From positions 1,969-65,968 of the forward strand of contig JANLHI010000021.1 in assembly GCA_024654525.1 (NCBI GenBank): a stretch of DNA of 64,000 bases, read 5' to 3'. Positions 1-64,000 of the stretch are shown one piece after another. The translations under genes were made by a program, and so were the position numbers. Under the pieces are notes generated by a model. That model did not search any database. It saw only the letters and a program-made list of their open reading frames with translations, and was not told the origin of the DNA. Each line of letters begins with the position of its first letter. Positions within the stretch are counted from its first letter, which is position 1. The DNA is from Patescibacteria group bacterium (lineage in GTDB: Bacteria > Patescibacteriota > Minisyncoccia > UBA6257 > 2-01-FULL-56-20).

Positions 1-99
1 CTAGGCAACTTCTTAAAAACTAATCCAAGAGATACCTGTTATCGCATAAATGCGATGATACGGTAAAACCCGCCGTCGCGAAACGCTATGGCGAGATAA

Positions 100-345
100 A
101 ACCCGCCTGTGTTCATGCGAACTATGGCGAGGCGAAGTGGGGAAGCGGGTGAGAATCCCGCACAGTGCCGCTACGGTGAAGTCCCGCCTGTGTTCAATAG
201 AACTTCGGCGAGACACAAGTCCGAGTACCACTCTTTGGAATGTTTCGTGTGCGTCCCCGCATTCTGCGGGGCAAGTCTCTCGAGCAAGAGGCAAGCCTGT
301 TTGTCGAACAGACTCCCCCTTGCGGTGGGTTTTTTATTTCCGAAT
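100..345 (+). promoter_or_regulatory. Candidate cobalamin (AdoCbl) riboswitch with expression platform, upstream of the 398..2257 gene
   Basis: Core AGUGGGGAAGCGGGUGAGAAUCCCGCACAGUGCCGCUACGGUGAAG (about 137-182) matches the conserved cobalamin-riboswitch core (GGGAA..GGUGA.AAUCC..ACAG; compare T. tengcongensis AGUGGGAAAGUGACGUGAAAUUCGUCCAG). A B12-box-like AAGUCCGAGUACCACUC follows at about 218-234. A strong hairpin CCCCGCAUUCUGCGGGG (256-272) and a GC-rich segment plus U-run (about 312-336) precede the start codon at 398. Downstream genes are B12-related. Confidence 0.6.
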
Positions 346-397
346 AAATTCCCCATCGTAGTATTAATTATAAAAAGCGGATGATCCGCTTCGTCTC

Positions 398-2257
398 ATG
401 AAAAAAAAGTTATTCGCGAGTATTCTACTCGCCACGTTCCTTGCAAACACGTTTGTAGCAGCAATTCCCGTGCACGGCGACACAAACACTTCAATTACTT
501 ATCTGAAGTCAAAGCCACTCACCCCATGGACCATCATGGCGCTTATCGCCGCGGGAGAATCTCCCTCGCTTGATTCGCTCAAAACTCTCCCTGAAAACGG
601 AAAGGCGATTGATTATGAAGCGCCTATTCTCGCCATTACTTCCGCCAATAAAGATCCCCGCACATTCGGAAGCGAAGATTATGTCGCAAAACTCAAAGGA
701 TTTTCGGATGGCATTCAACTCGGCGACACCACGATTTTGAATGATGACGTATTCGGTATTCTTGCGCTTGTCGCCGCAGGAGAACCGAAGGACGGCGACA
801 TAATTTCGCAGACGACGCAGTTCCTCCGTAACCATCAGAATGGCGATGGAGGATGGGGATATGCCGTGGGTGGTACGAGCGATACTAATACCACCGCCGC
901 CGCAGTCATGGCGCTTGCCTCAACGGGAATGCCCTCGAGCGAAGAGCCGATAGTGAACGCGCTTGAATACCTGAAAGCCGCGCAGAACGGCGATGGGGGG
1001 TTTCCTTACGACCCCAAGAGCGAATGGGGTACGGATTCGGACTCATCTTCGGACGCATGGGTAATCATGGCAATTAAGAGCGCAGGGCAAGATCCTTCCT
1101 CGTGGCAAAAGGAAGGCGGAACACCCATCTCCAACCTTGCTACGTTTGAAGACGAATCGGGGTTTTATCTCTATCAACCCGGCAACTCCGAAGATTCATT
1201 CAGCCCTACCACTACTTCATACTCACTGATTGCTCTCGCGGGAAAATTCTTTCCGCTCCATACCATCACACCCACAACACCCACGTCCGTACATTATTCC
1301 TACAGAATAGAAGGAAAAACGCAGGGGCTTTGCGCGGGAGAATCGGACGGACTCAAAGCAATTGATTCGATACCGACCGCCGGCGATGCATGCGGTATTA
1401 CCTATCATATCCAAGAATCCTCACTTGGTTCCTATGTCGACGAAATTGCTACGGAAAAAGCGGAAGGTTCTTCGGGATGGATGTATACCGTGAACAATGA
1501 ACCTCCGAGTGTCGGCGCAAGCGACTACACATTGTCCGCAGGGGATGGAATAATTTGGTATTACGGCGTGTATGGCGACGAACTCCTTCGTCTTACATTG
1601 AATACCACAAGTACTTCTGCAGGCACTCCCATTTCGGGCACCGTGGCAACCTACCATGCACATGCATGGACTCCCCTTGCAGATGCGGTAGTACGCACCA
1701 CGACCGCGTCCACCACCACCGACGGCACGGGAACATTTTCACTCACGCTTCCCGAAGGGATACACTCCCTTGTCGCGGAAGCTCCTCGGCATATTCGCAG
1801 TAATATGGAGAAGATAATGGTGGGCACTCCCGACGCCACTGCAATCGAGCTCAGCGTCACTATTCCCGAATCCCAAAATACAGGAGGGGGTAACACGGGG
1901 GGGAACGGTGGGACTGGAGGAGGCGGTTCTTCTCAAGGCGTATCGATTATGGTAGAAACAGGCACGGAAGATGGGGGCCTTGATTTCGGTTCGCTTGGGA
2001 TAGGCGCCTCACAAAAGAAAACTATTACTATAAAGAATCGTGGCAATAAAAAACTTGCCATGCAGGCGGTAGTCGGCGGGGATGACATATTCAGAAGCTA
2101 TCTCTTTCTTGACGGAAAAACATGGCGCGTATTCCATGTTGCAGTGGATCCCGGAGCATCAGTCGCACCCGAAACATCGCTTCGCATCCCATCCGCGTAT
2201 TCCGCAGCAGGTATAAAAAAGGGATCACTTGTATTCTGGGCGGTGCCTACGGAATAA
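398..2257 (+). CDS. Secreted transcobalamin/intrinsic-factor-like cobalamin-binding protein: N-terminal signal peptide, prenyltransferase/squalene-cyclase-type alpha/alpha-toroid repeats, DUF4430-like beta domain, beta-sandwich domains and a Gly-rich linker
   Basis: Signal peptide MKKKLFASILLATFLANTFVAA. Repeated QNGDGGWGY / QNGDGGFPY (QxxDGGW/F prenyltransferase-alpha/alpha-toroid repeat motif). Segment SGWMYTVNNEPPSVGASDYTLSAGDGIIWYYG resembles the DUF4430 (transcobalamin beta-domain-like) signature. GGGNTGGNGGTGGGGSS linker. Sits directly downstream of the candidate B12 riboswitch. Confidence 0.6.
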   Translation: MKKKLFASILLATFLANTFVAAIPVHGDTNTSITYLKSKPLTPWTIMALIAAGESPSLDSLKTLPENGKAIDYEAPILAITSANKDPRTFGSEDYVAKLKGFSDGIQLGDTTILNDDVFGILALVAAGEPKDGDIISQTTQFLRNHQNGDGGWGYAVGGTSDTNTTAAAVMALASTGMPSSEEPIVNALEYLKAAQNGDGGFPYDPKSEWGTDSDSSSDAWVIMAIKSAGQDPSSWQKEGGTPISNLATFEDESGFYLYQPGNSEDSFSPTTTSYSLIALAGKFFPLHTITPTTPTSVHYSYRIEGKTQGLCAGESDGLKAIDSIPTAGDACGITYHIQESSLGSYVDEIATEKAEGSSGWMYTVNNEPPSVGASDYTLSAGDGIIWYYGVYGDELLRLTLNTTSTSAGTPISGTVATYHAHAWTPLADAVVRTTTASTTTDGTGTFSLTLPEGIHSLVAEAPRHIRSNMEKIMVGTPDATAIELSVTIPESQNTGGGNTGGNGGTGGGGSSQGVSIMVETGTEDGGLDFGSLGIGASQKKTITIKNRGNKKLAMQAVVGGDDIFRSYLFLDGKTWRVFHVAVDPGASVAPETSLRIPSAYSAAGIKKGSLVFWAVPTE

Positions 2258-2275
2258 TCGCGAATCACTCATCTC

Positions 2276-2824
2276 ATGCTCAATACTACAAATAGCCGCC
2301 TTATACTCGGAGCAATTGCTGCAATTGCGCTACTTATTATTCCGTTTACTTTTGTGCGCGCAATCGGCATTACCGCACTTCCCTCCGAAATTACGATAAC
2401 AGTGTCGCGAGGAGAAAATACCACAGCCCACCTTACCGTTCAGAATCCCTCGCGCGAGGTCGCGATATTTGAAGTCTATCCCGATGACCTTGATACCATG
2501 ATCATACCGATCCCCTCGCGGTTTACGCTTGAATCAGCCGAAACGCGCGTAATAGAAATAAAACTTATCCCAAAACAAGAAGGAGTATTTACCACCAATC
2601 TTTCTGTTCTTGCACGTCCCATTACTGACCCACTTCTCGGCATTGGAAGCGGTCTTAAGATTCCCATCAATATCACCGTCACCGCACCACGCACTATGTC
2701 GCTTGCATCAATAATTTCCCTCTCATCACCTCTGGGAATCATTGTTGCGCTTCTTGCAACACTTGCAGTATGTATTTATGCGTTTCATCGTGCACTTAAA
2801 AAAAGAACCGCAGAGCGGTATTAA
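2276..2824 (+). CDS. Hypothetical membrane-anchored protein (N-terminal TM/signal, beta-rich domain, C-terminal TM anchor); likely co-transcribed with the 398..2257 gene
   Basis: 18-nt gap after the upstream gene, same strand. Hydrophobic N-terminus LILGAIAAIALLIIPF and C-terminal TM LGIIVALLATLAVCIYAF followed by basic residues. Confidence 0.4.
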   Translation: MLNTTNSRLILGAIAAIALLIIPFTFVRAIGITALPSEITITVSRGENTTAHLTVQNPSREVAIFEVYPDDLDTMIIPIPSRFTLESAETRVIEIKLIPKQEGVFTTNLSVLARPITDPLLGIGSGLKIPINITVTAPRTMSLASIISLSSPLGIIVALLATLAVCIYAFHRALKKRTAERY

Positions 2825-2847
2825 TTGACACCTCTTTATAAAGCCGT

Positions 2848-3306
2848 TTATTGCGAAATACGTCCGAGAAGAGGAATGCGTGAAAACGCACGTTCCAATC
2901 CCCACATATGTCCCGCGCGCAACGCAGAGAGAAGGAGTAGCGCCGCGGCATAGATAATATGTTCATCCACAATATACGAGTGCGCGTTCGGATAGGGAAA
3001 CTCAAGAATCGGAAGATAGTAGAGCACCATCATCAACGCACCGAGGATACCACTCCACCGCACCCCGATGCCTAAAATAAGAGATGCTCCGATAAGGGTT
3101 AATCCCCACTCGTTTATAAAGTTGGTAAACGGAAGCAATGCGGGGCTCGCAAGTGCGTTATAGAATCCAGGAAATGTTTTTGCAGATTGAAGATATCCAA
3201 CCGCAGACCATGCAGGATTCATTATTTTGACAATACCTGCGTAGAAAAACATCCACCCCGTTGTGATGCGAAGTAGAAACACCGCTATTTTCGCATTACG
3301 TCTCAT
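2848..3306 (-). CDS. DoxX family membrane protein
   Basis: 152 aa, four hydrophobic segments, N-terminal motif AVFLLRITTGWMFFYAGIVKI typical of DoxX/DoxD-like proteins. Confidence 0.55.
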   Translation of the reverse strand: MRRNAKIAVFLLRITTGWMFFYAGIVKIMNPAWSAVGYLQSAKTFPGFYNALASPALLPFTNFINEWGLTLIGASLILGIGVRWSGILGALMMVLYYLPILEFPYPNAHSYIVDEHIIYAAALLLLSALRAGHMWGLERAFSRIPLLGRISQ

Positions 3307-3317
3307 TATATGAATAA

Positions 3318-3899
3318 TTATACCACAATCTTCTTATCCACACCACCCACAATTGCCGGTTCGAGCGCTCTATTTACCACCACCCACCGATAGATGAGCG
3401 GACTAAGTAATGCACTTAATGTTACGTTTCCCGCAAGGTGCATAAGGGTAAACGGAATCTGACCCACAAGCGCCCCCATAAAGGGCTGACCAAAGAGAAG
3501 AGGCCCCATGGTTAGTCCTGTAATTGCATCATAGAGAATCGTGCCTCCTGCGGCGTATACTGCATAGTAGAGAGGGCTATTATTTTTCGAACGGAGAAAC
3601 CACGCCGCACTCATGCCCACTATGCCGTACGCGGTCGCGGTAAGCAAAGTCCATATTCCTCCGGTTCCCGTCACTAAATCGTAGAGGATAATATTCCCCG
3701 CCCCGAAGAGGAATCCCACAAGATATCCGTGATGTTTTGCAAACGGCATCACGGTAGCCATGATTGGCTCCACATTCGGCGCACGGAAAGGTATGAGGCG
3801 CAATATAAGACAAAATATAATCCCCACACCATACTTCAGCGCATCGCTTCGAAAGCGAAACCGGTGAAATTGTTTTTTTGCTGTTTCCATGTTCATCAT
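3318..3899 (-). CDS. Small polytopic membrane protein, possible ECF S-component/BtuM-like vitamin (cobalamin?) permease
   Basis: About 190 aa with five to six TM helices and Gly-rich helix motifs (GFLFGAGNIILYDLVTGTGG; AAGGTILYDAITG). Lies immediately upstream of cobO, within the B12 locus. The function is inferred from context only. Start adjusted to the internal Met to avoid overlapping cobO. Confidence 0.35.
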   Translation of the reverse strand: MMNMETAKKQFHRFRFRSDALKYGVGIIFCLILRLIPFRAPNVEPIMATVMPFAKHHGYLVGFLFGAGNIILYDLVTGTGGIWTLLTATAYGIVGMSAAWFLRSKNNSPLYYAVYAAGGTILYDAITGLTMGPLLFGQPFMGALVGQIPFTLMHLAGNVTLSALLSPLIYRWVVVNRALEPAIVGGVDKKIVV

Positions 3900-3903
3900 T
3901 ATA

Positions 3904-4425
3904 TCAGTATTCGACTCCTTTTGCCCCCTGCACTCCTTCCGCATATGGATGTTTTATTTCTCTCATTTCAGTAACTAAATCCGCTACTTCAATAAAACTC
4001 AAGGGAGCGTCTCTTCCAGTAAAAATAAGATGCTCCACTTTTGATTCCGCTTTTATTCTCACCACATTAACCTCTTGTTCGGTGATAAGCCCAAGTGCTA
4101 TCGCATTATGCACTTCATCAAGTATTACTGCATCCCACTCTCCGGAAAGGATTTCCTTTTCCGCATAGGCAAGCGCTTCTCTTGCCGCACGCGCATGTTC
4201 TTCGCGAGGCAAAGTATCGCCCAAAATTCCCACAAACCCCTTCCCCATTTTCACTATTTTAAATTTCGGCGCAAGCAATTTTGAAGCATCATCCTCTCCG
4301 CTTCGCCACGGGCCTTTGATAAACTGCACCATGAGCACCCTCTTCCCGTCGCCCACGAGCCGCATCGCCTGTCCCAATGCCGCCGTAGTCTTACCTTTCC
4401 CATTACCGGTGAAAATAAGAAACAT
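3904..4425 (-). CDS. cobO: Cob(I)alamin adenosyltransferase (CobO/BtuR/CobA family, PduO-unrelated)
   Basis: N-terminal P-loop-like FTGNGKGKTTAALGQAMRLVGDG and overall similarity to CobA/BtuR ATP:corrinoid adenosyltransferases. Start chosen at MFLIFTGNGKGKTT; the ORF track starts 7 codons earlier at 4446. Confidence 0.8.
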   Translation of the reverse strand: MFLIFTGNGKGKTTAALGQAMRLVGDGKRVLMVQFIKGPWRSGEDDASKLLAPKFKIVKMGKGFVGILGDTLPREEHARAAREALAYAEKEILSGEWDAVILDEVHNAIALGLITEQEVNVVRIKAESKVEHLIFTGRDAPLSFIEVADLVTEMREIKHPYAEGVQGAKGVEY

Positions 4426-4531
4426 ACTCGTCACACTTATGACCAATAACCTATAATAGAATTCAATCTCATGAAATTTATTGAACTTGGTTATTAGTTA
4501 TCAGTATTCCGTGTTATAAGTTTCCGTGCAG

Positions 4532-7252
4532 TCATGAACACGAACCGCTTGCAGTGCCACATTGAATACACGTCTTACAGCTTCCAGTCTGAATTAACAT
4601 TCCTCCGCATGTACGGCACACACTATCCGCAAATATAATTTTTGCCGGCGAAGATTCGTTATTTACCACTTCAACCTTTTTCACTTCAGGCATTGACGGA
4701 ATGTTTTCTACTCCATCAAGCTCCTTATGAGGCACTTTTATGCCCAACCCCTCAAGCTCATTCGCGGAAAGGAATCGTACCGCAAGATATCGAAACACAT
4801 AATCAGTAATTGATGTCGCAACTTGCACATCCTGATTCTTTGTAAAACCGGCGGGTTCATATCGGCCATAAGAAAATTTCTGTACCAACGTTTTAAGCGG
4901 TACACCATACTGACACGCAATCGACACCATAATCGCGAATGCATCCAAAAGCCCCGCGAGTGTCGATCCTTGTTTCGACATCCTGATAAAGATTTCTGCA
5001 AGGCCTCCCTCTTCAAACATGCTGTAGGTAAGATATCCTTCGTGTCCTCCGATCGAAAACTTGTGAGTCTCGGATGCACGCGTTGCAGGTAGGTGTCGGC
5101 GAGCGGGCTTCTGCTCTTTTTTCTTTTGATTCCCCGAGCCCGTGAAAAGCGGCTGTGCAGCCTTCGAACCATCGCGATACACCGCGAACGCTTTCAATCC
5201 CATCTTCCAGCCCATCATAAACGCCTGTTCCACTTCCTCCACCGTTGTCTCGTGTGTCATATTGAACGTCTTCGATATCGCACCGGAAAGGAACGGTTGC
5301 ACCGCCGCCACCATTTTCACGTGTCCCTTCCACGAAATAGAACGCGCTCCATTCGAAGGTTTTATTGCACAATCAAAAACGGGAAGGTGCTCCTCCTGAA
5401 ATCCCGGAGCTCCTTCTATGGTTCCCTGTTGCTCAATGTAAGCCACGATTCCCGCACGCGATTCATCGTCATATCCAAGTTTTACCAATGCTCGATCCAC
5501 TACATTATTTACGAATTTCATCATTCCTCCTCCCACAAGACGCTTCATTTTTACCAATGCAAATTCCGGTTCGATTCCCGTGGTTACACAATCCATCATC
5601 AATGCAATGGTACCCGTTGGGGCAAGAACCGATACTTGCGAATTTCGCACACCCCAGCGCCGTGCATCTGCAACCGCCCCACTCCATGCTTCGTGAGCGG
5701 CGCTCATGATGCCGTTATCGAAGGAATAGACATCGTCAACATTATCAATCGCATCGCGATGCATAGAAAGCACCTTAAGCATTGCATCTCTGTTTTCCTG
5801 ATACCGAGAAAAAGGATGCATCACTCGCGCAATCTGTGCGGAAAAACGATACGCTTCTCCCGTCATAAGCGCCGTAATTGCCGCAGCCGAGCTCCGCGCT
5901 TCATCCGAATCATATGGAATTCCGAGTGACATCAACAGTGCGCCAAGATTTGCATATCCCAATCCCAGTTGTCGAAAATCGTGTGTATTTTTTCCTATCC
6001 GTGACGTGGGGTACGATGATCCGTCCACTAAAATTTCCTGCGCAAGAATCATGATATCAACCGTACGGCGAAATCCTTCCACATCAAACCCTCCCTCCGG
6101 TGTGAGATAGTGAAGCAGATTGATTGATGCAAGATTACATGCGGAATTATCCACATGCATATATTCACTGCACGGATTCGATGCATTAATACGTCCGGAG
6201 TTTGGACACGTGTGCCAACGGTTAATAGTGGTATCGAACTGCATTCCCGGATCACCACAACTCCATGCTGACTCTGCAATCGCCCGCATCATATCGCGCG
6301 CTTTATACGTGTCCGCAACCGCTCCATTCGTTACTTGCTTCGTGCGCCACTCGTCATCCTGTTCCACCGCTTTCATAAACGCATCGGAAACACGCACGCT
6401 ATTGTTCGCATTTTGATATTGAATGGAATTCCATGCCGAGTCATTCAAATCAAACATATCGTACCCTCCGTCCATGAGCGCCTTTACCTTTTTTTCTTCC
6501 TCCGACTTCACATGAATAAATTTCATGATATCGGGGTGATCGACATTCAAAATCACCATTTTTGCTGCACGTCGCGTAGAACCGCCCGAGGCGATCATGC
6601 CCGCTACGGAATCCGCCCCGCGCATAAAAGATACCGGTCCCGATGAGAAACCTCCATGCGACAATGTTTCTCGTGTTGAGCGGAGCGCCGAGAGATTTAT
6701 TCCCGCTCCAGAACCACGCTTAAAAATCAAACCTTCCGTAGTAATCCAATCAAGGATAGATTCCATCGAGTCCTCCACGGAAAGAATAAAACACGCCGAG
6801 CATTGTGGTTTTGCATCAAGTCCTAAATTAAACCACACCGGGGAATTGAACGCCGCACGCTGATGCAACAATACATAGGTGAGTTCTTCGGCGTACACAT
6901 CGGCATCGTGTGCATTCGAAAAATAGTGATAACGAAGCCCCCACTCACGCACCGTCTTCACTACACGTCCAATCATTTGCTTAATCGAAGATTCCCGTTC
7001 TGTGGATCCCACTCGCCCGCGAAGATATTTCGAACCTGCGATTTCGGCAGCGTTTTCTGACCACACTTCGGGAAATTCCAACTCGCGCTCTTCCCTTGCT
7101 CCATTCGTACCTCTCACTGTTACCCTGCGCGTTTTCCACGCAACTTCATCGAAAGGATGCACTCCTTCGCGAGTAAAATACCTCTCCGTAAATGACTTTC
7201 CGCTTTCACGATGCGCTTTTGTATTTATTGCCAAAGGCGATGTACGTTCCAT
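4532..7252 (-). CDS. nrdJ: Adenosylcobalamin-dependent (class II) ribonucleotide reductase
   Basis: 906 aa. RNR catalytic-core motifs (NPCSEYMHVDNSACNLASINL, active-site Cys/Asn/Glu region). C-terminal Cys-rich tail CRTCGGMLIQTGSCKTCIQCGTASGSC. No NrdB partner nearby. cobO is adjacent. Confidence 0.85.
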   Translation of the reverse strand: MERTSPLAINTKAHRESGKSFTERYFTREGVHPFDEVAWKTRRVTVRGTNGAREERELEFPEVWSENAAEIAGSKYLRGRVGSTERESSIKQMIGRVVKTVREWGLRYHYFSNAHDADVYAEELTYVLLHQRAAFNSPVWFNLGLDAKPQCSACFILSVEDSMESILDWITTEGLIFKRGSGAGINLSALRSTRETLSHGGFSSGPVSFMRGADSVAGMIASGGSTRRAAKMVILNVDHPDIMKFIHVKSEEEKKVKALMDGGYDMFDLNDSAWNSIQYQNANNSVRVSDAFMKAVEQDDEWRTKQVTNGAVADTYKARDMMRAIAESAWSCGDPGMQFDTTINRWHTCPNSGRINASNPCSEYMHVDNSACNLASINLLHYLTPEGGFDVEGFRRTVDIMILAQEILVDGSSYPTSRIGKNTHDFRQLGLGYANLGALLMSLGIPYDSDEARSSAAAITALMTGEAYRFSAQIARVMHPFSRYQENRDAMLKVLSMHRDAIDNVDDVYSFDNGIMSAAHEAWSGAVADARRWGVRNSQVSVLAPTGTIALMMDCVTTGIEPEFALVKMKRLVGGGMMKFVNNVVDRALVKLGYDDESRAGIVAYIEQQGTIEGAPGFQEEHLPVFDCAIKPSNGARSISWKGHVKMVAAVQPFLSGAISKTFNMTHETTVEEVEQAFMMGWKMGLKAFAVYRDGSKAAQPLFTGSGNQKKKEQKPARRHLPATRASETHKFSIGGHEGYLTYSMFEEGGLAEIFIRMSKQGSTLAGLLDAFAIMVSIACQYGVPLKTLVQKFSYGRYEPAGFTKNQDVQVATSITDYVFRYLAVRFLSANELEGLGIKVPHKELDGVENIPSMPEVKKVEVVNNESSPAKIIFADSVCRTCGGMLIQTGSCKTCIQCGTASGSCS

Positions 7253-7263
7253 AGTTTGTTGAG

Positions 7264-7593
7264 TTATAGCGGACTTACTACCGACGCCGACTTACTCCAT
7301 AAATCCTTGAAAATCCGACACGGCTCGACAATCCGGGGATCTGTAATTCTGTAATATATATTCAAACCGTCACGTCTCGTCAGCACCGCCCGCGCATAAC
7401 GCAAACGCGCAAGATGTTGCGACATATTCGCCTTGGAAACATCGAGGGTCTTTGCAAGCTCATTAACAGATGCCTCGTGCACTTTGAGAATATTTAAAAT
7501 TTCAAGCCTCTTCGGATTTGCAAGAATTTTATAGAGAAACGCATTGCGCTTATACACACTTTTTGGAAACGGTGACATGACTTTTGTTCTCAT
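7264..7593 (-). CDS. ArsR/SmtB family metalloregulatory transcriptional repressor
   Basis: HTH segment LANPKRLEILNILKVHEASVNELAKTLDVSKANMSQHLARLRYARAVLTRRDG. Start set at the internal Met (MRTKVMSPF); the upstream part of the ORF is probably not coding. Confidence 0.7.
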   Translation of the reverse strand: MRTKVMSPFPKSVYKRNAFLYKILANPKRLEILNILKVHEASVNELAKTLDVSKANMSQHLARLRYARAVLTRRDGLNIYYRITDPRIVEPCRIFKDLWSKSASVVSPL

Positions 7594-7880
7594 AATTGCG
7601 AAATTTCTTAACTTGCTTCTCCAGCATACTCCCCGCCCATCACTCCTGTAAAGCGAAAAAATTATCCACAACATACGACCATACCCAAGCGTAATGCGCA
7701 ATCGGAAAAACCCTATATTTTCCCTCGTGATACCTCTTTTTCCAACCAATTTCAATGCTTCTTACCCAGTAGCGTCATCTAAACCTCCTCTTTTTGAGCA
7801 TTATCGCGCGTATGGCAACAATCATAACTGAAATAAACTTATCCTCTCCGTATAAAGAGAATAATCCCTTGCGTAGACCC

Positions 7881-10469
7881 TTATGCTTTTTTTAATCGTA
7901 ACGAATTCAAAACAACACTTATACTGCTAAACGCCATTGCTGCTGCGGCAAAGATTGGACTAAAAAGAATTCCAAAAAAGGGATAGAGGATTCCGGCGGC
8001 AACGGGAATAAAAGCGATGTTATAGAAAAACGCCCAGAAAAGATTTTGCTTTATTACTCTCATCGTGCGTTTCGAAATATTTATCACTTCGGGAATCAAC
8101 ATCAAATCTCCTCTCATCAGCGTGATATTCGCCGATTCCATGGCAATATCCGTACCTTCGCCCATAGCGATACCAATATTCGCTTGAGTAAGAGCCGGCG
8201 CATCATTAATACCATCACCAATCATTGCCACAATTTTTCCTTGATTTTGAAGCTCGCGTACTTTTTCCGACTTCTTATCGGGTAATATTTCGCTCATCAC
8301 CTTGTCTATACCCACCTGTGTCGCAATAGCACGAGCGGTGCGGTCATTGTCTCCGGTAATCATCCAGACATCTATATTATTTTTCTTGAGAGTTTGTATT
8401 GCTTCGATTGATTCTCTTTTTAATACATCAGCCACCGCAAGCGCCCCCTTGATTTTTTTATCAACTATAAGAATCATTACCGTCTTGCCTTCATTTTCAA
8501 GACTACTGATATTGTCTTCGTAAGGAGAAATATCGAGACCAATATCTACAACCAAAGCTCGGTTTCCTAAATATGCCTCAACCCTTTGATTTTGAATTTG
8601 CAAAAATCCCTTCAAACCCTTTCCGGAAATAGCCTTAAAATCTTCCAGCTTGTGAAGCTTAATCTTCTCTTTTATCACTTCATCCGCGATTGCCTTATCA
8701 AGAGGATGTGATGATTTTTGATCAAGACTTGCGGCATACTGCAGTATAGCCTGCGCCAAAGGATGCTCCGACCTCTGCTCTAATGAAGCGGCGAAGGTAA
8801 GAACTTCTACTTGGCGACCATTATTGAACGCGACAATATCGGTTAATTGTGGTTTTCCTTCCGTAAGCGTGCCTGTTTTGTCTAAAACCACCGTGTCTAT
8901 TTTATTGGCAATTTCAAGCGAAGTGGCATCTTTGATTAAAATACCTTTATTTGCCGCACTCCCCGAAGAAACCATAATAGCCATAGGAGTTGCAAGACCG
9001 AGAGCGCAAGGACACGCAATTATCAAAACCGCTACAAAGTTTACAAGCGCGAAAGTAAATGCGGGGCCAAAAAAGAACCACGCGATAAAAGTAATAATTG
9101 CAATAACAAAGACCGCAGGAACAAAATACGAAGAAACGAGGTCTGCTAAACGCTGAATAGGCGCTTTGGAACCTTGAGCTTCTTCCACCATTTTAATTAT
9201 TTGCGAGAGCACCGTTTCTTTTCCGACTTTGGTAGCTTGGAAAGTGAAAGTTCCAAATTTATTTATCGTACTGCCGATAACCGCGCCCCCAATCGTCTTA
9301 TGCACAGGCATTGATTCTCCGGTTACCATTGATTCGTCAACTTCCGAATCCCCCTCGGTTATTTTCCCGTCAACAGGGATCCTCTCCCCCGGACGCACAA
9401 TGATTAAATCCCCTACCACCACATCGGAAATCGATATCTCAACTTCTTTTTCCTCTCTTAATACTTTTGCGGTCTTAGGTTGTAACCCAATAAGTTTTTT
9501 GATGGCTTCCGAAGCTCTTCCTTTCATCAACACTTCAAAATATTTTCCCAACAGAATCAAAACAATAATGATTGCCGAAGTATCAAAATAGACCGCCGGA
9601 GTTATTCCTTCTTTTATGAAAAAAGAGGGGAAAACAGTAACTACTACACTATAAAAATATGCAGCGAGTGTCCCCACGGCAACCAGAGTGTTCATATCGG
9701 CAGTCCGATATTTTACTACAAGTTTGAGTCCGCTATAAAACTGCCAACCGACCCAAAACTGCACCGGTGTGGTTAACACAAGAAGCACCCAATTATTGCC
9801 TAAAATTTTAGGAATGAAAGAGAATAAATCAGAGAAACTACCCAAAAATATAAACGCAGAAAGAATAGCGCCGATTACGAGTTTGCGTTTTAATATCTTT
9901 GCCTGATTTTCTCTTTCAAGTTTTTCCTTATCTATAACTTCTTCCTTGATGCCTTCTTCTTTGATTGGTGTGTAACCCGCATCAGTAATAACTTTTAAAA
10001 TTTCACTGGTATTTATCAAAGATGAATCAAAAACCACCTTGGCTCGCTGGTTGGAAAAATCAACATCTGTATTTTTGATACCTGATAACTTTTTTATGGC
10101 ACCCTCCACAATCATGGCGCAATGAGGAGAATCCATACCTATTACTTTCATCGAAACCGTTTCAGTATTTCCATTTGCATCACCAAAACCACGATGAGGC
10201 GAATCAACGAGTATCTCTTCTTTTTTGTCGGTAGTCATATATGCGCCTTTTTCTTTCTCACTCACTTCAAGATGATACCCTACTGATGCAACAATTTTTG
10301 CAAGTTCCGACTCGGAAATAACACTGTTATCAAATTCAATCAATGCGGATTCCGAAGCAAAATTAACCGAGGCTGAATGTACGCCTTCCGTTTTCAAAAG
10401 CACACGCTCGATTGTCGCAACACAACTTGCGCAATGCATTCCATTAATTGAGTATGTCTTTTTAATCAT
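7881..10469 (-). CDS. copA: Copper-translocating P1B-type ATPase
   Basis: Two N-terminal HMA domains (GMHCASCVATIE and GMDSPHCAMIVE), CPC motif (IIACPCALGLATP), DKTGTLT phosphorylation site, GDGINDAPAL hinge motif. Confidence 0.9.
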   Translation of the reverse strand: MIKKTYSINGMHCASCVATIERVLLKTEGVHSASVNFASESALIEFDNSVISESELAKIVASVGYHLEVSEKEKGAYMTTDKKEEILVDSPHRGFGDANGNTETVSMKVIGMDSPHCAMIVEGAIKKLSGIKNTDVDFSNQRAKVVFDSSLINTSEILKVITDAGYTPIKEEGIKEEVIDKEKLERENQAKILKRKLVIGAILSAFIFLGSFSDLFSFIPKILGNNWVLLVLTTPVQFWVGWQFYSGLKLVVKYRTADMNTLVAVGTLAAYFYSVVVTVFPSFFIKEGITPAVYFDTSAIIIVLILLGKYFEVLMKGRASEAIKKLIGLQPKTAKVLREEKEVEISISDVVVGDLIIVRPGERIPVDGKITEGDSEVDESMVTGESMPVHKTIGGAVIGSTINKFGTFTFQATKVGKETVLSQIIKMVEEAQGSKAPIQRLADLVSSYFVPAVFVIAIITFIAWFFFGPAFTFALVNFVAVLIIACPCALGLATPMAIMVSSGSAANKGILIKDATSLEIANKIDTVVLDKTGTLTEGKPQLTDIVAFNNGRQVEVLTFAASLEQRSEHPLAQAILQYAASLDQKSSHPLDKAIADEVIKEKIKLHKLEDFKAISGKGLKGFLQIQNQRVEAYLGNRALVVDIGLDISPYEDNISSLENEGKTVMILIVDKKIKGALAVADVLKRESIEAIQTLKKNNIDVWMITGDNDRTARAIATQVGIDKVMSEILPDKKSEKVRELQNQGKIVAMIGDGINDAPALTQANIGIAMGEGTDIAMESANITLMRGDLMLIPEVINISKRTMRVIKQNLFWAFFYNIAFIPVAAGILYPFFGILFSPIFAAAAMAFSSISVVLNSLRLKKA

Positions 10470-10531
10470 GGCTTTTCAGTATGGCTCTTTTTTACCTTAA
10501 ATTCCACGTACACCGTACGCACTTTACACAT

Positions 10532-11449
10532 CTACACTCCGCACCCTCCTCCCCCTCCTCCTTGACCTTCCGGCACTTCAACCTGCGTGGCAACCGTTTG
10601 AAAACCGGAGATACTCGAATACTTTTCCCCCAGGATTTCTTTCGGATTTACGCGTTGAGGATCAATGTTTCGAGAGGTGAAATATTGGGCAATCGTCGCA
10701 TATTGTTCGGGAAACCAAAAAGCGTTTGTCGCAAGCGCTATGCGATACATTTCTCCTTCAGTAGCGCCCCCGGACGCCAGAAACTGCAACAACCCCAACA
10801 TTGCCATACCATGATTACAATCGGGAAAGTACGTCGCATTATTGCAACATGGACGATATATATTTTTCGCCACATTCTCCACAAGCGTTTGATCCTCTTC
10901 GGTAAGCGCAAGAAATATATGCGCACTATAATGCGCCATTGCGTTACCGTGCGCGAGCGTCCACCCCCCTGTGGATGCAAACCGCTCCGCACCGCCATAA
11001 CGAGGACTCATCATCGGTCCCTCTTCCAAAATCCGATTCTTATTGCCAAGTCCCAATGCCCAAAAAAGATTGAGGAGAATACTCGCATTTTTTTGATCTA
11101 TTATCACATTCCCATTGTCCAAACCCGTAAGAAGTTTTTGTTCGCGCTCCGGTACGCCGCCCTGCACGGCGTAGATCGCTTCGAATTGATTCTTATCAAT
11201 TACTCCTGCCTCTATCATGCGCGCACCAAGATCACGCCACTTCACGGGAAGTGCAACAAGCTCTTCTTGTCCTGGACGGTTCTCATCGGAAAGATTGGGA
11301 ACATGTTTGCTTGTAATTACCGGCTGACTCTTCATTCCGGTTGTGTATATCCATGCACCCGCGAGCACCAAAGATGCAATCACAATACTCACCGAAAGCG
11401 TAATAGTATTTCTTTCCTGTTGCGTATTCGCTTTGTTTTCTGATTCCAT
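10532..11449 (-). CDS. Hypothetical membrane-anchored protein in the copper operon (N-terminal TM, Cys-containing CCNNATYFPDCNHG segment, Gly-rich C-terminus)
   Basis: ORF with a single N-terminal TM helix (ITLSVSIVIASLVLAGAWIYTT). No recognisable family. Start moved to an ATG at 11449; the track's 11482 start appears to be GTG. The overlapping plus-strand ORF 10481..11443 is rejected as spurious. Confidence 0.4.
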   Translation of the reverse strand: MESENKANTQQERNTITLSVSIVIASLVLAGAWIYTTGMKSQPVITSKHVPNLSDENRPGQEELVALPVKWRDLGARMIEAGVIDKNQFEAIYAVQGGVPEREQKLLTGLDNGNVIIDQKNASILLNLFWALGLGNKNRILEEGPMMSPRYGGAERFASTGGWTLAHGNAMAHYSAHIFLALTEEDQTLVENVAKNIYRPCCNNATYFPDCNHGMAMLGLLQFLASGGATEGEMYRIALATNAFWFPEQYATIAQYFTSRNIDPQRVNPKEILGEKYSSISGFQTVATQVEVPEGQGGGGGGCGV

Positions 11450-11459
11450 TGTATTGAAG

Positions 11460-11891
11460 TTAGCGACAACAACCGCCTGCACTCACATCATCCGACTTTT
11501 CCGACACGACACGATCAATAGCTTTCTTCAACTTCTCTTCCGCAATACGTGCAATTTCTTTCAATGCAAAATTATCAATCATTTCCATCGCTACCGTGGG
11601 AAGAATTGTTGCCACCCGCACCGTACCTTTTTCCTCATACACAATGATATTGCACGGCAAAAATAATCCTATTTCCTTCTCCGCAATAAGTGCATTGTAT
11701 GCAAGTTGCGGGTTGCATGCACCGAGAATTACGTACCTATCAACATCAACATTTAATTTCTTTTTGAGTGTTGCACGCACATCAACTTCGTGCAACACTC
11801 CGAAACCCTCACTCGCAAGCTCTTCTTTTATACGAGTAACCGCCTCTTCAAAAAGAATCTTTGCAACGCATGTATGACTGTATTTCATCAC
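11460..11891 (-). CDS. DUF302 domain protein
   Basis: 143 aa, characteristic DUF302 layout (FGVLHEVDVRATLKKKLNVDVDRYVILGACNPQLAYNAL). DUF302 genes are frequently found in heavy-metal resistance operons. Confidence 0.6.
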   Translation of the reverse strand: MMKYSHTCVAKILFEEAVTRIKEELASEGFGVLHEVDVRATLKKKLNVDVDRYVILGACNPQLAYNALIAEKEIGLFLPCNIIVYEEKGTVRVATILPTVAMEMIDNFALKEIARIAEEKLKKAIDRVVSEKSDDVSAGGCCR

Positions 11892-11893
11892 TG

Positions 11894-12583
11894 TTATGCA
11901 AGTAAATCTTTCTTCTTTTCCTCGAACTCTTTCCTGTCAATTTCTCCTTTTGCGTAACGCTCTTTTACTATCTCAAGCGCCAATCCTTTGCGATGCACAT
12001 TACTTCCCGAAACACTTGTCGCCCATCGCACAATCATAACGATGCCTGCAATGATAAGCGCCCAAAAAAGAAACATTACAATCCACCCCGATGTCCCCAT
12101 ATGCCCAAAACCATATCCATATCCCATCATGTTATATACCGGATATCCCCACGGAGCCGACCCTACTCCGTTTTTTACTGTCTTTACGTTTTCAAGAGAA
12201 TTAGATGCATTTCCTCCCCATAAACCCATCATTCCGTATCCATCACTTCCTTCATATACCGCATCGGGATTACACCCAGAAAACCGCTCTCCCATCGTCT
12301 CATGCATTGCTCGAAGCCCTTCTGCACCAGCTCTATCCCTTACCGATTGATCCATCGCTTCATGCGCATTTCCCATCATTCCATCCATGAAATACTCACC
12401 CAGATTCTCAAAATCCTCATCCCGAAAATTCGCACACTGCGTTTTTCCAGATTGCAATTCCTTCCATAAACTCTGTCCCGCAACAACCGTCGCATCTTCC
12501 CCGACGGCTTGCACAGAAATTCCCGCTACCATAACCGCCACTGCAAACATCATAACCCATACCATTCCCTGAAATCGTTTCAT
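11894..12583 (-). CDS. Secreted/membrane Met-, His- and Gly-rich putative copper-binding protein with a C-terminal SHOCT domain
   Basis: Signal/TM region, Met-rich motifs (MDGMMGNAHEAM; GYGMMGLWG; YNMMGYGYGFGHMG), a TM segment, then a SHOCT-like tail LEIVKERYAKGEIDRKEFEEKKKDLL. Confidence 0.55.
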   Translation of the reverse strand: MKRFQGMVWVMMFAVAVMVAGISVQAVGEDATVVAGQSLWKELQSGKTQCANFRDEDFENLGEYFMDGMMGNAHEAMDQSVRDRAGAEGLRAMHETMGERFSGCNPDAVYEGSDGYGMMGLWGGNASNSLENVKTVKNGVGSAPWGYPVYNMMGYGYGFGHMGTSGWIVMFLFWALIIAGIVMIVRWATSVSGSNVHRKGLALEIVKERYAKGEIDRKEFEEKKKDLLA

Positions 12584-12596
12584 TGTAATATTGCAA

Positions 12597-12866
12597 TTAT
12601 GTTTTCTTTGAAAATTTGTAGACCTTGAGTATTTCTTTCACCGCCATATCTCCTTTCCCTCCCTTCATCTGTTTTGTAGCGCACGTAGAGAGATGATTCT
12701 CCAAAAGCACATCTTCAACCCCGGAAAGTGCCTGCTTTGCCGCGGATGATTGTGTAATTACATCAATACAATACTCATTTTGCTCAATCATCCGCTCAAT
12801 TCCAGAAATCTGACCCTTCACTATCCGAAGTCGCCGTAACACGCTTTTCTTCATTGATTTTTCCAT
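12597..12866 (-). CDS. csoR: CsoR/RcnR family copper-sensing transcriptional repressor
   Basis: VLRRLRIVKGQISGIERMIEQNEYCIDVITQSSAAKQALSGVEDVLLENHLSTC matches the CsoR (DUF156) signature including the Cu-ligand Cys and His. Start set at MEKSMKKS so that the operator palindrome lies upstream rather than inside the coding region. Confidence 0.7.
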   Translation of the reverse strand: MEKSMKKSVLRRLRIVKGQISGIERMIEQNEYCIDVITQSSAAKQALSGVEDVLLENHLSTCATKQMKGGKGDMAVKEILKVYKFSKKT

Positions 12867-12874
12867 TCTTCTAT

Positions 12875-12893
12875 TATACCCCCTAGGGGTATA
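12875..12893. promoter_or_regulatory. CsoR-type operator palindrome TATACCCCCTAGGGGTATA, overlapping a TATAAT-like -10 element on the minus strand
   Basis: GC-rich inverted repeat of the ATACCC-N-GGGTAT type, which resembles the operators described for B. subtilis and M. tuberculosis CsoR. It lies 9-27 nt upstream of the csoR ATG. Confidence 0.5.
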
Positions 12894-12929
12894 CATAGTC
12901 AAGAATAAAAGCTATCCACAAACCGAATG

Positions 12930-13295
12930 CTACGGAAGTGCACACCCGCTCCGTTCCGAAAGCTTCTGTAACCCCTGCTCGCCCACCAATCTTTCCCCAT
13001 CACCGGTAATCCATGTGGGATATTCCTCTATTTTTTGTGCGACGCATTTTTCCGGCTCTGTGGGGCATTCTACATACGACACGTATTGGAACGAATCGCC
13101 GAATGCCCGTTTCTCATTCTGACAATGAGAACACCACTCCGCGCCATACATTACAAATTTCTTGTCCGCAAGGCATTGCGAAAATGCATCGTATGTCCCG
13201 TTTGCAGGCAAAGGGTCGTAAAGTAACCACCATAAACCTCCCGCAACCACTCCTACGAATACAAGCCCCAAAATCGTTTGCTTACTCGTTCCCAT
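12930..13295 (-). CDS. Membrane-anchored thioredoxin-like thiol-disulfide oxidoreductase (CxxC)
   Basis: N-terminal TM, then YGAEWCSHCQNEKRAF (thioredoxin-fold CxxC active site). Paralog of the 16284..16670 gene. Confidence 0.6.
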   Translation of the reverse strand: MGTSKQTILGLVFVGVVAGGLWWLLYDPLPANGTYDAFSQCLADKKFVMYGAEWCSHCQNEKRAFGDSFQYVSYVECPTEPEKCVAQKIEEYPTWITGDGERLVGEQGLQKLSERSGCALP

Positions 13296-13324
13296 AGTGA
13301 AGAAAAAATATGGTTTTGTTCATG

Positions 13325-13834
13325 CTACTCGTCACAACAATCAACTAATTTATCCACAATATCGCTGAAGGTCCACGCTTTGCCCCGAGCAGATTCTTCT
13401 TTCGTAATTTCTTTAAACCTCGACGCATCAATGAGTTTTAATCGTAACGCCCAGAACATCGAATATGTTTTGTATGCGCGATCGAACATTTCTTTCGCAT
13501 CTGTTTTTTTACCGTCGCCATTTAACTTTGTCCCCACTTCCATAAGGCGCATCGTGACAGCCAAAAGATGCTTCGTAATACACCACGTTTCCCCCTCGTG
13601 ACGCGGCACCATTTTTCCTAAAAGTTCTTTTCTCATTTCCCGTATTTCTCCAAGCAATGTGAGGTATTCAGGCTTCTGCGTTTTTGCGTTTGTGAAAAAC
13701 ATATGCTCTTCCAAACTTATGAGATTCATCACTGCAATGCTTAAGTCTTCTTCCGTTGAGAGATCCACCGTTCCTGAAGATTTAAGTTTTTCAATTTTTT
13801 TTATCAATTCCTCAAAATTTTCTTGTATTTCCAT
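13325..13834 (-). CDS. Hypothetical cytoplasmic alpha-helical protein ending in CCDE
   Basis: ORF with coding-like composition and no recognisable motif. Sits between the Trx-like gene and ccdA. Confidence 0.4.
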   Translation of the reverse strand: MEIQENFEELIKKIEKLKSSGTVDLSTEEDLSIAVMNLISLEEHMFFTNAKTQKPEYLTLLGEIREMRKELLGKMVPRHEGETWCITKHLLAVTMRLMEVGTKLNGDGKKTDAKEMFDRAYKTYSMFWALRLKLIDASRFKEITKEESARGKAWTFSDIVDKLVDCCDE

Positions 13835-13924
13835 GGTGGTAAGTATAAGTCACACTCATACGCAACGTACTATCTCCGTCTTACGGATAGTTGGGGGAGT
13901 GAACCATTCTTCTTGTGTCATAGT

Positions 13925-14707
13925 CTAAAGAATAAAGATTATTACGCCAAGAAGGATCGCGCCAACTCCTCCCCATATCCTCATAGTACCCGTTTCTCGT
14001 TTTTTCCACTGCTGTATACGCTCGAGAACTCCCGCATCGCTCCCTAATGCAAGGATGAAGATCAGCGGAAGAATAAAGACGAGATTATAGAGTACAAGAT
14101 ACCCCATGCCACTCGCGTAGTTTTGTCCATCGTGTAAAAGCCCCAAAATAAGCAGGTAAGGTCCTCCGGTGCACGGAAACTCACAGAGTCCTACAAGTCC
14201 CCCCAAAAGAAACACCGCGGGAAGAGACGCCTTTTCCATCAACGAAGCCATCGGCTTATGAGAAATACTGGGAATTTTAAGCTTGATTGGAAACGATGGG
14301 AAGAAATGATTAATGAGACTCAAGAGTCCCGCCGCTATCATGAGGGACGCCGCGAGTTTTGCCATAAAATGGGGCGTGTTAAAGAGATGAAGCGCTTGGA
14401 GAAGTCCCACTCCTATCAAGAGATACGCCATAAACACGCCGAGAATATAGAATCCTCCTATTGTAAGAATTCGCGCGCGTTCTTTTTGAATACTCACCAA
14501 AAATGCAATGGTAAGAATTAATACCGAGAACGCACAGGGGTTGATACTATCCAATACCGCCGCAACAAGCACAAGAGGCAAAAGCCATTTTCCTCCTTGC
14601 GATATATTCCACAATGCATCCGTTCCAAGATTCCCTGTCTTAATAATCAGCGCTCCACCGACAAGTACCACTACCACTCCTAACACGATCCAAAATCGTT
14701 TTGACAT
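13925..14707 (-). CDS. ccdA: Cytochrome c-type biogenesis/thiol-disulfide electron transporter CcdA (DsbD family)
   Basis: Polytopic membrane protein with the two conserved Cys motifs SINPCAFSVL and GLCEFPCTGGPY. Confidence 0.75.
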   Translation of the reverse strand: MSKRFWIVLGVVVVLVGGALIIKTGNLGTDALWNISQGGKWLLPLVLVAAVLDSINPCAFSVLILTIAFLVSIQKERARILTIGGFYILGVFMAYLLIGVGLLQALHLFNTPHFMAKLAASLMIAAGLLSLINHFFPSFPIKLKIPSISHKPMASLMEKASLPAVFLLGGLVGLCEFPCTGGPYLLILGLLHDGQNYASGMGYLVLYNLVFILPLIFILALGSDAGVLERIQQWKKRETGTMRIWGGVGAILLGVIIFIL

Positions 14708-14714
14708 AAGGGCA

Positions 14715-15230
14715 TTATGGAATCACTTCCGCAGAAAAAGTAAGTTCAAGCGGTTTTCCAGAATCCGTGGCGACATATACTCCACGGTTTACACTTCCCA
14801 AACCCGCAGGTCCATGCGCGGCGGGATCGAACACCGCCTCCACCACCGCCTCTTCTCCCGGCTCAATCGGAATATTAATGCGTGGTAAAAATCCGTGTCC
14901 GCGCATACCGAATGGTCCCGCATCACCGCCGGAAGCTCGTATTTGCGCCGTAGTACACATACACGATGTGTAGAGCTGTGTCACACGCACTGCCTCATCA
15001 CCGGTATTACGCACGGTAAACGCATGACTCACTTTTCCCGCTCCCATGGATATTGGGCCAAATGCGTATAAGCTTTCATCGGGCACAAGAAGCGAAGGAA
15101 CCTGTGACACCTGCACCGGTACTGTATCTTGCGAGCGCCAACTCCCTACCACTACAATACCTCCCACTATCACCATCACCGATACAATTCCTAAAAAAAT
15201 ATTATTTGTGTTTTTCATGAATACACGCAA
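14715..15230 (-). CDS. Membrane-anchored DUF1573 domain protein
   Basis: N-terminal TM. Beta-sandwich-like segment with FTVRNTGDEAVRVTQLYTSCMCTTA, typical of DUF1573. Confidence 0.5.
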   Translation of the reverse strand: MRVFMKNTNNIFLGIVSVMVIVGGIVVVGSWRSQDTVPVQVSQVPSLLVPDESLYAFGPISMGAGKVSHAFTVRNTGDEAVRVTQLYTSCMCTTAQIRASGGDAGPFGMRGHGFLPRINIPIEPGEEAVVEAVFDPAAHGPAGLGSVNRGVYVATDSGKPLELTFSAEVIP

Positions 15231-15294
15231 AATTCACTACAAAAAAACGAGCGTGGTTGCGTTGCGACTACAACGTAACTACGCTTGCCGTTTT

Positions 15295-15693
15295 TTATAT
15301 GAGAGAAGGAATGCGCCTTTCACGAAGTGCGAGCCAACGATAAAAACGTACCGCATGCGGTCTGTCGCCGCGTGATGCATCTGTGGTACGGTACCCGGAA
15401 TCAAAAAAGGAAAAAATCGACGCACTACCGGACCATGCTATGCTAAAAACCACGGCAAGAAGCATTAACAATCCAATCCATCCGATAACATGTATCGTGG
15501 AAAAACTCTTGAGAATGTTCAAATGGAATGTCGCCATCCCGACAGATCCCACCGCTTCGGGACATATTGTCCCTCCTGTCGCGGTTTCCACAAGACACTT
15601 TCCGTATCCATCATGGTTCACCATCGCAAGCGCGCCGAACACCGCCATACCAAGAAACGCGCTAATCACGATAATCCCCAAAATCCTTTTCAT
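15295..15693 (-). CDS. Small two-TM membrane protein (hypothetical)
   Basis: Start set at MKRILGIIVISAFLGMAVFGALA, which has a GGAGG Shine-Dalgarno about 10 nt upstream. The longer ORF would overlap dsbB by about 145 nt. Confidence 0.35.
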   Translation of the reverse strand: MKRILGIIVISAFLGMAVFGALAMVNHDGYGKCLVETATGGTICPEAVGSVGMATFHLNILKSFSTIHVIGWIGLLMLLAVVFSIAWSGSASIFSFFDSGYRTTDASRGDRPHAVRFYRWLALRERRIPSLI

Positions 15694-15743
15694 ATACAGT
15701 GATTGTATACCTCCGACTATCCGTTCGCAACTGTGAACTATAT

Positions 15744-16280
15744 CTAATCCTCTTTTCTCATGCGCGCCATAACAAGAGAAACGATGATTAACGCAAATGC
15801 GCTCACTGCCATCATCGGTATCGTAATATACCCGTACTGAAGAACAAAACGTTGAGAACACGCCGCAGAGTATCCCACTGCCGAACACGGAACGGCAGGC
15901 GCCACACCCACTTGAAGCAAGTAATGATATGCGGCAATAATGCCTCCGATAACCGCGAGGGAAAGAGAATAATCAAGAATTGCTTTTTCTTTTTTGAAAA
16001 GCGCGATTCCCAGCAATATAACTTGCGGATACATGAAAATTCTTTGGAACCAACATAATTTACATGGCTCGTATCCGATAATATCGGAATACGTGAGACT
16101 GCCAAGTGTCGCGATAACCGCCGCGGAAAATGCGATCCAAAGCGCTTTTTTCTTCACCACCGTGCGAAGCCATGGAAACGCACCGGGAAAAAGCATTTCT
16201 GCGACAATAAGCACCACCGCAATATCGGCGGCAATCGTCAAAATGCCGAGTATTTGATTCACGCCATATGTTAATGTCAT
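15744..16280 (-). CDS. Disulfide bond formation protein, DsbB/BdbC family
   Basis: EPCKLCWFQRIFMYPQVILLGIAL closely matches the B. subtilis BdbC PCELCWYQRILMYP motif. There is a second Cys pair, CSAVGYSAACS. Four TM helices. Confidence 0.7.
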   Translation of the reverse strand: MTLTYGVNQILGILTIAADIAVVLIVAEMLFPGAFPWLRTVVKKKALWIAFSAAVIATLGSLTYSDIIGYEPCKLCWFQRIFMYPQVILLGIALFKKEKAILDYSLSLAVIGGIIAAYHYLLQVGVAPAVPCSAVGYSAACSQRFVLQYGYITIPMMAVSAFALIIVSLVMARMRKED

Positions 16281-16283
16281 GAT

Positions 16284-16670
16284 TTATTTTTCAGGAGGAA
16301 GTTCGCACCCTGTTTTTTCCGCGAGACGCTCAAGCGACACCTCACCCTCTTCCCGACTCCCATCGGAAAATACCCACGTGGGATATGCTCCAATTCCCCT
16401 TTCGGTACAATACGCCAACCGACCACGTGCATCACTTGTAGAACATTCCACATAGGGAAGTTTTTCCACGGATTGTCCAAAAAGTGCTTTTTGATTTTGG
16501 CAATGTTGACACCAAAATGCTCCGTAAAATATTGCTCCTTTGTCGCTAAGGCATTGCGTAAATTCATCCAAATCATCTCGCCCAGCGGGCGTTGATAACG
16601 ATAAAAGTCCCACCACGATAACTGCCAATGCCCCTACGACCCACCACGTATTGATTCTTTTTTTTGGCAT
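16284..16670 (-). CDS. Membrane-anchored thioredoxin-like thiol-disulfide oxidoreductase (CxxC), paralog of the 12930..13295 gene
   Basis: N-terminal TM, then YGAFWCQHCQNQKALF and a conserved YVEC...YPTW...GC.LP frame shared with the paralog. Confidence 0.6.
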   Translation of the reverse strand: MPKKRINTWWVVGALAVIVVGLLSLSTPAGRDDLDEFTQCLSDKGAIFYGAFWCQHCQNQKALFGQSVEKLPYVECSTSDARGRLAYCTERGIGAYPTWVFSDGSREEGEVSLERLAEKTGCELPPEK

Positions 16671-16690
16671 GTAGCGGTATATTTACCTTT

Positions 16691-17599
16691 CTAGTTTTTT
16701 AGATATCTCCGTACCGCAATAAAGCTCGAGAATATCCCGATACCTACACCGAAAAGTAATTGGTAGCCGAACAATACCGCGAAGTTTGATATAAAAAATC
16801 GGAAAATATCCAATCCCGGAATAAACACGCTAAGATATGGCGATGCAATATATACCACCGGCATTGCCAGCACCAAACTAATCACTGCCGCAATAATACC
16901 GGAGACAATACCCTCTACCATATACGGCCCTCGTACTAACGCATTTGATGCGCCCACCACCCGCATGATGCCTATCTCTTCGCGATTAGAATATATCGCA
17001 AGACGGATCGTGTTGAACACCACGAGTCCCGCAATAAGCGTGAGCGCCAGCGTGAGCGCCCATCCGATTCTATTTACATTATCGATAATCCGCGCAAGCC
17101 GATCTATTACCACTTGATTCTTTGCATAACTTACATTATCCACATACGTGGAAAGATTCGGCGCTGAAAGATACTGCGCAATCGTCGCATATTGATCCGG
17201 ACGTTGCGCCCTGATATTTAACGATGCCTGAAAAGGATTCGAGTTTAATTCGTTGATTGCCTGGCTTATTGCCTGATCGCTCTCATGAGTTGATTTAAAA
17301 AGTTCAAGCGCCCTATCGCTCGACACGTAATTAACTCCTTTTACTTCGGAAAGTTTCTCAAGTGATTGTTTGATATTCAAAATTTGATCTTCGGATGTAT
17401 CGCTCTTGAAATAAACACTGATATCTATTTTGTCCTGGATAGAAACGACGGCATATGCCGTAATCACGCGGAATAAGATAAGTCCCACAAACACCATCAA
17501 TGCCAGCACGGTAATTGCCACAGTGGCGGTAGAAAGCCACCCGTTCCTACGGAACCCCTTCATGCCGAATTTTAAAATACGAAAAAGGATAGTGAACAT
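16691..17599 (-). CDS. ftsX: Cell division ABC transporter permease FtsX
   Basis: Four-TM FtsX topology with a large periplasmic loop; adjacent to ftsE. Confidence 0.8.
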   Translation of the reverse strand: MFTILFRILKFGMKGFRRNGWLSTATVAITVLALMVFVGLILFRVITAYAVVSIQDKIDISVYFKSDTSEDQILNIKQSLEKLSEVKGVNYVSSDRALELFKSTHESDQAISQAINELNSNPFQASLNIRAQRPDQYATIAQYLSAPNLSTYVDNVSYAKNQVVIDRLARIIDNVNRIGWALTLALTLIAGLVVFNTIRLAIYSNREEIGIMRVVGASNALVRGPYMVEGIVSGIIAAVISLVLAMPVVYIASPYLSVFIPGLDIFRFFISNFAVLFGYQLLFGVGIGIFSSFIAVRRYLKN

Positions 17600-17608
17600 G
17601 ATTTTATT

Positions 17609-18292
17609 TTACACTAATATGTATTTTCCTTTTTTCTCATCACGGACAACTCGTCCTCGATCCATGGTAATCACTCGTCTTTCCAAACTATTGATTACTT
17701 CTCGATCATGCGTTGCAAGTACCACCGTAGTACCCAATTCGTTAATTTTCTCGAGAAGTTTGATAATTTCCCATGTATGGAATGGATCAAGATTTCCCGT
17801 CGGTTCGTCGGCAATAATAACTTCCGGTCGATGAATCATCGCGCGCGCAATCGCCACTCGTTGTTTTTCACCTCCGGAAAGCTCGTTTGGAAAGTTCACT
17901 CCCTTGTCCGCAAGTCCCACCATATCAAGCACCTGGGGTACTAACTCGTCAATTTCACGCTGGACCCGTCCCGCCACTTCCAATGCAAACGCAACATTTT
18001 CATGTGCGGTTTTTGTAGGGAGAAGACGGAAATCTTGAAATACTACTCCTATGTGCCTTCGAAATTCAGGAAGTTCCGAAGAAGTTAATTTATTCACTTC
18101 ATATTGCCCAAAAAATACACGTCCCCGACTTGGTTGCTCTTCACCAATGAGAAGCTTGATAACCGTGGATTTTCCCGCGCCGGAACGTCCCGCAAGAGAA
18201 ACAAACTCTCCCGGCTTTATTTCAAAATCCACATCCTCCAATGCGGGAGTAGTATGTCCATACACCTTGGAAACTCCTTGAAATTCAATCAT
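17609..18292 (-). CDS. ftsE: Cell division ABC transporter ATP-binding protein FtsE
   Basis: Walker A GRSGAGKST, ABC signature LSGGEKQRVAIARA, Walker B IIADEPTGNLD. Confidence 0.9.
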   Translation of the reverse strand: MIEFQGVSKVYGHTTPALEDVDFEIKPGEFVSLAGRSGAGKSTVIKLLIGEEQPSRGRVFFGQYEVNKLTSSELPEFRRHIGVVFQDFRLLPTKTAHENVAFALEVAGRVQREIDELVPQVLDMVGLADKGVNFPNELSGGEKQRVAIARAMIHRPEVIIADEPTGNLDPFHTWEIIKLLEKINELGTTVVLATHDREVINSLERRVITMDRGRVVRDEKKGKYILV

Positions 18293-18441
18293 GAGCGTGT
18301 TTGCAAATTATACTATTTATTCTTCAAAAAACCATTTACCAAATTAAAAATCGGAATATATAACACTGGTTCCAATGATAGCAAATTTTTACGGGAATAG
18401 CCATATTATTTCCTAAATTCCGTTGCGACAACCGTTTTTAA

Positions 18442-19477
18442 TTATATATCGGCACTTTCAATCTCTGCTTCGATAAACATGCTCAAATCACCCTCAAGCA
18501 CTTTATTTACCTGCGAGGTCTCGACTTCCGTACGATGGTCTTTCACCAATTGATACGGATTCAGTACATACGACCTAATTTGATTTCCCCACTCCGGCTT
18601 CACTTTGATACGAATATTTGAAAGCTCTTCTATATGATGTTTCTCCATAAGTTGCACTATCTTCGCCTTCAAAAGACGCAGGGCGTACTCGCGGTTTTGC
18701 TGTTGAGAACGCTCGACGCGGGAGCTTACCGCAATACCGGTAGGAATGTGGACAATACGCACCGCAGTCTCTACTTTATTTACGTTCTGCCCTCCCGGCC
18801 CACCGGCGCGCGAGAATTCAAATTTTAAATCTCCTTCGGGAATCACCACTTTCGACTCCTCTACGGGAGGAAGATCGGGTACCACTTCCACAAGCGCAAA
18901 TGCGGTATGACGAAGTTTTTTCGGGGAAAACGGGGAAATACGCACAAGCCGATGCACTCCGGATTCTTTTTTCAGATATCCGAAAGCATATTGCCCTTTT
19001 ACTTCAATCATTCTGCTACGGGGGTTATCATCCACAATTCGCGTTTTCCATTCCTGTAACTCGGCATACTTTATATACATTTCCGCAAGCATCCGCGCCC
19101 AATCCTCTGCATCCTCTCCTCCCGCACCGGGATAGAACGAAAGTATCGCCGATTGCGTGTCATATTTTCCTTTAAATAATTCCTTGAGTTCTAAAAAGCG
19201 AAATTTTCTTTTTATATCGTAATAAAGACTTTCATCGAATAATGATTCAAGTTTTATGATTCCTTCTTCTACTTCCTCATATTGATCCGTGAGATCGCGA
19301 AGTATTCCGAGTTGTTTAATCTTCTCGTCGGCAATCGTTCGATTACCCCAAAACTCAGGCTCACTTATCGCCTTTTCAATCGCCTCTATCTCCTTTTTTT
19401 TAGCCGTTACGTCAAAGCCGCCCGCCTAACCGGCGGGCTTCGATTGCAAATTCCTCTAGCTGCGCTTTGAAATCCAT
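18442..19477 (-). CDS. prfB: Peptide chain release factor 2, expressed via a +1 programmed ribosomal frameshift
   Basis: Frame 0 (from ATG at about 19477) encodes MDFKAQLEEFAIEARRLGGRL followed by TGA within CTT TGA C (about 19411-19417). The +1 frame continues DVTAKKKEIEAIEK... into the listed ORF 18442..19092, which contains the GGQ motif (SRAGGPGGQNVNK) and an SPF-type RF2 region. Confidence 0.85.
19411..19417 (-). other. prfB +1 frameshift site CTT TGA C
   Basis: The canonical RF2 autoregulatory frameshift heptamer, located at codon 21-22 of prfB. Confidence 0.8.
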
Positions 19478-19504
19478 AGTTTTACCAGAATACCATACTT
19501 TCCG

Positions 19505-19690
19505 CTACCCTTTCCAGTCCTCAACGACGATTCTTTTTTTCTTATTATCTATCGTTAAGGAGAGTTTCTGTCTGTTTTTCCAACGCCATCGACGCACCAC
19601 ATCTACGGGAATTGTGATTGCATAACTCTTTCCATTTGACGTTTTATTCAGTGATCGCACATTTTTATTTTCGATTTTCCTTCGAGGCAT
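19505..19690 (-). CDS. Small AbrB/MazE/SpoVT-like DNA-binding protein (putative)
   Basis: 61 aa. GKSYAITIPVDVVRRWRW...KLSLTI resembles the swapped-hairpin AbrB-N fold. Weak support. Confidence 0.3.
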   Translation of the reverse strand: MPRRKIENKNVRSLNKTSNGKSYAITIPVDVVRRWRWKNRQKLSLTIDNKKKRIVVEDWKG

Positions 19691-19701
19691 ATATTCATCA
19701 T

Positions 19702-19739
19702 AAAAAAATCCCGGTATTAATTCAAGGATTAATGCCGGG
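19702..19739 (-). terminator. Intrinsic terminator downstream of the asparaginase gene
   Basis: 12-bp near-perfect stem CCCGGCATTAAT...ATTAATACCGGG on the minus strand, followed by TTTTTTT. Confidence 0.6.
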
Positions 19740-19760
19740 ATTCCGAAAATTGAAAACTTT

Positions 19761-20861
19761 CTATATAAGTTCGTTTTCGATTGTTATCTCACCATGCAAA
19801 TCCTGAAGCATTCTGTATTTGATATCAACGTAACTGCAGTTTTGCGCAAGAAGCCATCCGAGTTTCGTGGTAATGGATTCAATACTCATATCAAACGCAG
19901 GGATTGCAAGATCGTTATCTTTTAAATATTTCCCGTTTTCATTCACCTGAAAACTGGCAATACCAGTCGGAGCTTGAGTGGTAACCACAAGAGGAATTTC
20001 TTTTTCTTTCAGATAACCAACCCCTTCCCGAAGATGCACACTCACGTCTCCTGCTCCAAATGCCCGAAGGATGATCGCTTTCACGCCATTTTGCTCGACA
20101 AGCGTTTTAAAAATGTCCGGCGACATACCCGGGAACTCGGTAAGCGAAGCGATGTGTTGTGTATCAAAATCTTTTTTCACACTCAATACTCTTGCCTGAA
20201 TTGCAAGAGGTTTTACTTTCGAGAGATATGAAATGTATTTATCGAGTGCGTTTTCATCAATACGCATGAACCTTCCAATCTGCCCAAGAGCCCCTTTGAT
20301 GAAAGACGAAAACGGGTCGTAATCGAAATCCGTCCCTTTCTTTACCCTGACTCCGGAAATAATTTTACTCCCAAATACCGCCATGACACCCTTGATAGGG
20401 TGATATCCCCACACGGCAAGCCGCAAAGCATTCACGAGGTTCGTGGTGGCATCACTCCCCAAATATCCAAGAGGAACCTGCGCACCCGTCACAATTACCG
20501 GCTTGTTGATATTCTCGAGCGCAAATGTAAGCGCGGCACACGTGTATCCCATAGTATTCGTGCCATGGAGCACGATGAATGCATCATAGTCGTCGTATGT
20601 TTCCTGAATTTTCCCCGCAATCGCTGTCCAATTCTCAGGAAGCACATCCGAGCTATCCACATTAAAAAGCTGTTCGATTTGCGGCTCCACTTCAATTGCC
20701 CAATTCTTTTTGAGAATAGAAATAGACATCTGCAGAGTGGCAAGAAAACTGTCCGGGTCTGATTTTACCGCATCCGCAACCACCTCGTTCACCGCTACAT
20801 TTCCGGCGATTGTGCCACCCGTAAGGATAAGCAGTATCCTTTTTTTCGCATATCCTGTCAT
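19761..20861 (-). CDS. L-asparaginase, type I family
   Basis: N-terminal TGGTIAG threonine active-site motif and HGTNTM second motif; 366 aa. Confidence 0.75.
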   Translation of the reverse strand: MTGYAKKRILLILTGGTIAGNVAVNEVVADAVKSDPDSFLATLQMSISILKKNWAIEVEPQIEQLFNVDSSDVLPENWTAIAGKIQETYDDYDAFIVLHGTNTMGYTCAALTFALENINKPVIVTGAQVPLGYLGSDATTNLVNALRLAVWGYHPIKGVMAVFGSKIISGVRVKKGTDFDYDPFSSFIKGALGQIGRFMRIDENALDKYISYLSKVKPLAIQARVLSVKKDFDTQHIASLTEFPGMSPDIFKTLVEQNGVKAIILRAFGAGDVSVHLREGVGYLKEKEIPLVVTTQAPTGIASFQVNENGKYLKDNDLAIPAFDMSIESITTKLGWLLAQNCSYVDIKYRMLQDLHGEITIENELI

Positions 20862-20882
20862 ATAATTACTTCCTTTATACCA

Positions 20883-21722
20883 TTAAATAACAAACGACAA
20901 AACAAGCACAAGAATTGAGGCGGCAACCTTTTTGAGAGTGGGCTTTTCACTGAGGAACAGTGCTCCGAGAATAAATACAAAAACGGGGGTTATGTTCGCG
21001 AGAGTTACGGTAACTCCGGCGTTTCCGCGAGTAAGTGCAAAATAGAGAAGTGTCCATTGCCCGATAACAAAAAGTCCCCGGAAAAATATGAAGCGATATT
21101 GAGATGCGGTAATATCCCGAAGTTGGAAGTTGAAAAACAAGAGCGCAAAAAGAGCAATAAGTCCTGCCCGAAACATATAAAGCGTGGGAGAATTTATCGC
21201 TTCAAGAGTGCTTAATAAATATTTTGAAGGAATTGCCGATATTCCAAAAAGAAACGAGGAGAGAATCGCGGGTTGCAATGTTGCGGTTTTGAATTTGGAA
21301 AAGTTACTGAAATCTGTTGAGAAAATAATGATGCCAATCAAAATGAGAAATGAAAAGACATACGAGGAAAGATGAACTGTATCATCTAATATGAGCCACC
21401 CTAGCAAGAACGTAAATGCCGGAGCAAGAGAAAGTATGGGAGTAGCCACGCTTGCTTCCGTGTGCTCAAATGTTTTAAAGAAAAAGTAGTTTGCAAGCGT
21501 ATCGATAAAAGCAATAAGAATAACTAGAGAGCACGCAATAATAGAAGGGGTAAAGGAATAAAAGAATGGAGAAATAATAAGAAGCGTCGCCCCCATCGTA
21601 AGGAAGTTAATCCCCAAGATATCTCTCGATTTCAAATTCTTAAGAAGCGTCCGTGCTAAAATATTCGCGATTGAACCAAGGAGCGCCGAGCCTATTGCAA
21701 TTAATGTGAAACTTGAATTCAT
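20883..21722 (-). CDS. EamA/DMT superfamily transporter (10-TM permease)
   Basis: 279 aa, about 10 hydrophobic helices arranged as two 5-TM repeats. Confidence 0.5.
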   Translation of the reverse strand: MNSSFTLIAIGSALLGSIANILARTLLKNLKSRDILGINFLTMGATLLIISPFFYSFTPSIIACSLVILIAFIDTLANYFFFKTFEHTEASVATPILSLAPAFTFLLGWLILDDTVHLSSYVFSFLILIGIIIFSTDFSNFSKFKTATLQPAILSSFLFGISAIPSKYLLSTLEAINSPTLYMFRAGLIALFALLFFNFQLRDITASQYRFIFFRGLFVIGQWTLLYFALTRGNAGVTVTLANITPVFVFILGALFLSEKPTLKKVAASILVLVLSFVI

Positions 21723-21756
21723 TGCATAAATAATTTCATTACCACAACGGGGTTAG

Positions 21757-22071
21757 TTAATATTCATGAGTATCTATTGTACTCCGCTCAAACCTACTTT
21801 TGCAAAAACCCCTGACTTCGCACGCGCCTCGCCTGCGCCGACCTGTCTGCCGTGCCAACGGCACAGGTAGAGGCTTCGCGGGCAGATAGCCATGGACGAT
21901 CCTACTGTGCCCCTTCGTAGCTTTCTTGTCCGCCGAAGCTTTAGCGAAGGTGGAGCGAAGTAGGAACGGAAATGCCCGAGGCTCATTTACGTATGTGCTT
22001 GCCCCGACCCTCCCATGCACACGCAAACCCGCCGTCTCCAGCTTGCTTCGCGCCAGAGATGGCGGGACTCC
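21757..22071. other. GC-rich, ORF-poor 315-nt noncoding region with several hairpins; possible structured ncRNA or intergenic repeat element
   Basis: Local GC is clearly above the flanking sequence. Contains a GTGCC-AAC-GGCAC hairpin. Shares the 8-mers CGCCTGCG, GCGGGCAG, GCCGAAGC and CGGAAATG with the 29400-29560 region. Has only partial resemblance to the RNase P P4 strand (GGAAATGCCCGAGGCTC). Confidence 0.3.
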
Positions 22072-24336
22072 CTAAAGTTTCTTTATCTCACCCAATACCT
22101 CCTCAACATTCCCTGTATGCACGAGAAAGAAATGCTGGTCTTTACCGAGTTTCGCCCATAGTTCACCAATCTCAATCTTGTATGCCGTGTCTTCATTGCT
22201 CACGCGATCGCCGCCTTTCCACTCAAGCGCGATAATCGCGCCTTTATTGGTGACCGCGATAAAGTCGGGGTAAAACTTTCCTTTCTTCCAACCTTGGATA
22301 AAGAACGGGTCCACCTTCTCGCGACTGCGCACCCAGTATTTAATGTTCGCGAGGGTGTCCAAGTCAAGACGTTGAACAAACTCGTGTTCCTCCTTGTTTA
22401 GCTTGTCAATTTTCTCGTAGTAGTTTCGATTGAACTCTTGCGGCACGGCGCGTTTTAGCGTGATGGTGTCGGGAAATGCCTTAAACGGCTTTGTAGAAAC
22501 CTTCCCTGCTTTCATCTTGGTGTCGAACTGTGTCTTCGCATACGCTTCGAGAACAGATTCGATGTGCTGGCTCAAACGATCCGCGAGCACGAAGCGATTT
22601 ACCGAAAGCTCCGCAAGCGAATGTGTTTTGAGTTGATGGTCAATCGCCTTGTCCAAGAAGCGCACCTTGTCCGACTTCTCAAGAATCGTGAAGCGCAGTT
22701 TTTTATCGAGCCATTGTACAAGCTCCTCTTTGGTAAGGTTTTTGTCCGAGTATTTCAACTTGAGCGACATTTGTACTCCTCGTATCCACGCATCATCTTC
22801 CCGGATGTCAATAATCGCGCGACCATCACTGTCATAATGCACTTCAAAATCAAATTTCGGGTCTTGCTTCGCAAGCTCAAAATCACTGCCGATCAAATCC
22901 TCAAAGGTGAGCTTGTCGCCATCAAGCGCCATGAGTGGCACTTTGAGGATCCCGGACACTGCCTTCTTTGCTTCAAGTTCGTATACAGCATCTTTCTTTT
23001 CAGCGCTTACGATGTCTGCTCGGCTGTATCCGTTGTCTTCAAGTCCGGAGATAATCTGGTTCGCCGCCTCGTTAAAGTTTCGCGCCGAGGCAAACACATA
23101 GCTTCGGTTAAAATCTTCGTCGGTTTTCCGCTTCGCATTCGGCATGCGGATAATGCGCCCGATAATCTGTTCCACGGCAATTTTCGAGCCGAGGTTCGCA
23201 ACAGAGACGAGTACATACGCAAACGCGCAGTCCCATCCTTCCGCAAGCGCGTTGACGGTGATGATGTAGCGTATTTTGCAGGTTTTGCTAAAGAGGTTCA
23301 CGCCTTCAAGATCGTTCTTATCCGATGTCTTGATAGCGATTTCTTCTTCGGGAATTTTTCGCTCCAAAAGAAAAGCTTTTATCTCCTCCACGGTAACGGT
23401 CTTGTTCACCGAGCTTTTTGGCTGTGCCTGCAAGAGTGCTATCGGCCGGATGTACTCGTTCTTTATTTTCTTCGCTCCTTTTTCAAGTTCAATGCGCTTT
23501 TCAATACCGTTCGTGAGCGCGTTTTGCCACTGCGCCGCACTTTCAAGCACAATAGGAATTTTGACCATCTGCTCATCTTTCAATTCAGACGCATGTACCT
23601 CAAAGAGAATATTGCTTTCCTTGAGCGGCGTGGCAGTGTACTCAACAACAAATGCGGGGTTGAGACCGTTTATAGTTTCAAGAGACAAATCCGAAGTCGC
23701 CTTATGTCCCTCGTCGATGACTATAATCGGATTATTCAAACGAATGGTGTTTGCGAGCGAGTTAATGACCGTGCCTTCCTCGTCGCGCTCTAAATATTCC
23801 GGCTCCTCAATATTTTCAAAATGATCCATCAACGAGCCGTTCTCTTGGTACACCTTGTATTTGCCTTGCTTCTGCTTTTTCTTATTGAACGCCGCAAAGC
23901 TGGCTACGATAATGCAAAGATTATCGCTCACATCCGCCTTGCGGATAGCAAGAGCTTCTTCGTTTGAGAATACACGCACATGGTTGTCATACGATTCATC
24001 ATGAATCTGGCGGTGCGGGTCTTTGCGGTCTTTCAGTTTTTTGAGCGTTTGCGTTTTAATTGCTTCGGAAGGTGTAAACCACAACACAACGCCACGATCC
24101 ATCTTGTCTTGAAGTGCTTTGCTCATTATTTTCTCAACCGCGTGACACCCGACGAGCGTCTTGCCTCCACCGGTCGGTATTTTAATGCAGACAAACGGCA
24201 CTTCGCCAAATGCCTCCGCTTTGTACGGGTTTTCGGTGATGCCCATAAAGGCATACCTCAACCCGACTTTCCGAAGTTCGACCAGAAAGTTCTCAAGCGT
24301 TTCTAAACTATTCTTTTGGTATCGTTTTAGTTGCAT
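22072..24336 (-). CDS. res: Type III restriction endonuclease, Res subunit (SF2 helicase plus nuclease)
   Basis: Helicase motif I PTGGGKT and motif II DEGH. 754 aa. Lies immediately downstream of the mod gene on the same strand. Confidence 0.8.
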   Translation of the reverse strand: MQLKRYQKNSLETLENFLVELRKVGLRYAFMGITENPYKAEAFGEVPFVCIKIPTGGGKTLVGCHAVEKIMSKALQDKMDRGVVLWFTPSEAIKTQTLKKLKDRKDPHRQIHDESYDNHVRVFSNEEALAIRKADVSDNLCIIVASFAAFNKKKQKQGKYKVYQENGSLMDHFENIEEPEYLERDEEGTVINSLANTIRLNNPIIVIDEGHKATSDLSLETINGLNPAFVVEYTATPLKESNILFEVHASELKDEQMVKIPIVLESAAQWQNALTNGIEKRIELEKGAKKIKNEYIRPIALLQAQPKSSVNKTVTVEEIKAFLLERKIPEEEIAIKTSDKNDLEGVNLFSKTCKIRYIITVNALAEGWDCAFAYVLVSVANLGSKIAVEQIIGRIIRMPNAKRKTDEDFNRSYVFASARNFNEAANQIISGLEDNGYSRADIVSAEKKDAVYELEAKKAVSGILKVPLMALDGDKLTFEDLIGSDFELAKQDPKFDFEVHYDSDGRAIIDIREDDAWIRGVQMSLKLKYSDKNLTKEELVQWLDKKLRFTILEKSDKVRFLDKAIDHQLKTHSLAELSVNRFVLADRLSQHIESVLEAYAKTQFDTKMKAGKVSTKPFKAFPDTITLKRAVPQEFNRNYYEKIDKLNKEEHEFVQRLDLDTLANIKYWVRSREKVDPFFIQGWKKGKFYPDFIAVTNKGAIIALEWKGGDRVSNEDTAYKIEIGELWAKLGKDQHFFLVHTGNVEEVLGEIKKL

Positions 24337-24340
24337 ATAA

Positions 24341-25873
24341 TTAATATACTTTCACCTCGTACGGAATCTGCTTAAAGACGATGTTATGAGCGGCAAGTGT
24401 GTCGTCGTCCAATAGACATCGGTCTGCGTAGACTATCTTCTTTTTATCAGAATCTCCAATCGTCTTGAGTGTCGCCTTGTCGAGCTCATTTTTGTTCTTT
24501 CCCTTGTAGAGAAGATAGTATTCGGTGTCGCCATACTCGCCGATATAGTTGCCACTGATTTTCTTTGGGTCAATATTTGTTTGCGTTTCGGTGAAGTAGA
24601 TATAAGTGGCAAATTGTTTAAAATCGCAGGTTTCTTCGATCTGTCCATCCTCGTTGAAAAGCGGCTTGTCTAACTCGCAATACTCAAAGCCGTCATTGTA
24701 GTCGTACTTTTTGATAGCCCGCTTCACGCGCTCGGCAGTAATGTCTCTTGCAACCTTATCTTCCATTTCCACGAGGATAAATTTCCGGCTTCCACCGTCT
24801 TCTTTGTTTAAGTCCAAAACAGCTTGCGCTGTTGTACCGGAGCCTGCAAATGAGTCCAAAATGAGAGAGTCTTTTTGCGAAGCTAGTTCAAGAATTCTTT
24901 TGATCAAACCGACGGGTTTTGGCGTCTCAAAAATACCTCCATCAAAAAGATTAATAATCTCATTCTTACCTTCCTTGTTTGTCGCAACGTCTGTCCAAAT
25001 GTTGCTTGCCGGAATACCCGTGCTCTCGTGCGCATAAATCACGCGCTGAGGTACACCGTCGCCTTTCATGCCAAAATAAATCTTGCCCTCACTCAGTAGA
25101 CGTTTATAGCTTTCCTCCGGGTATGCCCATTCTCTTTTGTGTTTTTTGCCAGAAGGCGTAACTATTTCGTAAGTATATCCACCACTTTTATGCCCCTTTG
25201 TTGTGGCTATGGGTACCGGTCTCCACTTTCCGTTTGGAAATTCTTTTGTCGGCGGTTTGTATGCAGTTTCAATATAAGCTTCGCTGAGAGAAAGCAAATT
25301 AAGTTGGGCGATTTTGGAACGAGCATACACAACGATATATTCTGCCTTTACCGTGATATTTCTACTATCGTTTGAGCTCTCTTTCTTCCGTTGCCATGTG
25401 ACGGTCGTAACGTGATTTTCTTCAAGAAAAATCTCATCCATAGCACCACGAAGATTGCAGTGCTCATTTTCATCAACAGAAATAAATATAAATCCGTCGT
25501 CTGTTAGTAAATCGCGCAAAAGTTTCAGGCGCGGATACATCATGCAAAGCCACTTGTCGTGACGCGTTAAATCTTCCGACTCTTTTCCGACAACTTTGCC
25601 AAGCCACTGTTTTATCTTTGGTGAGTTTACTTTGTCGTTATAAACCCACCCTTCGTTGCCGGTATTGTACGGAGGATCAATGTAAATACATTTAACTTTG
25701 CCGACATAGTGTGGCATCAATGCTTTAAGCGCTTCCAAATTGTCGCCGTGCACTATGAGGTTTTTTGAATGCTCGCCAACAGACGCACCTTTTACTTTCT
25801 TGAACAACTTAAAAGGAACCTCCTTATCGTGGTTTACAACTGCATCTTTACCTATCCAGTTTAGCGTTGCCAT
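24341..25873 (-). CDS. mod: Type III R-M DNA methyltransferase, Mod subunit (N6-adenine or N4-cytosine MTase, DPPY type)
   Basis: Motif IV CIYIDPPYNTG and motif I LILDSFAGSGTTAQAV; 510 aa. Confidence 0.85.
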   Translation of the reverse strand: MATLNWIGKDAVVNHDKEVPFKLFKKVKGASVGEHSKNLIVHGDNLEALKALMPHYVGKVKCIYIDPPYNTGNEGWVYNDKVNSPKIKQWLGKVVGKESEDLTRHDKWLCMMYPRLKLLRDLLTDDGFIFISVDENEHCNLRGAMDEIFLEENHVTTVTWQRKKESSNDSRNITVKAEYIVVYARSKIAQLNLLSLSEAYIETAYKPPTKEFPNGKWRPVPIATTKGHKSGGYTYEIVTPSGKKHKREWAYPEESYKRLLSEGKIYFGMKGDGVPQRVIYAHESTGIPASNIWTDVATNKEGKNEIINLFDGGIFETPKPVGLIKRILELASQKDSLILDSFAGSGTTAQAVLDLNKEDGGSRKFILVEMEDKVARDITAERVKRAIKKYDYNDGFEYCELDKPLFNEDGQIEETCDFKQFATYIYFTETQTNIDPKKISGNYIGEYGDTEYYLLYKGKNKNELDKATLKTIGDSDKKKIVYADRCLLDDDTLAAHNIVFKQIPYEVKVY

Positions 25874-25990
25874 GTTTAAAAATCGAGTCTTTGAGTTTCA
25901 TTTTACCTTAACTCGCCAAAAAACGCTCACGTTTTATCTGCCGAGTCCTTGACAAACCGTGTTAAATATCCCGCAACCTTTTCCATAGTG

Positions 25991-26019
25991 TTGACTTTTT
26001 ATTGTACATAGTCTAGGAT
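25991..26019 (+). promoter_or_regulatory. Candidate sigma70-type promoter of the higB cassette (TTGACT, 17-nt spacer, TAGGAT) with a TGTACA palindrome in the spacer
   Basis: Sequence inspection only. A TTGTTgggAACAA inverted repeat lies just downstream and could be an operator. Confidence 0.3.
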
Positions 26020-26061
26020 AGAGTTGTTGGGAACAAATTATTAGTATGAAATACTTCCACA

Positions 26062-26349
26062 ATGAGATTACTGGGCAAACAACAGCTACACGACTTTAAG
26101 GAAAAACATGCTGATGCCCGGTCGCAGGTCGAATCGTGGGAGGCGGAAGTCGAGAGCGCGGAGTGGAAAACCCCTCACGAACTCAAGAGTAGGTTCCCTA
26201 GCGTAGATACACCCGGTAACCAGCAAGCCATTTTCAATATATGTGGCAACAAATACCGGCTGTGGGCACAGGTAGAGTATAAGCAAGGAATCGTGTTAGT
26301 AAAGAGGATTGGAACACATAAGGAATACAGCAAGTGGAAAATCGTATAA
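26062..26349 (+). CDS. higB: Type II toxin HigB family (RelE/ParE superfamily mRNA interferase)
   Basis: 95 aa. NQQAIFNICGNKYRLWAQVEYKQGIVLVKRIGTHKEYSK matches the HigB_toxin family pattern (F.I.GN.YRL...IGTH.EY). Confidence 0.7.
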   Translation: MRLLGKQQLHDFKEKHADARSQVESWEAEVESAEWKTPHELKSRFPSVDTPGNQQAIFNICGNKYRLWAQVEYKQGIVLVKRIGTHKEYSKWKIV

Positions 26350-26355
26350 AAAGCC

Positions 26356-27603
26356 ATGACCCAAATAAAAGTTATAAAAAATCAAAAAGACTACGAAGAA
26401 GCTCTCAAGCTCATTGAGGGGCTTATGAACCGTAGCCCTGACCCCAACAGCGACGAAGGTGCACAACTTGAACTTCTTAGCGTCCTTATTGAGGACTACG
26501 AGTCAAGACAATTCCCTAGTGCACTTCCTAGTCCTGTCGAGGCAATCAGATTCCGCATGGAACAAAGCGACCTCAAACCGGTTGATCTCGTACCCTACCT
26601 CGGTAGCCGTAGCCGTGTTTCTGAAATCCTTTCCGGAAAACGACAACTCACGCTTGATATGGTTCGTGCTCTTTCTACGGGTCTTGGTATTCCGGAAAAG
26701 GTGCTTGTCCAAAAACCGAATCAATCGGAAGAATCGCGTTATGAACGCTGGGATATACGCATAGTCCGGGCTATGGAAAGCTACGGGTACTTCGGGAACA
26801 AAACGCTAAAGAAATTCAACAAGGGCGAACTACTGAAAAAATATTTTGGCTCTTTTGGTGGAAACTTACAACCAGTAGCACTTCTCCGTGCCAGTATCAG
26901 CCATCGTTCTGCCCCAAGAACAGATACTGGGGCATTGGATGCATGGAAAATTCGCGTGCTACAAAAAGCAGAGAAAATAAAAACGTCTGTTAAATACAAA
27001 CACGGGGTTATTGATGTTGATTTCATGCGCAAGCTCGTCAAATTAAGCACAAAAAAAGACGGGCCAACTTTGGCGTGCGAAGAATTAAAAAAGATAGGAA
27101 TCAAAGTGGTGATTGAACGACATCTTCCAAAAACTTTCCTCGATGGTGCAGCTATTCTAGAAGATAAAGACAATCCTGTAATCGGCATCACACTTCGACA
27201 TGACCGACTAGATAACTTCTGGTTTACGCTTATGCATGAGGTGGCTCACGTAGCACTACACTGCGATCAAAATATCAGCACTTTTTACGATGAGAAATTG
27301 CTAGAAAAGAACGGAGGGCAAATGACAGAAGAAGAACAGAAACGGGAACGTGAAGCCGACGAATGGGCGGAGGAAGCCATTTTACCGGAGAGTAAGTGGG
27401 AGATTAGTAACGCAAAAATCACTCCATCACCCATGGCAGCACAAAGTCTCGCTAACGAACTCAGTATTCACGTTGCCGTAGTTGCTGGTGTTGTGCGATT
27501 CAAACATCAAAATTTCTTCTACTTGAACAAGATCGTTAATGACGAAACTGCAAAAGTACGCCGACTATTTCCTGATGCGTTTAAAGCAAAAACAGTAACA
27601 TGA
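26356..27603 (+). CDS. HigA-like antitoxin (helical N-domain plus XRE HTH) fused to an ImmA/IrrE (DUF955, M78-like) metallopeptidase domain
   Basis: Residues 1-135 mirror the E. coli HigA architecture (YEEALKLIEGLMNRSPDPNSDEGAQLELLSVLIEDYE, then LGSRSRVSEILSGKRQLTLDMVRALSTGLGI). The C-terminal region carries the HExxH motif HEVAHVALH with downstream Glu residues, typical of ImmA/IrrE. Confidence 0.7.
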   Translation: MTQIKVIKNQKDYEEALKLIEGLMNRSPDPNSDEGAQLELLSVLIEDYESRQFPSALPSPVEAIRFRMEQSDLKPVDLVPYLGSRSRVSEILSGKRQLTLDMVRALSTGLGIPEKVLVQKPNQSEESRYERWDIRIVRAMESYGYFGNKTLKKFNKGELLKKYFGSFGGNLQPVALLRASISHRSAPRTDTGALDAWKIRVLQKAEKIKTSVKYKHGVIDVDFMRKLVKLSTKKDGPTLACEELKKIGIKVVIERHLPKTFLDGAAILEDKDNPVIGITLRHDRLDNFWFTLMHEVAHVALHCDQNISTFYDEKLLEKNGGQMTEEEQKREREADEWAEEAILPESKWEISNAKITPSPMAAQSLANELSIHVAVVAGVVRFKHQNFFYLNKIVNDETAKVRRLFPDAFKAKTVT

Positions 27604-28715
27604 CAGCTATAAAACCCTACATTCCTATACTTCGCTCACGACCTGCTGAAATGCTGGCACTTGAACGCATGTATCCGCAAGATCGCGAACAGATTACACC
27701 GTTTATCGAGTTCATCATGCCACCACCAAAAACAGACAAAGATGATCGCACGAAGATTGTCGAGGACTCTAGAAGTAAACTTCTCAGACAACTATCAGAT
27801 GTTGGCGTGCGACTTCTCAAGTATTGTGGTAGAGAAGCAGTATTTATAGACGTGCATCTACTCGACGGGGATATACGTGCAGATGCGTTTGAAAGCATTC
27901 TTTCGGCAACAAACGAAGTTGATCTCTTCTCAATTCCCGTTGTTCATATTGTCCCTGTTATAGGTACAGATGCGGACATGGCAACACGAGAAGTGGCTGT
28001 GAAATACGCAAAAATCAACGACAGAGGTATGTGTATTCGTATTGATATTTCTCATTTCAAAGACGAGAATCTTGTGACTCACATTGATGAGTTCATAAAA
28101 GACAGTGATCTTGATATAAAAAATATTGATATTTTGGTTGACCTTCAAATCGTTGATGAGAGCACAACAGCAGAATCCGTCGTTGGAAAACTTAATCGTC
28201 TTCCGCAAATCAAATCCTGCCGCTCTTTTATTCTTACGGGAGGAGCATTTCCAAAAGATCTCTCAGAATACCCCAAACATGGGAACTACCAACGAGAACG
28301 GCTTGACTATGCGCTTTGGCAAAGCGTAAGTAACTTGATTACAAGTCGAAAACCGTATTTCTCTGACTACACAATCCAACATCCTATTTACTACGGCAAC
28401 ATGCCCGGTGTGAACCCTAGCGCTAGCGTACGGTACACAAACGATACCCAATGGGAGATTATTCGAGGTGAAGGTTTGAGAAATAAAAAAGGGGCAGGAT
28501 TCAAACAGTATTTGGCACATGCACGAGAGATAATTCAACAGCCATTCTACAAGAACGCCGATTATAGTTTTGGGGATTCAGAAATTAACCGTATTGCTTC
28601 GCAGGATGAAAAGACAGGAAATCCGCAACTGTGGCTAAACATTGGTATCAACCACCATTTGACGCTAGTGGCGAAACAACTCGCTGACTTTCGCGAGAAG
28701 ATAAAGCAGTCATAA
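27600..28715 (+). CDS. Uncharacterised 371-aa protein, translationally coupled to the HigA-ImmA gene (ATGA start/stop overlap)
   Basis: Clean ORF with coding-like composition. No motif I can assign with confidence. From memory only, it may belong to the sce7725 / beta-protein family that pairs with sce7726-type PD-(D/E)xK proteins. Confidence 0.5.
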   Translation: MTAIKPYIPILRSRPAEMLALERMYPQDREQITPFIEFIMPPPKTDKDDRTKIVEDSRSKLLRQLSDVGVRLLKYCGREAVFIDVHLLDGDIRADAFESILSATNEVDLFSIPVVHIVPVIGTDADMATREVAVKYAKINDRGMCIRIDISHFKDENLVTHIDEFIKDSDLDIKNIDILVDLQIVDESTTAESVVGKLNRLPQIKSCRSFILTGGAFPKDLSEYPKHGNYQRERLDYALWQSVSNLITSRKPYFSDYTIQHPIYYGNMPGVNPSASVRYTNDTQWEIIRGEGLRNKKGAGFKQYLAHAREIIQQPFYKNADYSFGDSEINRIASQDEKTGNPQLWLNIGINHHLTLVAKQLADFREKIKQS

Positions 28716-29301
28716 CGTGCCCTTTGAGCGCGTCGAGATCGTCCTTGAAGACCTCGGCAATCTTCTCGTGAATTACACTGCGGGATTTTGAACGAATGCC
28801 ATCAGCCGCGTTTCTCTCCTCCAAGATGCTTAGGGCCTGTGTGCGCCACAGCATTCGAGCTAGGGAAACAGGTACTTGAGCGTCTTCATTCTGTCTTGCC
28901 TCTCGAATCGTAAAGAAAACAACCTGTTGACCTGAGTCTATCTTTGCGAGATCAATACCCCACCATTCCGGGATCCGGTGAATCGCGTCGAGTAAATGAC
29001 GCTGACCAACAACGAGCGTTATCTTATCAAAAACTTCGTTGTACTCGTGGATCTGATCAAACAAGCGTGAGAGAGTATCTTTGTCGCTCTTAATCTCATA
29101 ACCGTGCATAACGCCGTTTATGACGGCCATATCGATTCGTGCCCTACCATGACTCACTCCTAGTTCCTCAAAAATGTCGGCCTGCTTACCAGTTTGCGTT
29201 CTATACTCGTCCAACTCTTTTTCAATACGCCGTCGCAATTCTATTCGTATGATGTGATCATTCGTGGAAACTATTTTTTTATTGAAATTTTGTGTTTCCA
29301 T
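28648..29301 (-). CDS. PD-(D/E)xK nuclease-fold protein (possibly sce7726-like), convergent to the 27600..28715 gene, with a 68-nt 3' overlap
   Basis: Motif GRARIDMAVINGVMHGYEIKSDKD fits the D...(E/D)xK catalytic core. 217 aa. Confidence 0.5.
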   Translation of the reverse strand: METQNFNKKIVSTNDHIIRIELRRRIEKELDEYRTQTGKQADIFEELGVSHGRARIDMAVINGVMHGYEIKSDKDTLSRLFDQIHEYNEVFDKITLVVGQRHLLDAIHRIPEWWGIDLAKIDSGQQVVFFTIREARQNEDAQVPVSLARMLWRTQALSILEERNAADGIRSKSRSVIHEKIAEVFKDDLDALKGHVMTALSSRESQRVVSPLASNGG

Positions 29302-29507
29302 GATTAAAAAGCAAGAACAACCGATACATAGATTTTACCACAACAACGCTATCACTGGATACCAGTGTCGCTGTGGATGAACAACCGACCGAGCCCCGTT
29401 TTCCGCCCCCGCCTATACAAATGTTTCGGCGGGCAGGCATTCAATTTCTAAAAAAGTACCTACGCCTGCGTGGCCGAAGCCACTTCGGCGAGGCGAAGGC
29501 CCGCAAC

Positions 29508-29527
29508 CTGCCTGCCGGCAGGCAGGA
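29508..29527. repeat. Perfect 20-bp GC-rich palindrome CCTGCCTGCCGGCAGGCAGG (copy 1)
   Basis: An exact second copy is at 49853..49872. Embedded in a GC-rich noncoding region that also contains a GCCGAAG-CCA-CTTCGGC hairpin and motifs shared with the 21757-22071 and 100-215 regions. Confidence 0.8.
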
Positions 29528-29620
29528 AAAATAAAAAACATAGACAGCGGAAATGGGGCAGAGGGCCGGACGCGCCGCCAAAATTTCTGCCCCTAAAAAG
29601 CCAGTTGAGTTTGATTCTTG

Positions 29621-29692
29621 AGCCGGTGGTCGGATTTGAACCGACGACCCACGCTTTACGAAAGCGTTGCTCTGCCCCTGAGCTACACCGGC
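29621..29692 (-). tRNA. tRNA-Thr (anticodon CGU)
   Basis: Minus-strand sequence GCCGGTGTAGCTCAGGGGCAGAGCAACGCTTTCGTAAAGCGTGGGTCGTCGGTTCAAATCCGACCACCGGCT folds as a cloverleaf. Anticodon loop TTCGTAA, T-loop GGTTCAAATCC. CCA is not encoded. Confidence 0.85.
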
Positions 29693-29852
29693 ATTGGTAC
29701 GGTCGGGTGAATATTACATGAATTAAAGTGGCAACTTCCCCATTCTACGGAATTAGTCCAAAAATGCAACGCAATTCCTTATACATAACCGACTCATAAA
29801 AGAGATGCTTTCTTCTCACTCTAAAATCCCCTAGAATAAGGGCAACCAACTC

Positions 29853-32800
29853 ATGCCTAAATTCGTACACTTACATACTCACTCCCACTATTCGCTTCTC
29901 GATGGACTCGCAAAAATCGAAGACCTTGTGGCACGCACCAAAGAGCTCGGCATGGATACGCTTGCATTAACCGATCATGGCGTACTCTATGGTGCAGTAG
30001 AATTTTATAAAAAAACGAGAGCGGCGGGCATCAAACCCATCTTAGGAGTCGAAGCATACATTGCACCGAAGGAACGCCAAAATAAAGACGCGGGAGACAG
30101 ATATTATCACCTTATTCTTCTTGCCGAAAATAATACGGGGTGGAAAAATCTCATAAAACTCGTAACAAAAGCACAGCTTGAAGGGTTTTATTACAAACCA
30201 CGGATGGATAAAGAACTTCTTCGCGAATATCACGAAGGCATTATCTCACTTTCAGGATGCTTCTCCGGAGAACTTGCGCGCGCCATTCTTGCGGGAGATT
30301 CCGGCGAAAAGATACTTAAGGAATATCAGGATATCTTCGGTCCGGAAAATTTCTTTATCGAGATAGGGTACCATCCTCACATCAATCGCGCAGAACACGA
30401 CAAACTTTGGAACGGCTTGATTGCACTTTCAAAAAAAACGGGGGCTCCTCTTGTCGCCACACAAGACCTTCACTATGCGCGCCCCGAAGACCGCGACTAC
30501 CATGATATATTGCTTGCGGTTCAAACCGGGAGCAATTTGAGCGACCAAGACAGACTCACCCTCAAAGCGGATGACTTTTCCATGACGTCTCCCGAGGATA
30601 TGGCAGAAAAATTCAAAGATATTCCCGAAGCGGTAACGAACACCGTTCGCATCGCCGAACGATGCAATGTAACACTGGAACTTGGAAAAACTCAACTTCC
30701 CGAATTTCCAAAACCCGAAGGGATAAGCGCGAACGAGTATGTCCGCACGCTTGCCACCGAAGGATTAACACGCCGATTTCCCGGTATCACATGCACACAA
30801 GAAGCGAAAGATCGTCTTGAGTATGAGCTTGGCGTTATAGAAAAAACAGGATTTGCGGATTATTTCCTTATTGTCCAAGACCTTACCGGATGGGCGCGCG
30901 CGCATGGCATTGCGGTCGGTCCGGGCCGTGGTTCTGCGGCGGGAAGTCTGGTTTCCTATGTTCTGGGTATTACCGATATTAATCCTTTGAAATACGGATT
31001 ACTCTTCGAACGATTCTTGAATCCGGAGCGTATTCAAATGCCCGATATCGACATTGATTTTGCCGATGCGCGAAGAGACGAAGTACTTGCCTATGCCCGT
31101 CAAAAATACGGAGAAGACCACGTAGCGCAAATAATTACATTCGGGACTATGGCAGCACGTGCCGCAGTGAGGGATGCGGGACGGGCAATGGGTTTGCCGT
31201 ACGGTTTTTGCGATCAAATCGCGAAACTCATCCCTTTCAATGCATCGATCAAGGAATCTATTGACCAAGTACCCGAGCTTGCGGACATGGCTAAACAAAA
31301 CGAAGAAGCGCGCCGACTCTTGGACGCCGCACAACATCTTGAGGGTGTCGCACGACATGCATCGGTACACGCATGCGGTACGGTGATTACAAAAAAACCC
31401 CTCACCGAATATCTTCCTCTTCAATATGCCCCGCAAGACAGAGCGGTGATTATTACACAGTTTGAAATGCATTCCGTGGAAGACTTAGGACTTCTTAAAA
31501 TGGATCTTCTTGGGCTCCGAAACCTCACTATCATCGAGGAAACCGTGCGACTTGTGAAAAATATCCGCGGCGAAGATATTTATATTTCCGATCTTCCACT
31601 CGACGATGCCGCGACATATTCCCTTCTTCAAGCGGGTAACACTACCGGTGTGTTCCAATTCGAATGCCTTTCGGAAGAAACGATCGTATCCAATACCACC
31701 ATTAAAAAGCTCTACGAGCGGAAGAATAAGAAGACACTCGAGTCGGTATATGTCGACGAAGGGAAAGTACATAAAAATAAAATCCTTGGTGTCGCGAAAA
31801 GCGGCGTGAAAGACGTGTATGCGCTTGTCGCCGAGAACGGGTGGTATATCAAATCTTCTGCGGACCATAATTTTCTTACCGAGAACGGATGGAAGAAACT
31901 TTCGGATATTCGACCCGGCGAAAAGATACTCATGAAGACAAAAGCAAAGCACCTCGTCTATAACGCGTGCGCACGTTGCGGGAGGCAAATTAGCGGACAA
32001 AAAGAAGGACACAGCACATTCTGCTACACGTGTTCAGCTCGCGTATATAGCAACCCCAGCAAACCGATCTCGCGCACAAAAATGAAGGTCGCGCGAACGC
32101 GGTTTTTCGAACGAGGCGGAACAGTATGGAACGAAGGCGTAACGACCGAAAATAACGAGACTTGGCGTGCAACCGCGGAAAAAATATCGCATGCGCTCAC
32201 TGGCGTATCCATTGAAACGCGATGGGGCAAGAAAAAAGCCGCGGAGATAAAAGCCCGGTTGTCGCAAAGGTTTAGAGGCGCGGGGAATCCAATGTTCGGC
32301 AAACCTGCTCCCCACCGCAAAGGAGGCGTGCGAGGAGATTTGGGCCACTATGTGCGTTCAAATTGGGAAGCGGATTTTGCACGAATCCTCAAACTGTATG
32401 GAATCGCATATGAATATGAACCGAGATCCTTTACTCTTCAAAACTCGCGGGGAGAGGTAATGCATTATACTCCCGATTTTTACGTGAAAGCCACCAATAC
32501 TTTCTATGAAATAAAGGGATGGCTCCACGATATTGACCAGAAAAAAATGGACCTTTTCCGGCAACAGTATCCTGAATACAATTTTATTCTCATTAACAAA
32601 ACAAAGTTTGCGGAACTGGCGATGCGCTACCGCAGTCTTGTCGCTTGGGAATGTCCGAGGGTTCCTACAGAACGAAGTTTTAAATTTATAAAAGTGAGGG
32701 AAGTGCGGTACGCAGGAAAAGAAGAAACGTATGACATCGCGATGGAAGCACCCGGAAATAACTTCGTGGCAAATGGATTCGTCGTGCATAACTCGAGCGG

Positions 32801-34172
32801 CATGCGTCGCTATATGAAAGATATCCATCCCACCGAACTGGAAGATTTAATTGCGCTTGTGGCACTTTTCCGCCCCGGTCCCATGGAGCTTATTCCCACA
32901 TTTATCAAACGAAAACGCGGTGAAGAAAAAATTGTGTATCTTCATCCTCGACTGGAACCTATTTTGAAAAACACCAACGGCATTGGCGTATATCAGGAGC
33001 AAATGATGCAGATTGCCCGCGATCTTGCAGGCTACACACTCCCCGAAGCAGACACGCTTCGAAAAGCAATCGGTAAAAAAATAAAATCGCTTCTTGACGA
33101 ACAGAAAGTAAAACTTACGAATGGCATGATTAAAAATGGTATTCCTCAGAAAACCGCGGAAGCGATTTGGGAACTTTTTCCTCCCTTCGCACGCTACGGA
33201 TTTAACAAGTCGCACGCGGCATGCTACGCCCTGATCGGCTATCAGACCGCGTATCTTAAAGCTCATTATCCGGTTGAATCCATGGCGGCTCTTTTAAACG
33301 CAGAAGTCAGCGATATCGAACGTATTGCGTTTTTAGTCAATGAGGCACGGCAAACCGGAATATCCATCCTTCCTCCCGACGTAAACAGCAGTTTGGTCAA
33401 ATTCTCTCCGAATGGAGAAGAAGTGCGTTATGGGCTTCTCGGTATAAAGAATGTCGGGGAACAAATTGCGCAAGCAATAGTGGAAGAAAGGATACGGGGA
33501 GGCGCCTTCGAAAACTTCACTTCTTTTCTTGCACGCATTCAACATAAAGATTTAAATAAAAAATCACTCGAAAGTTTAGCAAAATGCGGCGCACTTGAAT
33601 CTCTTGATATAGAGCGCAATCAAGCTATCCAGAACATGGACGATATTGTCCGCTTTGCAGGAGTTGCGCGGAAAACCGCATCCCAAACCAATTCACTTTT
33701 TGGTAATTCAACCGCATCACTCTCCATTAAATTAAAACCCGCTCCTCCCGCAACGCGAGAAGAAAAACTCGGATGGGAAAAGGAGCTCCTTGGATTTTAT
33801 CTTTCTGATCATCCCCTGAATTCATTCAAGGAACAACTTGCTACTTTGCGTGCGCGAACGCTTACCGAACTTCGCACTATTAAAAACGAGAGTCTTACCA
33901 TACGCGCCGCAGGACTTATTACCACCATCAAAAAAATATTCACGAAAAAAGGAGATGCGATGATGTTTGTGACTATTGAAGACTTTTCCCCGCAACCCTT
34001 TGAAATAGTAATTTTCCCCCGCGTACTCGAAAAAACACAGGCAGTGTGGCAAGAAAACAATGTAGTCCTTCTTCAGGGAAAAATGTCTTGGCGTGGCGGA
34101 GAACCAAAAATCATCTGCGACGATGCAAGGAAATTGGAATTGCACCACACGGAGAAAAAAACGCCCGCTTAA
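29853..34172 (+). CDS. dnaE: DNA polymerase III alpha subunit, interrupted by an in-frame intein
   Basis: N-terminal PHP domain (HLHTHSHYSLLDG), polymerase core motifs, OB-fold C-terminus. 1439 aa including a 376-aa intein, leaving about 1063 aa of extein. Confidence 0.9.
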   Translation: MPKFVHLHTHSHYSLLDGLAKIEDLVARTKELGMDTLALTDHGVLYGAVEFYKKTRAAGIKPILGVEAYIAPKERQNKDAGDRYYHLILLAENNTGWKNLIKLVTKAQLEGFYYKPRMDKELLREYHEGIISLSGCFSGELARAILAGDSGEKILKEYQDIFGPENFFIEIGYHPHINRAEHDKLWNGLIALSKKTGAPLVATQDLHYARPEDRDYHDILLAVQTGSNLSDQDRLTLKADDFSMTSPEDMAEKFKDIPEAVTNTVRIAERCNVTLELGKTQLPEFPKPEGISANEYVRTLATEGLTRRFPGITCTQEAKDRLEYELGVIEKTGFADYFLIVQDLTGWARAHGIAVGPGRGSAAGSLVSYVLGITDINPLKYGLLFERFLNPERIQMPDIDIDFADARRDEVLAYARQKYGEDHVAQIITFGTMAARAAVRDAGRAMGLPYGFCDQIAKLIPFNASIKESIDQVPELADMAKQNEEARRLLDAAQHLEGVARHASVHACGTVITKKPLTEYLPLQYAPQDRAVIITQFEMHSVEDLGLLKMDLLGLRNLTIIEETVRLVKNIRGEDIYISDLPLDDAATYSLLQAGNTTGVFQFECLSEETIVSNTTIKKLYERKNKKTLESVYVDEGKVHKNKILGVAKSGVKDVYALVAENGWYIKSSADHNFLTENGWKKLSDIRPGEKILMKTKAKHLVYNACARCGRQISGQKEGHSTFCYTCSARVYSNPSKPISRTKMKVARTRFFERGGTVWNEGVTTENNETWRATAEKISHALTGVSIETRWGKKKAAEIKARLSQRFRGAGNPMFGKPAPHRKGGVRGDLGHYVRSNWEADFARILKLYGIAYEYEPRSFTLQNSRGEVMHYTPDFYVKATNTFYEIKGWLHDIDQKKMDLFRQQYPEYNFILINKTKFAELAMRYRSLVAWECPRVPTERSFKFIKVREVRYAGKEETYDIAMEAPGNNFVANGFVVHNSSGMRRYMKDIHPTELEDLIALVALFRPGPMELIPTFIKRKRGEEKIVYLHPRLEPILKNTNGIGVYQEQMMQIARDLAGYTLPEADTLRKAIGKKIKSLLDEQKVKLTNGMIKNGIPQKTAEAIWELFPPFARYGFNKSHAACYALIGYQTAYLKAHYPVESMAALLNAEVSDIERIAFLVNEARQTGISILPPDVNSSLVKFSPNGEEVRYGLLGIKNVGEQIAQAIVEERIRGGAFENFTSFLARIQHKDLNKKSLESLAKCGALESLDIERNQAIQNMDDIVRFAGVARKTASQTNSLFGNSTASLSIKLKPAPPATREEKLGWEKELLGFYLSDHPLNSFKEQLATLRARTLTELRTIKNESLTIRAAGLITTIKKIFTKKGDAMMFVTIEDFSPQPFEIVIFPRVLEKTQAVWQENNVVLLQGKMSWRGGEPKIICDDARKLELHHTEKKTPA
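31665..32792 (+). mobile_element. Intein in DnaE (Cys1...His-Asn, followed by Ser+1) carrying a homing-endonuclease-like insert with a Zn ribbon, a NUMOD-like segment and a PD-(D/E)xK-like motif
   Basis: The insertion splits the conserved GVFQFE / SSGMRRY extein junction. Block A CLSEET, block B SADHNFLT, block F/G ETYDIAMEAPGNNFVANGFVVHN then S. Internal CARCG...CYTC Zn ribbon and YTPDFYVKATNTFYEIKG. Confidence 0.8.
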
Positions 34173-34588
34173 GACGGAAAAGGCGCATGAAGAAGCACGC
34201 TTGAGTGAAATTTTCCCGGTTCGTAAGGTTCCATCATTTTAATTTCAAACTGCCAATCGAATTCCGCTCTATGTTTTTCCAGATCTTCCTTGAATCGTTC
34301 TTGATCGTATCCCACCGCCACCACATCCGGCTTCTGCATTTTTAATACTTTATAGCTTCCAAGCGCCACGTCTCCTACTACTGCCTCATCGACATAATCA
34401 ACCGATTTTATATGTTCCAAACGGACATGAGCCGGTAAACTGGGATAGTGGCCTTTCAGCTCTTCCACAACTACGTCTCGCGTCACCACCGCGATAAGAT
34501 ATTCACCACATTTTCTGGCTTGCTTCAAAAAATCACGATGCCCGTCGTGAATACCATCAAATACTCCAAATACAAGGACTTTACGCAT
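34169..34588 (-). CDS. Cytidylyl/adenylyltransferase-like nucleotidyltransferase (HxGH motif; RibL/TagD/RfaE-II-like)
   Basis: VFGVFDGIHDGHRDFL at the N-terminus; 139 aa. Confidence 0.5.
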   Translation of the reverse strand: MRKVLVFGVFDGIHDGHRDFLKQARKCGEYLIAVVTRDVVVEELKGHYPSLPAHVRLEHIKSVDYVDEAVVGDVALGSYKVLKMQKPDVVAVGYDQERFKEDLEKHRAEFDWQFEIKMMEPYEPGKFHSSVLLHAPFPS

Positions 34589-34646
34589 ACAAGTTAGAGA
34601 ATTAAGTTAAGAAAAAGATTGCGCATAATTCGCCGCTCACAACCCA

Positions 34647-36101
34647 TTATTCGCTTTTCCGCATTCGCATCAGCGGATAAATCACCGTTTCTCGAATCGG
34701 CCTGTCCATAATGAAAGAGAATACACGCTCAGAAAGTCCGAATCCCGCAATAGGAGGGAACCCATATTCCATTGCGCGCAAAAACTCTTCATCAAGTTGT
34801 TGTGCTTCTTTATCCCCCGCCGCACGAAGCTTCATCTGATCCTCAAATCGCGCACGCTGATCAAGCGGGTCATTCAACTCAGAAAACCCTTTTGCAAGCT
34901 CCGTTCCTCCGGCAACAATTTGAAAACGCTCTACACGCCGCGGATCTTCGGACATGCGTTTTGCCAAGGGTTCGATTTCCACGGGAGGGTTTACTAAAAA
35001 TGCCGGCTCAATCAAATGCGGACGTACTGTTTTTTTATAAATCAAATCAATAAGGCGTCCTTTCCCAAAACCGGATTCCGGAGCAATCTTCAATGCATGC
35101 GCTTTCTTTTCGAGCTCATGCTCCGTCGCAGTACGCGGATCAATCCCGTTCGCTTCCTTGAATACATCACAATATTCAACCCTTCCCCATTTCTTTCCCC
35201 AATTTATTTTATTCCCTTGATATGAAGTGGTAAATCCTCCGGTAACCGCTTTTATGGTGGTTTTAAAGAGAGTCTCCGTAAATTTCATTAACTCCTCATA
35301 ATCACGGTACGCCCAATAAAATTCGAGCTGAGTGTAGTCCTGCAAATGCTCTCGGCTAATTCCTTCATTGCGAAAAATTCTTCCTATTTCAAATACTTTT
35401 TCATATCCGCTTGCCATAAGCTTCTTTAAAGGAAGCTCAAGTGAAATGCGAAGATAAAAATCGGCATCAAGCGCGTGGTGATGTGTGATAAACGGTTCCG
35501 CCTCCGCACCCCCAGGAACTTGCTCCAGTACCGGCGCTTCAACTTCAAGAAACCCTTCATTCAGAAGAAATTCTCTTATAGTCCTCCAAAACATCGCCTT
35601 CTTCCGAAACAATTCCGCGGACTCGTCGTTTAAAAATATATCGAGATACCGATCACGAAGCCGTGTTTCAATATCTTCCACGCCATATCTCTCGGAAGGA
35701 ATGGGGCGAAGTGATTTCGAGGCAAGCACCAGTGTTTTCACCTCGACACTCTGCTCTCCCCTCTTCGTAGTAAATAATATCCCGGTTACGGAAATAAAAT
35801 CGCCACGATCAAGATTCTCTTTCCACAAAGCAAAATTTTTGACATTCTCCTCTTTAAGTACTGCCTGAAATGAACCCGACTCATCCCGGATATCAATAAA
35901 CATAATACTTCCCTGATCACGAATACTTATCACGCGCCCCACAAGCGAAACTTTCTTTTTTGCCTTTGTAAGCGCCTCAAATTTCTCCCGCGCCTCCCCT
36001 ATGGTATGCGTGCGTGCCACGCGTGCCGGATATGCGTCAATCCCCGCATGTTTAAGCACTTCCAACTTTTTACGCCTCTCGGCGATAAGATCTTCCAGCA
36101 T
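34647..36101 (-). CDS. lysS: Lysyl-tRNA synthetase, class II
   Basis: N-terminal OB anticodon-binding domain. Class II motifs including IFRNEGIS (motif 2) and GGxxxGxGRL-like motif 3 (GFGLSERV). Confidence 0.9.
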   Translation of the reverse strand: MLEDLIAERRKKLEVLKHAGIDAYPARVARTHTIGEAREKFEALTKAKKKVSLVGRVISIRDQGSIMFIDIRDESGSFQAVLKEENVKNFALWKENLDRGDFISVTGILFTTKRGEQSVEVKTLVLASKSLRPIPSERYGVEDIETRLRDRYLDIFLNDESAELFRKKAMFWRTIREFLLNEGFLEVEAPVLEQVPGGAEAEPFITHHHALDADFYLRISLELPLKKLMASGYEKVFEIGRIFRNEGISREHLQDYTQLEFYWAYRDYEELMKFTETLFKTTIKAVTGGFTTSYQGNKINWGKKWGRVEYCDVFKEANGIDPRTATEHELEKKAHALKIAPESGFGKGRLIDLIYKKTVRPHLIEPAFLVNPPVEIEPLAKRMSEDPRRVERFQIVAGGTELAKGFSELNDPLDQRARFEDQMKLRAAGDKEAQQLDEEFLRAMEYGFPPIAGFGLSERVFSFIMDRPIRETVIYPLMRMRKSE

Positions 36102-36142
36102 TGTCCTTTATGATATCAGTTTTATTGGTTTATTAAAATAAT

Positions 36143-36169
36143 GCCGGCGGCCGATCACTCGGTCGCCGC
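36143..36169 (-). terminator. GC-rich hairpin between greA and lysS (possible terminator)
   Basis: GCGGCGACCGAGTGATCGGCCGCCGGC stem-loop followed by an A/T-rich tract on the minus strand. Confidence 0.35.
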
Positions 36170-36195
36170 ATCTATCGCATCCCGATCAGCCCTTA

Positions 36196-36657
36196 TTACT
36201 CTACCTTCTTAATGGTATACGCAATCTTTCCTGCCGGTGTTATCACTTTCACCTCATCACCCACATGGTGATCTAAAAACGCCTTTCCTATCGGAGACTC
36301 ATCGGATATCTTTCCTTGCTCCGGTTTTGCATCATACGGCCCCACAATGACATACGTAATCTCTTTCCCGTTCTTCTCCACAACCACCGTTGACCCCACT
36401 TTCACCGTGCTCCCTCCTTCATTCTTAGTAAGAATTACGGCATTTTTTAACAACTCTTCAAGCTCAAAAATCTTCCCTTCCATAAGATTCTGCTCTTCTC
36501 TCGCTTCCGCATATTCCGCATTTTCTGAAAGATCACCATATTCCTTCGCTTTTTTTAATTGATCCGCAACGCGCGCGCGCCCCTCTCCTTTAAGCGCAGT
36601 AAGCTCACCCTGTAACTCATCATACCTTTCCTTCGAGAGATGTTTTGCTTCAGCCAT
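36196..36657 (-). CDS. greA: Transcription elongation factor GreA
   Basis: N-terminal coiled-coil (LTALKGEGRARVADQLKKAKEYGDLSENAEYAEAREEQ) and C-terminal FKBP-like domain. Confidence 0.85.
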   Translation of the reverse strand: MAEAKHLSKERYDELQGELTALKGEGRARVADQLKKAKEYGDLSENAEYAEAREEQNLMEGKIFELEELLKNAVILTKNEGGSTVKVGSTVVVEKNGKEITYVIVGPYDAKPEQGKISDESPIGKAFLDHHVGDEVKVITPAGKIAYTIKKVE

Positions 36658-36705
36658 GATTTTTTAAATATAAGCTCTATCGGACCAATAGAGCTCCAAA
36701 TATAA

Positions 36706-37458
36706 TTATATGCGATATATCCCCCTCCATAACCTGAAGCGGATTATAACGTTCTCGATTATAAATTGCAAACCCGCGGATGCAGGGACACGGGAAAATA
36801 CATTATTACTCCACCGCACCGGGACTTCTTTTATCGTATATCCGAGCGCGCGAGCAAGCGCAAGAACCTCTACATCGAATGCCCACCCGTTTATAGATGC
36901 ACGAGAAAAAATATCCTGTGCCGCCGTGTCGGTAAACGCCTTAAACCCGCATTGCGTGTCCCAAATACCCGGTACGAGAAGTATTTGAGTAATACCATTC
37001 AATATTTTTCCTGCAACACGCCGATAGAAAGGCTGAGGAGGAACAAGCTCTGCGCCTTGAATTGCACGCGATCCTATGACCACTTCACACCCTCCGTTTC
37101 CCCCTTCCTGAAAAAAAGGCACCATCTTACGAAACTGGGAAATCGAAGTGGAATTATCCGCATCCGCAAAAAGACGAACTTTGCCCCGCGCGGCAAGCAT
37201 TCCCTGTCGCACCACCCCTCCTTTTCCTTTATTCACATCATTTCCGATAAGTGTAAGTCCATCGATTTTTTCCGCCATCTTTTGTACCACCTCCGCCGTC
37301 CCATCATGAGAACCATCGTTTACCACAATAATTTCATACGAAAAACCTGCATTACTCAAATATTCATGCGCCTCAACAAGCGTCGCGGGAAGACGCTTTT
37401 CTTCGTTGTACGCAGGAATGATGACGGATAAAAACGGCTTGTCCATTGAATGATTCAC
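36706..37458 (-). CDS. Family 2 glycosyltransferase (dolichol-phosphate mannosyltransferase-like)
   Basis: SVIIPAYNEE, VNDGSHDGT and DADNS (DxD) motifs. Confidence 0.75.
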   Translation of the reverse strand: MNHSMDKPFLSVIIPAYNEEKRLPATLVEAHEYLSNAGFSYEIIVVNDGSHDGTAEVVQKMAEKIDGLTLIGNDVNKGKGGVVRQGMLAARGKVRLFADADNSTSISQFRKMVPFFQEGGNGGCEVVIGSRAIQGAELVPPQPFYRRVAGKILNGITQILLVPGIWDTQCGFKAFTDTAAQDIFSRASINGWAFDVEVLALARALGYTIKEVPVRWSNNVFSRVPASAGLQFIIENVIIRFRLWRGIYRI

Positions 37459-37517
37459 TGTTTAGATAGTATGGAACATGCAAGGAAAAACCGCAAAAAG
37501 ATCTCATGCAATATTTA

Positions 37518-38285
37518 CTAATCGCTCGCAGTTAAAATTTTAGGCCCTTCTTGTGTAATAACGATAGTATGCTCGAAATGCGCGGTAAGAGAACCATCTT
37601 TTGTAGCAAAACTTCCGTCTGCACGCTCCTCTACGCAACCAGAACCCGTTGCGACCATCGGTTCAATGGCAAGTACCATTCCCGGTAAAAGCTCTTGTCC
37701 TCTTCCCGGTGCCCCAATGTTCAACACCGCCGGCTCTTCGTGGAGGGCTTTACCTATTCCGTGGCCTGTAAGTTTATCCGCAATCGAAAACCCCCCATGC
37801 TTCACTCGAGCCGAAATAGCCGCGCCGATATCCCCAATGGTATTTTTTACTTTTGCAACCGAGATTCCTGCCGCAAGCGCTTCTTCAGTAACCGTGCTAA
37901 GACGTCGCGCTTCGGTCGTTACATTTCCTACAAGTACGGTACGCGCAGTATCCGCGTACCAACCTTTGAACTTGAGGCCAATATCTATTTTAACCACATC
38001 ACCGTCACGCACCACATATTCCGAAGGAAGTCCGTGCACTACCACTTCGTTTATTGAAATACACACTGCGGCGGGATACCCCTTCGTACTTCCCGGTACA
38101 CGATACCCTAAAAATGCCGGTTGTGCGTCCGCTTTCTTGATCAGCTCACGTGCGCGCATATCAAGCATTCGAGTTTCTACTCCCGCCTTTACCTCGTCAC
38201 AAAGCACGTCTCGTACATACGCAAGGCGTTTTCCCGCTTCCGCAAGTAATTTTATTTGAGAAGCTGTTTTGATAAAACCGCTCAT
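37518..38285 (-). CDS. map: Methionine aminopeptidase, type I
   Basis: Metal-ligand context GHGIGKALHEEP and EPMV; pita-bread fold signature. Confidence 0.9.
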   Translation of the reverse strand: MSGFIKTASQIKLLAEAGKRLAYVRDVLCDEVKAGVETRMLDMRARELIKKADAQPAFLGYRVPGSTKGYPAAVCISINEVVVHGLPSEYVVRDGDVVKIDIGLKFKGWYADTARTVLVGNVTTEARRLSTVTEEALAAGISVAKVKNTIGDIGAAISARVKHGGFSIADKLTGHGIGKALHEEPAVLNIGAPGRGQELLPGMVLAIEPMVATGSGCVEERADGSFATKDGSLTAHFEHTIVITQEGPKILTASD

Positions 38286-38872
38286 TTCAGTGTTTTCTCA
38301 ATACACGCTATGAGACGCGCGTATACTTCCTTTTTTGTTCCCATACCGGAAATCTCTTTGAAAACATATCTTTTTTTGAAGAAATCAACAACCGCAGGAA
38401 TATCCTTTGCATAGTACTTCATCCGATTCCGGAGATGCTCCATACGATCATCGGACCTCCCTTCTGTAGTTGCGCGAATCCCAATACGTTTCAAAATCTC
38501 TTTCTTGGGAATAGAGAGGTAAATCACGAGGGGATCCGTTCTCTTTGCCTCTCGAAACCATTTATATACAAGCTTCGCCTCTCCTAACATCTTGGGGTTG
38601 CCATTTAAAAAAACTCCTCGGGAAAATGGAGTCGAAAAAATAACATCTTTGAATTTTGCACGAGCGAATTGAGTGGGGGTAAGATTTCCTTTCATAGTAT
38701 GCTCGAACTTAACCTTTTTTGCCTCACGAGGGCTCAAACTCCGAAGCCAGTCTCCGAAATCAAATTCTTGAAGCGCAGGATAACGCTTTAAAAGCATGAC
38801 CGCCTGTGTAGCTTTTCCCGCCGCAGGATCTCCAAGAAATATTAAGTTGAATATTTTTTCTTGTTTTCTCAT
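38282..38872 (-). CDS. Divergent adenylate-kinase-like paralog (P-loop NMP kinase)
   Basis: P-loop GDPAAGKATQ. LID-like TTEGRSDDRMEHLRNRMKYY. Sits immediately downstream of the canonical adk. Start uncertain (38872 or 38893). Confidence 0.5.
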   Translation of the reverse strand: MRKQEKIFNLIFLGDPAAGKATQAVMLLKRYPALQEFDFGDWLRSLSPREAKKVKFEHTMKGNLTPTQFARAKFKDVIFSTPFSRGVFLNGNPKMLGEAKLVYKWFREAKRTDPLVIYLSIPKKEILKRIGIRATTEGRSDDRMEHLRNRMKYYAKDIPAVVDFFKKRYVFKEISGMGTKKEVYARLIACIEKTLK

Positions 38873-39444
38873 ATAATACCCAGCGCACTCCACACTCCTT
38901 TTTTGACCTCTTCGATTGACGGGTGCCCGTCAATCGTGAAAAAATCCGTGCGTTGCTTTAACACGTCAAGCATCGGCACCGTATTCGATTCATAATCCGC
39001 AAGCCTTCGTTCAATCGCTTCTCGCGCATCATCGACTCTCCCTTCCTGTTCTGCACGAAGGAAAAGTCGCTTGCGCGATTCATCTTTCGGAATATCCAAG
39101 AATATCGTGGCAAATTTCTTCACCCCTCGTGATTGAAGTAATCCTAGAAGAAATTCTGCCTGTCCAATTCTTCTTGGTATTCCGTCGAAAACAATCCCTC
39201 CCTTATGAGGAAGATGCTCTAACTCCTTCTTTACCACGCTAAGAAGTTCCTCGTCGGTAAAAAGGCGTCCGGTTTTCAGGATATCTCCCGCACACTCACC
39301 GCTTGAAGTAATAACATCTGCATTCTTCCGAAGAATCGCACCTGTTTCCCAAAAAAAGAAATTAAGTGTTTGTGCAAGCATTCTCGCCTGTGTTCCTTTG
39401 CCCGAACCTTGCGGACCCAGAATAAAAATTGCTTCGTAATTCAT
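38869..39444 (-). CDS. adk: Adenylate kinase
   Basis: GPQGSGKGTQ P-loop and GRVDDAREAIERRL LID motif. Conserved position after secY. Confidence 0.85.
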   Translation of the reverse strand: MNYEAIFILGPQGSGKGTQARMLAQTLNFFFWETGAILRKNADVITSSGECAGDILKTGRLFTDEELLSVVKKELEHLPHKGGIVFDGIPRRIGQAEFLLGLLQSRGVKKFATIFLDIPKDESRKRLFLRAEQEGRVDDAREAIERRLADYESNTVPMLDVLKQRTDFFTIDGHPSIEEVKKGVWSALGII

Positions 39445-39535
39445 AGAATGTAGTATTTAGGAAATTGCGAAAAAATACGAACATGCAAAAAATTATTTTA
39501 TACTTTCGCGATATTTCGTATTCTCACAGTCCCCG

Positions 39536-40804
39536 CTATATCCCCTCATACTCACGCACAGTGAGTTGAGAGTTTATCTGCCGCATCGTCTCAAGCGCCA
39601 CCGCCACTACAATAAGAAGCGCCGTACCACTTACCGTAAGCACCGCAATCCCAGTAAGGGACTGCACGATAATCGGTAGTATCGCGATAAGTCCCAAAAA
39701 CACCGCTCCGAAAAATGTCACGCGATTTACCGTTTTTTTAAAATAACGCTCGGTCATTTCTCCGGGGCGAATACCGGGAATAAATCCTCCTCCTCTCTGA
39801 AGATTCTTTGCAACTTCGGAAGGATTGAATGTGATTGCGGTATAGAAATACGTAAACGCGAATACAAGAGAAAAATAGATAATCCCATAGAATAACTGAT
39901 TATTGAGCACTGTTACCACAAGTTCATTCAACTTAACTCCCAAGGCCGGAATAAATGCGCTTGTTACCTGTGCTAAAAATTGGGGAAAAAGTAGCACTGA
40001 AATCGCGAAAATGAGAGGGATCATACCGGCTTGATTCACTTTAAGAGGAAGGTAGCTCGAAACGCCTCCATACATTTTCATCCCTCGTACACGGCGAGCA
40101 TACGCAACGGGAACTTTTCGCTCTCCCTCGTTGAGATACACCACTCCAAAAATTACGAGAAGTAATACCACAATGAATCCAATATATGTGGTGAGTCTTG
40201 CGGGAGTGTACGATAGCAACGCCAACCTTGCATCCTGGGGAAGCCTACTTACGATTCCCGCCAAAATAATGAGCGATACTCCATTTCCTATTTTCTGTTC
40301 GGTGATAAGCTCTCCAAGCCACAGCGCGATCATCGATCCCGTAGTAATCACCGCAACGTTCGTAAGCATGCTCCAAAAATCAGGCTTGTCGATTACCTGT
40401 TGCGCAACGAGAAGAGTAAGAAACCCATACGCCTGAAACACCGCAAGGGGAACCGTAAGGAGACGGGAATATTGATTGAACTTTGCCCGTCCTCGGGCGC
40501 CGTCCTCGTAATACATTTCTTTAAACTTCGGGAATATGAGTGTTAAAAGTTGCATGATGATGGTTGCCGTAATATACGGCCCCACACCAAGCATCATTAC
40601 AGAAAGATTTTCCAATCCCCCTCCGGAAAAGAAGTTGAGAAAACCAAGAAGTTGATTTGAGTTGAAATAATTCTGAAGACGCGCCGCATCTACACCCGGA
40701 ATCGGAATCGCCGCAAGAAAACGATACGCAACTAAAACACCCAACACAATAAGAATCTTATTGCGCACATCGGGGATACGGAATATTTGAAGGAATCGGT
40801 TCAT
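39536..40804 (-). CDS. secY: Preprotein translocase subunit SecY
   Basis: 10-TM SecY topology; conserved position after rplO. Confidence 0.9.
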   Translation of the reverse strand: MNRFLQIFRIPDVRNKILIVLGVLVAYRFLAAIPIPGVDAARLQNYFNSNQLLGFLNFFSGGGLENLSVMMLGVGPYITATIIMQLLTLIFPKFKEMYYEDGARGRAKFNQYSRLLTVPLAVFQAYGFLTLLVAQQVIDKPDFWSMLTNVAVITTGSMIALWLGELITEQKIGNGVSLIILAGIVSRLPQDARLALLSYTPARLTTYIGFIVVLLLVIFGVVYLNEGERKVPVAYARRVRGMKMYGGVSSYLPLKVNQAGMIPLIFAISVLLFPQFLAQVTSAFIPALGVKLNELVVTVLNNQLFYGIIYFSLVFAFTYFYTAITFNPSEVAKNLQRGGGFIPGIRPGEMTERYFKKTVNRVTFFGAVFLGLIAILPIIVQSLTGIAVLTVSGTALLIVVAVALETMRQINSQLTVREYEGI

Positions 40805-40889
40805 GGGTAAGCTTGTATTTTATAACTTGTAACGCATAACGAAAGAGTTTTGCTATTTGTTATCAGTCGTTATTTTCTTATTATAATAA

Positions 40890-41327
40890 TTACACTTTTC
40901 CTCCAGCCTTCTCAATCTTCTCTTTTGCAGATTTCGAAACGGGAATTCCTCGCACTTCAATCGGAAATTTCACATCTCCACCGCTGAGAATTTTCACTTT
41001 GCGGTTACCGTCAATAATTCCCACTTGCGCCAAAGTTTCACTCGTTACTATCACTATATCCTTACCTCTTTCGTAAAGAGGAAAACATTTACGCGCCACC
41101 ACCCCAATACTTACCGCATATGGTTTCTCACTAGAAGGTTTGTTACTGAACCCCCTCCGTTTCGGTAATCTCATAATCAAATCACGCACTGCGGGGCGTA
41201 TACGCCGACCCGCACGGGATTTTTGCCCTTTTACACCACGCCCGGAATAACTCCCTCGCTTTCCTCCTCGTGCGATTCTTACGGGCTTCTTTTTTCCTGA
41301 GATTTTTTTAATGCTATGAAGTTGCAT
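40890..41327 (-). CDS. rplO: 50S ribosomal protein L15
   Basis: GGKRGSYSGRGVKGQKSRAGRR motif. Follows S5 directly, with no L30 gene between them. Confidence 0.85.
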   Translation of the reverse strand: MQLHSIKKISGKKKPVRIARGGKRGSYSGRGVKGQKSRAGRRIRPAVRDLIMRLPKRRGFSNKPSSEKPYAVSIGVVARKCFPLYERGKDIVIVTSETLAQVGIIDGNRKVKILSGGDVKFPIEVRGIPVSKSAKEKIEKAGGKV

Positions 41328-41333
41328 GGAAGT

Positions 41334-41822
41334 TTATAGAGCGTTACGGCTTTTCATTCTTAATTTCTTCAAAGCTGCAACTGTCGCCAATGCGTTGGTT
41401 AATTTATTGGGAGTTCTCCCTAAACATTTTGAAGTGGCATCTTTGATGCCCGCAAGCGCAAGTACCACGCGCACCGCACCTCCTGCGCGAACTCCGTGCC
41501 CTTGAGGAGCGGGTTTTATCAACACACGCGCAGCACTGTATTTTGCATACACCTCGTGAGGTAACGTCCTTCCGTCTTTAAGAGGTACCATAAAAAGAGT
41601 TTTCTTTGCTCCGGCTTTTGCCTTTGCGACGGCTTGCGCAACATCAATACCTTTCGCGATACCAATACCCACTCGCCCTTTCTCGTCTCCGATAACCAGC
41701 GTTGCACGGAATCGGAATCTTTTTCCTCCCGCCACCACGCGCGTCACACGCCTAAGATCAAGCATCTTTTCTTTAAACTCGTCTTTTTTAATGGGTGGAC
41801 TCCTTCGTGTCGTATTATTCAT
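41334..41822 (-). CDS. rpsE: 30S ribosomal protein S5
   Basis: Conserved S5 dsRBD and C-terminal domain (RFRFRATLVIGDEKGRVGIGIAKG). Confidence 0.85.
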   Translation of the reverse strand: MNNTTRRSPPIKKDEFKEKMLDLRRVTRVVAGGKRFRFRATLVIGDEKGRVGIGIAKGIDVAQAVAKAKAGAKKTLFMVPLKDGRTLPHEVYAKYSAARVLIKPAPQGHGVRAGGAVRVVLALAGIKDATSKCLGRTPNKLTNALATVAALKKLRMKSRNAL

Positions 41823-41828
41823 GGTCTC

Positions 41829-42188
41829 TTATAATGTTAACCCTCCGGAACGGGCTCCTTCCGCAAGAGCCTTGACTCTACCATGATAACGATATGCCCC
41901 GCGATCAAAAACCGCTTTTTGAATGCCTGCCTCGAGTGCTCGCTTTGAAAGAAGAATTCCCACCTGCTCGGCGGCTTTTGACTTCTCTTTTACCTCTTTC
42001 TTTATTTCACGACTTGATGCCGCCACAAGCGTGGTACCGCGAACATCGTCAATAAGTTGCGCATAAATTGATTTATTACTTCGAAATACCGAAAGACGAG
42101 GACGCTCCGCGCTTCCTTCAATTTGCGTGTGCGTTCTGTGCGCGCGGCGCAGACGAATACGATTTATGTTTTTTCTAAAAGTTGTCAT
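41829..42188 (-). CDS. rplR: 50S ribosomal protein L18
   Basis: [18 protein letters not shown]...[22 protein letters not shown]. Start set at the internal Met to avoid overlapping rplF. Confidence 0.8.
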
Positions 42189-42195
42189 GGTAGTT

Positions 42196-42747
42196 TTACG
42201 CAGACCCTCCTGACGAAGCAGCTTTTTTACCCGCTTTACGTCGTATAATCTCACCCTTATAACGAATTCCCTTGCCTTTATACGGTTCCGGTTTTTTGTA
42301 GGAGCGGATTTGAGCCGATACCTCCCCTACAAGCTCTTTATTAATTCCGGAAACGGTTATTTTATTTTTCTCTACTACAATAGCAATGCCTTCGGGAATG
42401 GTAAATCGGATCGGATTCGAAAACCCAAGGTGCAATACTAAATCCTTCCCTTCTATTACTGCGCGATACCCCACCCCTTCGAGCTCAAGATTTTTTTCAA
42501 AACCCTGCGAAACTCCTTCTATCGCATTTCGAGTAAGCGCCCACATCGTGCCACGCGCCGTAGCACCCCATTTTTTTTCACCCGTTCCGTCAAAAAAAAT
42601 ATTTTTATCTTCAAATTTTGCCGTAGTGCCTCGAAGAAACGGAAGCGTGAGCATGCCGCGTGTTCCCTTGATAACAAGGAAGTCTTTCTCCTGATGCACC
42701 TCAACCCCATCAGGTACTACAATTGGTTTTTTTGCTAATCGAGACAT
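42196..42747 (-). CDS. rplF: 50S ribosomal protein L6
   Basis: [12 protein letters not shown] start and two L6 alpha-beta repeats. Confidence 0.85.
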
Positions 42748-42755
42748 AATAATAA

Positions 42756-43136
42756 TTACCAAATTTCAAAAAGATATTCTCCTCCAATTTTTTGTTTACG
42801 TGCTTCCGAATTATTCATAATGCCTTTTGAAGTGGAGAGGATTGCCGCACCGAATCCCTGTCTCACCGATTTTAAATCCGTATAGGGAACATACACTCGA
42901 CGACTCGGCTTGCTCACAATTTTTATCCCTTCGATAACAGGCACGCCATCGTCGTATTTCAACACTACTTCAATCATTGAACGCCGCCCCATCATCTTTC
43001 GCTGTGCATCTTTTATAAAGCGCCTCGTTACGAGTGCTTGAAGTACCGCGTAATCCATACTCGAATAGGGAACAAGCAAGGATTCTTTCCTTGCCATCTG
43101 TGCATTCTTTATTTTTATAATCGTATCGTGATACAT
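42756..43136 (-). CDS. rpsH: 30S ribosomal protein S8
   Basis: DTIIKIKNAQMA...ILSTSKGIM...GGEYLFEIW. Confidence 0.85.
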   Translation of the reverse strand: MYHDTIIKIKNAQMARKESLLVPYSSMDYAVLQALVTRRFIKDAQRKMMGRRSMIEVVLKYDDGVPVIEGIKIVSKPSRRVYVPYTDLKSVRQGFGAAILSTSKGIMNNSEARKQKIGGEYLFEIW

Positions 43137-43166
43137 AGATATAAGTTCAAAAACAAAGAGACTTCG

Positions 43167-43352
43167 TTACCATGATGCTTTTCTCACTCCGGGAATTTCT
43201 CCGCGAGTGGCCATCTCACGGAAACATATTCTGCATAACTTGAAATCTCTCATATACCCGCGCTTCCTCCCACATCGAAAACAACGTAATACCAGACGAG
43301 TTGTATATTTCGGAGTTTTTTTGCTCCGCGCGATAACCGAGAGTTTTGACAT
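43167..43352 (-). CDS. rpsZ: 30S ribosomal protein S14, type Z (zinc-binding)
   Basis: 61 aa with the [20 protein letters not shown] zinc motif. Confidence 0.85.
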
Positions 43353-43354
43353 AA

Positions 43355-43891
43355 TTACGTTGTTCTTTTTTTATCCTTTACAAACGGTACTTTTAATGCG
43401 CGAAAGGCTTCCAGCGCTTCCTCTCTATTCTTTTTTCTTGGCACGATATTGATTCCTAATGAGAAAGAAAACGTAGATGTTTCCGGGTCTATTTCCGGAA
43501 ATACGATCTGCTCTTTAACTCCCATATTCAACACTCCCTTCTCATCAACCGAACCAGTATCAATACCATGAAAATCGCGCACGCGAGGCAGTACTATGGT
43601 AACTAATTTCGTGAAAAAATCAACCATCTTCGCTCTTCGAAGCGTTACGCGAACTCCCACAACCTGCCCCTCTCTCACTTTAAATCCCGCGATTGACTTA
43701 CGCGCGCTGCGAGGCTCTGGCTTCTGACCGGTGATCGCCGCAATATCACGAGTGATTTGAGGAAGAATTTTTTCTTCGAATGCTTGGTTTTGCCCACCAA
43801 TACGGCCCACACCCGCATTCACCACTATCTTTTCGATAATCATGCGTGCTTCGAATCCCGTATGTGTGTGATTGTCTTTTTTTTGTGTCAT
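43355..43891 (-). CDS. rplE: 50S ribosomal protein L5
   Basis: Conserved L5 sequence; position in the operon. Confidence 0.85.
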
Positions 43892-43926
43892 AGCAATTTA
43901 TATATGCACACTACTTCGTTCTTATT

Positions 43927-44232
43927 CTAGAACGATGCATTGCACTTTTTACACACACGGACCTTTTTTTCTCCTTCACTCCGATGTCCTACGCGCGTCG
44001 TGCGCTTACACGCCGTGCATACAATCATCGCGTTCGATACATGTACCGGACGGGGCAAAGTTACCATCTCCCCCTTTTCGCCGTTTCGTTTGGGACGCGC
44101 ACGCTTTTTATAAAGATTCAGTCCTTCAACTGTAATTTTTTCTTCAGAGGGAAAAACTCGAAGTACCGCACCGCTCTTTCCGCGATCCTTTCCGGTCATC
44201 ATTTTAATTTGATCTCCTTTCTTAATATTCAT
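43927..44232 (-). CDS. rplX: 50S ribosomal protein L24 with a C-terminal C4 zinc-ribbon extension
   Basis: KOW motif GDQIKMMTGKDRGKSG. The C-terminal tail has CTACKR...CKKCN. Confidence 0.8.
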   Translation of the reverse strand: MNIKKGDQIKMMTGKDRGKSGAVLRVFPSEEKITVEGLNLYKKRARPKRNGEKGEMVTLPRPVHVSNAMIVCTACKRTTRVGHRSEGEKKVRVCKKCNASF

Positions 44233-44240
44233 GGAATTAA

Positions 44241-44609
44241 CTACACTATTTCTTCCGCCATAGTCATTAATTTCTCGAAGCCCATGCTTTTCAACTCCCG
44301 AGGCATCGGTCCGAAAATGCGCGTTGCAACGGGTTCCTTTTTTGCATCGACTATAACCACTGCGTTTTCGTCAAAGCGCACATACGATCCATCCGATCTT
44401 CGAAACGACGCCTTCGCACGAACTATAATCGCTCTAATCACATCTTTCTTTTTTATCGCCTTTCTTGGTTCCGCTATTTGCACTGATGCGACAATCATAT
44501 CACCCAATCGTGCATAACGATGACGCGTTCCTCCTAAAATACGAAAGCAACGTACGACTTTCGCGCCGCTGTTATCCGCAACTTTTAAGATGGATCGTTC
44601 TTGTATCAT
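44241..44609 (-). CDS. rplN: 50S ribosomal protein L14
   Basis: MIQERSILKVADNSGAK start. Confidence 0.9.
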   Translation of the reverse strand: MIQERSILKVADNSGAKVVRCFRILGGTRHRYARLGDMIVASVQIAEPRKAIKKKDVIRAIIVRAKASFRRSDGSYVRFDENAVVIVDAKKEPVATRIFGPMPRELKSMGFEKLMTMAEEIV

Positions 44610-44872
44610 TGCTTTTTAGTAGTACCATCTATTTTCCCTACTATTTTCCAACGCTTATCTTTTGAAAGAGGGCGCGTCTCTTCAATAACCACCTTATCGC
44701 CGATATGACACGCATTTTCCTCGTCGTGTACCTTTACCTTGGTAGTAACCGTAAAATACTTGAGGTATTTGGAATGCTTTTTTACCTGCGTAATCGCCAC
44801 TACGCACGTTTTCTGCATTCGGTCGGATACCACTACCCCTTCCCGTGTTCTTTTGTTTTTTTCCTGTTGCAT
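44606..44872 (-). CDS. rpsQ: 30S ribosomal protein S17
   Basis: OB-fold S17 sequence; operon position. Confidence 0.85.
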   Translation of the reverse strand: MQQEKNKRTREGVVVSDRMQKTCVVAITQVKKHSKYLKYFTVTTKVKVHDEENACHIGDKVVIEETRPLSKDKRWKIVGKIDGTTKKQ

Positions 44873-44890
44873 AAAATTAAGATTCCTTGT

Positions 44891-45103
44891 TTATACGTTA
44901 TTACTCTTCTTTTTGTCCGCGTAAATATAGGTAAGCATCCTCGCGATACCTTTTCGCACAATTCGGATTTCCGACACATTCTTCACTTTTCCCGCCGCTA
45001 AGTCAAATCGAAGCTTGCGAAGCTTCTCTCGAGCTTCTCGCACTAACTTTTCCAATTCGGCAACCGGTTTCGTTTTTAGTTGTTCAATATCGCGCCGTTT
45101 CAT
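44891..45103 (-). CDS. rpmC: 50S ribosomal protein L29
   Basis: 70-aa coiled-coil L29. Confidence 0.8.
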   Translation of the reverse strand: MKRRDIEQLKTKPVAELEKLVREAREKLRKLRFDLAAGKVKNVSEIRIVRKGIARMLTYIYADKKKSNNV

Positions 45104-45104
45104 A

Positions 45105-45518
45105 TTATTCTTTTGAAATTATGCGACTCTTAAACGGAAGTTTATATGCGGCACGGCGCAATGCACCTTTTGCAGTTTCCGGATCCACACCATCCACCTC
45201 AAATACCACACGTCCCGGCAACACGCGCGCTACATAATGATCGACACTCCCCTTACCTCCTCCCATTGTCGTTTCCGGAGGACGCTTGGTGATTGGCTTA
45301 TCGGGAAATACACGAATCCACATTCTTCCGCGCCGATTCAAATATCCCGTAATGGCTTTCCGAGCGGCTTCAATTTGGCGAGAATTAAATCGCGCAGACT
45401 CCAAAGCCTTAAGCCCGAATTGCCCATATGCGACCGTAAGACCCCGTGTTTCCACGACGCGCTTTCGCGATCGTCCTTTGTGCCATTTTCGGTGTTTTAC
45501 TTTTTTCGGGATAAGCAT
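45105..45518 (-). CDS. rplP: 50S ribosomal protein L16
   Basis: [16 protein letters not shown] start. Confidence 0.9.
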
Positions 45519-45555
45519 GGTAGAAAATAAAAGGTGTAAATATCAAAATAAAAAA

Positions 45556-46275
45556 TTATTGAGTTTCACCTCGCGAAACATCTTCATTTTTATCTTTGAC
45601 TTTTGAATTTTGATCTTGAAAAATCTCTCCTTTGTATACCCATACCTTAATACCTATAGTTCCGAATGTGGTGAACGCCGTTCCCTTGCCGTAGTCGATA
45701 TCCGCACGCAACGTCTGCAACGGAAGAGATCCACGCGATAACCATTCACGGCGCGCTATTTCATTCCCATTAAGTCTTCCGCTCAAAAGAATTTTTGCGC
45801 CTTTTACTTCCTTATTCTGCATTATCTGCTCAAGTTGTTTCTTCATTGCACGTCTAAACGGAAGGCGTTTCTCAAGGTCCCATGCAATTTGTTGCGCAAT
45901 ATATATCGCAGAGACTTGTGAGCGTTTCAGTTCTTCTACGTTCACGCTCAATGCCGACGCGGGTCCCTTCAAAACTCCCTTTCGGACTGCGCGAAGCGCC
46001 TTCTCAATCGCCTTAGTAAGATCTTCAATTCCCTTACCTCCGCGTCCGATAATAAACCCTGGACGTGCCGCTTGAATAGCAATCCTTAAATTATTAGAAG
46101 TCCTTTCAATTTCAAGCGCCGAAACTCCTGCCTGCTGTATCTTTTCTTTCACCACGCGGCGAATAGCCTCGTCTTCTTCAAGGAATTTTCCATAGCCGCC
46201 CTTAAGTAACCATCGAGATGACCAGTTTCGCACTATTCCGGTACGAAATGAAATTGGATTAATTTTCTGTCCCAT
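45556..46275 (-). CDS. rpsC: 30S ribosomal protein S3
   Basis: MGQKINPISFR start, KH domain. Confidence 0.9.
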   Translation of the reverse strand: MGQKINPISFRTGIVRNWSSRWLLKGGYGKFLEEDEAIRRVVKEKIQQAGVSALEIERTSNNLRIAIQAARPGFIIGRGGKGIEDLTKAIEKALRAVRKGVLKGPASALSVNVEELKRSQVSAIYIAQQIAWDLEKRLPFRRAMKKQLEQIMQNKEVKGAKILLSGRLNGNEIARREWLSRGSLPLQTLRADIDYGKGTAFTTFGTIGIKVWVYKGEIFQDQNSKVKDKNEDVSRGETQ

Positions 46276-46335
46276 AGGATTGACTAGTGACTTATACCAT
46301 ATAACAACGGATATGTCGTAATTCGTTATTAATTA

Positions 46336-46854
46336 TTAGACTGATTTTCTTTGGAACATCTTTTTCCAAAATCCATTCTGCCGACGCGAACCTTTTTGCA
46401 TGGGCATTTCGTCAATGCCTCCTTCTTTTTGTTTATCTTGTGTTTTCTTTGTGCGTGATGCAACCGGGGCTTTTTTCTTTTTTGGCGCGGGTATGAACGT
46501 AAACTTCGGTGTCTTTGCTCTTTCATCTTCAACGAGCACCATCATAATATTGCTCATTTTCTTCTGAATTGGAGACGCCATTCCTCGTGCGCGTGGCAAA
46601 TGCCTCTTAAGCATCGGTCCTTGGTCAACACGAATTTCTTTCACTATAAGACGAGTGTTGTCCATTTTTTTCTGCTTTGCATTGGCAACTGCCGAACGTA
46701 GCAACTTCAGTAATGGCACCGCCGCGCGGCGGCGATGTAAAAGAAGCTCCGCTTCTGCATCGTTCACCATTCTGCCACGAATAAGACCTGCAACTGCACG
46801 CACTTTGCGCGGTGTCATGTGAAGATATCTAAGTTGTGCGGAAGCGTTTTTCAT
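46336..46854 (-). CDS. rplV: 50S ribosomal protein L22 with a long basic C-terminal extension
   Basis: L22 core followed by a Lys/Gln-rich tail of about 60 aa. Confidence 0.8.
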   Translation of the reverse strand: MKNASAQLRYLHMTPRKVRAVAGLIRGRMVNDAEAELLLHRRRAAVPLLKLLRSAVANAKQKKMDNTRLIVKEIRVDQGPMLKRHLPRARGMASPIQKKMSNIMMVLVEDERAKTPKFTFIPAPKKKKAPVASRTKKTQDKQKEGGIDEMPMQKGSRRQNGFWKKMFQRKSV

Positions 46855-46860
46855 ATTGCG

Positions 46861-47187
46861 TTATTTTTTTCCTCCCCCAGCTTGAGCCGCCGGCGCCGTT
46901 GGCGCCGAACCTTGTTCAATATCGCGTTGCATTTTACCGCCGTGTTTGACGAATTTTCTCGTAAGAGAAAATTCTCCAAGTCGGTGTCCTACCATATCCT
47001 CATTGACTCTGACTTCGATAAAATCTTTTCCATTATGAACCGAGAACGCAAACCCCACCATTTCCGGAGCGATTTCCGAATCACGGGACCATGTTTTGAT
47101 TATCGGAGCTTGTTCCGGCTTTAACCCTGCAATCTTTTTAAGAAGTTTTGGGTCTACGTAGGGGCCTTTTTTTGTTGAACGACTCAT
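46861..47187 (-). CDS. rpsS: 30S ribosomal protein S19
   Basis: [12 protein letters not shown] start; Gly/Ala-rich C-terminal tail. Confidence 0.9.
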
Positions 47188-47200
47188 ATAAATTTAAATA

Positions 47201-48031
47201 TTATTTTTTAGGACGCCGCGAAACAATAAGTGGATTTGACCATTTTTTCTTGCTGCGGGTCTTGTGTCCACCGGTCACCTTGCCCCACATCGTTTTCGGT
47301 TTTCGCGTACCACGAGGCTGACTTCCCTCTCCTCCACCGTAAGGATGATCCACGGGGTTCATCGCTTTGCCGCGTACCGTAGGACGAACACCTTTCCAAC
47401 GGGATCGTCCCGCTTTTCCGATAACCACTAAACTGTGTTCCGGATTGGAAACTTGTCCCAAAGAAGCGAATGACTCCCATGATACCCGTCGTACCGCTCC
47501 CGATGAAAGTTTCACGTCCGTTGTCCCCTCCGCATTCGCGAGTACTTCTCCGTAGGAACCTGCGGAGCGAGCAAGCACCCCTCCACTCCCCGGGCGTGTT
47601 TCTATATTATGTATTTGATACCCCAAAGGAATATTTTTAAGCTTCATCCTGTTTCCTGTAATAAAAGGAGCTTCGTCTGCGACAAGAATACTGTCTCCCA
47701 CTTTGATGCCGTGAGGGGCGATGATATATCGCACTTCTTTATCGGCATACTCCACGCGCGCGATAAACGATGTCCGATATGGATCATATTCAAGCGCAAT
47801 AACCTTCGCAGGCTCGTTGTATTTATTTTGCATAAAATCCACCATCCGATACCGCCGTTTTGCACCACCACCCTGATGACGCATGGTGATTCTTCCTTGA
47901 GAGTTTCTTCCGGCATGAGATTTGAGAGTTATCAGCAACTTCTTCACGGGTCTCACCTTGCTTAAAACAGTCCGATAATCAATACCGGTAATGAATCGCC
48001 GTGAAGGCGTATATGGTTTGTACGATTTCAT
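47201..48031 (-). CDS. rplB: 50S ribosomal protein L2
   Basis: Conserved L2 sequence including GGGAKRRYR. Confidence 0.9.
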   Translation of the reverse strand: MKSYKPYTPSRRFITGIDYRTVLSKVRPVKKLLITLKSHAGRNSQGRITMRHQGGGAKRRYRMVDFMQNKYNEPAKVIALEYDPYRTSFIARVEYADKEVRYIIAPHGIKVGDSILVADEAPFITGNRMKLKNIPLGYQIHNIETRPGSGGVLARSAGSYGEVLANAEGTTDVKLSSGAVRRVSWESFASLGQVSNPEHSLVVIGKAGRSRWKGVRPTVRGKAMNPVDHPYGGGEGSQPRGTRKPKTMWGKVTGGHKTRSKKKWSNPLIVSRRPKK

Positions 48032-48036
48032 GTTCT

Positions 48037-48318
48037 CTATTTCATTACATCAATTACTTCTCCTTTCTTCAAAGTGACAATTGCCTTTTTCTTTCCGCTC
48101 GTCACACTGTATTTAGCGCCCATTCTTTTCGGCTTTCCGGGAAGACGTACAATATTAACATCGGTGATATGCACGCCATATAATTTCTCTATCGCTTTTC
48201 TTATTTCTGGTTTTGTAGAGTCGGGTCGTACAATAAAAACATATTTCCCTTCGTTTGTGAAGGAAGCCGCTTTCTCGGTAATTAAAGGTTTTTGAATCGG
48301 AAATCTGCTATTGTTCAT
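48037..48318 (-). CDS. rplW: 50S ribosomal protein L23
   Basis: Conserved L23 sequence; operon position. Confidence 0.85.
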   Translation of the reverse strand: MNNSRFPIQKPLITEKAASFTNEGKYVFIVRPDSTKPEIRKAIEKLYGVHITDVNIVRLPGKPKRMGAKYSVTSGKKKAIVTLKKGEVIDVMK

Positions 48319-48956
48319 TGTCGTGTAAAGTGACGAGACATATATGCAATCGCGTCTTTATCTATATAAATCTGCTTGTAATTCACGATGTCGTATACGT
48401 TTAACGAAGACGGATGTATTGCTTTTACCTTCGGAAGGTTTGAAGCGGCACGAAATATCCCTTTTTCCTGATCATTAGGAATCAAAAGCGCATTAATTGT
48501 AGCGCGCGACGACACAGATCCAAGCACCCTTAATGTAGCGGCAAACGCTTTTGTTTTCGGCTCCGCATGAAGACCGTCAATTATTTTTATTTCATCGAGA
48601 CGAAGCTTCTTTGAAAGCGCGGAGAACATCGCCACGCGATTCATTTTTTTATTTATTTTCTGCTCATAGTTTCTTTCTTTTTGCGGTCCATGCGATTTTC
48701 CTCCTCCCACCCAAAGAGGCGATCGAATAGAACCGTGGCGCGCACGTCCGGTCCCTTTTTGTCTCCATGGCTTTTTCCCTCCACCACGCACTTCACCTCG
48801 TCCTTTTGCATGCGCCCATGGACGTCGCTGATTTGCCCGAAACGCAGTAAGTACTTGCGCCACAAGAGTAGGACGCCATCGCTCACTAAACATACCGTCG
48901 GGAACTTCAACCTCCCCAACCGCCTCATTCTTCAAATTATATATTGCGACCTTCAT
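48315..48956 (-). CDS. rplD: 50S ribosomal protein L4
   Basis: Conserved L4 sequence; operon position. Confidence 0.85.
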   Translation of the reverse strand: MKVAIYNLKNEAVGEVEVPDGMFSERWRPTLVAQVLTAFRANQRRPWAHAKGRGEVRGGGKKPWRQKGTGRARHGSIRSPLWVGGGKSHGPQKERNYEQKINKKMNRVAMFSALSKKLRLDEIKIIDGLHAEPKTKAFAATLRVLGSVSSRATINALLIPNDQEKGIFRAASNLPKVKAIHPSSLNVYDIVNYKQIYIDKDAIAYMSRHFTRQ

Positions 48957-48984
48957 GGTATAAAAATAAATTAGCGATGAAATA

Positions 48985-49530
48985 TTATGTGTTTATTTTT
49001 ACAATTTCTACAACGCCATCCCGCGCACCCGGCACCGCACCCTTTATAAAAAGAAGATTATTGTCCTTATCAACACTCACAATTTTCAAATTTTTTATTG
49101 TTACTCTATCCGTTCCCATATGTCCTGCCATTTTCTTTCCAGGAAGCACTCGCTGAGGAGACGTGTTCCCAATTGATCCGGGCATACGAAGCCTGTTTTT
49201 TTGTCCGTGCGTCTTTGGCCCCCCTCCGAATCCATGACGTTTTACCACTCCTTGATACCCTCTCCCCTTGGTGGTGCCACTCACCCGAACAGTGTCTCCC
49301 TCTTTGAATCCATCAACGCCCACAGAATCCCCCATCTTGAGCGCACTTTCTTTTACTTTAAATTCTTTTTTTTCTTTTCCCATGGCAAGTTGCACCGCGT
49401 GATATCCATCTCGCTCCGCAGTACGCACTAAAGACACCGTATTCGGCATTGCACGAACCACGGTCACAGAGACTATTTTTTTCTCTTGCCATACCTGATC
49501 CGTTTTTATTTTTTTCCCGAGAATAAACAT
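48985..49530 (-). CDS. rplC: 50S ribosomal protein L3
   Basis: Conserved L3 sequence. Start set at the internal Met MFILGKKIK. Confidence 0.85.
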   Translation of the reverse strand: MFILGKKIKTDQVWQEKKIVSVTVVRAMPNTVSLVRTAERDGYHAVQLAMGKEKKEFKVKESALKMGDSVGVDGFKEGDTVRVSGTTKGRGYQGVVKRHGFGGGPKTHGQKNRLRMPGSIGNTSPQRVLPGKKMAGHMGTDRVTIKNLKIVSVDKDNNLLFIKGAVPGARDGVVEIVKINT

Positions 49531-49852
49531 ATAACTAATAAAAATCGCCCAAGGCGTACCCTGAGCGGGAAACGTCCTTGTGCAATCCTTCACAACCCTG
49601 AAATTTCTAAGTGAGGGATCATTAAAGAGACTGGAACATGATATAGCAGTGCTCCTATAATGTCAAACGAAGATATTCCTTCAACTGCCAGGTATTTCCA
49701 TGGGAAAGTAATCCCGCGTACGACGCGATGGTTTCCGATGTTGAACCACTTTTGATCCTTTTAAACATTCGATGTTTTGTAAGCGTCCGCAACACGCATG
49801 GTACCAAAAATGCAAAACTCCGGCGATTGCTCATCGGAGTTCCGCGACTGTC

Positions 49853-49872
49853 CCTGCCTGCCGGCAGGCAGG
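49853..49872. repeat. Perfect 20-bp palindrome CCTGCCTGCCGGCAGGCAGG (copy 2), inside the rpsJ-rplC spacer
   Basis: Exact match to the copy at 29508..29527. Confidence 0.8.
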
Positions 49873-49880
49873 AGCGTGTA

Positions 49881-50216
49881 TTAGACCATCTTTATCTCGA
49901 TATCCACCCCCGCCGGGAGGTTGAGATTTCCGAGAGATTCGATGATTTTCTGATTCGGATTCAAGATATCCACCAACCGCTTATGCATTCGGAGCTCGAA
50001 CTGCTCACGCGAATCCTTATGCACAAAAGTGGAGCGGTTTACTGTATATTTTTTCGTTTCGGTGGGCAAAGGAATCGGTCCTACCACTTTCGCATCGTTA
50101 CGCTCCGCCGCATCTATAATTTGACGCGCAGAAGAATCGATCAATTTATGATCATACGATCGAATCCTCAGCCGAAGCTTTTGCGGAAAGTCAGTTTCTT
50201 GTTGTTTCTTTGCCAT
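49881..50216 (-). CDS. rpsJ: 30S ribosomal protein S10
   Basis: Conserved S10 sequence ([13 protein letters not shown]...). Confidence 0.9.
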
Positions 50217-50253
50217 ATTAAGGATGCGAGAAAATCAAAGTTCAAAATTTTTC

Positions 50254-51453
50254 TTACTTGGAAATTTTGGTAACCACTCCCGCACCGACTGTCTTGCCTC
50301 CTTCACGAATTGCGAAGCGCTGTTTTTCTTCGAGTGCAACCGGAGAGATGAGCTTTACGGTAACTTTTACCGTATCGCCAGGCATTACCATTTCCGTTCC
50401 TTCCGGCAAGGTTACGTCTCCAGTCACATCGGTAGTACGAATGTAGAACTGAGGCTTATATCCGCTGAAAAACGGTGAATGTCGTCCTCCTTCGTCTTTT
50501 GAAAGCACATATACCTCTGCTTCAAAATCGGTGTGAGGAGTAACACTTCCCGGCTTTGCAATAACCTGTCCACGCTCGACGTCTTCCTTCTTAAGACCTC
50601 GAAGCAAGATACCCACATTATCACCGGCCATACCATCATCAAGAAGTTTGTTAAACATTTCGATTCCGGTAACTACGGTTTTCTGCGTCGGACGAAGACC
50701 GATGATTTCAGCTTCTTCATTCACTTTTACCTGTCCACGCTCGATTCTTCCCGTTGCCACCGTACCACGTCCTTCAATAGAGAAAATGTCTTCAATGGGC
50801 ATAAGGAATGGTTTGTCGAGATCGCGAACCGGATCCGGCACATATTCATCAAGTGCGCTGATAAGATCCAAAATTGGCTTTGCGTCCGCATCTTCAAGAG
50901 ACTTTGTATTTAATGCTTTAAGCGCAGAACCGCGGATAATCGGAGTGGTGTCGCCAGGGAATTCATACTTCTTAAGAAGTTCCCGCACTTCAGATTCCAC
51001 AAGGTCAATAAGCTCCGGATCATCAACCTGATCAACTTTATTGAGAAACACTACAATCGCCGGCACACCTACCTGACGCGCCAAAAGGATATGTTCCCGC
51101 GTCTGAGGCATCGGCCCATCCGCGGCGGACACCACAAGCACTGCACCGTCCATCTGGGCGGCGCCAGTAATCATGTTCTTGATATAATCGGCATGTCCCG
51201 GCGCATCAATGTGCGCATAGTGACGCTTTTCAGATTCATATTCGGAGTGGTGAAGCGCAATTGTAATACCACGCGCTTTTTCTTCAGGCGCATTGTCAAT
51301 TTGATCAACTGCCTCTTCTTTCTTTGCCCAACCCTTCAAAAACAGGACGTGCGTCAACGCCGCCGTAAGGGTCGTCTTACCGTGGTCAACGTGTCCGATG
51401 GTTCCCACATTTACGTGCGGTTTCGCCCGATTAAACTTCTCTTTTTCTGCCAT
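50254..51453 (-). CDS. tuf: Elongation factor Tu
   Basis: [18 protein letters not shown] and NKVD GTPase motifs; 399 aa. Confidence 0.95.
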
Positions 51454-51619
51454 GGAATTCCTAAGTTTTTATTTAGTATTACGACTTGTGTATTGATTGT
51501 ATGAATATATTAGAGATTGTCAAATCATACTCGCCTGGGGACAACGCACCAAAATTTGATAGCGCTGATGTGCCTACGGCGATACTCCATAAATAAACAG
51601 TGTGCCATAATAAATCTAC

Positions 51620-53176
51620 ATGAGACATTATCCTTTCTACCTTTTATTCATTGCCGTATATCCGGCTTTGTTTTTCTACTCAAAAAACTCATGGCTTTTC
51701 CCTCTAAGTGACACTGCAATAACATTTGGGATCCTCGTTTTAATCGCCACAATACTTTGGTGGCTTTTAACGATGACCTGTGGAAACAAGCATAAAAGCG
51801 GAATTGTCGTCTCTCTTTTATTTTTAATATTTTTCTCCTACGGTCCCATATCACAATTACTCATTGCGCTAGGACACAACCTTATCCGCATACGCCATGT
51901 CGTGGGATTGTGTATTGCTATATTTTGCATAGGAACATTCGCGGTACTCCAAACCCGAAAAAATCTAGACGCGGTTGAACGCACTCTTACCATAACATCA
52001 TTTTTTCTTACAAGTATTGTGGTTTTACAACTTTCATTCTTCGGTCTTCAATATTTTGCTGCAACACAAGAGATTCAATACGCCAACAACGCACCGACTG
52101 CACAAGGATACGCAACAAAAAACAATAATAGCTCTCCGGTACGTCGCGATGTTTACTATTTACTCCTTGACGGATATGCCCGCTATGACACCATAGAGCA
52201 ATTCTTTGGTTATTCCAACAAAGAATTCTATGATTTTTTGGGAAAAAATAAGTTTTCCATCGCAAATAAGAGTACCAGTAACTACAGCTTCACACTTCTT
52301 TCACTTGCATCATCACTTAACATGGAATACCTCGACGATTTAACAACACGCTACTCTCCTACCACGGAAACAACTGCCGGGAATACTGCGTCGCTACGCG
52401 TAAGAATAGAAAACAATGCATTGCAACATTTTTTTAAATCCAATGGCTATAAATTTGTTTATGTAAGTTCCGGATCATTCGCTCCTACCTCTCGCAACAA
52501 CAATGCAGACATAAACCTATCATGGGATATCTCAAAGTCGTCATTTGGAGGAAATGCTTTTCTTTCTTCTTTCCTTTATGAATTCTCGATGCTGAGACCA
52601 CTGTATATGGAAAACAAACTCAACCATAGCTTCCTCGACACTGGCGAAGGAGTGCTTTATGCATTTGACTCGCTGGAACGCACCGCAACGCGGAAAAATC
52701 GCGATCCCCTATTTGCTTTCGCACACATCCTCGCACCACACCCTCCTTTTACCCTGAATAACGACTGTATGCGGATTCCGCCACGCACCATTCTTACACC
52801 AGAGGAAGATGATGCGGGATATGTTAGCAAACTTATATGCACCAACAAACTCCTTGAAAACCTAATCACTACGATACTAGATCAGCCGGGTCCCGCTCCA
52901 ATCATAGTCCTCCAAAGCGATCATGGTTTTACAAGTAGTCGCGTATCCGCTAAAGACACTCCTTCTGTCCGTATGAGAAATTTTACCGCTTTATACCTCC
53001 CCGACGGCGGAGAAAACATAATATATCCCTCCATTACACCCGTAAATATATTTCCGCGTATCTTTAACTATTATTTCGATACAGAATTTCCCTCCATGAA
53101 AGACTCAAATTTTTATATGCCTTCAGAAAAATATATTTATGACCTTCGCGATATTACCGAAGCAAACAAACCGTAA
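51620..53176 (+). CDS. Membrane-anchored sulfatase/alkaline-phosphatase-superfamily protein (LTA-synthase/phosphoglycerol-transferase-like)
   Basis: Five N-terminal TM helices followed by an extracytoplasmic domain with QSDHG and other sulfatase-family features. Confidence 0.55.
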   Translation: MRHYPFYLLFIAVYPALFFYSKNSWLFPLSDTAITFGILVLIATILWWLLTMTCGNKHKSGIVVSLLFLIFFSYGPISQLLIALGHNLIRIRHVVGLCIAIFCIGTFAVLQTRKNLDAVERTLTITSFFLTSIVVLQLSFFGLQYFAATQEIQYANNAPTAQGYATKNNNSSPVRRDVYYLLLDGYARYDTIEQFFGYSNKEFYDFLGKNKFSIANKSTSNYSFTLLSLASSLNMEYLDDLTTRYSPTTETTAGNTASLRVRIENNALQHFFKSNGYKFVYVSSGSFAPTSRNNNADINLSWDISKSSFGGNAFLSSFLYEFSMLRPLYMENKLNHSFLDTGEGVLYAFDSLERTATRKNRDPLFAFAHILAPHPPFTLNNDCMRIPPRTILTPEEDDAGYVSKLICTNKLLENLITTILDQPGPAPIIVLQSDHGFTSSRVSAKDTPSVRMRNFTALYLPDGGENIIYPSITPVNIFPRIFNYYFDTEFPSMKDSNFYMPSEKYIYDLRDITEANKP

Positions 53177-53229
53177 TACTACATCATTTCGACTAAACAA
53201 ATACCCTTTCGTGACGCCAAAATGAGAGA

Positions 53230-54618
53230 CTATCCTCCTACGGTACGAGAAAGTAAGTATAAAATGCGGCTAGATCCTTCAACTTTATGACGAGATACGA
53301 TAGTAAAATATTCTCCAAAGGATTTTTCAAATCCTCGTTCATGGTACTCGGGAAATATATCCTTTCTTCCAGAAAGCAACTTTTGAACATTTGAATCTTG
53401 TTTCGGTGCAAATTCCACAATCGTATATTTACATAGATTGGAAAAATATTCTGCAATCATCGAGAGAGGTATATTGCGTCCAATGGCAAGATGATGCACT
53501 AATGCAAGCGCGAGAAGCATATCCGCGGGACCTCTCTCTACGAGAGACGACCATTCCTTGCCCGCCCATCCAATACCGGGACTTGGATTACATATATCCA
53601 GTATGAGTGGCAAAATATTATCCTCTCTATGTGTCTTCACCGACAAATAATTTGATTCCACACAATCAGTATCATAATCAAATGATATGGTAACAATGCC
53701 TTTTTTACTCGCACAACGGCTAAAACACCCCGTATTCGCTCCAATATCCCACACAAGATTTGGGTTTATTTCATCTATCCACGATTCGATTACCACTTTT
53801 TTATCATGAAACGACTCCGAAGAATAATTATTCGTTACTTCATAATAATCAGACCATCCTTGCAATACAGGACGATATTGAAGGGCTGATATTGCATTCC
53901 GCAAACTCTCAAGAATAGAAATAAGCTGACGAGCATCAATTTTTCCCCGCGTGGAAGAATCCGCACAAATATAATGCCCGCGCACCGTACGCCGTTGAAA
54001 ACGCGCGTGTAATCGAAGATGGAGCAGAAGAGAAGGATGGAAAGATGTCCGAAATGGCAGAAGTGAAACCGCCAAATCAAGCGGGATTCCTTCGGGATAA
54101 ATTCTCCACAAACGTCCCAAACGCACATCACCAAAACTCATGAGCGCGAGCGGTGCAAGAAAATGTTCGCAAAACTGGCGATATGCAATCCATGGTGATC
54201 CCTTTTGATATTCTTCGAATGATAGAGTATCGATAAATATCGGGCGGCCATGAAAAAACTGAATATTGTACGCGGAAGCATCCTTTAAGACCATGCCAAA
54301 ATCCAATGCCCGCCGCGCAACATCAAGCATACAAAGCGCCGCATCTTTCATTTCGCTAAAACACCTTTCATATGGATAAGAAATAAAAGGAATTTGCTCC
54401 GGCAAGAGAGTAATACCCCCATCGGCATCCCGGGAAATCTCTTCATGACGTACTAGCACACCGCGGTCTATCAAATCGTGATAAAGCCCTGAACTCATAA
54501 GTAGATCGTATTGCGGAACATATTCCGATTGTACTTTTCTGTGTACTTTCCCATCACGACGGAACACAAATCCGCTGGGATCACGAAACGAAGTATTAGC
54601 AAGGCGATTCTCTGTCAT
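53230..54618 (-). CDS. Two-domain protein with a C-terminal class I SAM-dependent methyltransferase
   Basis: SAM-binding motif VWDIGANTGCFSRCASKKG and ALALVHHL (post-motif II). The N-terminal roughly 250 aa is uncharacterised. Confidence 0.5.
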   Translation of the reverse strand: MTENRLANTSFRDPSGFVFRRDGKVHRKVQSEYVPQYDLLMSSGLYHDLIDRGVLVRHEEISRDADGGITLLPEQIPFISYPYERCFSEMKDAALCMLDVARRALDFGMVLKDASAYNIQFFHGRPIFIDTLSFEEYQKGSPWIAYRQFCEHFLAPLALMSFGDVRLGRLWRIYPEGIPLDLAVSLLPFRTSFHPSLLLHLRLHARFQRRTVRGHYICADSSTRGKIDARQLISILESLRNAISALQYRPVLQGWSDYYEVTNNYSSESFHDKKVVIESWIDEINPNLVWDIGANTGCFSRCASKKGIVTISFDYDTDCVESNYLSVKTHREDNILPLILDICNPSPGIGWAGKEWSSLVERGPADMLLALALVHHLAIGRNIPLSMIAEYFSNLCKYTIVEFAPKQDSNVQKLLSGRKDIFPEYHERGFEKSFGEYFTIVSRHKVEGSSRILYLLSRTVGG

Positions 54619-54931
54619 TGCCTGATTCTAATTTTTGTTTTCTATCCTCATGCGTGTCCTTTCTTCTTCGGAAAGGAGCTACTATTATATGCATTATTTT
54701 TCCTCTTAACGAGCGGAATGCTACCGTAATTCCAAACACTGTTCCCAAAAAAAGTTGAAATAAATAACTTCCCGTCCCCGGATCAATATATGCATAACTA
54801 TTCCACGGCATTAACGCAACAAATGCAAATATCCATAGTGTTCTCTCATATATTGTCATGGTATGCATTGTATCAAATCCACAGCGTATCGTTTTCTTAA
54901 ATTCCGAATTCCACTTCCTTTCCACAATCAA
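54596..54931 (-). CDS. Small hypothetical membrane protein
   Basis: ORF with two hydrophobic segments; weak support only. Confidence 0.2.
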   Translation of the reverse strand: MIVERKWNSEFKKTIRCGFDTMHTMTIYERTLWIFAFVALMPWNSYAYIDPGTGSYLFQLFLGTVFGITVAFRSLRGKIMHIIVAPFRRRKDTHEDRKQKLESGNDRESPC

Positions 54932-55201
54932 CTACTCGTCACCCCGGTAATGGTGAAATATTTTGTATTACTCACTCCCCCTGCATTCTGCACCTGTACG
55001 GAATATATGCCAGGAGGATAGGAGGGTACGGTAGCAGTAAGAGAAGCACCCACCGCGGAACGCATATTAGATGAGGTAGTGCGTCCATGGGTATCTGAAA
55101 ACGTAATGAGATTGTCTTTATCTGTAGCAAATCCTTGCCCTACGATGGTAAGCGATACACAAGATATCATAAGTGCATGATATCACATCGCACTAACCTC
55201 T

Positions 55202-57343
55202 TTACTTCCTTTTCCCTTCCACAATTTGCTGTTCAATATTCTTGGGAGCCGGTTCGTAATGTGAAAATTCCATCGTAAATGATCCACGCCCCTGCGTCAT
55301 AGAGCGTAATTCGGTTGCATATCCAAACATTTCCGCGAGGGGCACCTGTGCATCGATAACTTTGACCGCCGCGCGATCACCAAGATTCTCAATCTTTCCG
55401 CGTTTTGAGTTTATATTTCCCGTTACCTCGCCAAGAAAATCCTGTGGCACGATAACCTGAAGTTTCATAATGGGCTCCAATATCACGGGATTTGCACGCT
55501 TCGCCGCATCTTGAAACGCCATAGAACCGGCAATTTTAAACGCCGATTCCGATGAATCCACTTCGTGGAACGAACCATCATACAATGTCACTTCTAAATC
55601 GGTCATCGTGTAATGTGCGACAACACCCTTATCAAGTGCTTCACGCACTCCTTTTTCCACCGCCGGAATAAACTCTCTGGGGATTGCACCTCCTTTAATC
55701 GCATCAGTGAAAATAAATCCTTGTCCCCGTTCAAGAGACTTCACTTTTAATTTGACGTGTCCATATTGACCCCTACCTCCGGACTGACGAATGTATTTTC
55801 CCTCCGCTTCCGCCTCTCCCGAAATAGTTTCACGATATGCCACCTGTGGTCTTCCCACCGATGCTTCCACGCCAAATTCTCGCTTCATACGATCCACAAT
55901 AATCTCAAGGTGAAGTTCACCCATACCGGAAATAATAGTCTCACCGGTTTCTATGTCTCCCGCAACTCGAAATGTAGGATCCTCTTCAGCAAGCCGGTGG
56001 AGCGCCACACCCATTTTTTCCTGGTCCGCTTTCGTTTTGGGTTCGATGCGAATACCAATAACAGGTTCCGGAAAGATAATTCTTTCGAGAATAATGGGTT
56101 TTTCAGGAACACATAACGTATCCCCTGTCGTAGTGTTTTTGAGTCCTACAATTGCGGCAATTTCTCCCGAAAACACTTCTTCAACTTCTTCTCGCTGGTT
56201 TGCATGCATTCGCACAATACGCCCAATACGCTCCTGCGTTCCTTTCGTCGCATTCATAATATACGAACCTCGCTTCATCACTCCCGCGTAATTACGGAAA
56301 TAAGTGAGTGAACCGACATACGGATCCGCAGCGATTTTAAACGCAAGGCCCGCAAACGGCTCTTCGTCGTTAGGATGACGAACGATTTCTTCGTTCGTTA
56401 CCATATCATGCCCATTTACTGGAGGAAGATCCGACGGCGAAGGAAGGAAATCCGCCACCGCATCAAGCACAAATTGTACTCCCTTATTTTTAAGCGCAGA
56501 GCCGCACATTATCGGAATTATTTTATTCGCGATAACCGCCTGACGTAATACTCGCTTTAAATCACTCAAAGGGATTTCTTTCCCCTCGAGATAGCTGGAC
56601 ATAAGCACATCGTCCGCTTCAACAATTTTTTCAATCAACTCATGACGACGTGTCGCAACTTCTTCTTTCATATCATCAGGAATTGGAATTTCTACAATGT
56701 TTTCACCATGCTCTCCATTAAACTCAAACGCAGTATTACGCAAAAGATCCACAAGGCCTCGATGCGCGCTCTCGAGTCCTATGGGCAACTGAATGGGAAT
56801 CGCATTTTGTGTAAGACGTTCCCGAATCGAATTCAAACTATCCCAAAAACTTGCACCCATCCGGTCGAGCTTATTAATAAAACAAATCCTTGGCACATGA
56901 TATTCATCCGCATAATGCCAGTTGGTTTCGGTTTGCGGTTCCACACCCGCGACTCCGTCAAACACTACTACCGCACCATCCAACACGCGCAAGGAACGTT
57001 TCACCTCGACGGTAAAATCAATATGTCCCGGCGTATCGATAAGGTTTATGTGATATTCATGTTTCTTTCTGTCTGTAGTTTGAGCATGATCAATGTACGT
57101 GGGAACCCAAAACGTAGTAGTTGCCGCCGAAGTAATGGTGATGCCGCGTTCCCTCTCTTGATCCATCCAGTCCATTACGGTGTCTCCCGTGTGCACTTCA
57201 CCAATTTTATGCGAGACTCCCGTATAAAAAAGAATCCGTTCGGAAACGGTTGTTTTTCCGGCATCAATATGCGCAACAATACCTATGTTGCGAATTTTTT
57301 CGATTGGATATTTTCGGGACATAACAAGTTCAAAACTTATCAA
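55202..57343 (-). CDS. fusA: Elongation factor G
   Basis: [17 protein letters not shown] and NKLD GTPase motifs; 713 aa. Confidence 0.95.
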
Positions 57344-57346
57344 AGA

Positions 57347-57814
57347 TTATCGTGCAAAGTGCGCAAATGCACGATTCGCCTCCGCCATACGGTGCATGTC
57401 CTGTTTTTTCTTAATCGCTGCGCCTTCATTCTTCGATGCCGCAATAAGTTCTTCGGCGAGTTTTTCCGACATTGCTTTCCCACTCTTACCACGCGCCGCA
57501 GAAACAATCCATCGTACCGCAAGCACAAACCTCCTGTCGGGACGCACTTCTTGCGGCACCTGATAATTGGCACCTCCTACGCGTCGTGACCGCACTTCAA
57601 GCGCGGGCGATGCCTGTTCAAGGGCTTTTTCAAAAACTTTTATCGGATCTTCTCCCGTTATCTTCTTTACCGATTCGAACGCACCATACACCACCTTCTC
57701 GGCAGTCGCCTTCTTCCCGTCACGCATGACATAATTCACAAAACGCGATACATCAATCCGACTATATTTCAAATCTGGCGTGTAATATTTTTTATAGACT
57801 CGTTTTTTTCTCAT
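57347..57814 (-). CDS. rpsG: 30S ribosomal protein S7
   Basis: Start set at MRKKRVYKK; conserved S7 sequence. Confidence 0.85.
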   Translation of the reverse strand: MRKKRVYKKYYTPDLKYSRIDVSRFVNYVMRDGKKATAEKVVYGAFESVKKITGEDPIKVFEKALEQASPALEVRSRRVGGANYQVPQEVRPDRRFVLAVRWIVSAARGKSGKAMSEKLAEELIAASKNEGAAIKKKQDMHRMAEANRAFAHFAR

Positions 57815-57818
57815 TGTG

Positions 57819-58235
57819 TTATTTTGCTTTTGCTCGCTTTGCACCATACTTTGACCGTTGCTGTTTTCTGCTGTCCACTCCGGTCGTATCCAGTACGCCA
57901 CGCACAATGTGATATCGCACACCCGGAAGGTCTTTTACGCGTCCTCCCCGTATCACCACAATCGAGTGTTCCTGAAGATTGTGTCCTTCTCCCGGAATAT
58001 ATGCCGTAACTTCCATACCGTTCGTAAGGCGCACACGTGCCACTTTTCTCAATGCGGAGTTCGGCTTCTTCGGAGTAGTGGTAAACACCTTCACGCATAC
58101 ACCCCTCTTAAATGGAGAGGATGAATCCACCGGACGGTTCTGAATCGTGTTGAAATAATACGACAAAGCCGGCGATTTTGTTTTCGTCTTAAGTGGCTTT
58201 CTGCCGTGTTTAATAAGTTGACTGATTGTGGGCAT
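57819..58235 (-). CDS. rpsL: 30S ribosomal protein S12 (with an insertion of about 13 aa near the N-terminus)
   Basis: [13 protein letters not shown]...[10 protein letters not shown]...; extra segment [16 protein letters not shown] before the conserved PFKRGVC. Confidence 0.9.
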
Positions 58236-58340
58236 CTGAAAATAGTGAGGGATGAAGCAAGTGATAGCACATAACCCTCGGTAACTTTCCTCTCGCGCTT
58301 TCCACTTATCACTTCACACTTGACGCTATGGTTTATACAT

Positions 58341-58368
58341 TATAAAACGCCCTCACGCAAGTGTGAGG
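58341..58368 (-). terminator. Intrinsic terminator downstream of the M50 protease gene, upstream of the rpsL promoter region
   Basis: Minus-strand hairpin GCCTCACACTTGCGTGAGGGC followed by GTTTTAT. Confidence 0.5.
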
Positions 58369-58544
58369 CATTTCTCATTCTATAGAAAATCACCGAAGTG
58401 TCAATTTTCCCCTTTCGCATATTGACTCCCTACTCAATTTTCAAAAAGTGCGTGTCCTCGTGATTCCCCCAAACCCTATCTATTGAGATGGGAAAACTTC
58501 AAGTCTGAACGATTTGGTTTCAAAGAAAAAGCAGGGGTCTTGTC

Positions 58545-59177
58545 TTATATCCGCAATCCTGTAAATAATGCGAAGAGCGCCCTCATAATAGGAATGAGAA
58601 GCTCAAACCCAAAGAAAATGAACACTAAAAGAAGGATGAGCCCGTTTCGCTCTAGGAAAGAAATAACTGCGGCGCCCTGCGCGGTACGCGGAAGAATCGC
58701 ATAAAGAATTTTTGAACCATCCAGCGGCGGAAGCGGTACAAGGTTAAATATCGCAAGAAGGATGTTAATCTGCACAATAATACCGAAAAAAAGGATGAGC
58801 GGAGAAGCAGGATCCAATGCAACCGCAAATCGGAGGAATGCACCGAACACAACCGCAAGCGCAATATTTGATAAGGGTCCCGCAAGCGCAATTTTTGCCG
58901 CAGCGACAATGGGATTTTTCAGATTCCAAGGGTTATACGGCACGGGCTTCGCCCAACCAATAACAAATGTTCCTCCAGATATAAACCATAACGCCACAGG
59001 AAGAAGGATGGAACCAATCGGGTCTATATGAGGAATCGGATTTAATGTAAGTCGCCCCAAAAGTCGCGCGGTAGGATCACCAAGCTTGTCTGCCATCACT
59101 CCATGCGAGACTTCGTGAATTACCACGGAAAACAAAAGCGCAACGAGTTGAAAGAGTATCAGAGATATACCATCCAT
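58545..59177 (-). CDS. Site-2 protease family (M50) zinc metalloprotease
   Basis: HEVSHG (HExxH) and NLVPLPPLDGSK (LDG motif); polytopic membrane protein. Confidence 0.75.
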   Translation of the reverse strand: MDGISLILFQLVALLFSVVIHEVSHGVMADKLGDPTARLLGRLTLNPIPHIDPIGSILLPVALWFISGGTFVIGWAKPVPYNPWNLKNPIVAAAKIALAGPLSNIALAVVFGAFLRFAVALDPASPLILFFGIIVQINILLAIFNLVPLPPLDGSKILYAILPRTAQGAAVISFLERNGLILLLVFIFFGFELLIPIMRALFALFTGLRI

Positions 59178-59306
59178 AACTTTTATAGTATAACCGATTA
59201 TACCGTAAAACGATGCGTGGCGTCCGATTTACGATTTGTCATTTAAGATTTAAGATTTAAGATACGGTAGGTAGGAAATACGCATAATGCCACCTACCAA
59301 TAACTT

Positions 59307-59381
59307 GCCCTCGTGGTGAAATGGATATCATACTTGGCTTCGAACCAAGAGGTCCGGGTTCAATTCCTGGCGAGGGCACCA
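59307..59381 (+). tRNA. tRNA-Arg (anticodon UCG), CCA encoded
   Basis: GCCCTCGTGGTGAAATGGATATCATACTTGGCTTCGAACCAAGAGGTCCGGGTTCAATTCCTGGCGAGGGCACCA. Anticodon loop CTTCGAA, T-loop GGTTCAATTCC. Confidence 0.85.
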
Positions 59382-59410
59382 ATATCTGACTTTTAAACTT
59401 CACAATGATT

Positions 59411-61768
59411 TTATAAACCAATTTTTGACCAATTAAACAAAATACCAGGGTCTTCTTTTGTTCCCGCAGAATATTCGTCATGACCAATAATATGTTGCCG
59501 GTCAATTTTTATATCATGTCGCTGATAAATCCCCAGCAAAAGAGAATTGAGTGCTGTATATTGTTTGTCAGTATATCCGATATCATCCTTTGGTATTGAA
59601 CGATATATTTCTGAAGAAATGTATTGCTTCATTTCTTCCTCTGTCCCAATAGCTAAAATTTCTATTCCAATAGAATGGCGGTTAAGTTTATCTTTGTACT
59701 GTGGATAATCGGTAAGACTGCCCTTTCCCGCATGATACGCATTTCTATTTTCATCTACAAGATTAAATATTGTGCCATCGCGTGCAATAAGATAGTGAGC
59801 TGAAACTCCATACTGCTTGAAAATATTTATTACATCTTCCGGAATATACGGATTGGTTGATTTCGCTATGACATTGCTAGAAAAATGAATTACCACGTGC
59901 GTTATGTCGTCGACTTCTGAATGTACTTCTGAATTTGAAAGCGGAAGAAGATGGTCGATTACTTTTGGTGGTAATGACTGCGGCTTTGGTTCAACAAAAA
60001 TATTCTTTACCGAAGACGCTTCCTCATCGAGGTAAATGTATTTACTCACATTCGTAGCGGGAACATGTGGTTCTAATTTAATTCCCAGCACATCCTTATA
60101 AACCTTTGAGAGGGTATACATCCATTCGTCCGCTCTGTATCCGACATAAAGTAAATGAAAAGCGTTGAGATCTTTTTTTGCCGCATTTAAATAAATATCT
60201 CTTTTTATTCCTTGTGCAAATTGACGAAAACCGTCTCTCAAATCTTTGTATTTTCTATTGCGTGTGCTGTCCGCATCGTAAAGAGGCAAACCATTTTTCA
60301 TGAGAACATTTTGCCAATGATATGCCATCGGGTTGTTATACCATCTCGGGAATGAACAACATCCGAAACCGCTTTCTGATGCAATAATTCCAGTTAAGAA
60401 AAGTGGATGAATTGAATACTCTTTTGCCACATCCACAATTAATTTTGCCATCAGATTCGGACTTATAATTTCTTGTTCATCAATCTTTATCTGAAAATAA
60501 ATTGAATTTGAATAATAATCATTTATGAATTGACCTAAACGATTTACGAATTCATCACTATAAGGATTTATTTTTAGAGGGCTATCATAATGTGCGGTTT
60601 CATATTTATAAAATTTTCTGGTTGATGTATTGACTGAAGTCTGATTTGCAACATCCTCTAATTTTTTAGCCGGGCGGATACATCTGAAACCAACATCGTA
60701 ATTGTAATTACTCGGTGCCATAAAACTTCTTTTGCTCACACGAAGATATTCGGGACTAATACTGCCCCACGATCCTCCGCGCACAACTTTTGTTCTGCCA
60801 GTTTCCGAACCCGTTGGATTATTTTTGGCAATTGCCGAGTAATAATTTTTGTCGTACCAATCATTTGTCCATTGCCACACATTTCCGCTCATTCCATAAA
60901 GTCCGTAGTTATTCGGTTTTGTATCTTTGGCTTTAGCCAATCTCCACCATTCACCAATCATCAATCCTCTTTCATCATCATAATTAGCCAAGGAAGGATC
61001 GAATTCATTCCCCCAAGGAAATTTTTTGCCCTCAAGCCCGCCACGAGCCGCATATTCAAATTCCGCTTCAGTGGGCAACCTGTAACCATCGGCTGAACTA
61101 TTTAAATCCCAAAGAGGATAGCCCCAAGCGTCTAATTTTTCGGATAATTTATATGCAGGCCGAAGTCCTTCTTTCTCACTTCTCCAATTACAATAATCTA
61201 CCGCGTGATACCAATTTATTCCCGAAACAGGGTTTTCCGGTTTATTGTAGGTATCATATTCCCAGTATCTCGATTTAGTACCGCCGTCATTTATATATTT
61301 TATAAAATCTTCGTAGGTGATAGGAGTTTCGTCCATATAAAACGATTCCATGGCAACAAAGTGTTCGGGTTTTTCATCAGGGAAATTACTACTGTCATCA
61401 CCCATGGTAAATTTACCTTCCGGAACCAAAACCATTGTTTTGGTTCCTTGTAAAGTTTTTGGTAATTCTGTTGCTTTTGTTTCGGAAATATTTTTCTCCG
61501 CCACCTGCTCGTCTATATATTTATTTGATGAAGAAAAGTAAGAAAAAGTAGCAATACCAAAAATACAAACAAAAAACAGTAGCAAAATAATTTTTAATTT
61601 TCTCGACGTCATATTTGCCAATAATAGCATTTTTTTTCTTATAGATAGGTAATGTCTATGCATTGTGAATTTTAAAAATTTTCTCGCCAAAAATACAAAA
61701 AAAAGAATCCCGCCAACATTCGTTCCCCAGCACATACTACTCAAGGCGCGAGATTTCCTTTTCTGCAC
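59411..61768 (-). CDS. Multidomain envelope protein: N-terminal TM, formylglycine-generating-enzyme (FGE-sulfatase/SUMF1-like) domain, unknown middle region, C-terminal N-acetylmuramoyl-L-alanine amidase (Amidase_2/PGRP)
   Basis: FGE-like motifs (RGGSWGSISPEYLRVSKR...DVGFRCI). Amidase_2 C-terminus (NRNAYHAGKG...HSIGIEI...IIGHDEYSAGTKEDPG). The exact start is uncertain because there are several candidate Mets. Confidence 0.6.
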   Translation of the reverse strand: MQKRKSRALSSMCWGTNVGGILFFVFLARKFLKFTMHRHYLSIRKKMLLLANMTSRKLKIILLLFFVCIFGIATFSYFSSSNKYIDEQVAEKNISETKATELPKTLQGTKTMVLVPEGKFTMGDDSSNFPDEKPEHFVAMESFYMDETPITYEDFIKYINDGGTKSRYWEYDTYNKPENPVSGINWYHAVDYCNWRSEKEGLRPAYKLSEKLDAWGYPLWDLNSSADGYRLPTEAEFEYAARGGLEGKKFPWGNEFDPSLANYDDERGLMIGEWWRLAKAKDTKPNNYGLYGMSGNVWQWTNDWYDKNYYSAIAKNNPTGSETGRTKVVRGGSWGSISPEYLRVSKRSFMAPSNYNYDVGFRCIRPAKKLEDVANQTSVNTSTRKFYKYETAHYDSPLKINPYSDEFVNRLGQFINDYYSNSIYFQIKIDEQEIISPNLMAKLIVDVAKEYSIHPLFLTGIIASESGFGCCSFPRWYNNPMAYHWQNVLMKNGLPLYDADSTRNRKYKDLRDGFRQFAQGIKRDIYLNAAKKDLNAFHLLYVGYRADEWMYTLSKVYKDVLGIKLEPHVPATNVSKYIYLDEEASSVKNIFVEPKPQSLPPKVIDHLLPLSNSEVHSEVDDITHVVIHFSSNVIAKSTNPYIPEDVINIFKQYGVSAHYLIARDGTIFNLVDENRNAYHAGKGSLTDYPQYKDKLNRHSIGIEILAIGTEEEMKQYISSEIYRSIPKDDIGYTDKQYTALNSLLLGIYQRHDIKIDRQHIIGHDEYSAGTKEDPGILFNWSKIGL

Positions 61769-61918
61769 AAGGTCTCGGCAAAGAGGGAATATGGTCGCGT
61801 AGATACTGTATATCCGCCGTAGGAATGAACGAAAGGAAATCCCTCGCCTACGTCAGCTATCAAGACCGCGAAGAAAGAGCAACTGAAAATCAATCTCGGA
61901 TAACAGATCGGTGAAGCT

Positions 61919-62833
61919 TTACTTAAAAGATTTCAATGCGTCTGCATAACCTCTAGAAATATTTTCCGCAATTTTTTGTTTATTTCTAGAAAGTAAACCC
62001 GCGAGGTTGTCCTTATCAGGGGCGATAATCATTATCCTGTATTTGCCATTATCTCCTTCATGGCTCCAAATAAAATCATAAATTTCATTCACTTTTGAAA
62101 ATCTCTCAAAGAGACTATCTTTTGATTTTTTTGGCCAATCCTTAAAATAATTCCAACTTAAATTGTTATAGACAAATTTGCTTGGTTTTCTTCTGAATTT
62201 CCTGGAACGAGTCAAAATTACTACAATATCAGTGCACCCAAGATTTATTGCTTCTAATATGGGAGTGGGATTAACTACGCCTCCATCTATGTATTTTTCC
62301 CCATCTATAAGAATTTTTTTATTTGATATCGCCGGAATAGTTGCCGAAGTCTTAATAAGATTCATAATCTCTTTTGGATATTTTTTGGATTCAAAAAATA
62401 TTTCTTTAGCACTAGGATAATGTATCATTGAAAAGATAAGATTGGCGGCGGAGTTGATTACCGCAGCTGCATCCAAAGCCGTGTTACCTTGAGTAAATAA
62501 TTTGATTAAATATTCAACATCTAGAATTTCTTTCAAACGAAAGAAATTAATAAATTCACTATTCGTTAAATAGTCAGTGTATATTTCGGTAGCTAATTTT
62601 GACTGATGAGCCATGAAATATGCCCCATTTATGGCTCCCGCCGATGAACCAAATACATAGTCGAATGAATTATTAAAACCCATCTCTTCAAGAGAGAGAA
62701 GACTACCCATTGAGTAAGAGGCTCTCATTCCACCTCCTTGGATAACGAGAGCAGTTTTTACGTCATTATTTTCTTTTTCTCTAGCTTTTCTTTTAAGATT
62801 CGATTTTATTATCTGATGTATCGGATCGCTCAT
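61919..62833 (-). CDS. Patatin-like phospholipase
   Basis: Oxyanion GGGMRASYSMG, nucleophile elbow GSSAG, catalytic Asp in DGG (IDGGVVNP). Confidence 0.8.
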   Translation of the reverse strand: MSDPIHQIIKSNLKRKAREKENNDVKTALVIQGGGMRASYSMGSLLSLEEMGFNNSFDYVFGSSAGAINGAYFMAHQSKLATEIYTDYLTNSEFINFFRLKEILDVEYLIKLFTQGNTALDAAAVINSAANLIFSMIHYPSAKEIFFESKKYPKEIMNLIKTSATIPAISNKKILIDGEKYIDGGVVNPTPILEAINLGCTDIVVILTRSRKFRRKPSKFVYNNLSWNYFKDWPKKSKDSLFERFSKVNEIYDFIWSHEGDNGKYRIMIIAPDKDNLAGLLSRNKQKIAENISRGYADALKSFK

Positions 62834-62971
62834 TTCAACATTGTATCATCTGCGGTTAATTATATACGTGCTGAATACAGATATATAAATATAGCAAGTC
62901 ATGTTACGCGGCATCGCCGGCGTTTCTAGAAACCCGTGATAAAATTACGGAGTGATTTTATTTTACGAACG

Positions 62972-64000
62972 ATGATGAAACTCCCCCCTCTACACACCTA
63001 TATTGCTATACTCGCTCTTCTTGCGATACCTCTCTTTCTTTACTCATCGGCGCTACCCAATGCATTCGTATGGGACGACGAAGAACAAGTGGTAAACAAT
63101 CCCGCCATTCAAGACATTCACAACCTCCCTTTAATTTTTACCGGAAGCACGTTCTCGACCGGAGGAGGAGGACTCGCAGGAAGCTTTTATCGCCCACTCG
63201 TTACCGCATCATATCTCCTCTCATACCAGCTCTGGGGAACCGACCCGTGGGGATATCACCTCCTCCAAATTCTGCTCCATACAATAAACACGGTTCTTGT
63301 ATTTTGGATTCTCCGATATCTTTTTTTAGTAGATGCGAAATCCGAGGATAACCACGCAACTAACGTATGGCTCGCATTCTTTCTTGCAATTATATTTGCC
63401 ATCCACCCTACGCACGTGGAATCGGTTGCGTATGTGGGAAGTATCGGAGACGTACTTGCGGGATTTTTTGCACTCGCATCCTTCGCACTTCTTCTTAAAG
63501 GCGTGCGTGAACATCGCATTCAATCGCACTTTCTTTGGGGAAGTATCGCGGTAGGAGCAATAGGACTCTTTGCAAAAGAAAATGCCGCAATGATATTCCC
63601 GATTGCGTTATCGTATTTATTCTTTTTCTCCCATTCATCCAAAAAAACACTTACGTCATATTTCACCGGCACGGTAATTGCTGTGGCAATGTACCTTATG
63701 GCAAGACTACTACTAGCTCGCATTTCCTTTGGAGGCGCGCCACTCTCCCCGATTGCAGAAGCAGGATTTAGCGAACGACTCCTTACCATACCACTGGAGT
63801 TGGTACGCTATATGACTCTATTTTTCTTTCCCACATATCTTTCCGTATCTCAACATTTTGTTGTATCTTCACTATTCACCGCCGAATTTTTGATTCCCGT
63901 TACACTTCTTGTTTTTATAGGACTTCTTGCGTGGCGGTTGAGGGAAATATTCGTCGATATGGAAAAAAGGATTTTTTTCTTCGGCATTGCATGGTTACTC
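62972..64000 (+). CDS. GT39/PMT_2 (TMTC/ArnT-like) membrane glycosyltransferase; 3' end runs off the window and is not in the ORF track
   Basis: Open frame from ATG at about 62972 to the window end with no stop. N-terminal FVWDDEEQVVNNP motif and multiple TM helices (about 343 aa visible). Confidence 0.5.
   Translation, partial: MMKLPPLHTYIAILALLAIPLFLYSSALPNAFVWDDEEQVVNNPAIQDIHNLPLIFTGSTFSTGGGGLAGSFYRPLVTASYLLSYQLWGTDPWGYHLLQILLHTINTVLVFWILRYLFLVDAKSEDNHATNVWLAFFLAIIFAIHPTHVESVAYVGSIGDVLAGFFALASFALLLKGVREHRIQSHFLWGSIAVGAIGLFAKENAAMIFPIALSYLFFFSHSSKKTLTSYFTGTVIAVAMYLMARLLLARISFGGAPLSPIAEAGFSERLLTIPLELVRYMTLFFFPTYLSVSQHFVVSSLFTAEFLIPVTLLVFIGLLAWRLREIFVDMEKRIFFFGIAWLL

Follow-up and report, generated by a model that had tools for sequence, protein, structure and literature searches.

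The open reading frame at positions 26356-27603 of the window (the whole 64,000-nucleotide stretch of DNA analyzed here) very likely encodes the B component of a PD-lambda-2-type abortive-infection phage-defence operon, located in a Patescibacteria genome and adjoining a type III restriction-modification (RM) system. The gene order is in all likelihood a higB-like gene (A), the higA-M78 fusion gene (B) and a P4-beta-family gene (C), then a convergent P4-cII-like gene (D). The features of the locus are as follows.

22072-25873, - strand: type III RM pair, Res 22072-24336 and Mod 24341-25873 (PADLOC, Pfam)
25991-26019, + strand: candidate sigma-70-type promoter, TTGACT, 17 nt, TAGGAT (consensus scan only)
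26062-26349, + strand: gene A, PD-Lambda-2_A, HigB-family RelE-like protein of 95 aa, long type with GNKYRL and GTHKEY (Pfam, PADLOC, PDB)
26356-27603, + strand: gene B, PD-Lambda-2_B, fusion of a HigA-like HTH with an M78 ImmA/IrrE-type metallopeptidase, 415 aa (PADLOC, full length)
26356-26715, + strand: residues 1-120 of B, two-part E. coli-type HigA module (PDB phmmer, Foldseek, AF2)
26923-27405, + strand: M78 peptidase core of B, about residues 190-350 (Pfam, PADLOC capP, Foldseek, invariant motif)
27600-28715, + strand: gene C, PD-Lambda-2_C, P4 beta-family protein of 371 aa (Pfam, PADLOC, BLASTP)
28648-29301, - strand: gene D, P4 cII/sce7726-family protein of 217 aa (NCBIfam, PADLOC, BLASTP, Pfam PF26915)
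29620-29692, - strand: tRNA-Thr(CGT), boundary of the islet (ARAGORN, Rfam)

The locus is firmly placed in the PD-lambda-2 family. All three components of the PADLOC PD-Lambda-2 system were matched in the correct order on one strand, by A (profile PDLC03981, E-value 3.9e-38), by B (E-value 3.2e-139, residues 1-407 against positions 1-398 of the 402 in the profile) and by C (E-value 3.3e-51). PD-lambda-2, a system covered by PADLOC and DefenseFinder, was validated in E. coli (ECOR42), where it confers protection from lambda-vir through abortive infection (Vassallo et al. 2022, PMC9519451). In the E. coli system, B alone is toxic and is neutralized by co-expression of the HigB-like A, and C is dispensable for neutralization but required for defence (PMC9519451). 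No later mechanistic study of PD-lambda-2 was found in the literature. The window locus shares with its E. coli counterpart the gene trio, its order and strand, the architecture of B and the invariant HExxH...E, and the E. coli comparison trio (HigB/ImmA-IrrE/beta) is called PD-Lambda-2 by PADLOC too. PD-lambda-2B of E. coli is 36% identical to the window B over its full length (E-value 4e-85), and the A and C proteins are 30% and 22% identical. Apart from the patescibacterial host, two differences stand out: the A protein of the E. coli clade is truncated and degenerate, whereas the window A is a full-length HigB with GNxYR and GTHxEY, and the window possesses a fourth gene, whereas two E. 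coli loci lack a cII/sce7726 gene and carry a convergent DUF6119 or SIR2 gene instead.

The reading frame of B is open and begins with ATG, and an identical protein is present in NCBI as [quoted passage not shown]. The first-pass annotation, made from the DNA letters without database searches, had described it as an E. coli-type HigA fused to an ImmA/IrrE-type metallopeptidase, and this fusion is real. Residues 7-116 align with crystallized E. coli/Shigella HigA (5ifg_B and 5ycl_A, E-values 5-7e-10, PDB phmmer), and the pair of segments on which the HigA assignment had been based, GSRSRVSEILSGKRQLTL and GSKSMVSRVLSGKRKLTL, lies within that alignment. The module is composed of an N-terminal helical HigB-binding part and a five-helix Xre HTH at about residues 60-117, with the AF2 model placing helices at residues 10-25, 33-52 and 60-117. 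Both hallmarks of an E. coli-type HigA are present, the two-part fold and a PF09907 HigB encoded upstream; binding and neutralization are predicted. The fusion is not a new architecture, having reportedly been noted earlier in toxin-antitoxin surveys. A domain search gave a split result: Pfam Peptidase_M78 scored 29.9 bits over residues 270-347 against a cut-off of 22, and HTH_3 narrowly missed its cut-off of 23 with 22 bits over residues 82-114. Beyond the HigA module, the approximately 295 remaining residues consist of the M78 core with a helical region before it and a helical tail after it, and poorly ordered linkers lie at residues 120-123 and 168-186. The mean pLDDT of the AF2 model is 81, rising above 87 over most of the peptidase core.

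The segment HEVAHVALH, from which the ImmA/IrrE identity had been proposed, occupies residues 294-302, with HExxH at residues 294-298 (nt 27235-27249). The candidate third ligand is E331 (nt 27346-27348), found within EREADEWAEE. H294, E295, H298 and E331 are invariant both in 11 homologs with identities as low as 35% and in 62 more similar ones. The PADLOC capP profile matches residues 243-369 (E-value 2.6e-8), which is the peptidase domain only. When the AF2 model of B was compared with the PDB by Foldseek, the best matches were E. coli HigA structures (6kmq_B, 6kml_B, 6jq4 and 5ycl), followed by CapP (7t5t, E-value 3.6e-3 over 182 columns) and PprI/IrrE (8sln, 3dti, 3dte and 8slm, E-values 0.014-0.027), both with modest E-values and a probability of about 1.0. 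Profile and fold thus both identify the HExxH region as M78, and the proposed kinship with ImmA/IrrE and CapP is upheld at both levels.

Gene A ends 6 nt before B on the same strand. Its product matches Pfam HigB_toxin with an E-value of 1.4e-25 (89.8 bits, positions 2-73 of the 74 in the profile) and E. coli HigB in the PDB (5ifg_A/5ycl_B) with an E-value of 1e-7, and motif comparison places its GNKYRL and GTHKEY as in crystallized E. coli HigB. The full HigB motif set is kept in the window A and in most A proteins of the family, which score 77-90 bits, whereas in the E. coli PD-lambda-2A clade the C-terminal GTHxEY segment is gone: these proteins score 18-32 bits against HigB_toxin, and the matches stop at positions 63-66 of the 74 in the profile. 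A role for GTHxEY in A is suggested by analogy with other RelE-superfamily toxins; a literature search for the catalytic residues of PF09907 HigB gave nothing usable. HigB-HigA of E. coli K-12 and Shigella (YgjN-YgjM; 5ifg, 5ycl, 6kml) is homologous to A and the first ~120 residues of B, and there too the toxin comes first. Canonical HigA is a protein of 138 aa with no peptidase, whereas B carries the ~295 additional residues.

The start codon of C overlaps the stop codon of B (ATGA). C matches Pfam Beta_protein (E-value 1.4e-59) and the PADLOC beta profile (7.6e-13), and BLASTP relates it to P4 beta (2e-10) and E. coli PD-lambda-2C (2e-16). D is convergent with C and overlaps the 3' end of C by 68 bp. 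It matches NCBIfam sce7726_fam (E-value 2.1e-41), the PADLOC profile named cll (3e-23) and, by BLASTP, P4 cII (2e-12), and its precomputed Pfam annotation is PF26915 Phage_P4_cII. The AF2 model of D (pLDDT 88) has an alpha-beta-beta-beta-alpha-beta core, and E46, D57 and E69-x-K71 are invariant; the fold is probably PD-(D/E)xK-like. Foldseek returned weak matches for D with E-values above 0.04, and a relaxed Pfam scan of members of the D family gave faint matches to HSDR_N_2 alone (E-value 0.075). Sequence profiles found no PDB relatives of C or D, and a look-up of the Dehalococcoides cII homolog P0204 returned no record.

The gop-beta-cII system of satellite phage P4, reportedly described by Ghisotti in 1990 and by Rousset et al. 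in 2022, has the same disposition of a forward beta gene and a convergent cII gene. This likeness is seen from the two P4 BLASTP matches given above and the P4 layout in NC_001609, and both gop-beta-cII and PD-lambda-2 counter lambda by an abortive-type response and have traits of toxin-antitoxin systems. The 133-aa P4 Gop has no counterpart at the window locus, where HigB and HigA-M78 stand in its place, and P4 cII (264 aa) carries a C-terminal extension that is lacking in the 217-aa D. Gop was considered as a relative of the C-terminal part of B and rejected: BLASTP gave E-values above 1, and the best Pfam match of Gop had an E-value of 0.026, with no Peptidase_M78. The PADLOC gop model, which recognized P4 Gop at 4.8e-70, gave no match at an E-value of 0.01 or below in the six island proteins (A, B, C, D and the type III Mod and Res).

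The type III RM pair (PADLOC MTase_III, E-value 1e-165, and REase_III, 1.8e-97; Pfam N6_N4_Mtase and ResIII) is divergent from the A-B-C operon, and together they form a defence islet of ~8 kb. Outside the islet, Pfam identifies housekeeping genes, for an asparaginase and an EamA transporter upstream and for DnaE downstream. An integrative element at the tRNA-Thr gene was considered and rejected: there is no att-like direct repeat at 21600-29800 and no integrase among the annotated open reading frames, and the composition shows no anomaly. The candidate promoter lies in the 188 bp that separate the divergently transcribed type III Mod and HigB-like genes, a region in which sigma-70-type sites are no more numerous than in shuffles. 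A search upstream of A for an operator palindrome found no inverted repeat of at least 7 nt nearby. The half-site TTGGGAAC at 26027-26034 weakly resembles palindromes upstream of two relatives (L009 and L010), and a TTCCCA/TGGGAA half-site recurs weakly upstream in some relatives.

The neighbourhoods of B homologs were surveyed in a sample of 80 species loci, and counts were made over 79 loci for an upstream HigB gene and over 72 evaluable loci for a downstream beta gene. HigB was found upstream in 76 of the 79, and beta downstream in 15 of the 72. The full system is much rarer than the pair of HigB and HigA-M78: ~79% of the B homologs (57/72) are without C, so A and B can clearly occur as a pair on their own. 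The beta-family gene is the only recurrent downstream partner in the 80 loci. The variable downstream genes of the loci without C were considered as alternative third components and rejected, all being singletons except for one open reading frame of 149-175 aa, found in three loci (L029, L032 and L059). Homologous A-B pairs adjoin diverse defence genes, including RM, AbiE, helicases and ubiquitin-like systems. In a neighbor-joining tree, the C-linked B proteins form one clade, within which the window groups with candidate phyla radiation (CPR), Chloroflexi and other D-carrying relatives. The four-gene layout with D is common to the closest relatives of the window: it occurs in L006-L011, L014 and L088, from several phyla and at 40-60% identity, with the same convergent overlap of D with C, and the L088 locus adjoins Hachiman genes.

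The mechanism that we propose for this PD-lambda-2-type operon is a set of hypotheses in five steps, from the A:B complex through to a nuclease activity of D. A would bind the HigA module at the N-terminus of B in the manner of the HigBA crystal complexes, giving a mutually neutralized A:B complex, and the Xre HTH of B probably autorepresses the operon. The invariance of its motif leads us to presume that the M78 domain is an active zinc peptidase. C, and perhaps D at this locus, would help to sense infection, upon which the peptidase would cut B, most likely in the linkers at residues 120-123 or 168-186, or would cut a partner, and the complex would dissolve. The released full-length HigB, a predicted ribosome-dependent mRNA endonuclease, would be the likely executioner in this clade, stopping translation. 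D may be a PD-(D/E)xK nuclease and might contribute an activity on DNA or a role in sensing. The part of this scheme in which cleavage releases the toxin is put forward tentatively, and we do not hold it to be probable. It stays more plausible for the window clade because the HigB partner there retains the complete motif set, which is no longer present in the E. coli clade. Release of HigB is perhaps not the killing step, since the toxic component in E. coli is B and not the HigB-like A.

That same observation is the basis of a reversed toxin-antitoxin arrangement, which we regard as possible but doubtful. Here the M78 peptidase of B would itself be the toxin, cleaving essential host or phage proteins, A would be an inhibitor only, C with or without D would release B upon infection, and HigB would play no part as an RNase. 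The direct E. coli result, toxicity of B alone and its rescue by A (PMC9519451), argues for this arrangement, as does the invariance of the peptidase motif across the family, and the low-scoring E. coli-clade A proteins without GTHxEY fit a non-catalytic inhibitor. However, the full HigB motif set of the window A and of most family members is hard to explain for a pure inhibitor, and toxicity of overexpressed B could stem from its HTH or from titration effects.

The first-pass annotation had favoured a repressor or antitoxin that is cleaved upon a signal, as in ImmR/ImmA or CapH/CapP but within one chain; it would respond to DNA damage or ssDNA, and its main role would be to switch on transcription of neighbouring defence genes. 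We consider this unlikely. Like B, ImmA/ImmR, IrrE(PprI)/DdrO and CapP/CapH combine the M78 zinc-peptidase fold and motif with an Xre-type HTH, and among solved structures the peptidase is closest to CapP and IrrE. The gene lies in a defence islet, and its homologs in A-B pairs are found beside several kinds of defence genes. In the three protease-repressor pairs, however, the HTH substrate is not part of the protease chain, whereas B is one chain with a RelE-like toxin partner. The CapP and IrrE structures have a C-terminal GAF-like domain, which is not modelled in B, where the AF2 C-terminus is all-helical. CapH and CapP, the regulators of CBASS, are encoded by separate genes beside the CBASS operon, whereas in the window the HTH and protease are fused and only the peptidase resembles capP; a search of the islet found no CD-NTase or CBASS effector, the neighbours being type III RM, beta and cII. 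That beta is the sole recurrent downstream partner apart from the three-locus open reading frame agrees better with random placement in defence islands than with dedicated regulation, and the HigB partner in 76/79 loci points to a toxin-antitoxin core and not to regulation alone. The E. coli B is, moreover, toxic alone (PMC9519451). The overall interpretation given by that annotation is therefore partly supported, in that both domain calls were correct but the known three-gene system PD-lambda-2 went unrecognized.

It is very improbable that the locus is no more than an ordinary addiction or stress module of the chromosomal HigBA kind, with an extra domain on its antitoxin, C and D as unrelated neighbours and no role in phage defence: the majority of evaluable B homologs without beta and the resemblance of A and the N-terminal part of B to canonical HigBA would agree with it, but the overlap of the B stop with the C start, the single clade of C-linked B proteins, the conservation of the four-gene layout across phyla and the requirement of the E. 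coli homolog for C in defence (PMC9519451) speak against it.

What is new in the PD-lambda-2-type operon described here is the fourth, cII-like gene, the full C-terminal HigB motif and the finding that the A-B pair is commoner than the full system. The window locus and its relatives link PD-lambda-2 to P4 gop-beta-cII through a common beta/cII module. It is conceivable, although we would not call it likely, that beta and cII are a conserved two-gene sensor/effector core with interchangeable toxin modules (Gop in one case, HigB and HigA-M78 in the other), in which the four-gene form of the window, with its catalytically complete HigB and PD-(D/E)xK-like cII, would be complete or ancestral and the three-gene form of E. 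coli reduced, with cII lost and HigB decayed to an inhibitor. If this reading is true, the M78 peptidase would be a signal-processing switch that connects a beta/cII sensor to a HigB executioner. PD-lambda-2 proper makes up a single clade of a much larger family of HigB/HigA-M78 pairs that spans phyla. The clade studied by experiment, that of E. coli, is atypical in having a truncated HigB and lacking cII, so the assignment of B as toxin and A as antitoxin may not extend family-wide. In addition, the locus provides an example of a compact islet of defence genes, composed of type III RM and PD-lambda-2, in a reduced Patescibacteria genome.

The gene under study (B) is the middle gene of an A-B-C operon in a small defence islet, whose features are as follows.

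22072-24336, type III restriction-modification Res gene, divergent from the A-B-C operon (PADLOC, Pfam)
24341-25873, type III restriction-modification Mod gene, divergent from the A-B-C operon (PADLOC, Pfam)
25991-26019, candidate promoter upstream of A (consensus scan)
26062-26349, + strand, gene A, HigB-like, ending 6 nt before B (PADLOC PD-Lambda-2_A, E 3.9e-38; Pfam HigB_toxin, 1.4e-25; PDB E. coli HigB, 1e-7)
26356-27603, + strand, gene B, HigA-M78 fusion, a real open reading frame of 415 aa
27600-28715, + strand, gene C, P4 beta family, its start overlapping the B stop codon (PADLOC PD-Lambda-2_C, E 3.3e-51; Pfam Beta_protein, 1.4e-59)
28648-29301, - strand, gene D, sce7726/P4 cII family, convergent with C with a 3'-end overlap of 68 bp (profile and BLASTP matches)
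29620-29692, tRNA-Thr, islet boundary (ARAGORN)

The first-pass annotation had described B as a HigA antitoxin fused to an ImmA/IrrE-type metallopeptidase, and both halves of that description were confirmed. In a PDB sequence search, residues 7-116 align to HigA crystal structures from E. coli and Shigella (5ifg_B, 5ycl_A; E 5-7e-10), and the exact segment pair quoted earlier falls inside this alignment; the Pfam HTH_3 match (aa 82-114, 22 bits) is slightly under the cut-off of 23. Peptidase_M78 matches aa 270-347 with 29.9 bits (cut-off 22). The HEVAHVALH motif occupies aa 294-302, and H294, E295, H298 and E331 are invariant across two alignments, one of 11 sequences with identities down to 35% and one of 62 sequences. 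E331 lies within EREADEWAEE, the usual third-ligand helix of M78 peptidases. An AlphaFold2 model built from the 62-sequence alignment (mean pLDDT 81, pTM 0.65) has poorly ordered linkers at aa 120-123, 168-186 and 315-322; in a Foldseek search of the PDB its N-terminus is closest to E. coli HigA, followed, for the peptidase part, by CapP (7t5t) and PprI/IrrE. The fusion assignment stands because the M78 profile is found and the fold is that of CapP and PprI/IrrE rather than an unrelated one. A protein identical to B is present in NCBI, from a Patescibacteria MAG. Many plasmid proteins carrying an XRE family regulator annotation (H9-H25) align only with B residues ~131-405, at ~32-37% identity, so the helical middle part, the M78 core and the C-terminal helices appear to move as one unit and to join various N-terminal HTH modules.

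The domains and regulatory analogies of the first-pass annotation hold and the cleavage that it suggested is a hypothesis, but it did not recognise that the locus is of a known kind. B is a full-length match to PADLOC PD-Lambda-2_B (E 3.2e-139), and the A-B-C architecture is exactly that of PD-lambda-2, a phage-defence system discovered through functional selection in E. coli ECOR42, in which gene 1 is HigB-like, gene 2 is a HigA-like Xre protein with a C-terminal peptidase, and gene 3 resembles an antitoxin of phage P4 (Vassallo et al. 2022, PMC9519451). Xre-peptidase fusions behind toxin-like genes were known earlier from toxin-antitoxin surveys (per PMC9519451). Two complete E. coli genomes carry an annotated trio that PADLOC also calls PD-Lambda-2. 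Full-length comparison with B of one of these trios gives 36% identity for the window B (E 4e-85); identity to the E. coli PD-lambda-2 counterpart is 22% for C and, across 64 residues, 30% for A. The window locus adds a new member to the PD-lambda-2 kind.

Scanning one genome per species with a pattern turned up at least 598 loci with a B relative, spread over very many phyla; the best 80 were surveyed using HMMs made from window and P4 proteins. Among these, a HigB-like gene lies directly upstream of B in 76 of the 79 evaluable loci (75 by HMM, with L061 added by eye), and a beta-family gene directly downstream in 15 of 72. A convergent cII-like gene accompanies beta in 7/14 loci (6/13 by HMM, with L014 added by eye). 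Where beta is missing, the downstream genes are mutually unrelated, except for one three-locus cluster (L029, L032, L059) of short function-unassigned ORFs. Several of the downstream genes look, from their sequences, like defence genes: subunits of restriction-modification systems, AbiEi-like proteins and helicases. In annotated plasmid loci, ThiF, multiubiquitin and DUF6527 genes also occur beside the HigB/HigA-M78 pair. On the Neorhizobium and Paraburkholderia plasmids (L004 1183-3452, L005 5512-5907) the beta-less pair adjoins such genes, in a defence cluster of the ubiquitin-like conjugation type.

In a neighbour-joining tree of B, every beta-linked protein falls in one clade with two branches. 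The first is proteobacterial, includes both E. coli loci and is without cII; the second contains the window and loci from Parcubacteria, Komeilibacteria, WWE3, Saccharibacteria, Dehalococcoidales and Anaerolineaceae, most with cII. An Acidoferrales contig has the same four-gene A-B-C-D set adjoining Hachiman. At the cII position both E. coli loci instead have a convergent gene (L086 8851-10500 and L087 7287-8804, both - strand), of the DUF6119 family in one and the SIR2 family in the other; the published three-gene construct needed neither. The window clade is sister to the studied E. coli clade and differs from it by a full-length HigB and the linked P4 cII-like gene.

The A alignment separates two kinds of HigB. 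GNxYR and the C-terminal GTHxEY of crystallised E. coli HigB are kept in the window A, its clade and the aligned beta-less loci, whereas A of the E. coli PD-lambda-2 clade lacks GNxYR and is truncated before GTHxEY. Against Pfam HigB_toxin (cut-off 27), window-clade proteins score 77-90 bits over profile positions 2-73 of 74, and E. coli-clade proteins 18-32 bits, the match stopping at positions 63-66. By analogy with other RelE-superfamily toxins, we infer a catalytic role for the C-terminal His/Tyr segment.

Gene D matches NCBIfam sce7726 (2e-41), PADLOC "cll" (3e-23), P4 cII by BLASTP (2e-12) and, among precomputed matches, Pfam PF26915 Phage_P4_cII. In its AF2 model (pLDDT 88, pTM 0.83), aa 15-99 form an alpha-beta-beta-beta-alpha-beta core, and more strands and helices come after it; the invariant E46, D57 and E69-x-K71 are on the first three strands, probably the classical PD-(D/E)xK arrangement. 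For beta-family C, a PDB profile search detected no relative of solved structure. Phage P4 has gop, then beta, then a convergent cII (NC_001609). This P4 locus defends against lambda and P1, and without beta its Gop protein is toxic (Rousset et al. 2022, PMC9122126); a phage gene is reported to trigger the system. The beta/cII module is common to P4 and the window, where HigB and HigA-M78 take the position of Gop; Gop itself was rejected as a relative of B, the proteins being unrelated by BLASTP and Pfam comparison. From ORF calls, beta and cII overlap by 25-95 bp in L006-L011, and they are likewise convergent and overlapping in L014 and L088, whereas in P4 they are 27 nt apart, the gap holding the annotated cII terminator (1720-1749), which extends into the cII stop region by 4 nt. 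That the overlap is conserved may point to coupling through antisense or transcriptional interference.

The islet is flanked by asparaginase and EamA transporter genes on one side and DnaE on the other, and ORF annotation, repeat and composition checks found no integrase, att repeat or compositional anomaly. An inverted-repeat and palindrome scan found no convincing operator upstream of A. Upstream of the HigB-like genes of two relatives are perfect palindromes, both based on TTCCCA/TGGGAA: CAATATTCCCAA-T-TTGGGAATATTG (L009 2612-2636) and GTTCCCA-nnn-TGGGAAC (L010 5661-5677). The window has one TTGGGAAC at 26027-26034, immediately 3' of the candidate -10 element, which may serve the HigA-type HTH as an operator half-site. 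Between the EamA and Res genes, a GC-rich spacer of ~350 bp (21723-22071) contains a + strand fold at 21790-22075 that is much more stable than shuffles (MFE -108.8 kcal/mol, z = -3.88, 0/200 shuffles as good); the - strand does not stand out in this way (z = -0.63), and Rfam, searched up to E <= 1, gave no match. An unannotated structured RNA may lie here. The dnaE gene (DNA polymerase III alpha, 29853-34172, +) is split by an intein of ~370 aa (Intein_splicing, aa 614-980) with a Phage_endo_I-like endonuclease segment (aa 833-920). Elsewhere in the window, a release factor 2-like gene (18442-19417, -) has an ORF (18442-19092) in which RF-1 is present and PCRF is represented by its C-terminal part only, and CTTTGAC on its strand at 19417-19411 agrees with the classical +1 programmed frameshift site of prfB. 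Upstream of ORF 398-2257, an AdoCbl-II (cobalamin) riboswitch aptamer (122-238, +; 38.1 bits) barely passes the Rfam gathering threshold of 36.5.

[quoted passage not shown] A literature search found no mechanistic study after Vassallo et al. 2022. We propose that A and B would form a HigB:HigA-type complex and neutralise each other, the operon probably being autorepressed by the B HTH. Infection would be sensed via C, and in the window locus possibly also D; the intact M78 peptidase would then cleave B or a partner, freeing HigB, which would halt translation. Chief among the rivals is the reversed model that comes straight from E. coli, in which the B peptidase is the toxin and A a mere inhibitor. 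The division between the two kinds of A fits that published result, with the E. coli A a neutraliser rather than a toxin, and it suggests that A of the window clade may have kept mRNA interferase activity. A pure CapH/CapP-like transcriptional switch, to which the CapP fold match would correspond, and an ordinary HigBA addiction module, as the HigB and HigA likenesses might suggest, are less likely: the HigB partner of B is near-universal, B and C appear translationally coupled, and several phyla share the four-gene layout. The B fusion was already described, and comparison across the family yields concrete leads on the mechanism of PD-lambda-2 defence that can be tested.

Follow-up and report, generated by a model that had tools for sequence, protein, structure and literature searches.

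A 20-bp perfect palindrome, CCTGCCTGCCGGCAGGCAGG (a 10 + 10 dyad, here called PAL), is present as two exact copies in the 64-kb stretch of Patescibacteria DNA that was analysed as a whole and is referred to below as the window. These two sites are probably solo copies of an ultra-small selfish insertion, which is also the signature module of widespread tiny cassettes that combine a GIY-YIG gene with tRNA sequence. Comparison across carriers, at the level of sequence, establishes PAL as an inserted 20-bp DNA unit, and likewise establishes its tight coupling to tiny GIY-YIG genes of one family that adjoin tRNA genes.

Two solo copies of PAL in the window

Copy 1 lies at 29507–29526 and copy 2 at 49853–49872, with no strand assigned to either, both having been located by exact matching and by direct reading. 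The first-pass annotation had reported two identical exact copies, which exact matching indeed finds, and had given the position of copy 2 correctly, while its position for copy 1 (29508–29527) was off by one. Its statement that such a repeat is unlikely by chance agrees with the 100 dinucleotide-preserving shuffles of the window, in which PAL had 0 matches. No further copy was found in the window at up to three mismatches. The sequence common to the two sites is 21 nt (PAL and the A that follows it) and the flanks are unrelated, which rules out a larger MITE-like repeat around them. Neither site matches an Rfam family.

Copy 1 is intergenic, between a 217-aa ORF and tRNA-Thr(cgt) (29620–29692, minus strand; called by ARAGORN, with an Rfam tRNA score of 68.1 bits), and lies 94 nt past the 3′ end of this tRNA. 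Copy 2 starts 8 nt past the stop codon of rpsJ, which encodes S10 (49881–50216, minus strand; taken from the ORF list and supported by the same gene order and a Pfam Ribosomal_S10 match in the relative L121), and thus lies inside the rpsJ–rplC spacer. Both locations, the one beside tRNA-Thr and the one in the ribosomal protein spacer, are as they had first been described. The rplC gene (L3; 48985–49530, minus strand) was identified from its translation, which is 100% identical to P0001, the 50S ribosomal protein L3 of a Patescibacteria MAG. Its true start is the ATG at 49530, not the GTG of the ORF list, so that the rpsJ–rplC spacer measures 350 nt.

PAL is predicted to fold into an 8-bp stem with a CCGG loop (−13.9 kcal/mol). 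An intrinsic terminator consists of a GC hairpin with a directly adjoining U-run, and neither copy has this form: on the minus strand, copy 1 is followed by UUGCGGG and the U-run precedes it, and copy 2 is followed by GACAGUCG. A consensus terminator scanner calls neither copy. The earlier remark that no U-run adjoins the palindrome is therefore right, although RNA folding of the transcribed minus strand places a separate hairpin with a U-run 6–11 nt beyond each copy. After rpsJ, 11 nt past copy 2, this is a terminator-like hairpin at 49805–49845 (minus strand; GGAACUCCG...CGGAGUU followed by UUUUGCAUUUUU), and the minus strand of 49800–49890 as a whole folds at −37.4 kcal/mol with z = −3.0. 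The counterpart 6 nt past copy 1, seen in the fold of 29450–29590, is a GC-rich composite hairpin at 29450–29500 (minus strand), then UACUUUUUU. The consensus scanner flags neither of these two hairpins.

No tRNA-like sequence was found in the flanks of the two copies, and no GIY-YIG ORF or remnant was found anywhere in the 64-kb window, so that both copies are solo elements rather than cassettes. Beyond the identical protein, the next-best matches to the L3 of the window reach only 70–74% identity, and no contig encoding the L3, S10 or EF-Tu of the window is on record; an empty-site comparison is thus possible with a distant spacer only. The nearest relative found is L121 (L3 70% identical), and its homologous post-rpsJ spacer has another GC palindrome, of 26 nt, in place of PAL. 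Between L121 and the window, conservation extends over the final ~130 nt ahead of rplC but not over the stretch just past rpsJ. For the window copies, the sequence evidence of an empty site is this distant spacer comparison.

Several other features of the window were recorded alongside. Upstream of rplC (49531–49666, minus strand) there is a near-consensus promoter, TTGACA-17-TATCAT at 49666–49638, with a leader of ~105–130 nt that ends in a terminator-like hairpin with a U-run (49567–49546). Both promoter and leader are conserved in the relative whose L3 is 70% identical; the leader, for which no Rfam family was matched, is a candidate ribosomal-protein leader or attenuator. A variable region at 22075–28712 ends at copy 1 and tRNA-Thr, and holds a type III restriction–modification pair (Res helicase and N6/N4 methylase), an M78-peptidase/HTH protein, a 'Beta protein' (PF14350) partner and an ORF of no assigned function. 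The dnaE gene for DNA polymerase III alpha (29853–34169, plus strand) has an intein at about aa 614–980 with a Phage_endo_I endonuclease-like match inside, and this intein is another selfish element in the same window. A heptamer array, GATTTAA × 5.4 at 59226–59263, stands ~45 nt upstream of tRNA-Arg(tcg) (59307–59381) and is of the same kind as the heptamer arrays that dominate the PAL loci of other phyla. Finally, an AdoCbl-II (cobalamin) riboswitch aptamer at 122–238 (plus strand) scores 38.1 bits, just over the gathering score.

Distribution of PAL

The first-pass annotation had reckoned with the case that the two copies are the only ones and are absent elsewhere; instead, the exact 20-mer is carried by numerous phyla and also by viral contigs. 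A scan with one genome per species found it at at least 120 loci. The carriers listed include many Patescibacteria lineages, Omnitrophota, Bacteroidota, Planctomycetota, Nitrospirota (Thermodesulfovibrionales), Verrucomicrobia, Elusimicrobia, Ignavibacteria and Bdellovibrionales, with no cyanobacterial record among the matches listed for these loci (at least 120). Cultured Bacteroidota are among the carriers (Winogradskyella, Flagellimonas, Longitalea, Flavivirga, Aquiflexum and Aestuariivivens; isolates include Winogradskyella echinorum KCTC 22026, Longitalea luteola, Flagellimonas yonaguniensis and Aquiflexum lacus), as are long-read and complete assemblies made with different assemblers. 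Exact PAL was also found in 35 viral-contig stretches, and one viral contig of 29.5 kb holds at least six copies. We note that L104 is titled 'TPA_asm uncultured Gammaproteobacteria', has 31% GC and encodes a GatB closest to that of Shapirobacteria (Patescibacteria); the record titles of this and other loci so named look wrong.

The flanks of PAL are unrelated between loci. In the same loci, decayed copies with one or two mismatches are found about as often as a second exact copy, and some variants preserve pairing, such as GCTGCC...GGCAGC in L176 and the G–T wobbles in L004 and L038. An association with gene ends, which had been proposed as a check, is weak: tandem, convergent and divergent spacers contain 58, 14 and 11 PAL copies, compared with 61, 21 and 18% of spacer length for the same types, which gives no clear preference for gene 3′ ends in a count whose crude ORF calls put too many copies inside ORFs in high-GC loci. 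A literature search found no paper containing the 20-mer, its 14- or 18-nt cores, or the peptide LPAGRQ that it encodes in one frame.

Evidence that PAL is inserted DNA

At 26 loci, the flanks of PAL join to the exact sequence of the neighbouring intact tRNA, so that the insertion comprises 20 bp, with neither duplication nor loss of the target. The sites occupied in these tRNA copies are stem/loop junctions (the D-loop, the boundary of the anticodon stem and loop, position 9, the variable loop and the T-loop), and they usually follow an A. Among 126 pooled copies, the base at −1 is A in 41% and T in 10%, and no tetranucleotide consensus was found in the flanks. When PAL was deleted in silico and the tRNA was called again with ARAGORN, a call across the junction was obtained in L030 only, because most of the interrupted tRNA copies are partial. 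Recognisable tRNA-derived sequence accounts for about 13 of 169 PAL copies.

PAL also lies inside coding sequence. Nine real protein genes, among them those for FtsK, GatB, an RfbB-like dehydratase, ScpB and membrane proteins, contain it, always read in the same frame as LPAGRQ. The gatB gene of L104 has PAL, whereas a 94%-identical ortholog (P0121/L240) is without it: the CGGTCAAACT of the ortholog has PAL + TG as its counterpart in L104, so that 12 nt are gained on balance and the frame is kept. Compared with solved structures, the insertion in GatB maps to a surface loop of which the solved GatB proteins have a shorter version, and that in FtsK falls in a variable loop.

A further feature is the position of PAL at the centre of longer hairpins. 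Complementary flanks of at least 5 bp were found for 26 of 167 copies, compared with 7.1 ± 2.6 in permutations, and flanks of at least 7 bp for 9 copies, compared with 0.6. PAL is nested at the centre of other PAL or PAL-like copies in L018, L042, L146 and L128, and other palindromes are in turn nested inside PAL in L184, L191, L183 and L188. The PAL loci (1.24 Mb) are also rich in tandem arrays of period 7, with 93 such arrays as against 11–35 for each of the periods 5, 6, 8 and 9; 15% of the period-7 arrays lie within 100 nt of PAL, in 3% of the sequence (a 5-fold enrichment).

PAL is accompanied by other palindromes. Further GC-rich palindromes recur in unrelated phyla, e.g., (C)TCCGCCAGCTGGCGGA(G) near PAL in L011, L015, L016, L032 and L040, and a palindrome of a second type, type B, occupies the same D-loop site of tRNA copies beside GIY-YIG genes (L039, L203, L226 and L229). 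These recurrences suggest a family of PAL-like elements. In the Bacteroidetes MAG locus L112 (1886–2255), a 44-nt unit is repeated 8.4 times at a distance of 16 nt from a PAL copy, and each unit contains a 22-nt perfect palindrome, GGGACAGGTCGCGACCTGTCCC.

Coupling to small GIY-YIG genes and tRNA

Among the loci selected for PAL, nine small ORFs match the GIY-YIG profile, six of them within 150 nt of PAL. Their arrangement recurs as a cassette: a tRNA segment from position 1 to x, then PAL, a few further tRNA bases up to y, the ATG of an ORF of ~80–90 aa, and the stop codon of this ORF at an intact tRNA. The duplicated tRNA segment usually begins exactly at tRNA position +1, and the stop codon abuts or overlaps +1 of the intact tRNA. 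Cassettes of this form are found in L037, L106, L118, L155, L160 and others. The insertion site x is constant for each tRNA type and the end y of the duplicated segment varies from 25 to 52, a variation that suggests decay of an originally longer tRNA copy. Mirror-image cassettes exist as well, in which an intact tRNA and the ORF are followed by a 3′ pseudo-copy with PAL (L173, L207 and L190). Other variants are tandem cassettes and a tRNA duplicated in full that has PAL at position 9.

The coupling was also examined in a sample chosen by the protein and not by PAL. Metagenomes were scanned for relatives of the protein alone, which gave at least 600 pattern matches; 519 of these encode a relative, and the best 80 of the 519 were used. 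An exact PAL lies within 150 nt upstream in 41 of these 80 loci, a PAL with one or two mismatches lies upstream in another 11, and 5 have PAL downstream only. The remaining 23 have none by this definition, and most of them contain PAL in an altered form (interrupted by a nested palindrome, 19 nt long or a PAL-like variant), the type-B palindrome (CCCGCCCG...CGGGCGGG) or terminal inverted repeats of 20 bp. In ~50 of the 80 loci, a tRNA gene (Leu, Arg, Lys, Phe, Asn, Met, Gly, Val, Ser or Gln) follows within 0–40 nt of the ORF stop. PAL occupies the ~40-nt tRNA copy in ~65–75% of cases, a figure that holds for the subfamily closest to the query and not for all small GIY-YIG genes, since a protein from a PAL-bearing cassette served as the query and the 80 loci are those that match it best.

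The cassette protein, of ~80–90 aa, consists of the GIY-YIG catalytic domain only. Its matches are to Pfam GIY-YIG (PF01541) alone, no NCBIfam model matched, and its nearest solved relatives are the UPF0213 proteins 1ywl and 1zg2, whose function is not assigned. Protein clades follow the tRNA type, and PAL is common to all clades; the letters of PAL are exact while the proteins have diverged to ~50% identity. Solo PAL is ~15 times commoner than PAL with an ORF and makes up ~94% of the copies sampled from genomes. Intermediate forms occur, namely truncated GIY-YIG ORFs (L010, L039 and L074) and remnants without an ORF, in which a tRNA 5′ copy with PAL stands directly upstream of the intact tRNA (L030 and L083).

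Cultured phages and plasmids yielded only GIY-YIG genes of ~40% identity, one of which was examined and is without tRNA context; a scan of viral contigs for the protein returned nothing beyond one contig already found; and the viral contig with at least six PAL copies has no GIY-YIG gene of the cassette family in the parts read. The literature search found no description of GIY-YIG genes with duplicated tRNA segments, nor of the combination of PAL, GIY-YIG gene and tRNA.

Three related arrangements were also seen. In a Saccharibacteria MAG, a GIY-YIG ORF of the same family lies within an insertion in a 23S rRNA gene (L093, 4758–5042), with no PAL nearby. A separate clade of small GIY-YIG genes (L186, L206, L208 and L232) has 20-bp inverted repeats, CCGGGTAGTGAAACTTTGCT and AGCAAAGTTCTACTACCCGG, in place of PAL and tRNA. 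In two viral contigs (L148, 2239–2330; L125, 8616), an initiator-like tRNA-Met has PAL in its variable loop; in L148 the gene is still recognised by ARAGORN, as a 92-nt tRNA with PAL as a long extra arm, and this PAL-bearing copy might still be functional.

Comparison with known systems

By analogy, the behaviour of PAL is closest to that of the small dispersed repeats (SDRs) of the Nostocaceae, which Elhai et al., in 2008 (Genome Res 18:1484), are said to have described as hairpin-forming sequences of 21–27 nt, often nested, often embedded in tandem heptamers and inserted at the centre of the HIP1 palindrome. PAL, with 20 nt, is likewise a tiny dispersed hairpin that is nested and associated with heptamers. 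We know of no enzyme for the SDRs. The 2008 paper is cited in PMC3116915, PMC5861425 and PMC2884548, and PMC5861425 reports SDRs in Nostocaceae only. PAL differs from them in being another sequence, a perfect 20-bp palindrome spread over many phyla other than cyanobacteria and over phage contigs, and in its link to a GIY-YIG gene and tRNA genes.

The first-pass annotation had offered a REP-like element as one candidate. REPs and REPINs are short GC-rich extragenic palindromes tied to a RAYT (HUH Y1) gene, which the non-autonomous copies far outnumber; they are imperfect palindromes with a GTAG/CGTC tag and a species-specific sequence (PMC3116915, PMC3733652). The description holds insofar as PAL is GC-rich, forms a hairpin, is dispersed as a repeat, behaves like an insertion, has a link to a nuclease and outnumbers the gene concerned. 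It fails at the features that define REPs: PAL is a perfect palindrome without a GTAG/CGTC tag in the 126 pooled copies, is identical across phyla, is not strictly extragenic (being also found within at least nine protein genes and in tRNA sequence), and is recurrently adjoined by a GIY-YIG nuclease gene, not by a RAYT gene. PAL is thus not a REP in the strict sense. A protein-binding site, another of the candidates first offered, would be compatible with the data; the link to a nuclease and tRNA had not been foreseen.

Two other kinds of palindromic selfish insertion deserve mention. Rickettsia palindromic elements (RPEs) are 100–150 bp long, are confined to Rickettsia and can sit in frame inside protein and RNA genes, and the GC clusters of yeast mitochondria are organellar. 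PAL is similarly a palindromic selfish insertion, capable of lying in frame and forming a GC-rich hairpin in AT-richer genomes, but neither RPEs nor GC clusters are tied to a GIY-YIG/tRNA cassette or common across phyla.

For the gene, the nearest parallel comes from phage T4, where SegB is a free-standing GIY-YIG homing endonuclease in a tRNA gene cluster that promotes its own inheritance and whose cut leaves 2-nt 3′ overhangs (PMC2330249). The cassettes share with SegB a GIY-YIG gene lodged among tRNA genes. However, Seg proteins also carry a DNA-binding domain, whereas the cassette protein is the catalytic domain only, and in the cassettes a tRNA segment is duplicated, with one copy interrupted by PAL.

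Proposed mechanism and alternative explanations

From the genomic associations above, we infer that PAL is mobilised by the nuclease. The GIY-YIG protein would recognise PAL, probably as a dimer on the 10 + 10 dyad, or else its hairpin, and would cleave at loop junctions or close to them. Symmetric cleavage about the dyad, e.g., CCTGCCTGC^CG^GCAGGCAGG with 2-nt 3′ overhangs, would fit such a model. The break would then be filled by host repair with a copy of PAL, the boundaries of the copied unit perhaps being set by the foot of the hairpin. With cutting by the nuclease and repair by the host, solo copies would arise in trans. The tRNA homology around the ORF would let whole cassettes enter the cognate tRNA genes of distant hosts. 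Solo copies favour existing hairpin tips, including those of other PAL copies, as well as tandem-heptamer regions, and occasionally lie in frame inside genes. The two copies in the window are most likely inert passengers that bear no sign of host function, situated in hairpin-rich 3′ regions that tolerate an extra GC hairpin; at most, PAL would add its predicted stable stem to the rpsJ and tRNA-Thr transcripts.

Several difficulties attend this mechanism. To our knowledge, GIY-YIG nucleases form no covalent DNA intermediate, so that a GIY-YIG enzyme alone cannot carry out cut-and-paste insertion, and simple end-joining does not explain an exact 20-bp insertion without target duplication. The intact tRNA beside the cassette is uninterrupted, so that a homing model in which the tRNA gene is cut needs some immunity against cutting. 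The PAL-rich viral contig is a difficulty too, given the absence of the cassette family from the parts read, and since the 64-kb window contains neither a GIY-YIG ORF nor a remnant, a resident enzyme in this organism is a supposition.

The window copies could instead be relics of decayed cassettes, from which the GIY-YIG ORF and the duplicated tRNA or target segment were deleted while the constrained 20-mer was left. The remnants without an ORF and the truncated ORFs described above show such states, and the mirror-image cassettes share the geometry of copy 1 and tRNA-Thr, with PAL downstream of an intact tRNA. A 59-aa ORF (49655–49834, minus strand) that begins 18 nt past copy 2 even contains KRIKSGSTSE, which resembles the family motif KYLKSGxGRE, but the resemblance is not significant (hhalign probability 0.8%, E = 0.073; E ~110 with an HMM of 80 sequences), and the ORF was ruled out as a decayed GIY-YIG gene. 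With no tRNA-like sequence in the flanks of either copy, a gatB gene in which PAL arrived alone, and the small share of all copies in recognisable tRNA-derived sequence, we regard decay from a cassette as unlikely. Still less probable is the retention of PAL for the benefit of the host, as an RNA or DNA hairpin that stabilises the 3′ ends of the rpsJ and tRNA-Thr transcripts or makes the polymerase pause there, a role that has been proposed for REPs, or as a binding site for a host protein. The stability of the hairpin would suit this role, as would the location of both copies in 3′ untranslated regions beside terminator-like hairpins and the different GC palindrome of L121 at the same place after rpsJ. 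However, a sequence selected for its structure would be free to covary, yet its 20 letters are the same in different phyla; moreover, no U-run adjoins PAL, gene 3′ ends are not clearly preferred, and PAL is also found inside coding sequence and tRNA pseudo-copies. The window copies can be explained without any host role as an extra RNA stem, and such a role would leave the letter-perfect conservation of PAL between phyla unexplained.

A different enzyme might also move PAL, e.g., a HUH/RAYT-like single-strand transposase, for which the tRNA segment would be no more than a favoured landing site. Targeting of loop junctions without target duplication does resemble the single-strand chemistry of IS200/IS605 or REP elements, which GIY-YIG enzymes lack; several other types of palindrome use the same sites; and the PAL-rich viral contig is again pertinent, with no GIY-YIG gene in the parts read. 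Set against this are the occupancy of a ~40-nt tRNA copy in ~65–75% of cases, compared with two copies in the 64-kb window, which is hard to obtain without mechanistic coupling, and the 1.2 Mb of PAL loci, in which no transposase family recurs beside PAL, the systematic search having been for GIY-YIG only. On balance, we consider another enzyme very improbable. Chance, or an artefact of assembly or sequencing such as an adapter or a palindromic chimera, is effectively refuted: although most carriers are MAGs and palindromes can arise in libraries, zero copies are expected by chance, and PAL occurs in cultured isolates as well as in long-read or complete assemblies from different assemblers, lies in frame in conserved proteins, is linked to one protein family and has decayed and nested copies.

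Implications

Solo copies of a selfish insertion thus remain our preferred reading of the two window sites. A broader proposal, to which we give somewhat under an even chance, is that PAL and the ~80-aa GIY-YIG protein together constitute a previously unrecognised class of mobile element. A nuclease consisting only of the catalytic domain would drive a 20-bp non-coding 'nano-transposon' into loop junctions throughout the genome without target duplication, and its gene would ride duplicated tRNA segments, which are conserved universally, across phyla via homologous repair, with phages as carriers. This process may yield the landscape of tandem heptamers and nested palindromes that was first seen in Nostoc.

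Insertion of PAL would account for the recurrent LPAGRQ in conserved proteins, for the PAL-interrupted tRNA fragments and for GC-rich hairpins in the genomes of Patescibacteria, Omnitrophota and Bacteroidota. There is a substantial chance that the PAL system is a distinct class of mobile element. If so, mobile DNA of the smallest class would span phyla and have a candidate enzyme, rather than being a cyanobacterial curiosity, and the long-open question of how a 20-nt element moves would become directly testable, e.g., in the PAL-bearing cultured Bacteroidota. A minimal nuclease of ~80 aa with a defined 20-bp partner sequence would, in addition, have practical interest.

Follow-up and report, generated by a model that had tools for sequence, protein, structure and literature searches.

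Inteins are known to carry LAGLIDADG and HNH nucleases, and the more recent Vsr-like and endo VII-like intein nucleases are split, antisense or out of frame. The dnaE gene of a Liptonbacteria-like Patescibacterium, studied here within a 64,000-nucleotide stretch of contig JANLHI010000021.1 (the window), holds an intein with a nuclease insert, which raises the question of what kind of nuclease this is and whether it still makes the element mobile. The gene is an uninterrupted 1439-aa ORF (window 29853-34172, + strand) in which Pfam recognises PHP, DNA_pol3_alpha, DNA_pol3_finger, HHH_6 and OB domains. The class 1 intein takes up ORF residues 605-980 in frame, starts with Cys, ends with His-Asn and is followed by Ser, and by these marks the boundaries given in the first-pass annotation are exact (Table 1). 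Removal of its 376 residues leaves a DnaE of 1063 aa, which aligns without gaps to the Pol III alpha of Taq and E. coli through GVFQFE-SSGM; with an empty allele also known (see below), the intein does lie in a conserved DnaE motif, as had been proposed. In the Pol III alpha alignment the insertion point between GVFQFE and SSGM corresponds to E. coli E612/S613, within the middle-finger loop of DnaE that touches the template (F609-S613 is the template contact in E. coli), and E612K is the dnaE173 mutator.

Table 1. Features of the intein-bearing dnaE gene, in window positions; residue numbers are those of the intein.
Feature	Position	Strand	Evidence
dnaE N-extein, 604 aa, ending ...NTTGVFQFE	29853..31664	+	Pfam PHP, DNA_pol3_alpha, first ~48 positions of DNA_pol3_finger; alignment to Taq/E. 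coli Pol III alpha
Whole intein, 376 aa, class 1, C1...H375-N376	31665..32792	+	Precise in-frame insertion compared with the empty allele in L016/L017
HINT N-terminal splicing half, residues 1-95, C1, block B S65xxH68	31665..31949	+	Residues 12-93 match DnaB/RecA mini-inteins 1mi8, 4o1r, 3ifj
Zn ribbon, residues 96-130, C102-x2-C105...C120-x2-C123	31950..32054	+	Four invariant Cys; 15/35 columns invariant; weak matches to Zn-ribbon families
Three-helix NUMOD3-like region, residues 131-215, presumed DNA-binding linker	32055..32309	+	Pfam NUMOD3 at residues 188-213; AF2 helices
T7-endonuclease-I-like PD-(D/E)xK core, residues 216-330	32310..32654	+	PF05367, PHROG 9019, PDB profile, AF2 and Foldseek; 51/115 columns invariant
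Catalytic codons (presumed) E235, D271, E282, K284	32367-32369, 32475-32477, 32508-32510, 32514-32516	+	
HINT C-terminal splicing half, residues 331-376, block F D357, block G H375-N376	32655..32792	+	Matches C-terminal parts of DnaB, DnaE, DnaX, GyrA inteins; TIGR01443
dnaE C-extein, 459 aa and stop, starting at Ser+1 (SSGMRRYM...)	32793..34172	+	Remaining finger domain, HHH_6, OB; Ser+1 in all 13 copies

The splicing domain is recognised by Pfam Intein_splicing (PF14890) with 65 bits against a cut-off of 35.8 (E = 8.8e-18), by TIGR01443, for the C-terminal splicing half, with 17.8 bits (cut-off 15.6), and by TIGR01445 with 23.8 bits, slightly below its cut-off of 24.5. In a comparison with PDB sequences, both ends of the intein match solved mini-inteins of DnaB, RecA and DnaE. 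A Pfam E-value of 8.8e-18 and a further 13 copies at this site leave no credible role for chance. C1, H68, D357, H375, N376 and Ser+1 are invariant among the 13 copies, which agrees with the splicing blocks first listed for C1, the terminal HN and Ser+1; the TxxH of that list does not stand, since block B reads S65-A-D-H68 here, with S or T at position 65 among the copies. Since these blocks are intact and DnaE is the replicative polymerase, autocatalytic splicing is predicted.

Between the two splicing halves lies an insert of 240 aa, composed of a Zn ribbon, three NUMOD3-like helices and a PD-(D/E)xK nuclease, and all of the motifs quoted for it in the first-pass annotation (CARCG..CYTC, HALTGVSIETRWGKK..GNPMFGK and YTPDFYVKATNTFYEIKG) are found in the intein. 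The four-Cys Zn ribbon is real, its cysteines being invariant in the 13 copies. The CxxC...CxxC segment does not qualify as HNH, since its 14-residue spacer is too short and PF01844 gives no match; the 'HNH endonuclease' match in PHROG (7.6e-5) is confined to the Zn-ribbon residues 92-136. The NUMOD3-like segment fared less evenly: the three helices and a match to NUMOD3 (PF07460) support it, but the score is borderline, at 18.1 bits in the whole intein and 21.3 in the isolated insert against a cut-off of 20.4. PF07460 is precomputed on the relatives P0002 and P0005, and one match in BFVD carries the name 'Nuclease associated modular domain 3'. The helices are modelled by AF2 with low to moderate confidence, in a model whose N-terminal 120 residues are of low confidence, and this region is the least conserved part of the intein (51% mean pairwise identity). 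In the proposed layout, target recognition would presumably fall to the Zn ribbon and the NUMOD3-like helices.

The PD-(D/E)xK nuclease suspected in the insert proved genuine, with an E...D...E-x-K active site, and by sequence profile and fold it is assigned to the T7 endonuclease I family (gp3; PF05367; PDB 1M0D, 1FZR, 2PFJ). PF05367 is matched by a slight margin, the intein scoring 30.4 bits and the insert 29.9 against a cut-off of 29.1. PHROG 9019 ('Holliday junction resolvase') is matched at 4.6e-18, and a family profile searched against the PDB matched T7 endonuclease I (1M0D) at E = 8e-11 and no other nuclease. The two enzymes share the motifs RSxxE, YTPDF and E-x-KG, which align as RSxWE with RSGLE (T7 E20), YTPDF with YTPDF (D55) and YEIKG with VETKG (E65 and K67; T7 numbering from 2pfj_A 15-96). 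E235, D271, E282 and K284 of the intein thus align with T7 E20, D55, E65 and K67; they are invariant in the 13 inteins, invariant or nearly so in an alignment of 20 sequences that includes free-standing relatives, and presumed to carry out catalysis. The AF2 model of the nuclease core (pLDDT 91-98) has a restriction-endonuclease-like alpha/beta fold; a single-sequence AlphaFold model of the whole intein was set aside (pLDDT 33). In a Foldseek search of the PDB the best four matches are all T7 endonuclease I, with probability 0.97-0.99 and a modest E-value (4e-3). The rmsd of the monomer model to the T7 endonuclease I crystal chains is high, about 21 Å, which would be compatible with an unswapped model; this and the modest E-value may be attributed to the swapped conformation of these chains. 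In BFVD, 83 phage proteins are matched at E <= 1e-3, the best of them being phage proteins named 'Endonuclease I', some 300 aa long.

The first-pass annotation had instead seen a likeness to the EDxHD homing endonucleases, of which I-Bth0305I is an example and whose catalytic domain is Vsr-like. Such a kinship would account for the order of modules, with a NUMOD-type DNA-binding region at the N-terminus and a restriction-fold nuclease at the C-terminus. The two nucleases belong to the wider PD-(D/E)xK superfamily, and a Vsr-like structure, 3hrl, appears low on the Foldseek list (E = 0.22). However, the insert has the classical E-x-K lysine and lacks the EDxHD histidine, its four catalytic residues align with those of T7 endonuclease I in the match at 8e-11, Vsr, DUF559 and DUF2726 give no Pfam match at E <= 1, nor does I-Ssp6803I (PF11645), and 3R3P and 2OST appear neither in sequence searches of the PDB at E <= 10 nor among the 50 Foldseek PDB matches listed. 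We thus consider that this assignment can hardly be right. The same annotation was correct in placing the insert outside the LAGLIDADG and HNH families, for neither LAGLIDADG_1-3 nor PF01844 matches the intein in Pfam at E <= 1. None of the ORFs that run antisense or out of frame through the intein matches a family, so a nuclease hidden in an alternative frame can be dismissed, and no second copy of the intein or of the nuclease was found within the window.

In order to follow the element among related genomes, relatives were gathered by an exhaustive representative search together with a genome scan; four relatives of the intein, all fragmentary, were all that a word-indexed protein search returned, and the protein of the window itself was not among them. 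At the same site the intein is present in the DnaE of at least 13 MAGs of Patescibacteria. The site is empty in a syntenic relative whose DnaE is 89% identical, and the two syntenic relatives L016 and L017 are intein-less, with FQFE/SAGM at the exact codon boundary, the difference being 1128 bp in frame. All 119 of the nearest DnaE relatives (66-89% identity) are without an intein, and L014 and P0325 have mini-inteins at the same site from which the nuclease is missing. The DnaEs nearest to this one have empty sites, and the nearest inteins are lodged in DnaEs that are more distant. This patchy distribution, with empty target sites and nuclease-less derivatives, is what is looked for in a homing endonuclease.

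The conservation of the nuclease bears on whether it is still active. Its core and the Zn ribbon have 69-70% mean pairwise identity, similar to the splicing domain, and the flanking DnaE has 57%. The 13 copies, at 59-74% identity, keep all four catalytic residues, the four Zn ligands and 51 of the 115 nuclease columns, and dN/dS in the nuclease is about 0.08-0.11 in the three pairs for which it could be estimated, synonymous sites being saturated for most pairs. Purifying selection acts on the nuclease. The identity between inteins exceeds that between exteins in 65 of 78 pairs, which could partly reflect constraint instead of transfer, and the two identities correlate (r = 0.62), so that part of the history is vertical. 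This vertical component is what one would expect if the nuclease were a decayed, inactive remnant and the intein were now only vertically inherited; dead endonucleases are common in inteins, and the mini-inteins at this very site show that decay occurs. Nevertheless, a remnant would not be expected to hold its catalytic residues, its Zn ligands and nearly half of its nuclease columns invariant at this level of divergence, nor to show a dN/dS of about 0.1, and vertical inheritance alone does not fit with the empty sites of the closest DnaEs and the closest inteins in more distant ones. Loss of activity is therefore unlikely in our view. Most likely, the insert still works as a homing endonuclease, of a class that has not been described, with cleavage predicted for the nuclease and splicing for the intein.

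The same nuclease is also found in the inteins of a phage HK97-gp10-like protein and of a P-loop GTPase, and in at least 400 free-standing phage-like proteins, which end (WEGK) exactly at the point where the intein re-enters its HINT domain (WECP); some of these free-standing genes adjoin dnaE. HVTV-1 gene 37 was considered as a second intein host and rejected, as it is actually a 241-aa free-standing endonuclease mis-named 'replication factor C small subunit'. These contexts also weigh on the idea that the nuclease was recruited for a host function and not for homing, for example with the excised intein supplying junction resolution or repair to a reduced genome. Patescibacterial genomes are small, the catalytic domain is of the junction-resolvase type and the domain is strongly conserved, all of which would suit such a role, but the 119 nearest relatives manage without the nuclease, an N-terminal Zn ribbon with NUMOD3 is what one typically sees in homing enzymes that are targeted by sequence, and the module is also seen elsewhere, both within the inteins of unrelated genes (phage, GTPase) and as free-standing phage-like genes beside dnaE. 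Recruitment by the host is accordingly very improbable, and a mobile class 1 intein in the middle-finger loop of DnaE, with a homing-endonuclease module of a type undescribed for inteins, is the explanation that we hold with good confidence.

We found no published description, in open-access papers or in bioRxiv, of a T7-endonuclease-I-type or PD-(D/E)xK nuclease in an intein, or of a T7-endonuclease-I-type homing endonuclease. T7 endonuclease I itself is a free-standing junction resolvase of 149 aa that forms a domain-swapped dimer, whereas the intein domain lies in frame behind the Zn ribbon and the NUMOD3-like helices and has an additional conserved GG(F/V)RxDLGHYVRS hairpin. The EDxHD homing endonucleases resemble it in architecture alone, a modular N-terminal DNA-binding region with a C-terminal restriction-fold catalytic domain; they belong to a different branch of the superfamily, use a His general base and show no detectable sequence or fold match to this insert. 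They occur with inteins of replication genes and as free-standing phage genes, and with inteins they have been reported as accompanying split inteins or antisense to inteins, not as an in-frame domain (Dassa 2009; Taylor 2011; PMC3384342). The F-CphI/DHHRN family, with the T4 endonuclease VII motif (PMC6083498), is a precedent for a Holliday-junction-resolvase domain recruited for homing, but it has a beta-beta-alpha-metal fold unrelated to PD-(D/E)xK; the endo VII-like HENs of actinophage inteins are out of frame (bioRxiv 10.1101/2025.01.02.630785), in contrast to the in-frame nuclease described here. I-Ssp6803I (PF11645, PDB 2OST) likewise uses a classical PD-(D/E)xK active site for homing, but is intron-encoded and tetrameric, has no accessory DNA-binding modules and gives no match to this insert in the searches above. 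The known DnaE inteins (cyanobacterial split, LAGLIDADG-type; Novikova 2016, PMC4760082) share the host protein, the finger domain and the class 1 HINT with the present one, but its site, FQ[FL]E/S, lies approximately 150 residues N-terminal to YGFNKS, where the split inteins are found, and its nuclease is of a different type; the host phylum was outside that survey.

Taken as a mobile element, the intein would act as follows. The precursor DnaE would be translated and the HINT domain would excise itself, through a thioester at C1, transesterification by Ser+1 and cyclisation of N376, restoring ...GVFQFE-SSGM.... The free intein would recognise the uninterrupted dnaE junction in an intein-less allele and cut it, recombinational repair would copy in the 1128-bp intein, and copies that lose the nuclease would persist as mini-inteins. 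Splicing, site-specific cleavage and the oligomeric state are what we infer for the protein. That T7 endonuclease I selects its substrate by structure and acts as a domain-swapped dimer is a point against this reading, in which an intein-embedded relative would make a sequence-specific double-strand break. As the catalytic core derives from a junction-resolving enzyme, the intein may, by analogy, combine sequence tethering with structure-selective cutting. On a broader scale, it is an even bet that nucleases with a T7-endonuclease-I-type core, Zn ribbon and NUMOD3 constitute a further unnamed homing endonuclease family, parallel to the endo VII-derived DHHRN family, that moves between free-standing phage genes, some of them neighbours of phage dnaE, and in-frame intein sites in DnaE, a phage tail-completion-like protein and a GTPase, with the window element as its natural in-frame representative.

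If true, inteins would gain a new class of nuclease, one of the T7 endonuclease I family that is encoded in frame, and this would be the second time that the core of a phage Holliday-junction resolvase had independently given rise to a homing enzyme. A testable function would then also be at hand for a large unnamed family of approximately 300-aa phage proteins, and the combination of small DNA-binding units with a compact nuclease is the layout used for programmable nucleases. For the organism itself, an uncultured, ultra-small bacterium, the position of the intein in the template-contacting finger loop of its only replicative polymerase would offer a clean system in which to study the coupling of splicing and replication.

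The dnaE gene of the window encodes the full set of DnaE domains (Pfam PHP, DNA_pol3_alpha, DNA_pol3_finger in two pieces, HHH_6, and OB fold), and the Pfam Intein_splicing profile scores 65 bits in this ORF (cut-off 35.8). Intein residues 12–93 and 341–376 match the solved DnaB, RecA, DnaE, and DnaX mini-inteins, to which the 240 residues between these splicing halves show no match. Removal of the 376 residues leaves a DnaE of 1063 aa that aligns with the Taq and E. coli Pol III alpha subunits with no gap at the GVFQFE-SSGM junction. On the strength of the terminal Cys, His-Asn and Ser residues, the mini-intein matches and this gap-free alignment, the coordinates and motifs of the first-pass annotation, which had placed an intein within a conserved DnaE motif, are right. 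Among the splicing blocks it listed, C1, the terminal HN and Ser+1 are present, but block B reads S65-A-D-H68 and not TxxH; in other copies its first position is Thr or Ser, and H68 never varies. The intein is therefore real and was accurately described, apart from its nuclease family.

Coordinates of the features in the window and in the other loci discussed
Sequence	Positions	Strand	Feature	Remarks
Window	122-238	+	AdoCbl-II (cobalamin) riboswitch aptamer	38.1 bits, just over the Rfam gathering score of 36.5
Window	29621-29692	-	tRNA gene	about 160 bp upstream of the dnaE start, on the opposite strand to that gene
Window	29853-34172	+	dnaE with intein	single ORF, 1439 codons
Window	31665-32792	+	intein, 376 residues	Cys at start, His-Asn at end, Ser next
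Window	32325-32357		G-x-R-x-D-L-x-H-Y-V-R segment	intein residues 221-231
Window	59307-59378	+	tRNA gene	
L014	4564-9153		Patescibacteria dnaE with two inteins	
L015	2611-3336		HVTV-1 (halovirus) gene 37	241-aa T7-endonuclease-I-like protein
L018	5111-6028, 6127-7749, 7844-8197		P0016 (free-standing nuclease relative, 305 aa) directly upstream of a phage-like dnaE	dnaE broken into two genes by a split intein
L019	6001-7677		P0290, intein with the same nuclease module	capsid and Mu-F-like genes alongside

The insert is neither LAGLIDADG nor HNH, as had been noted from the sequence: neither family, nor Vsr, DUF559 or I-Ssp6803I, is found in the intein at E ≤ 1 (Pfam). Instead, Phage_endo_I (PF05367) matches residues 229–318 with 30.4 bits (cut-off 29.1), and PHROGs matches a 'Holliday junction resolvase' (phrog_9019, 4.6e-18). 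When the insert and 19 relatives were combined into a family profile and this was compared with the whole PDB, the sole match was T7 endonuclease I (E = 8e-11), with vRSnWE, tYTPDF, and fYEiKG of the intein family aligned to FRSGLE, TYTPDF, and FVETKG, respectively. In this alignment E235, D271, E282, and K284 pair with E20, D55, E65, and K67 (chain 2pfj_A numbering), which are the catalytic residues of the T7 enzyme. An AlphaFold model from the family alignment has a pLDDT of 91–98 in the nuclease core and is weak in its first 120 residues, and in a Foldseek search of the PDB it retrieves T7 endonuclease I at ranks 1–4 (probability 0.97–0.99), followed by other restriction-fold nucleases; the rmsd of ~21 Å is what we would expect for a closed monomer model superposed on a domain-swapped crystal chain. 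Against predicted viral structures the model gives 83 matches at E ≤ 1e-3, the top ones being phage proteins called 'Endonuclease I' (~300 aa) and gp28 of Bacillus phage G, in alignments that span more than 200 columns, and thus phage counterparts exist for the whole module and not for the core alone. Sequence, catalytic residues and fold all place the nuclease in the T7 endonuclease I family. The kinship with EDxHD/I-Bth0305I enzymes proposed in the first-pass annotation is not supported, given the lack of Vsr and DUF559 matches at E ≤ 1 and the single PDB profile match.

Upstream of the core lie a Zn ribbon (CxxC-14-CxxC), with all four Cys invariant, and three predicted helices; the NUMOD3-like segment already suspected is the third of these (residues 188–213), scoring 18.1 bits within the entire intein and 21.3 when the insert is taken alone (cut-off 20.4). 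Directly before the T7-like RSxWE motif there is a strongly conserved segment, modelled as a beta hairpin, whose usual form is GGFRxDLGHYVR (GGVRGDLGHYVR in the window) and which has nine columns invariant in 13 copies; it is common to intein-borne and free-standing members, and lies outside the region aligning with T7 endonuclease I. Among 13 aligned inteins (the window and loci L001–L012 of a species-representative genome scan), pairs are on average 69% identical in the nuclease core, where 51 of 115 columns are invariant, and 70% identical in the Zn ribbon; the two splicing halves reach 62% and 70%, and the helical linker 51%. The average for the 800 flanking DnaE residues is 57%, and intein identity exceeds extein identity in 65 of 78 pairs. 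The nuclease dN/dS is 0.075–0.107 where estimable, synonymous sites being saturated in most pairs.

Counted along the alignment, the insertion point falls between the residues that correspond to E612 and S613 in E. coli, or to E671 and S672 in Taq; E612K is the classical dnaE173 mutator. An insert of 376 residues in this loop of the finger domain would be expected to inactivate the polymerase, which presumably makes splicing obligatory. The YGFNKS site of the cyanobacterial split DnaE inteins is different, ~150 residues downstream, and the phylum of the window is not among the hosts covered by the survey of DnaE inteins of Novikova et al. 2016.

The scan found 14 loci at the same dnaE site, all in Patescibacteria MAGs (labelled Saccharibacteria, Liptonbacteria, Paceibacterota, Parcubacteria, and Berkelbacteria). 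Thirteen carry the full intein (12 complete, one cut at a contig end; 59–74% identity) at an identical site, FQ[FL]E/C...HN/S (slashes mark splice junctions), and the other, L014, is a mini-intein, since it retains the same HINT halves (72% identity) and lacks the entire nuclease module. Protein P0325 is a further mini-intein at this site. The dnaE of L014 holds, besides its mini-intein at FQFE/S, a second, LAGLIDADG-type intein at GFNK/C...HN/SHAACYA, one residue off the cyanobacterial split-intein site. From 1.84 billion protein cluster representatives, an exhaustive search retrieved 31 hits below 1e-30; the eight of these examined with Pfam all proved to be DnaE, and their intein falls at finger-profile position 40–49. 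Two intein-containing DnaEs, P0291 and P0332, have a uracil-DNA glycosylase (UDG) domain fused at the C-terminus. Querying with the spliced DnaE retrieved the window protein itself (P0145, on a 74-kb contig and named at NCBI only 'DNA polymerase III subunit alpha [Patescibacteria group bacterium]') and 119 relatives (66–89% identity, 1034–1099 aa), none of which has an intein domain; the named members among the closest are Liptonbacteria. The contigs of the 89% relative show synteny with the window (asparaginase, dnaE, a 135-aa gene, tRNA synthetase, GreA, glycosyltransferase), and the dnaE of this relative reads FQFE/SAGM with nothing between the two codons, i.e., an empty site. In a homing cycle an element invades, becomes fixed, sees its nuclease decay, and is finally lost; the conservation, together with the uninterrupted alleles of the closest relatives and the copies devoid of a nuclease, forms the pattern that such a cycle would leave, and is indirect evidence for it.

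The same nuclease module is found in-frame in inteins of other proteins. In P0290, P0297, P0298, and P0299 the exteins (...YVE[FY]G/C...HN/T...) resemble phage HK97-gp10, with 18.3 bits, below the Pfam cut-off of 21.4; the interrupted protein belongs to a phage structural module. In P0382 (772 aa) an intein with this nuclease type interrupts the P-loop of a small GTPase (GVFN/C...HN/SGKTSLINAL), which is itself fused to SIS domains. At least 400 free-standing proteins of 215–340 aa, nearly all unnamed, share the core and have Zn-ribbon or NUMOD-like N-termini; they stop at ...WEGK, precisely where the intein runs on as ...WECP into HINT-C. Two free-standing members are in phage-like contexts, near ThyX, nucleoside deoxyribosyltransferase, and a GIY-YIG/NUMOD3 gene. 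An origin in which a dnaE intein captured a free-standing homing gene near dnaE would be attractive. In the L018 locus, where ThyX and nucleoside deoxyribosyltransferase are neighbours, the naturally split intein of dnaE sits at the GPGRGS motif, the N part ending GPARG/CFVPETRV... and the C part beginning MKLKNK...GIAVHN/SGGGSLINYLL. HVTV-1 gene 37 is named 'replication factor C small subunit' in one record and endonuclease in others, and the former label is probably a mis-annotation.

The analysis shows the parts of the element and their family assignments, and its action may be pictured as follows. Splicing would be of class 1, with an N-S shift at C1, attack by Ser+1, and cyclisation of Asn376. 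By analogy with I-TevI, I-HmuI, and I-Bth0305I, the Zn ribbon and NUMOD3-like helices would read the uninterrupted dnaE sequence. E235, D271, E282, and K284 would carry out metal-dependent hydrolysis, and repair would copy the intein into the empty allele. The likeness to I-Bth0305I is in this modular way of working, putative for the window element, whereas the nuclease itself is outside the EDxHD family and inside that of T7 endonuclease I.

A seventh homing endonuclease family, DHHRN, rests on the resolvase motif of T4 endonuclease VII (PMC6083498), and the intein nucleases in a 2025 survey are of LAGLIDADG, in-frame HNH, Vsr-like, and endo VII-like types (bioRxiv 10.1101/2025.01.02.630785). 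PF05367 was treated solely as a junction resolvase in the PD-(D/E)xK census, and in the open-access literature and bioRxiv we found no intein, or any homing endonuclease, of T7 endonuclease I type. The window element is a canonical intein whose in-frame nuclease is of an undescribed class and belongs to a sizeable unnamed family; the sequences are public, annotated only as DnaE or hypothetical proteins. In our view, it adds a clear and testable entry to the homing-endonuclease catalogue, rather than a new principle.
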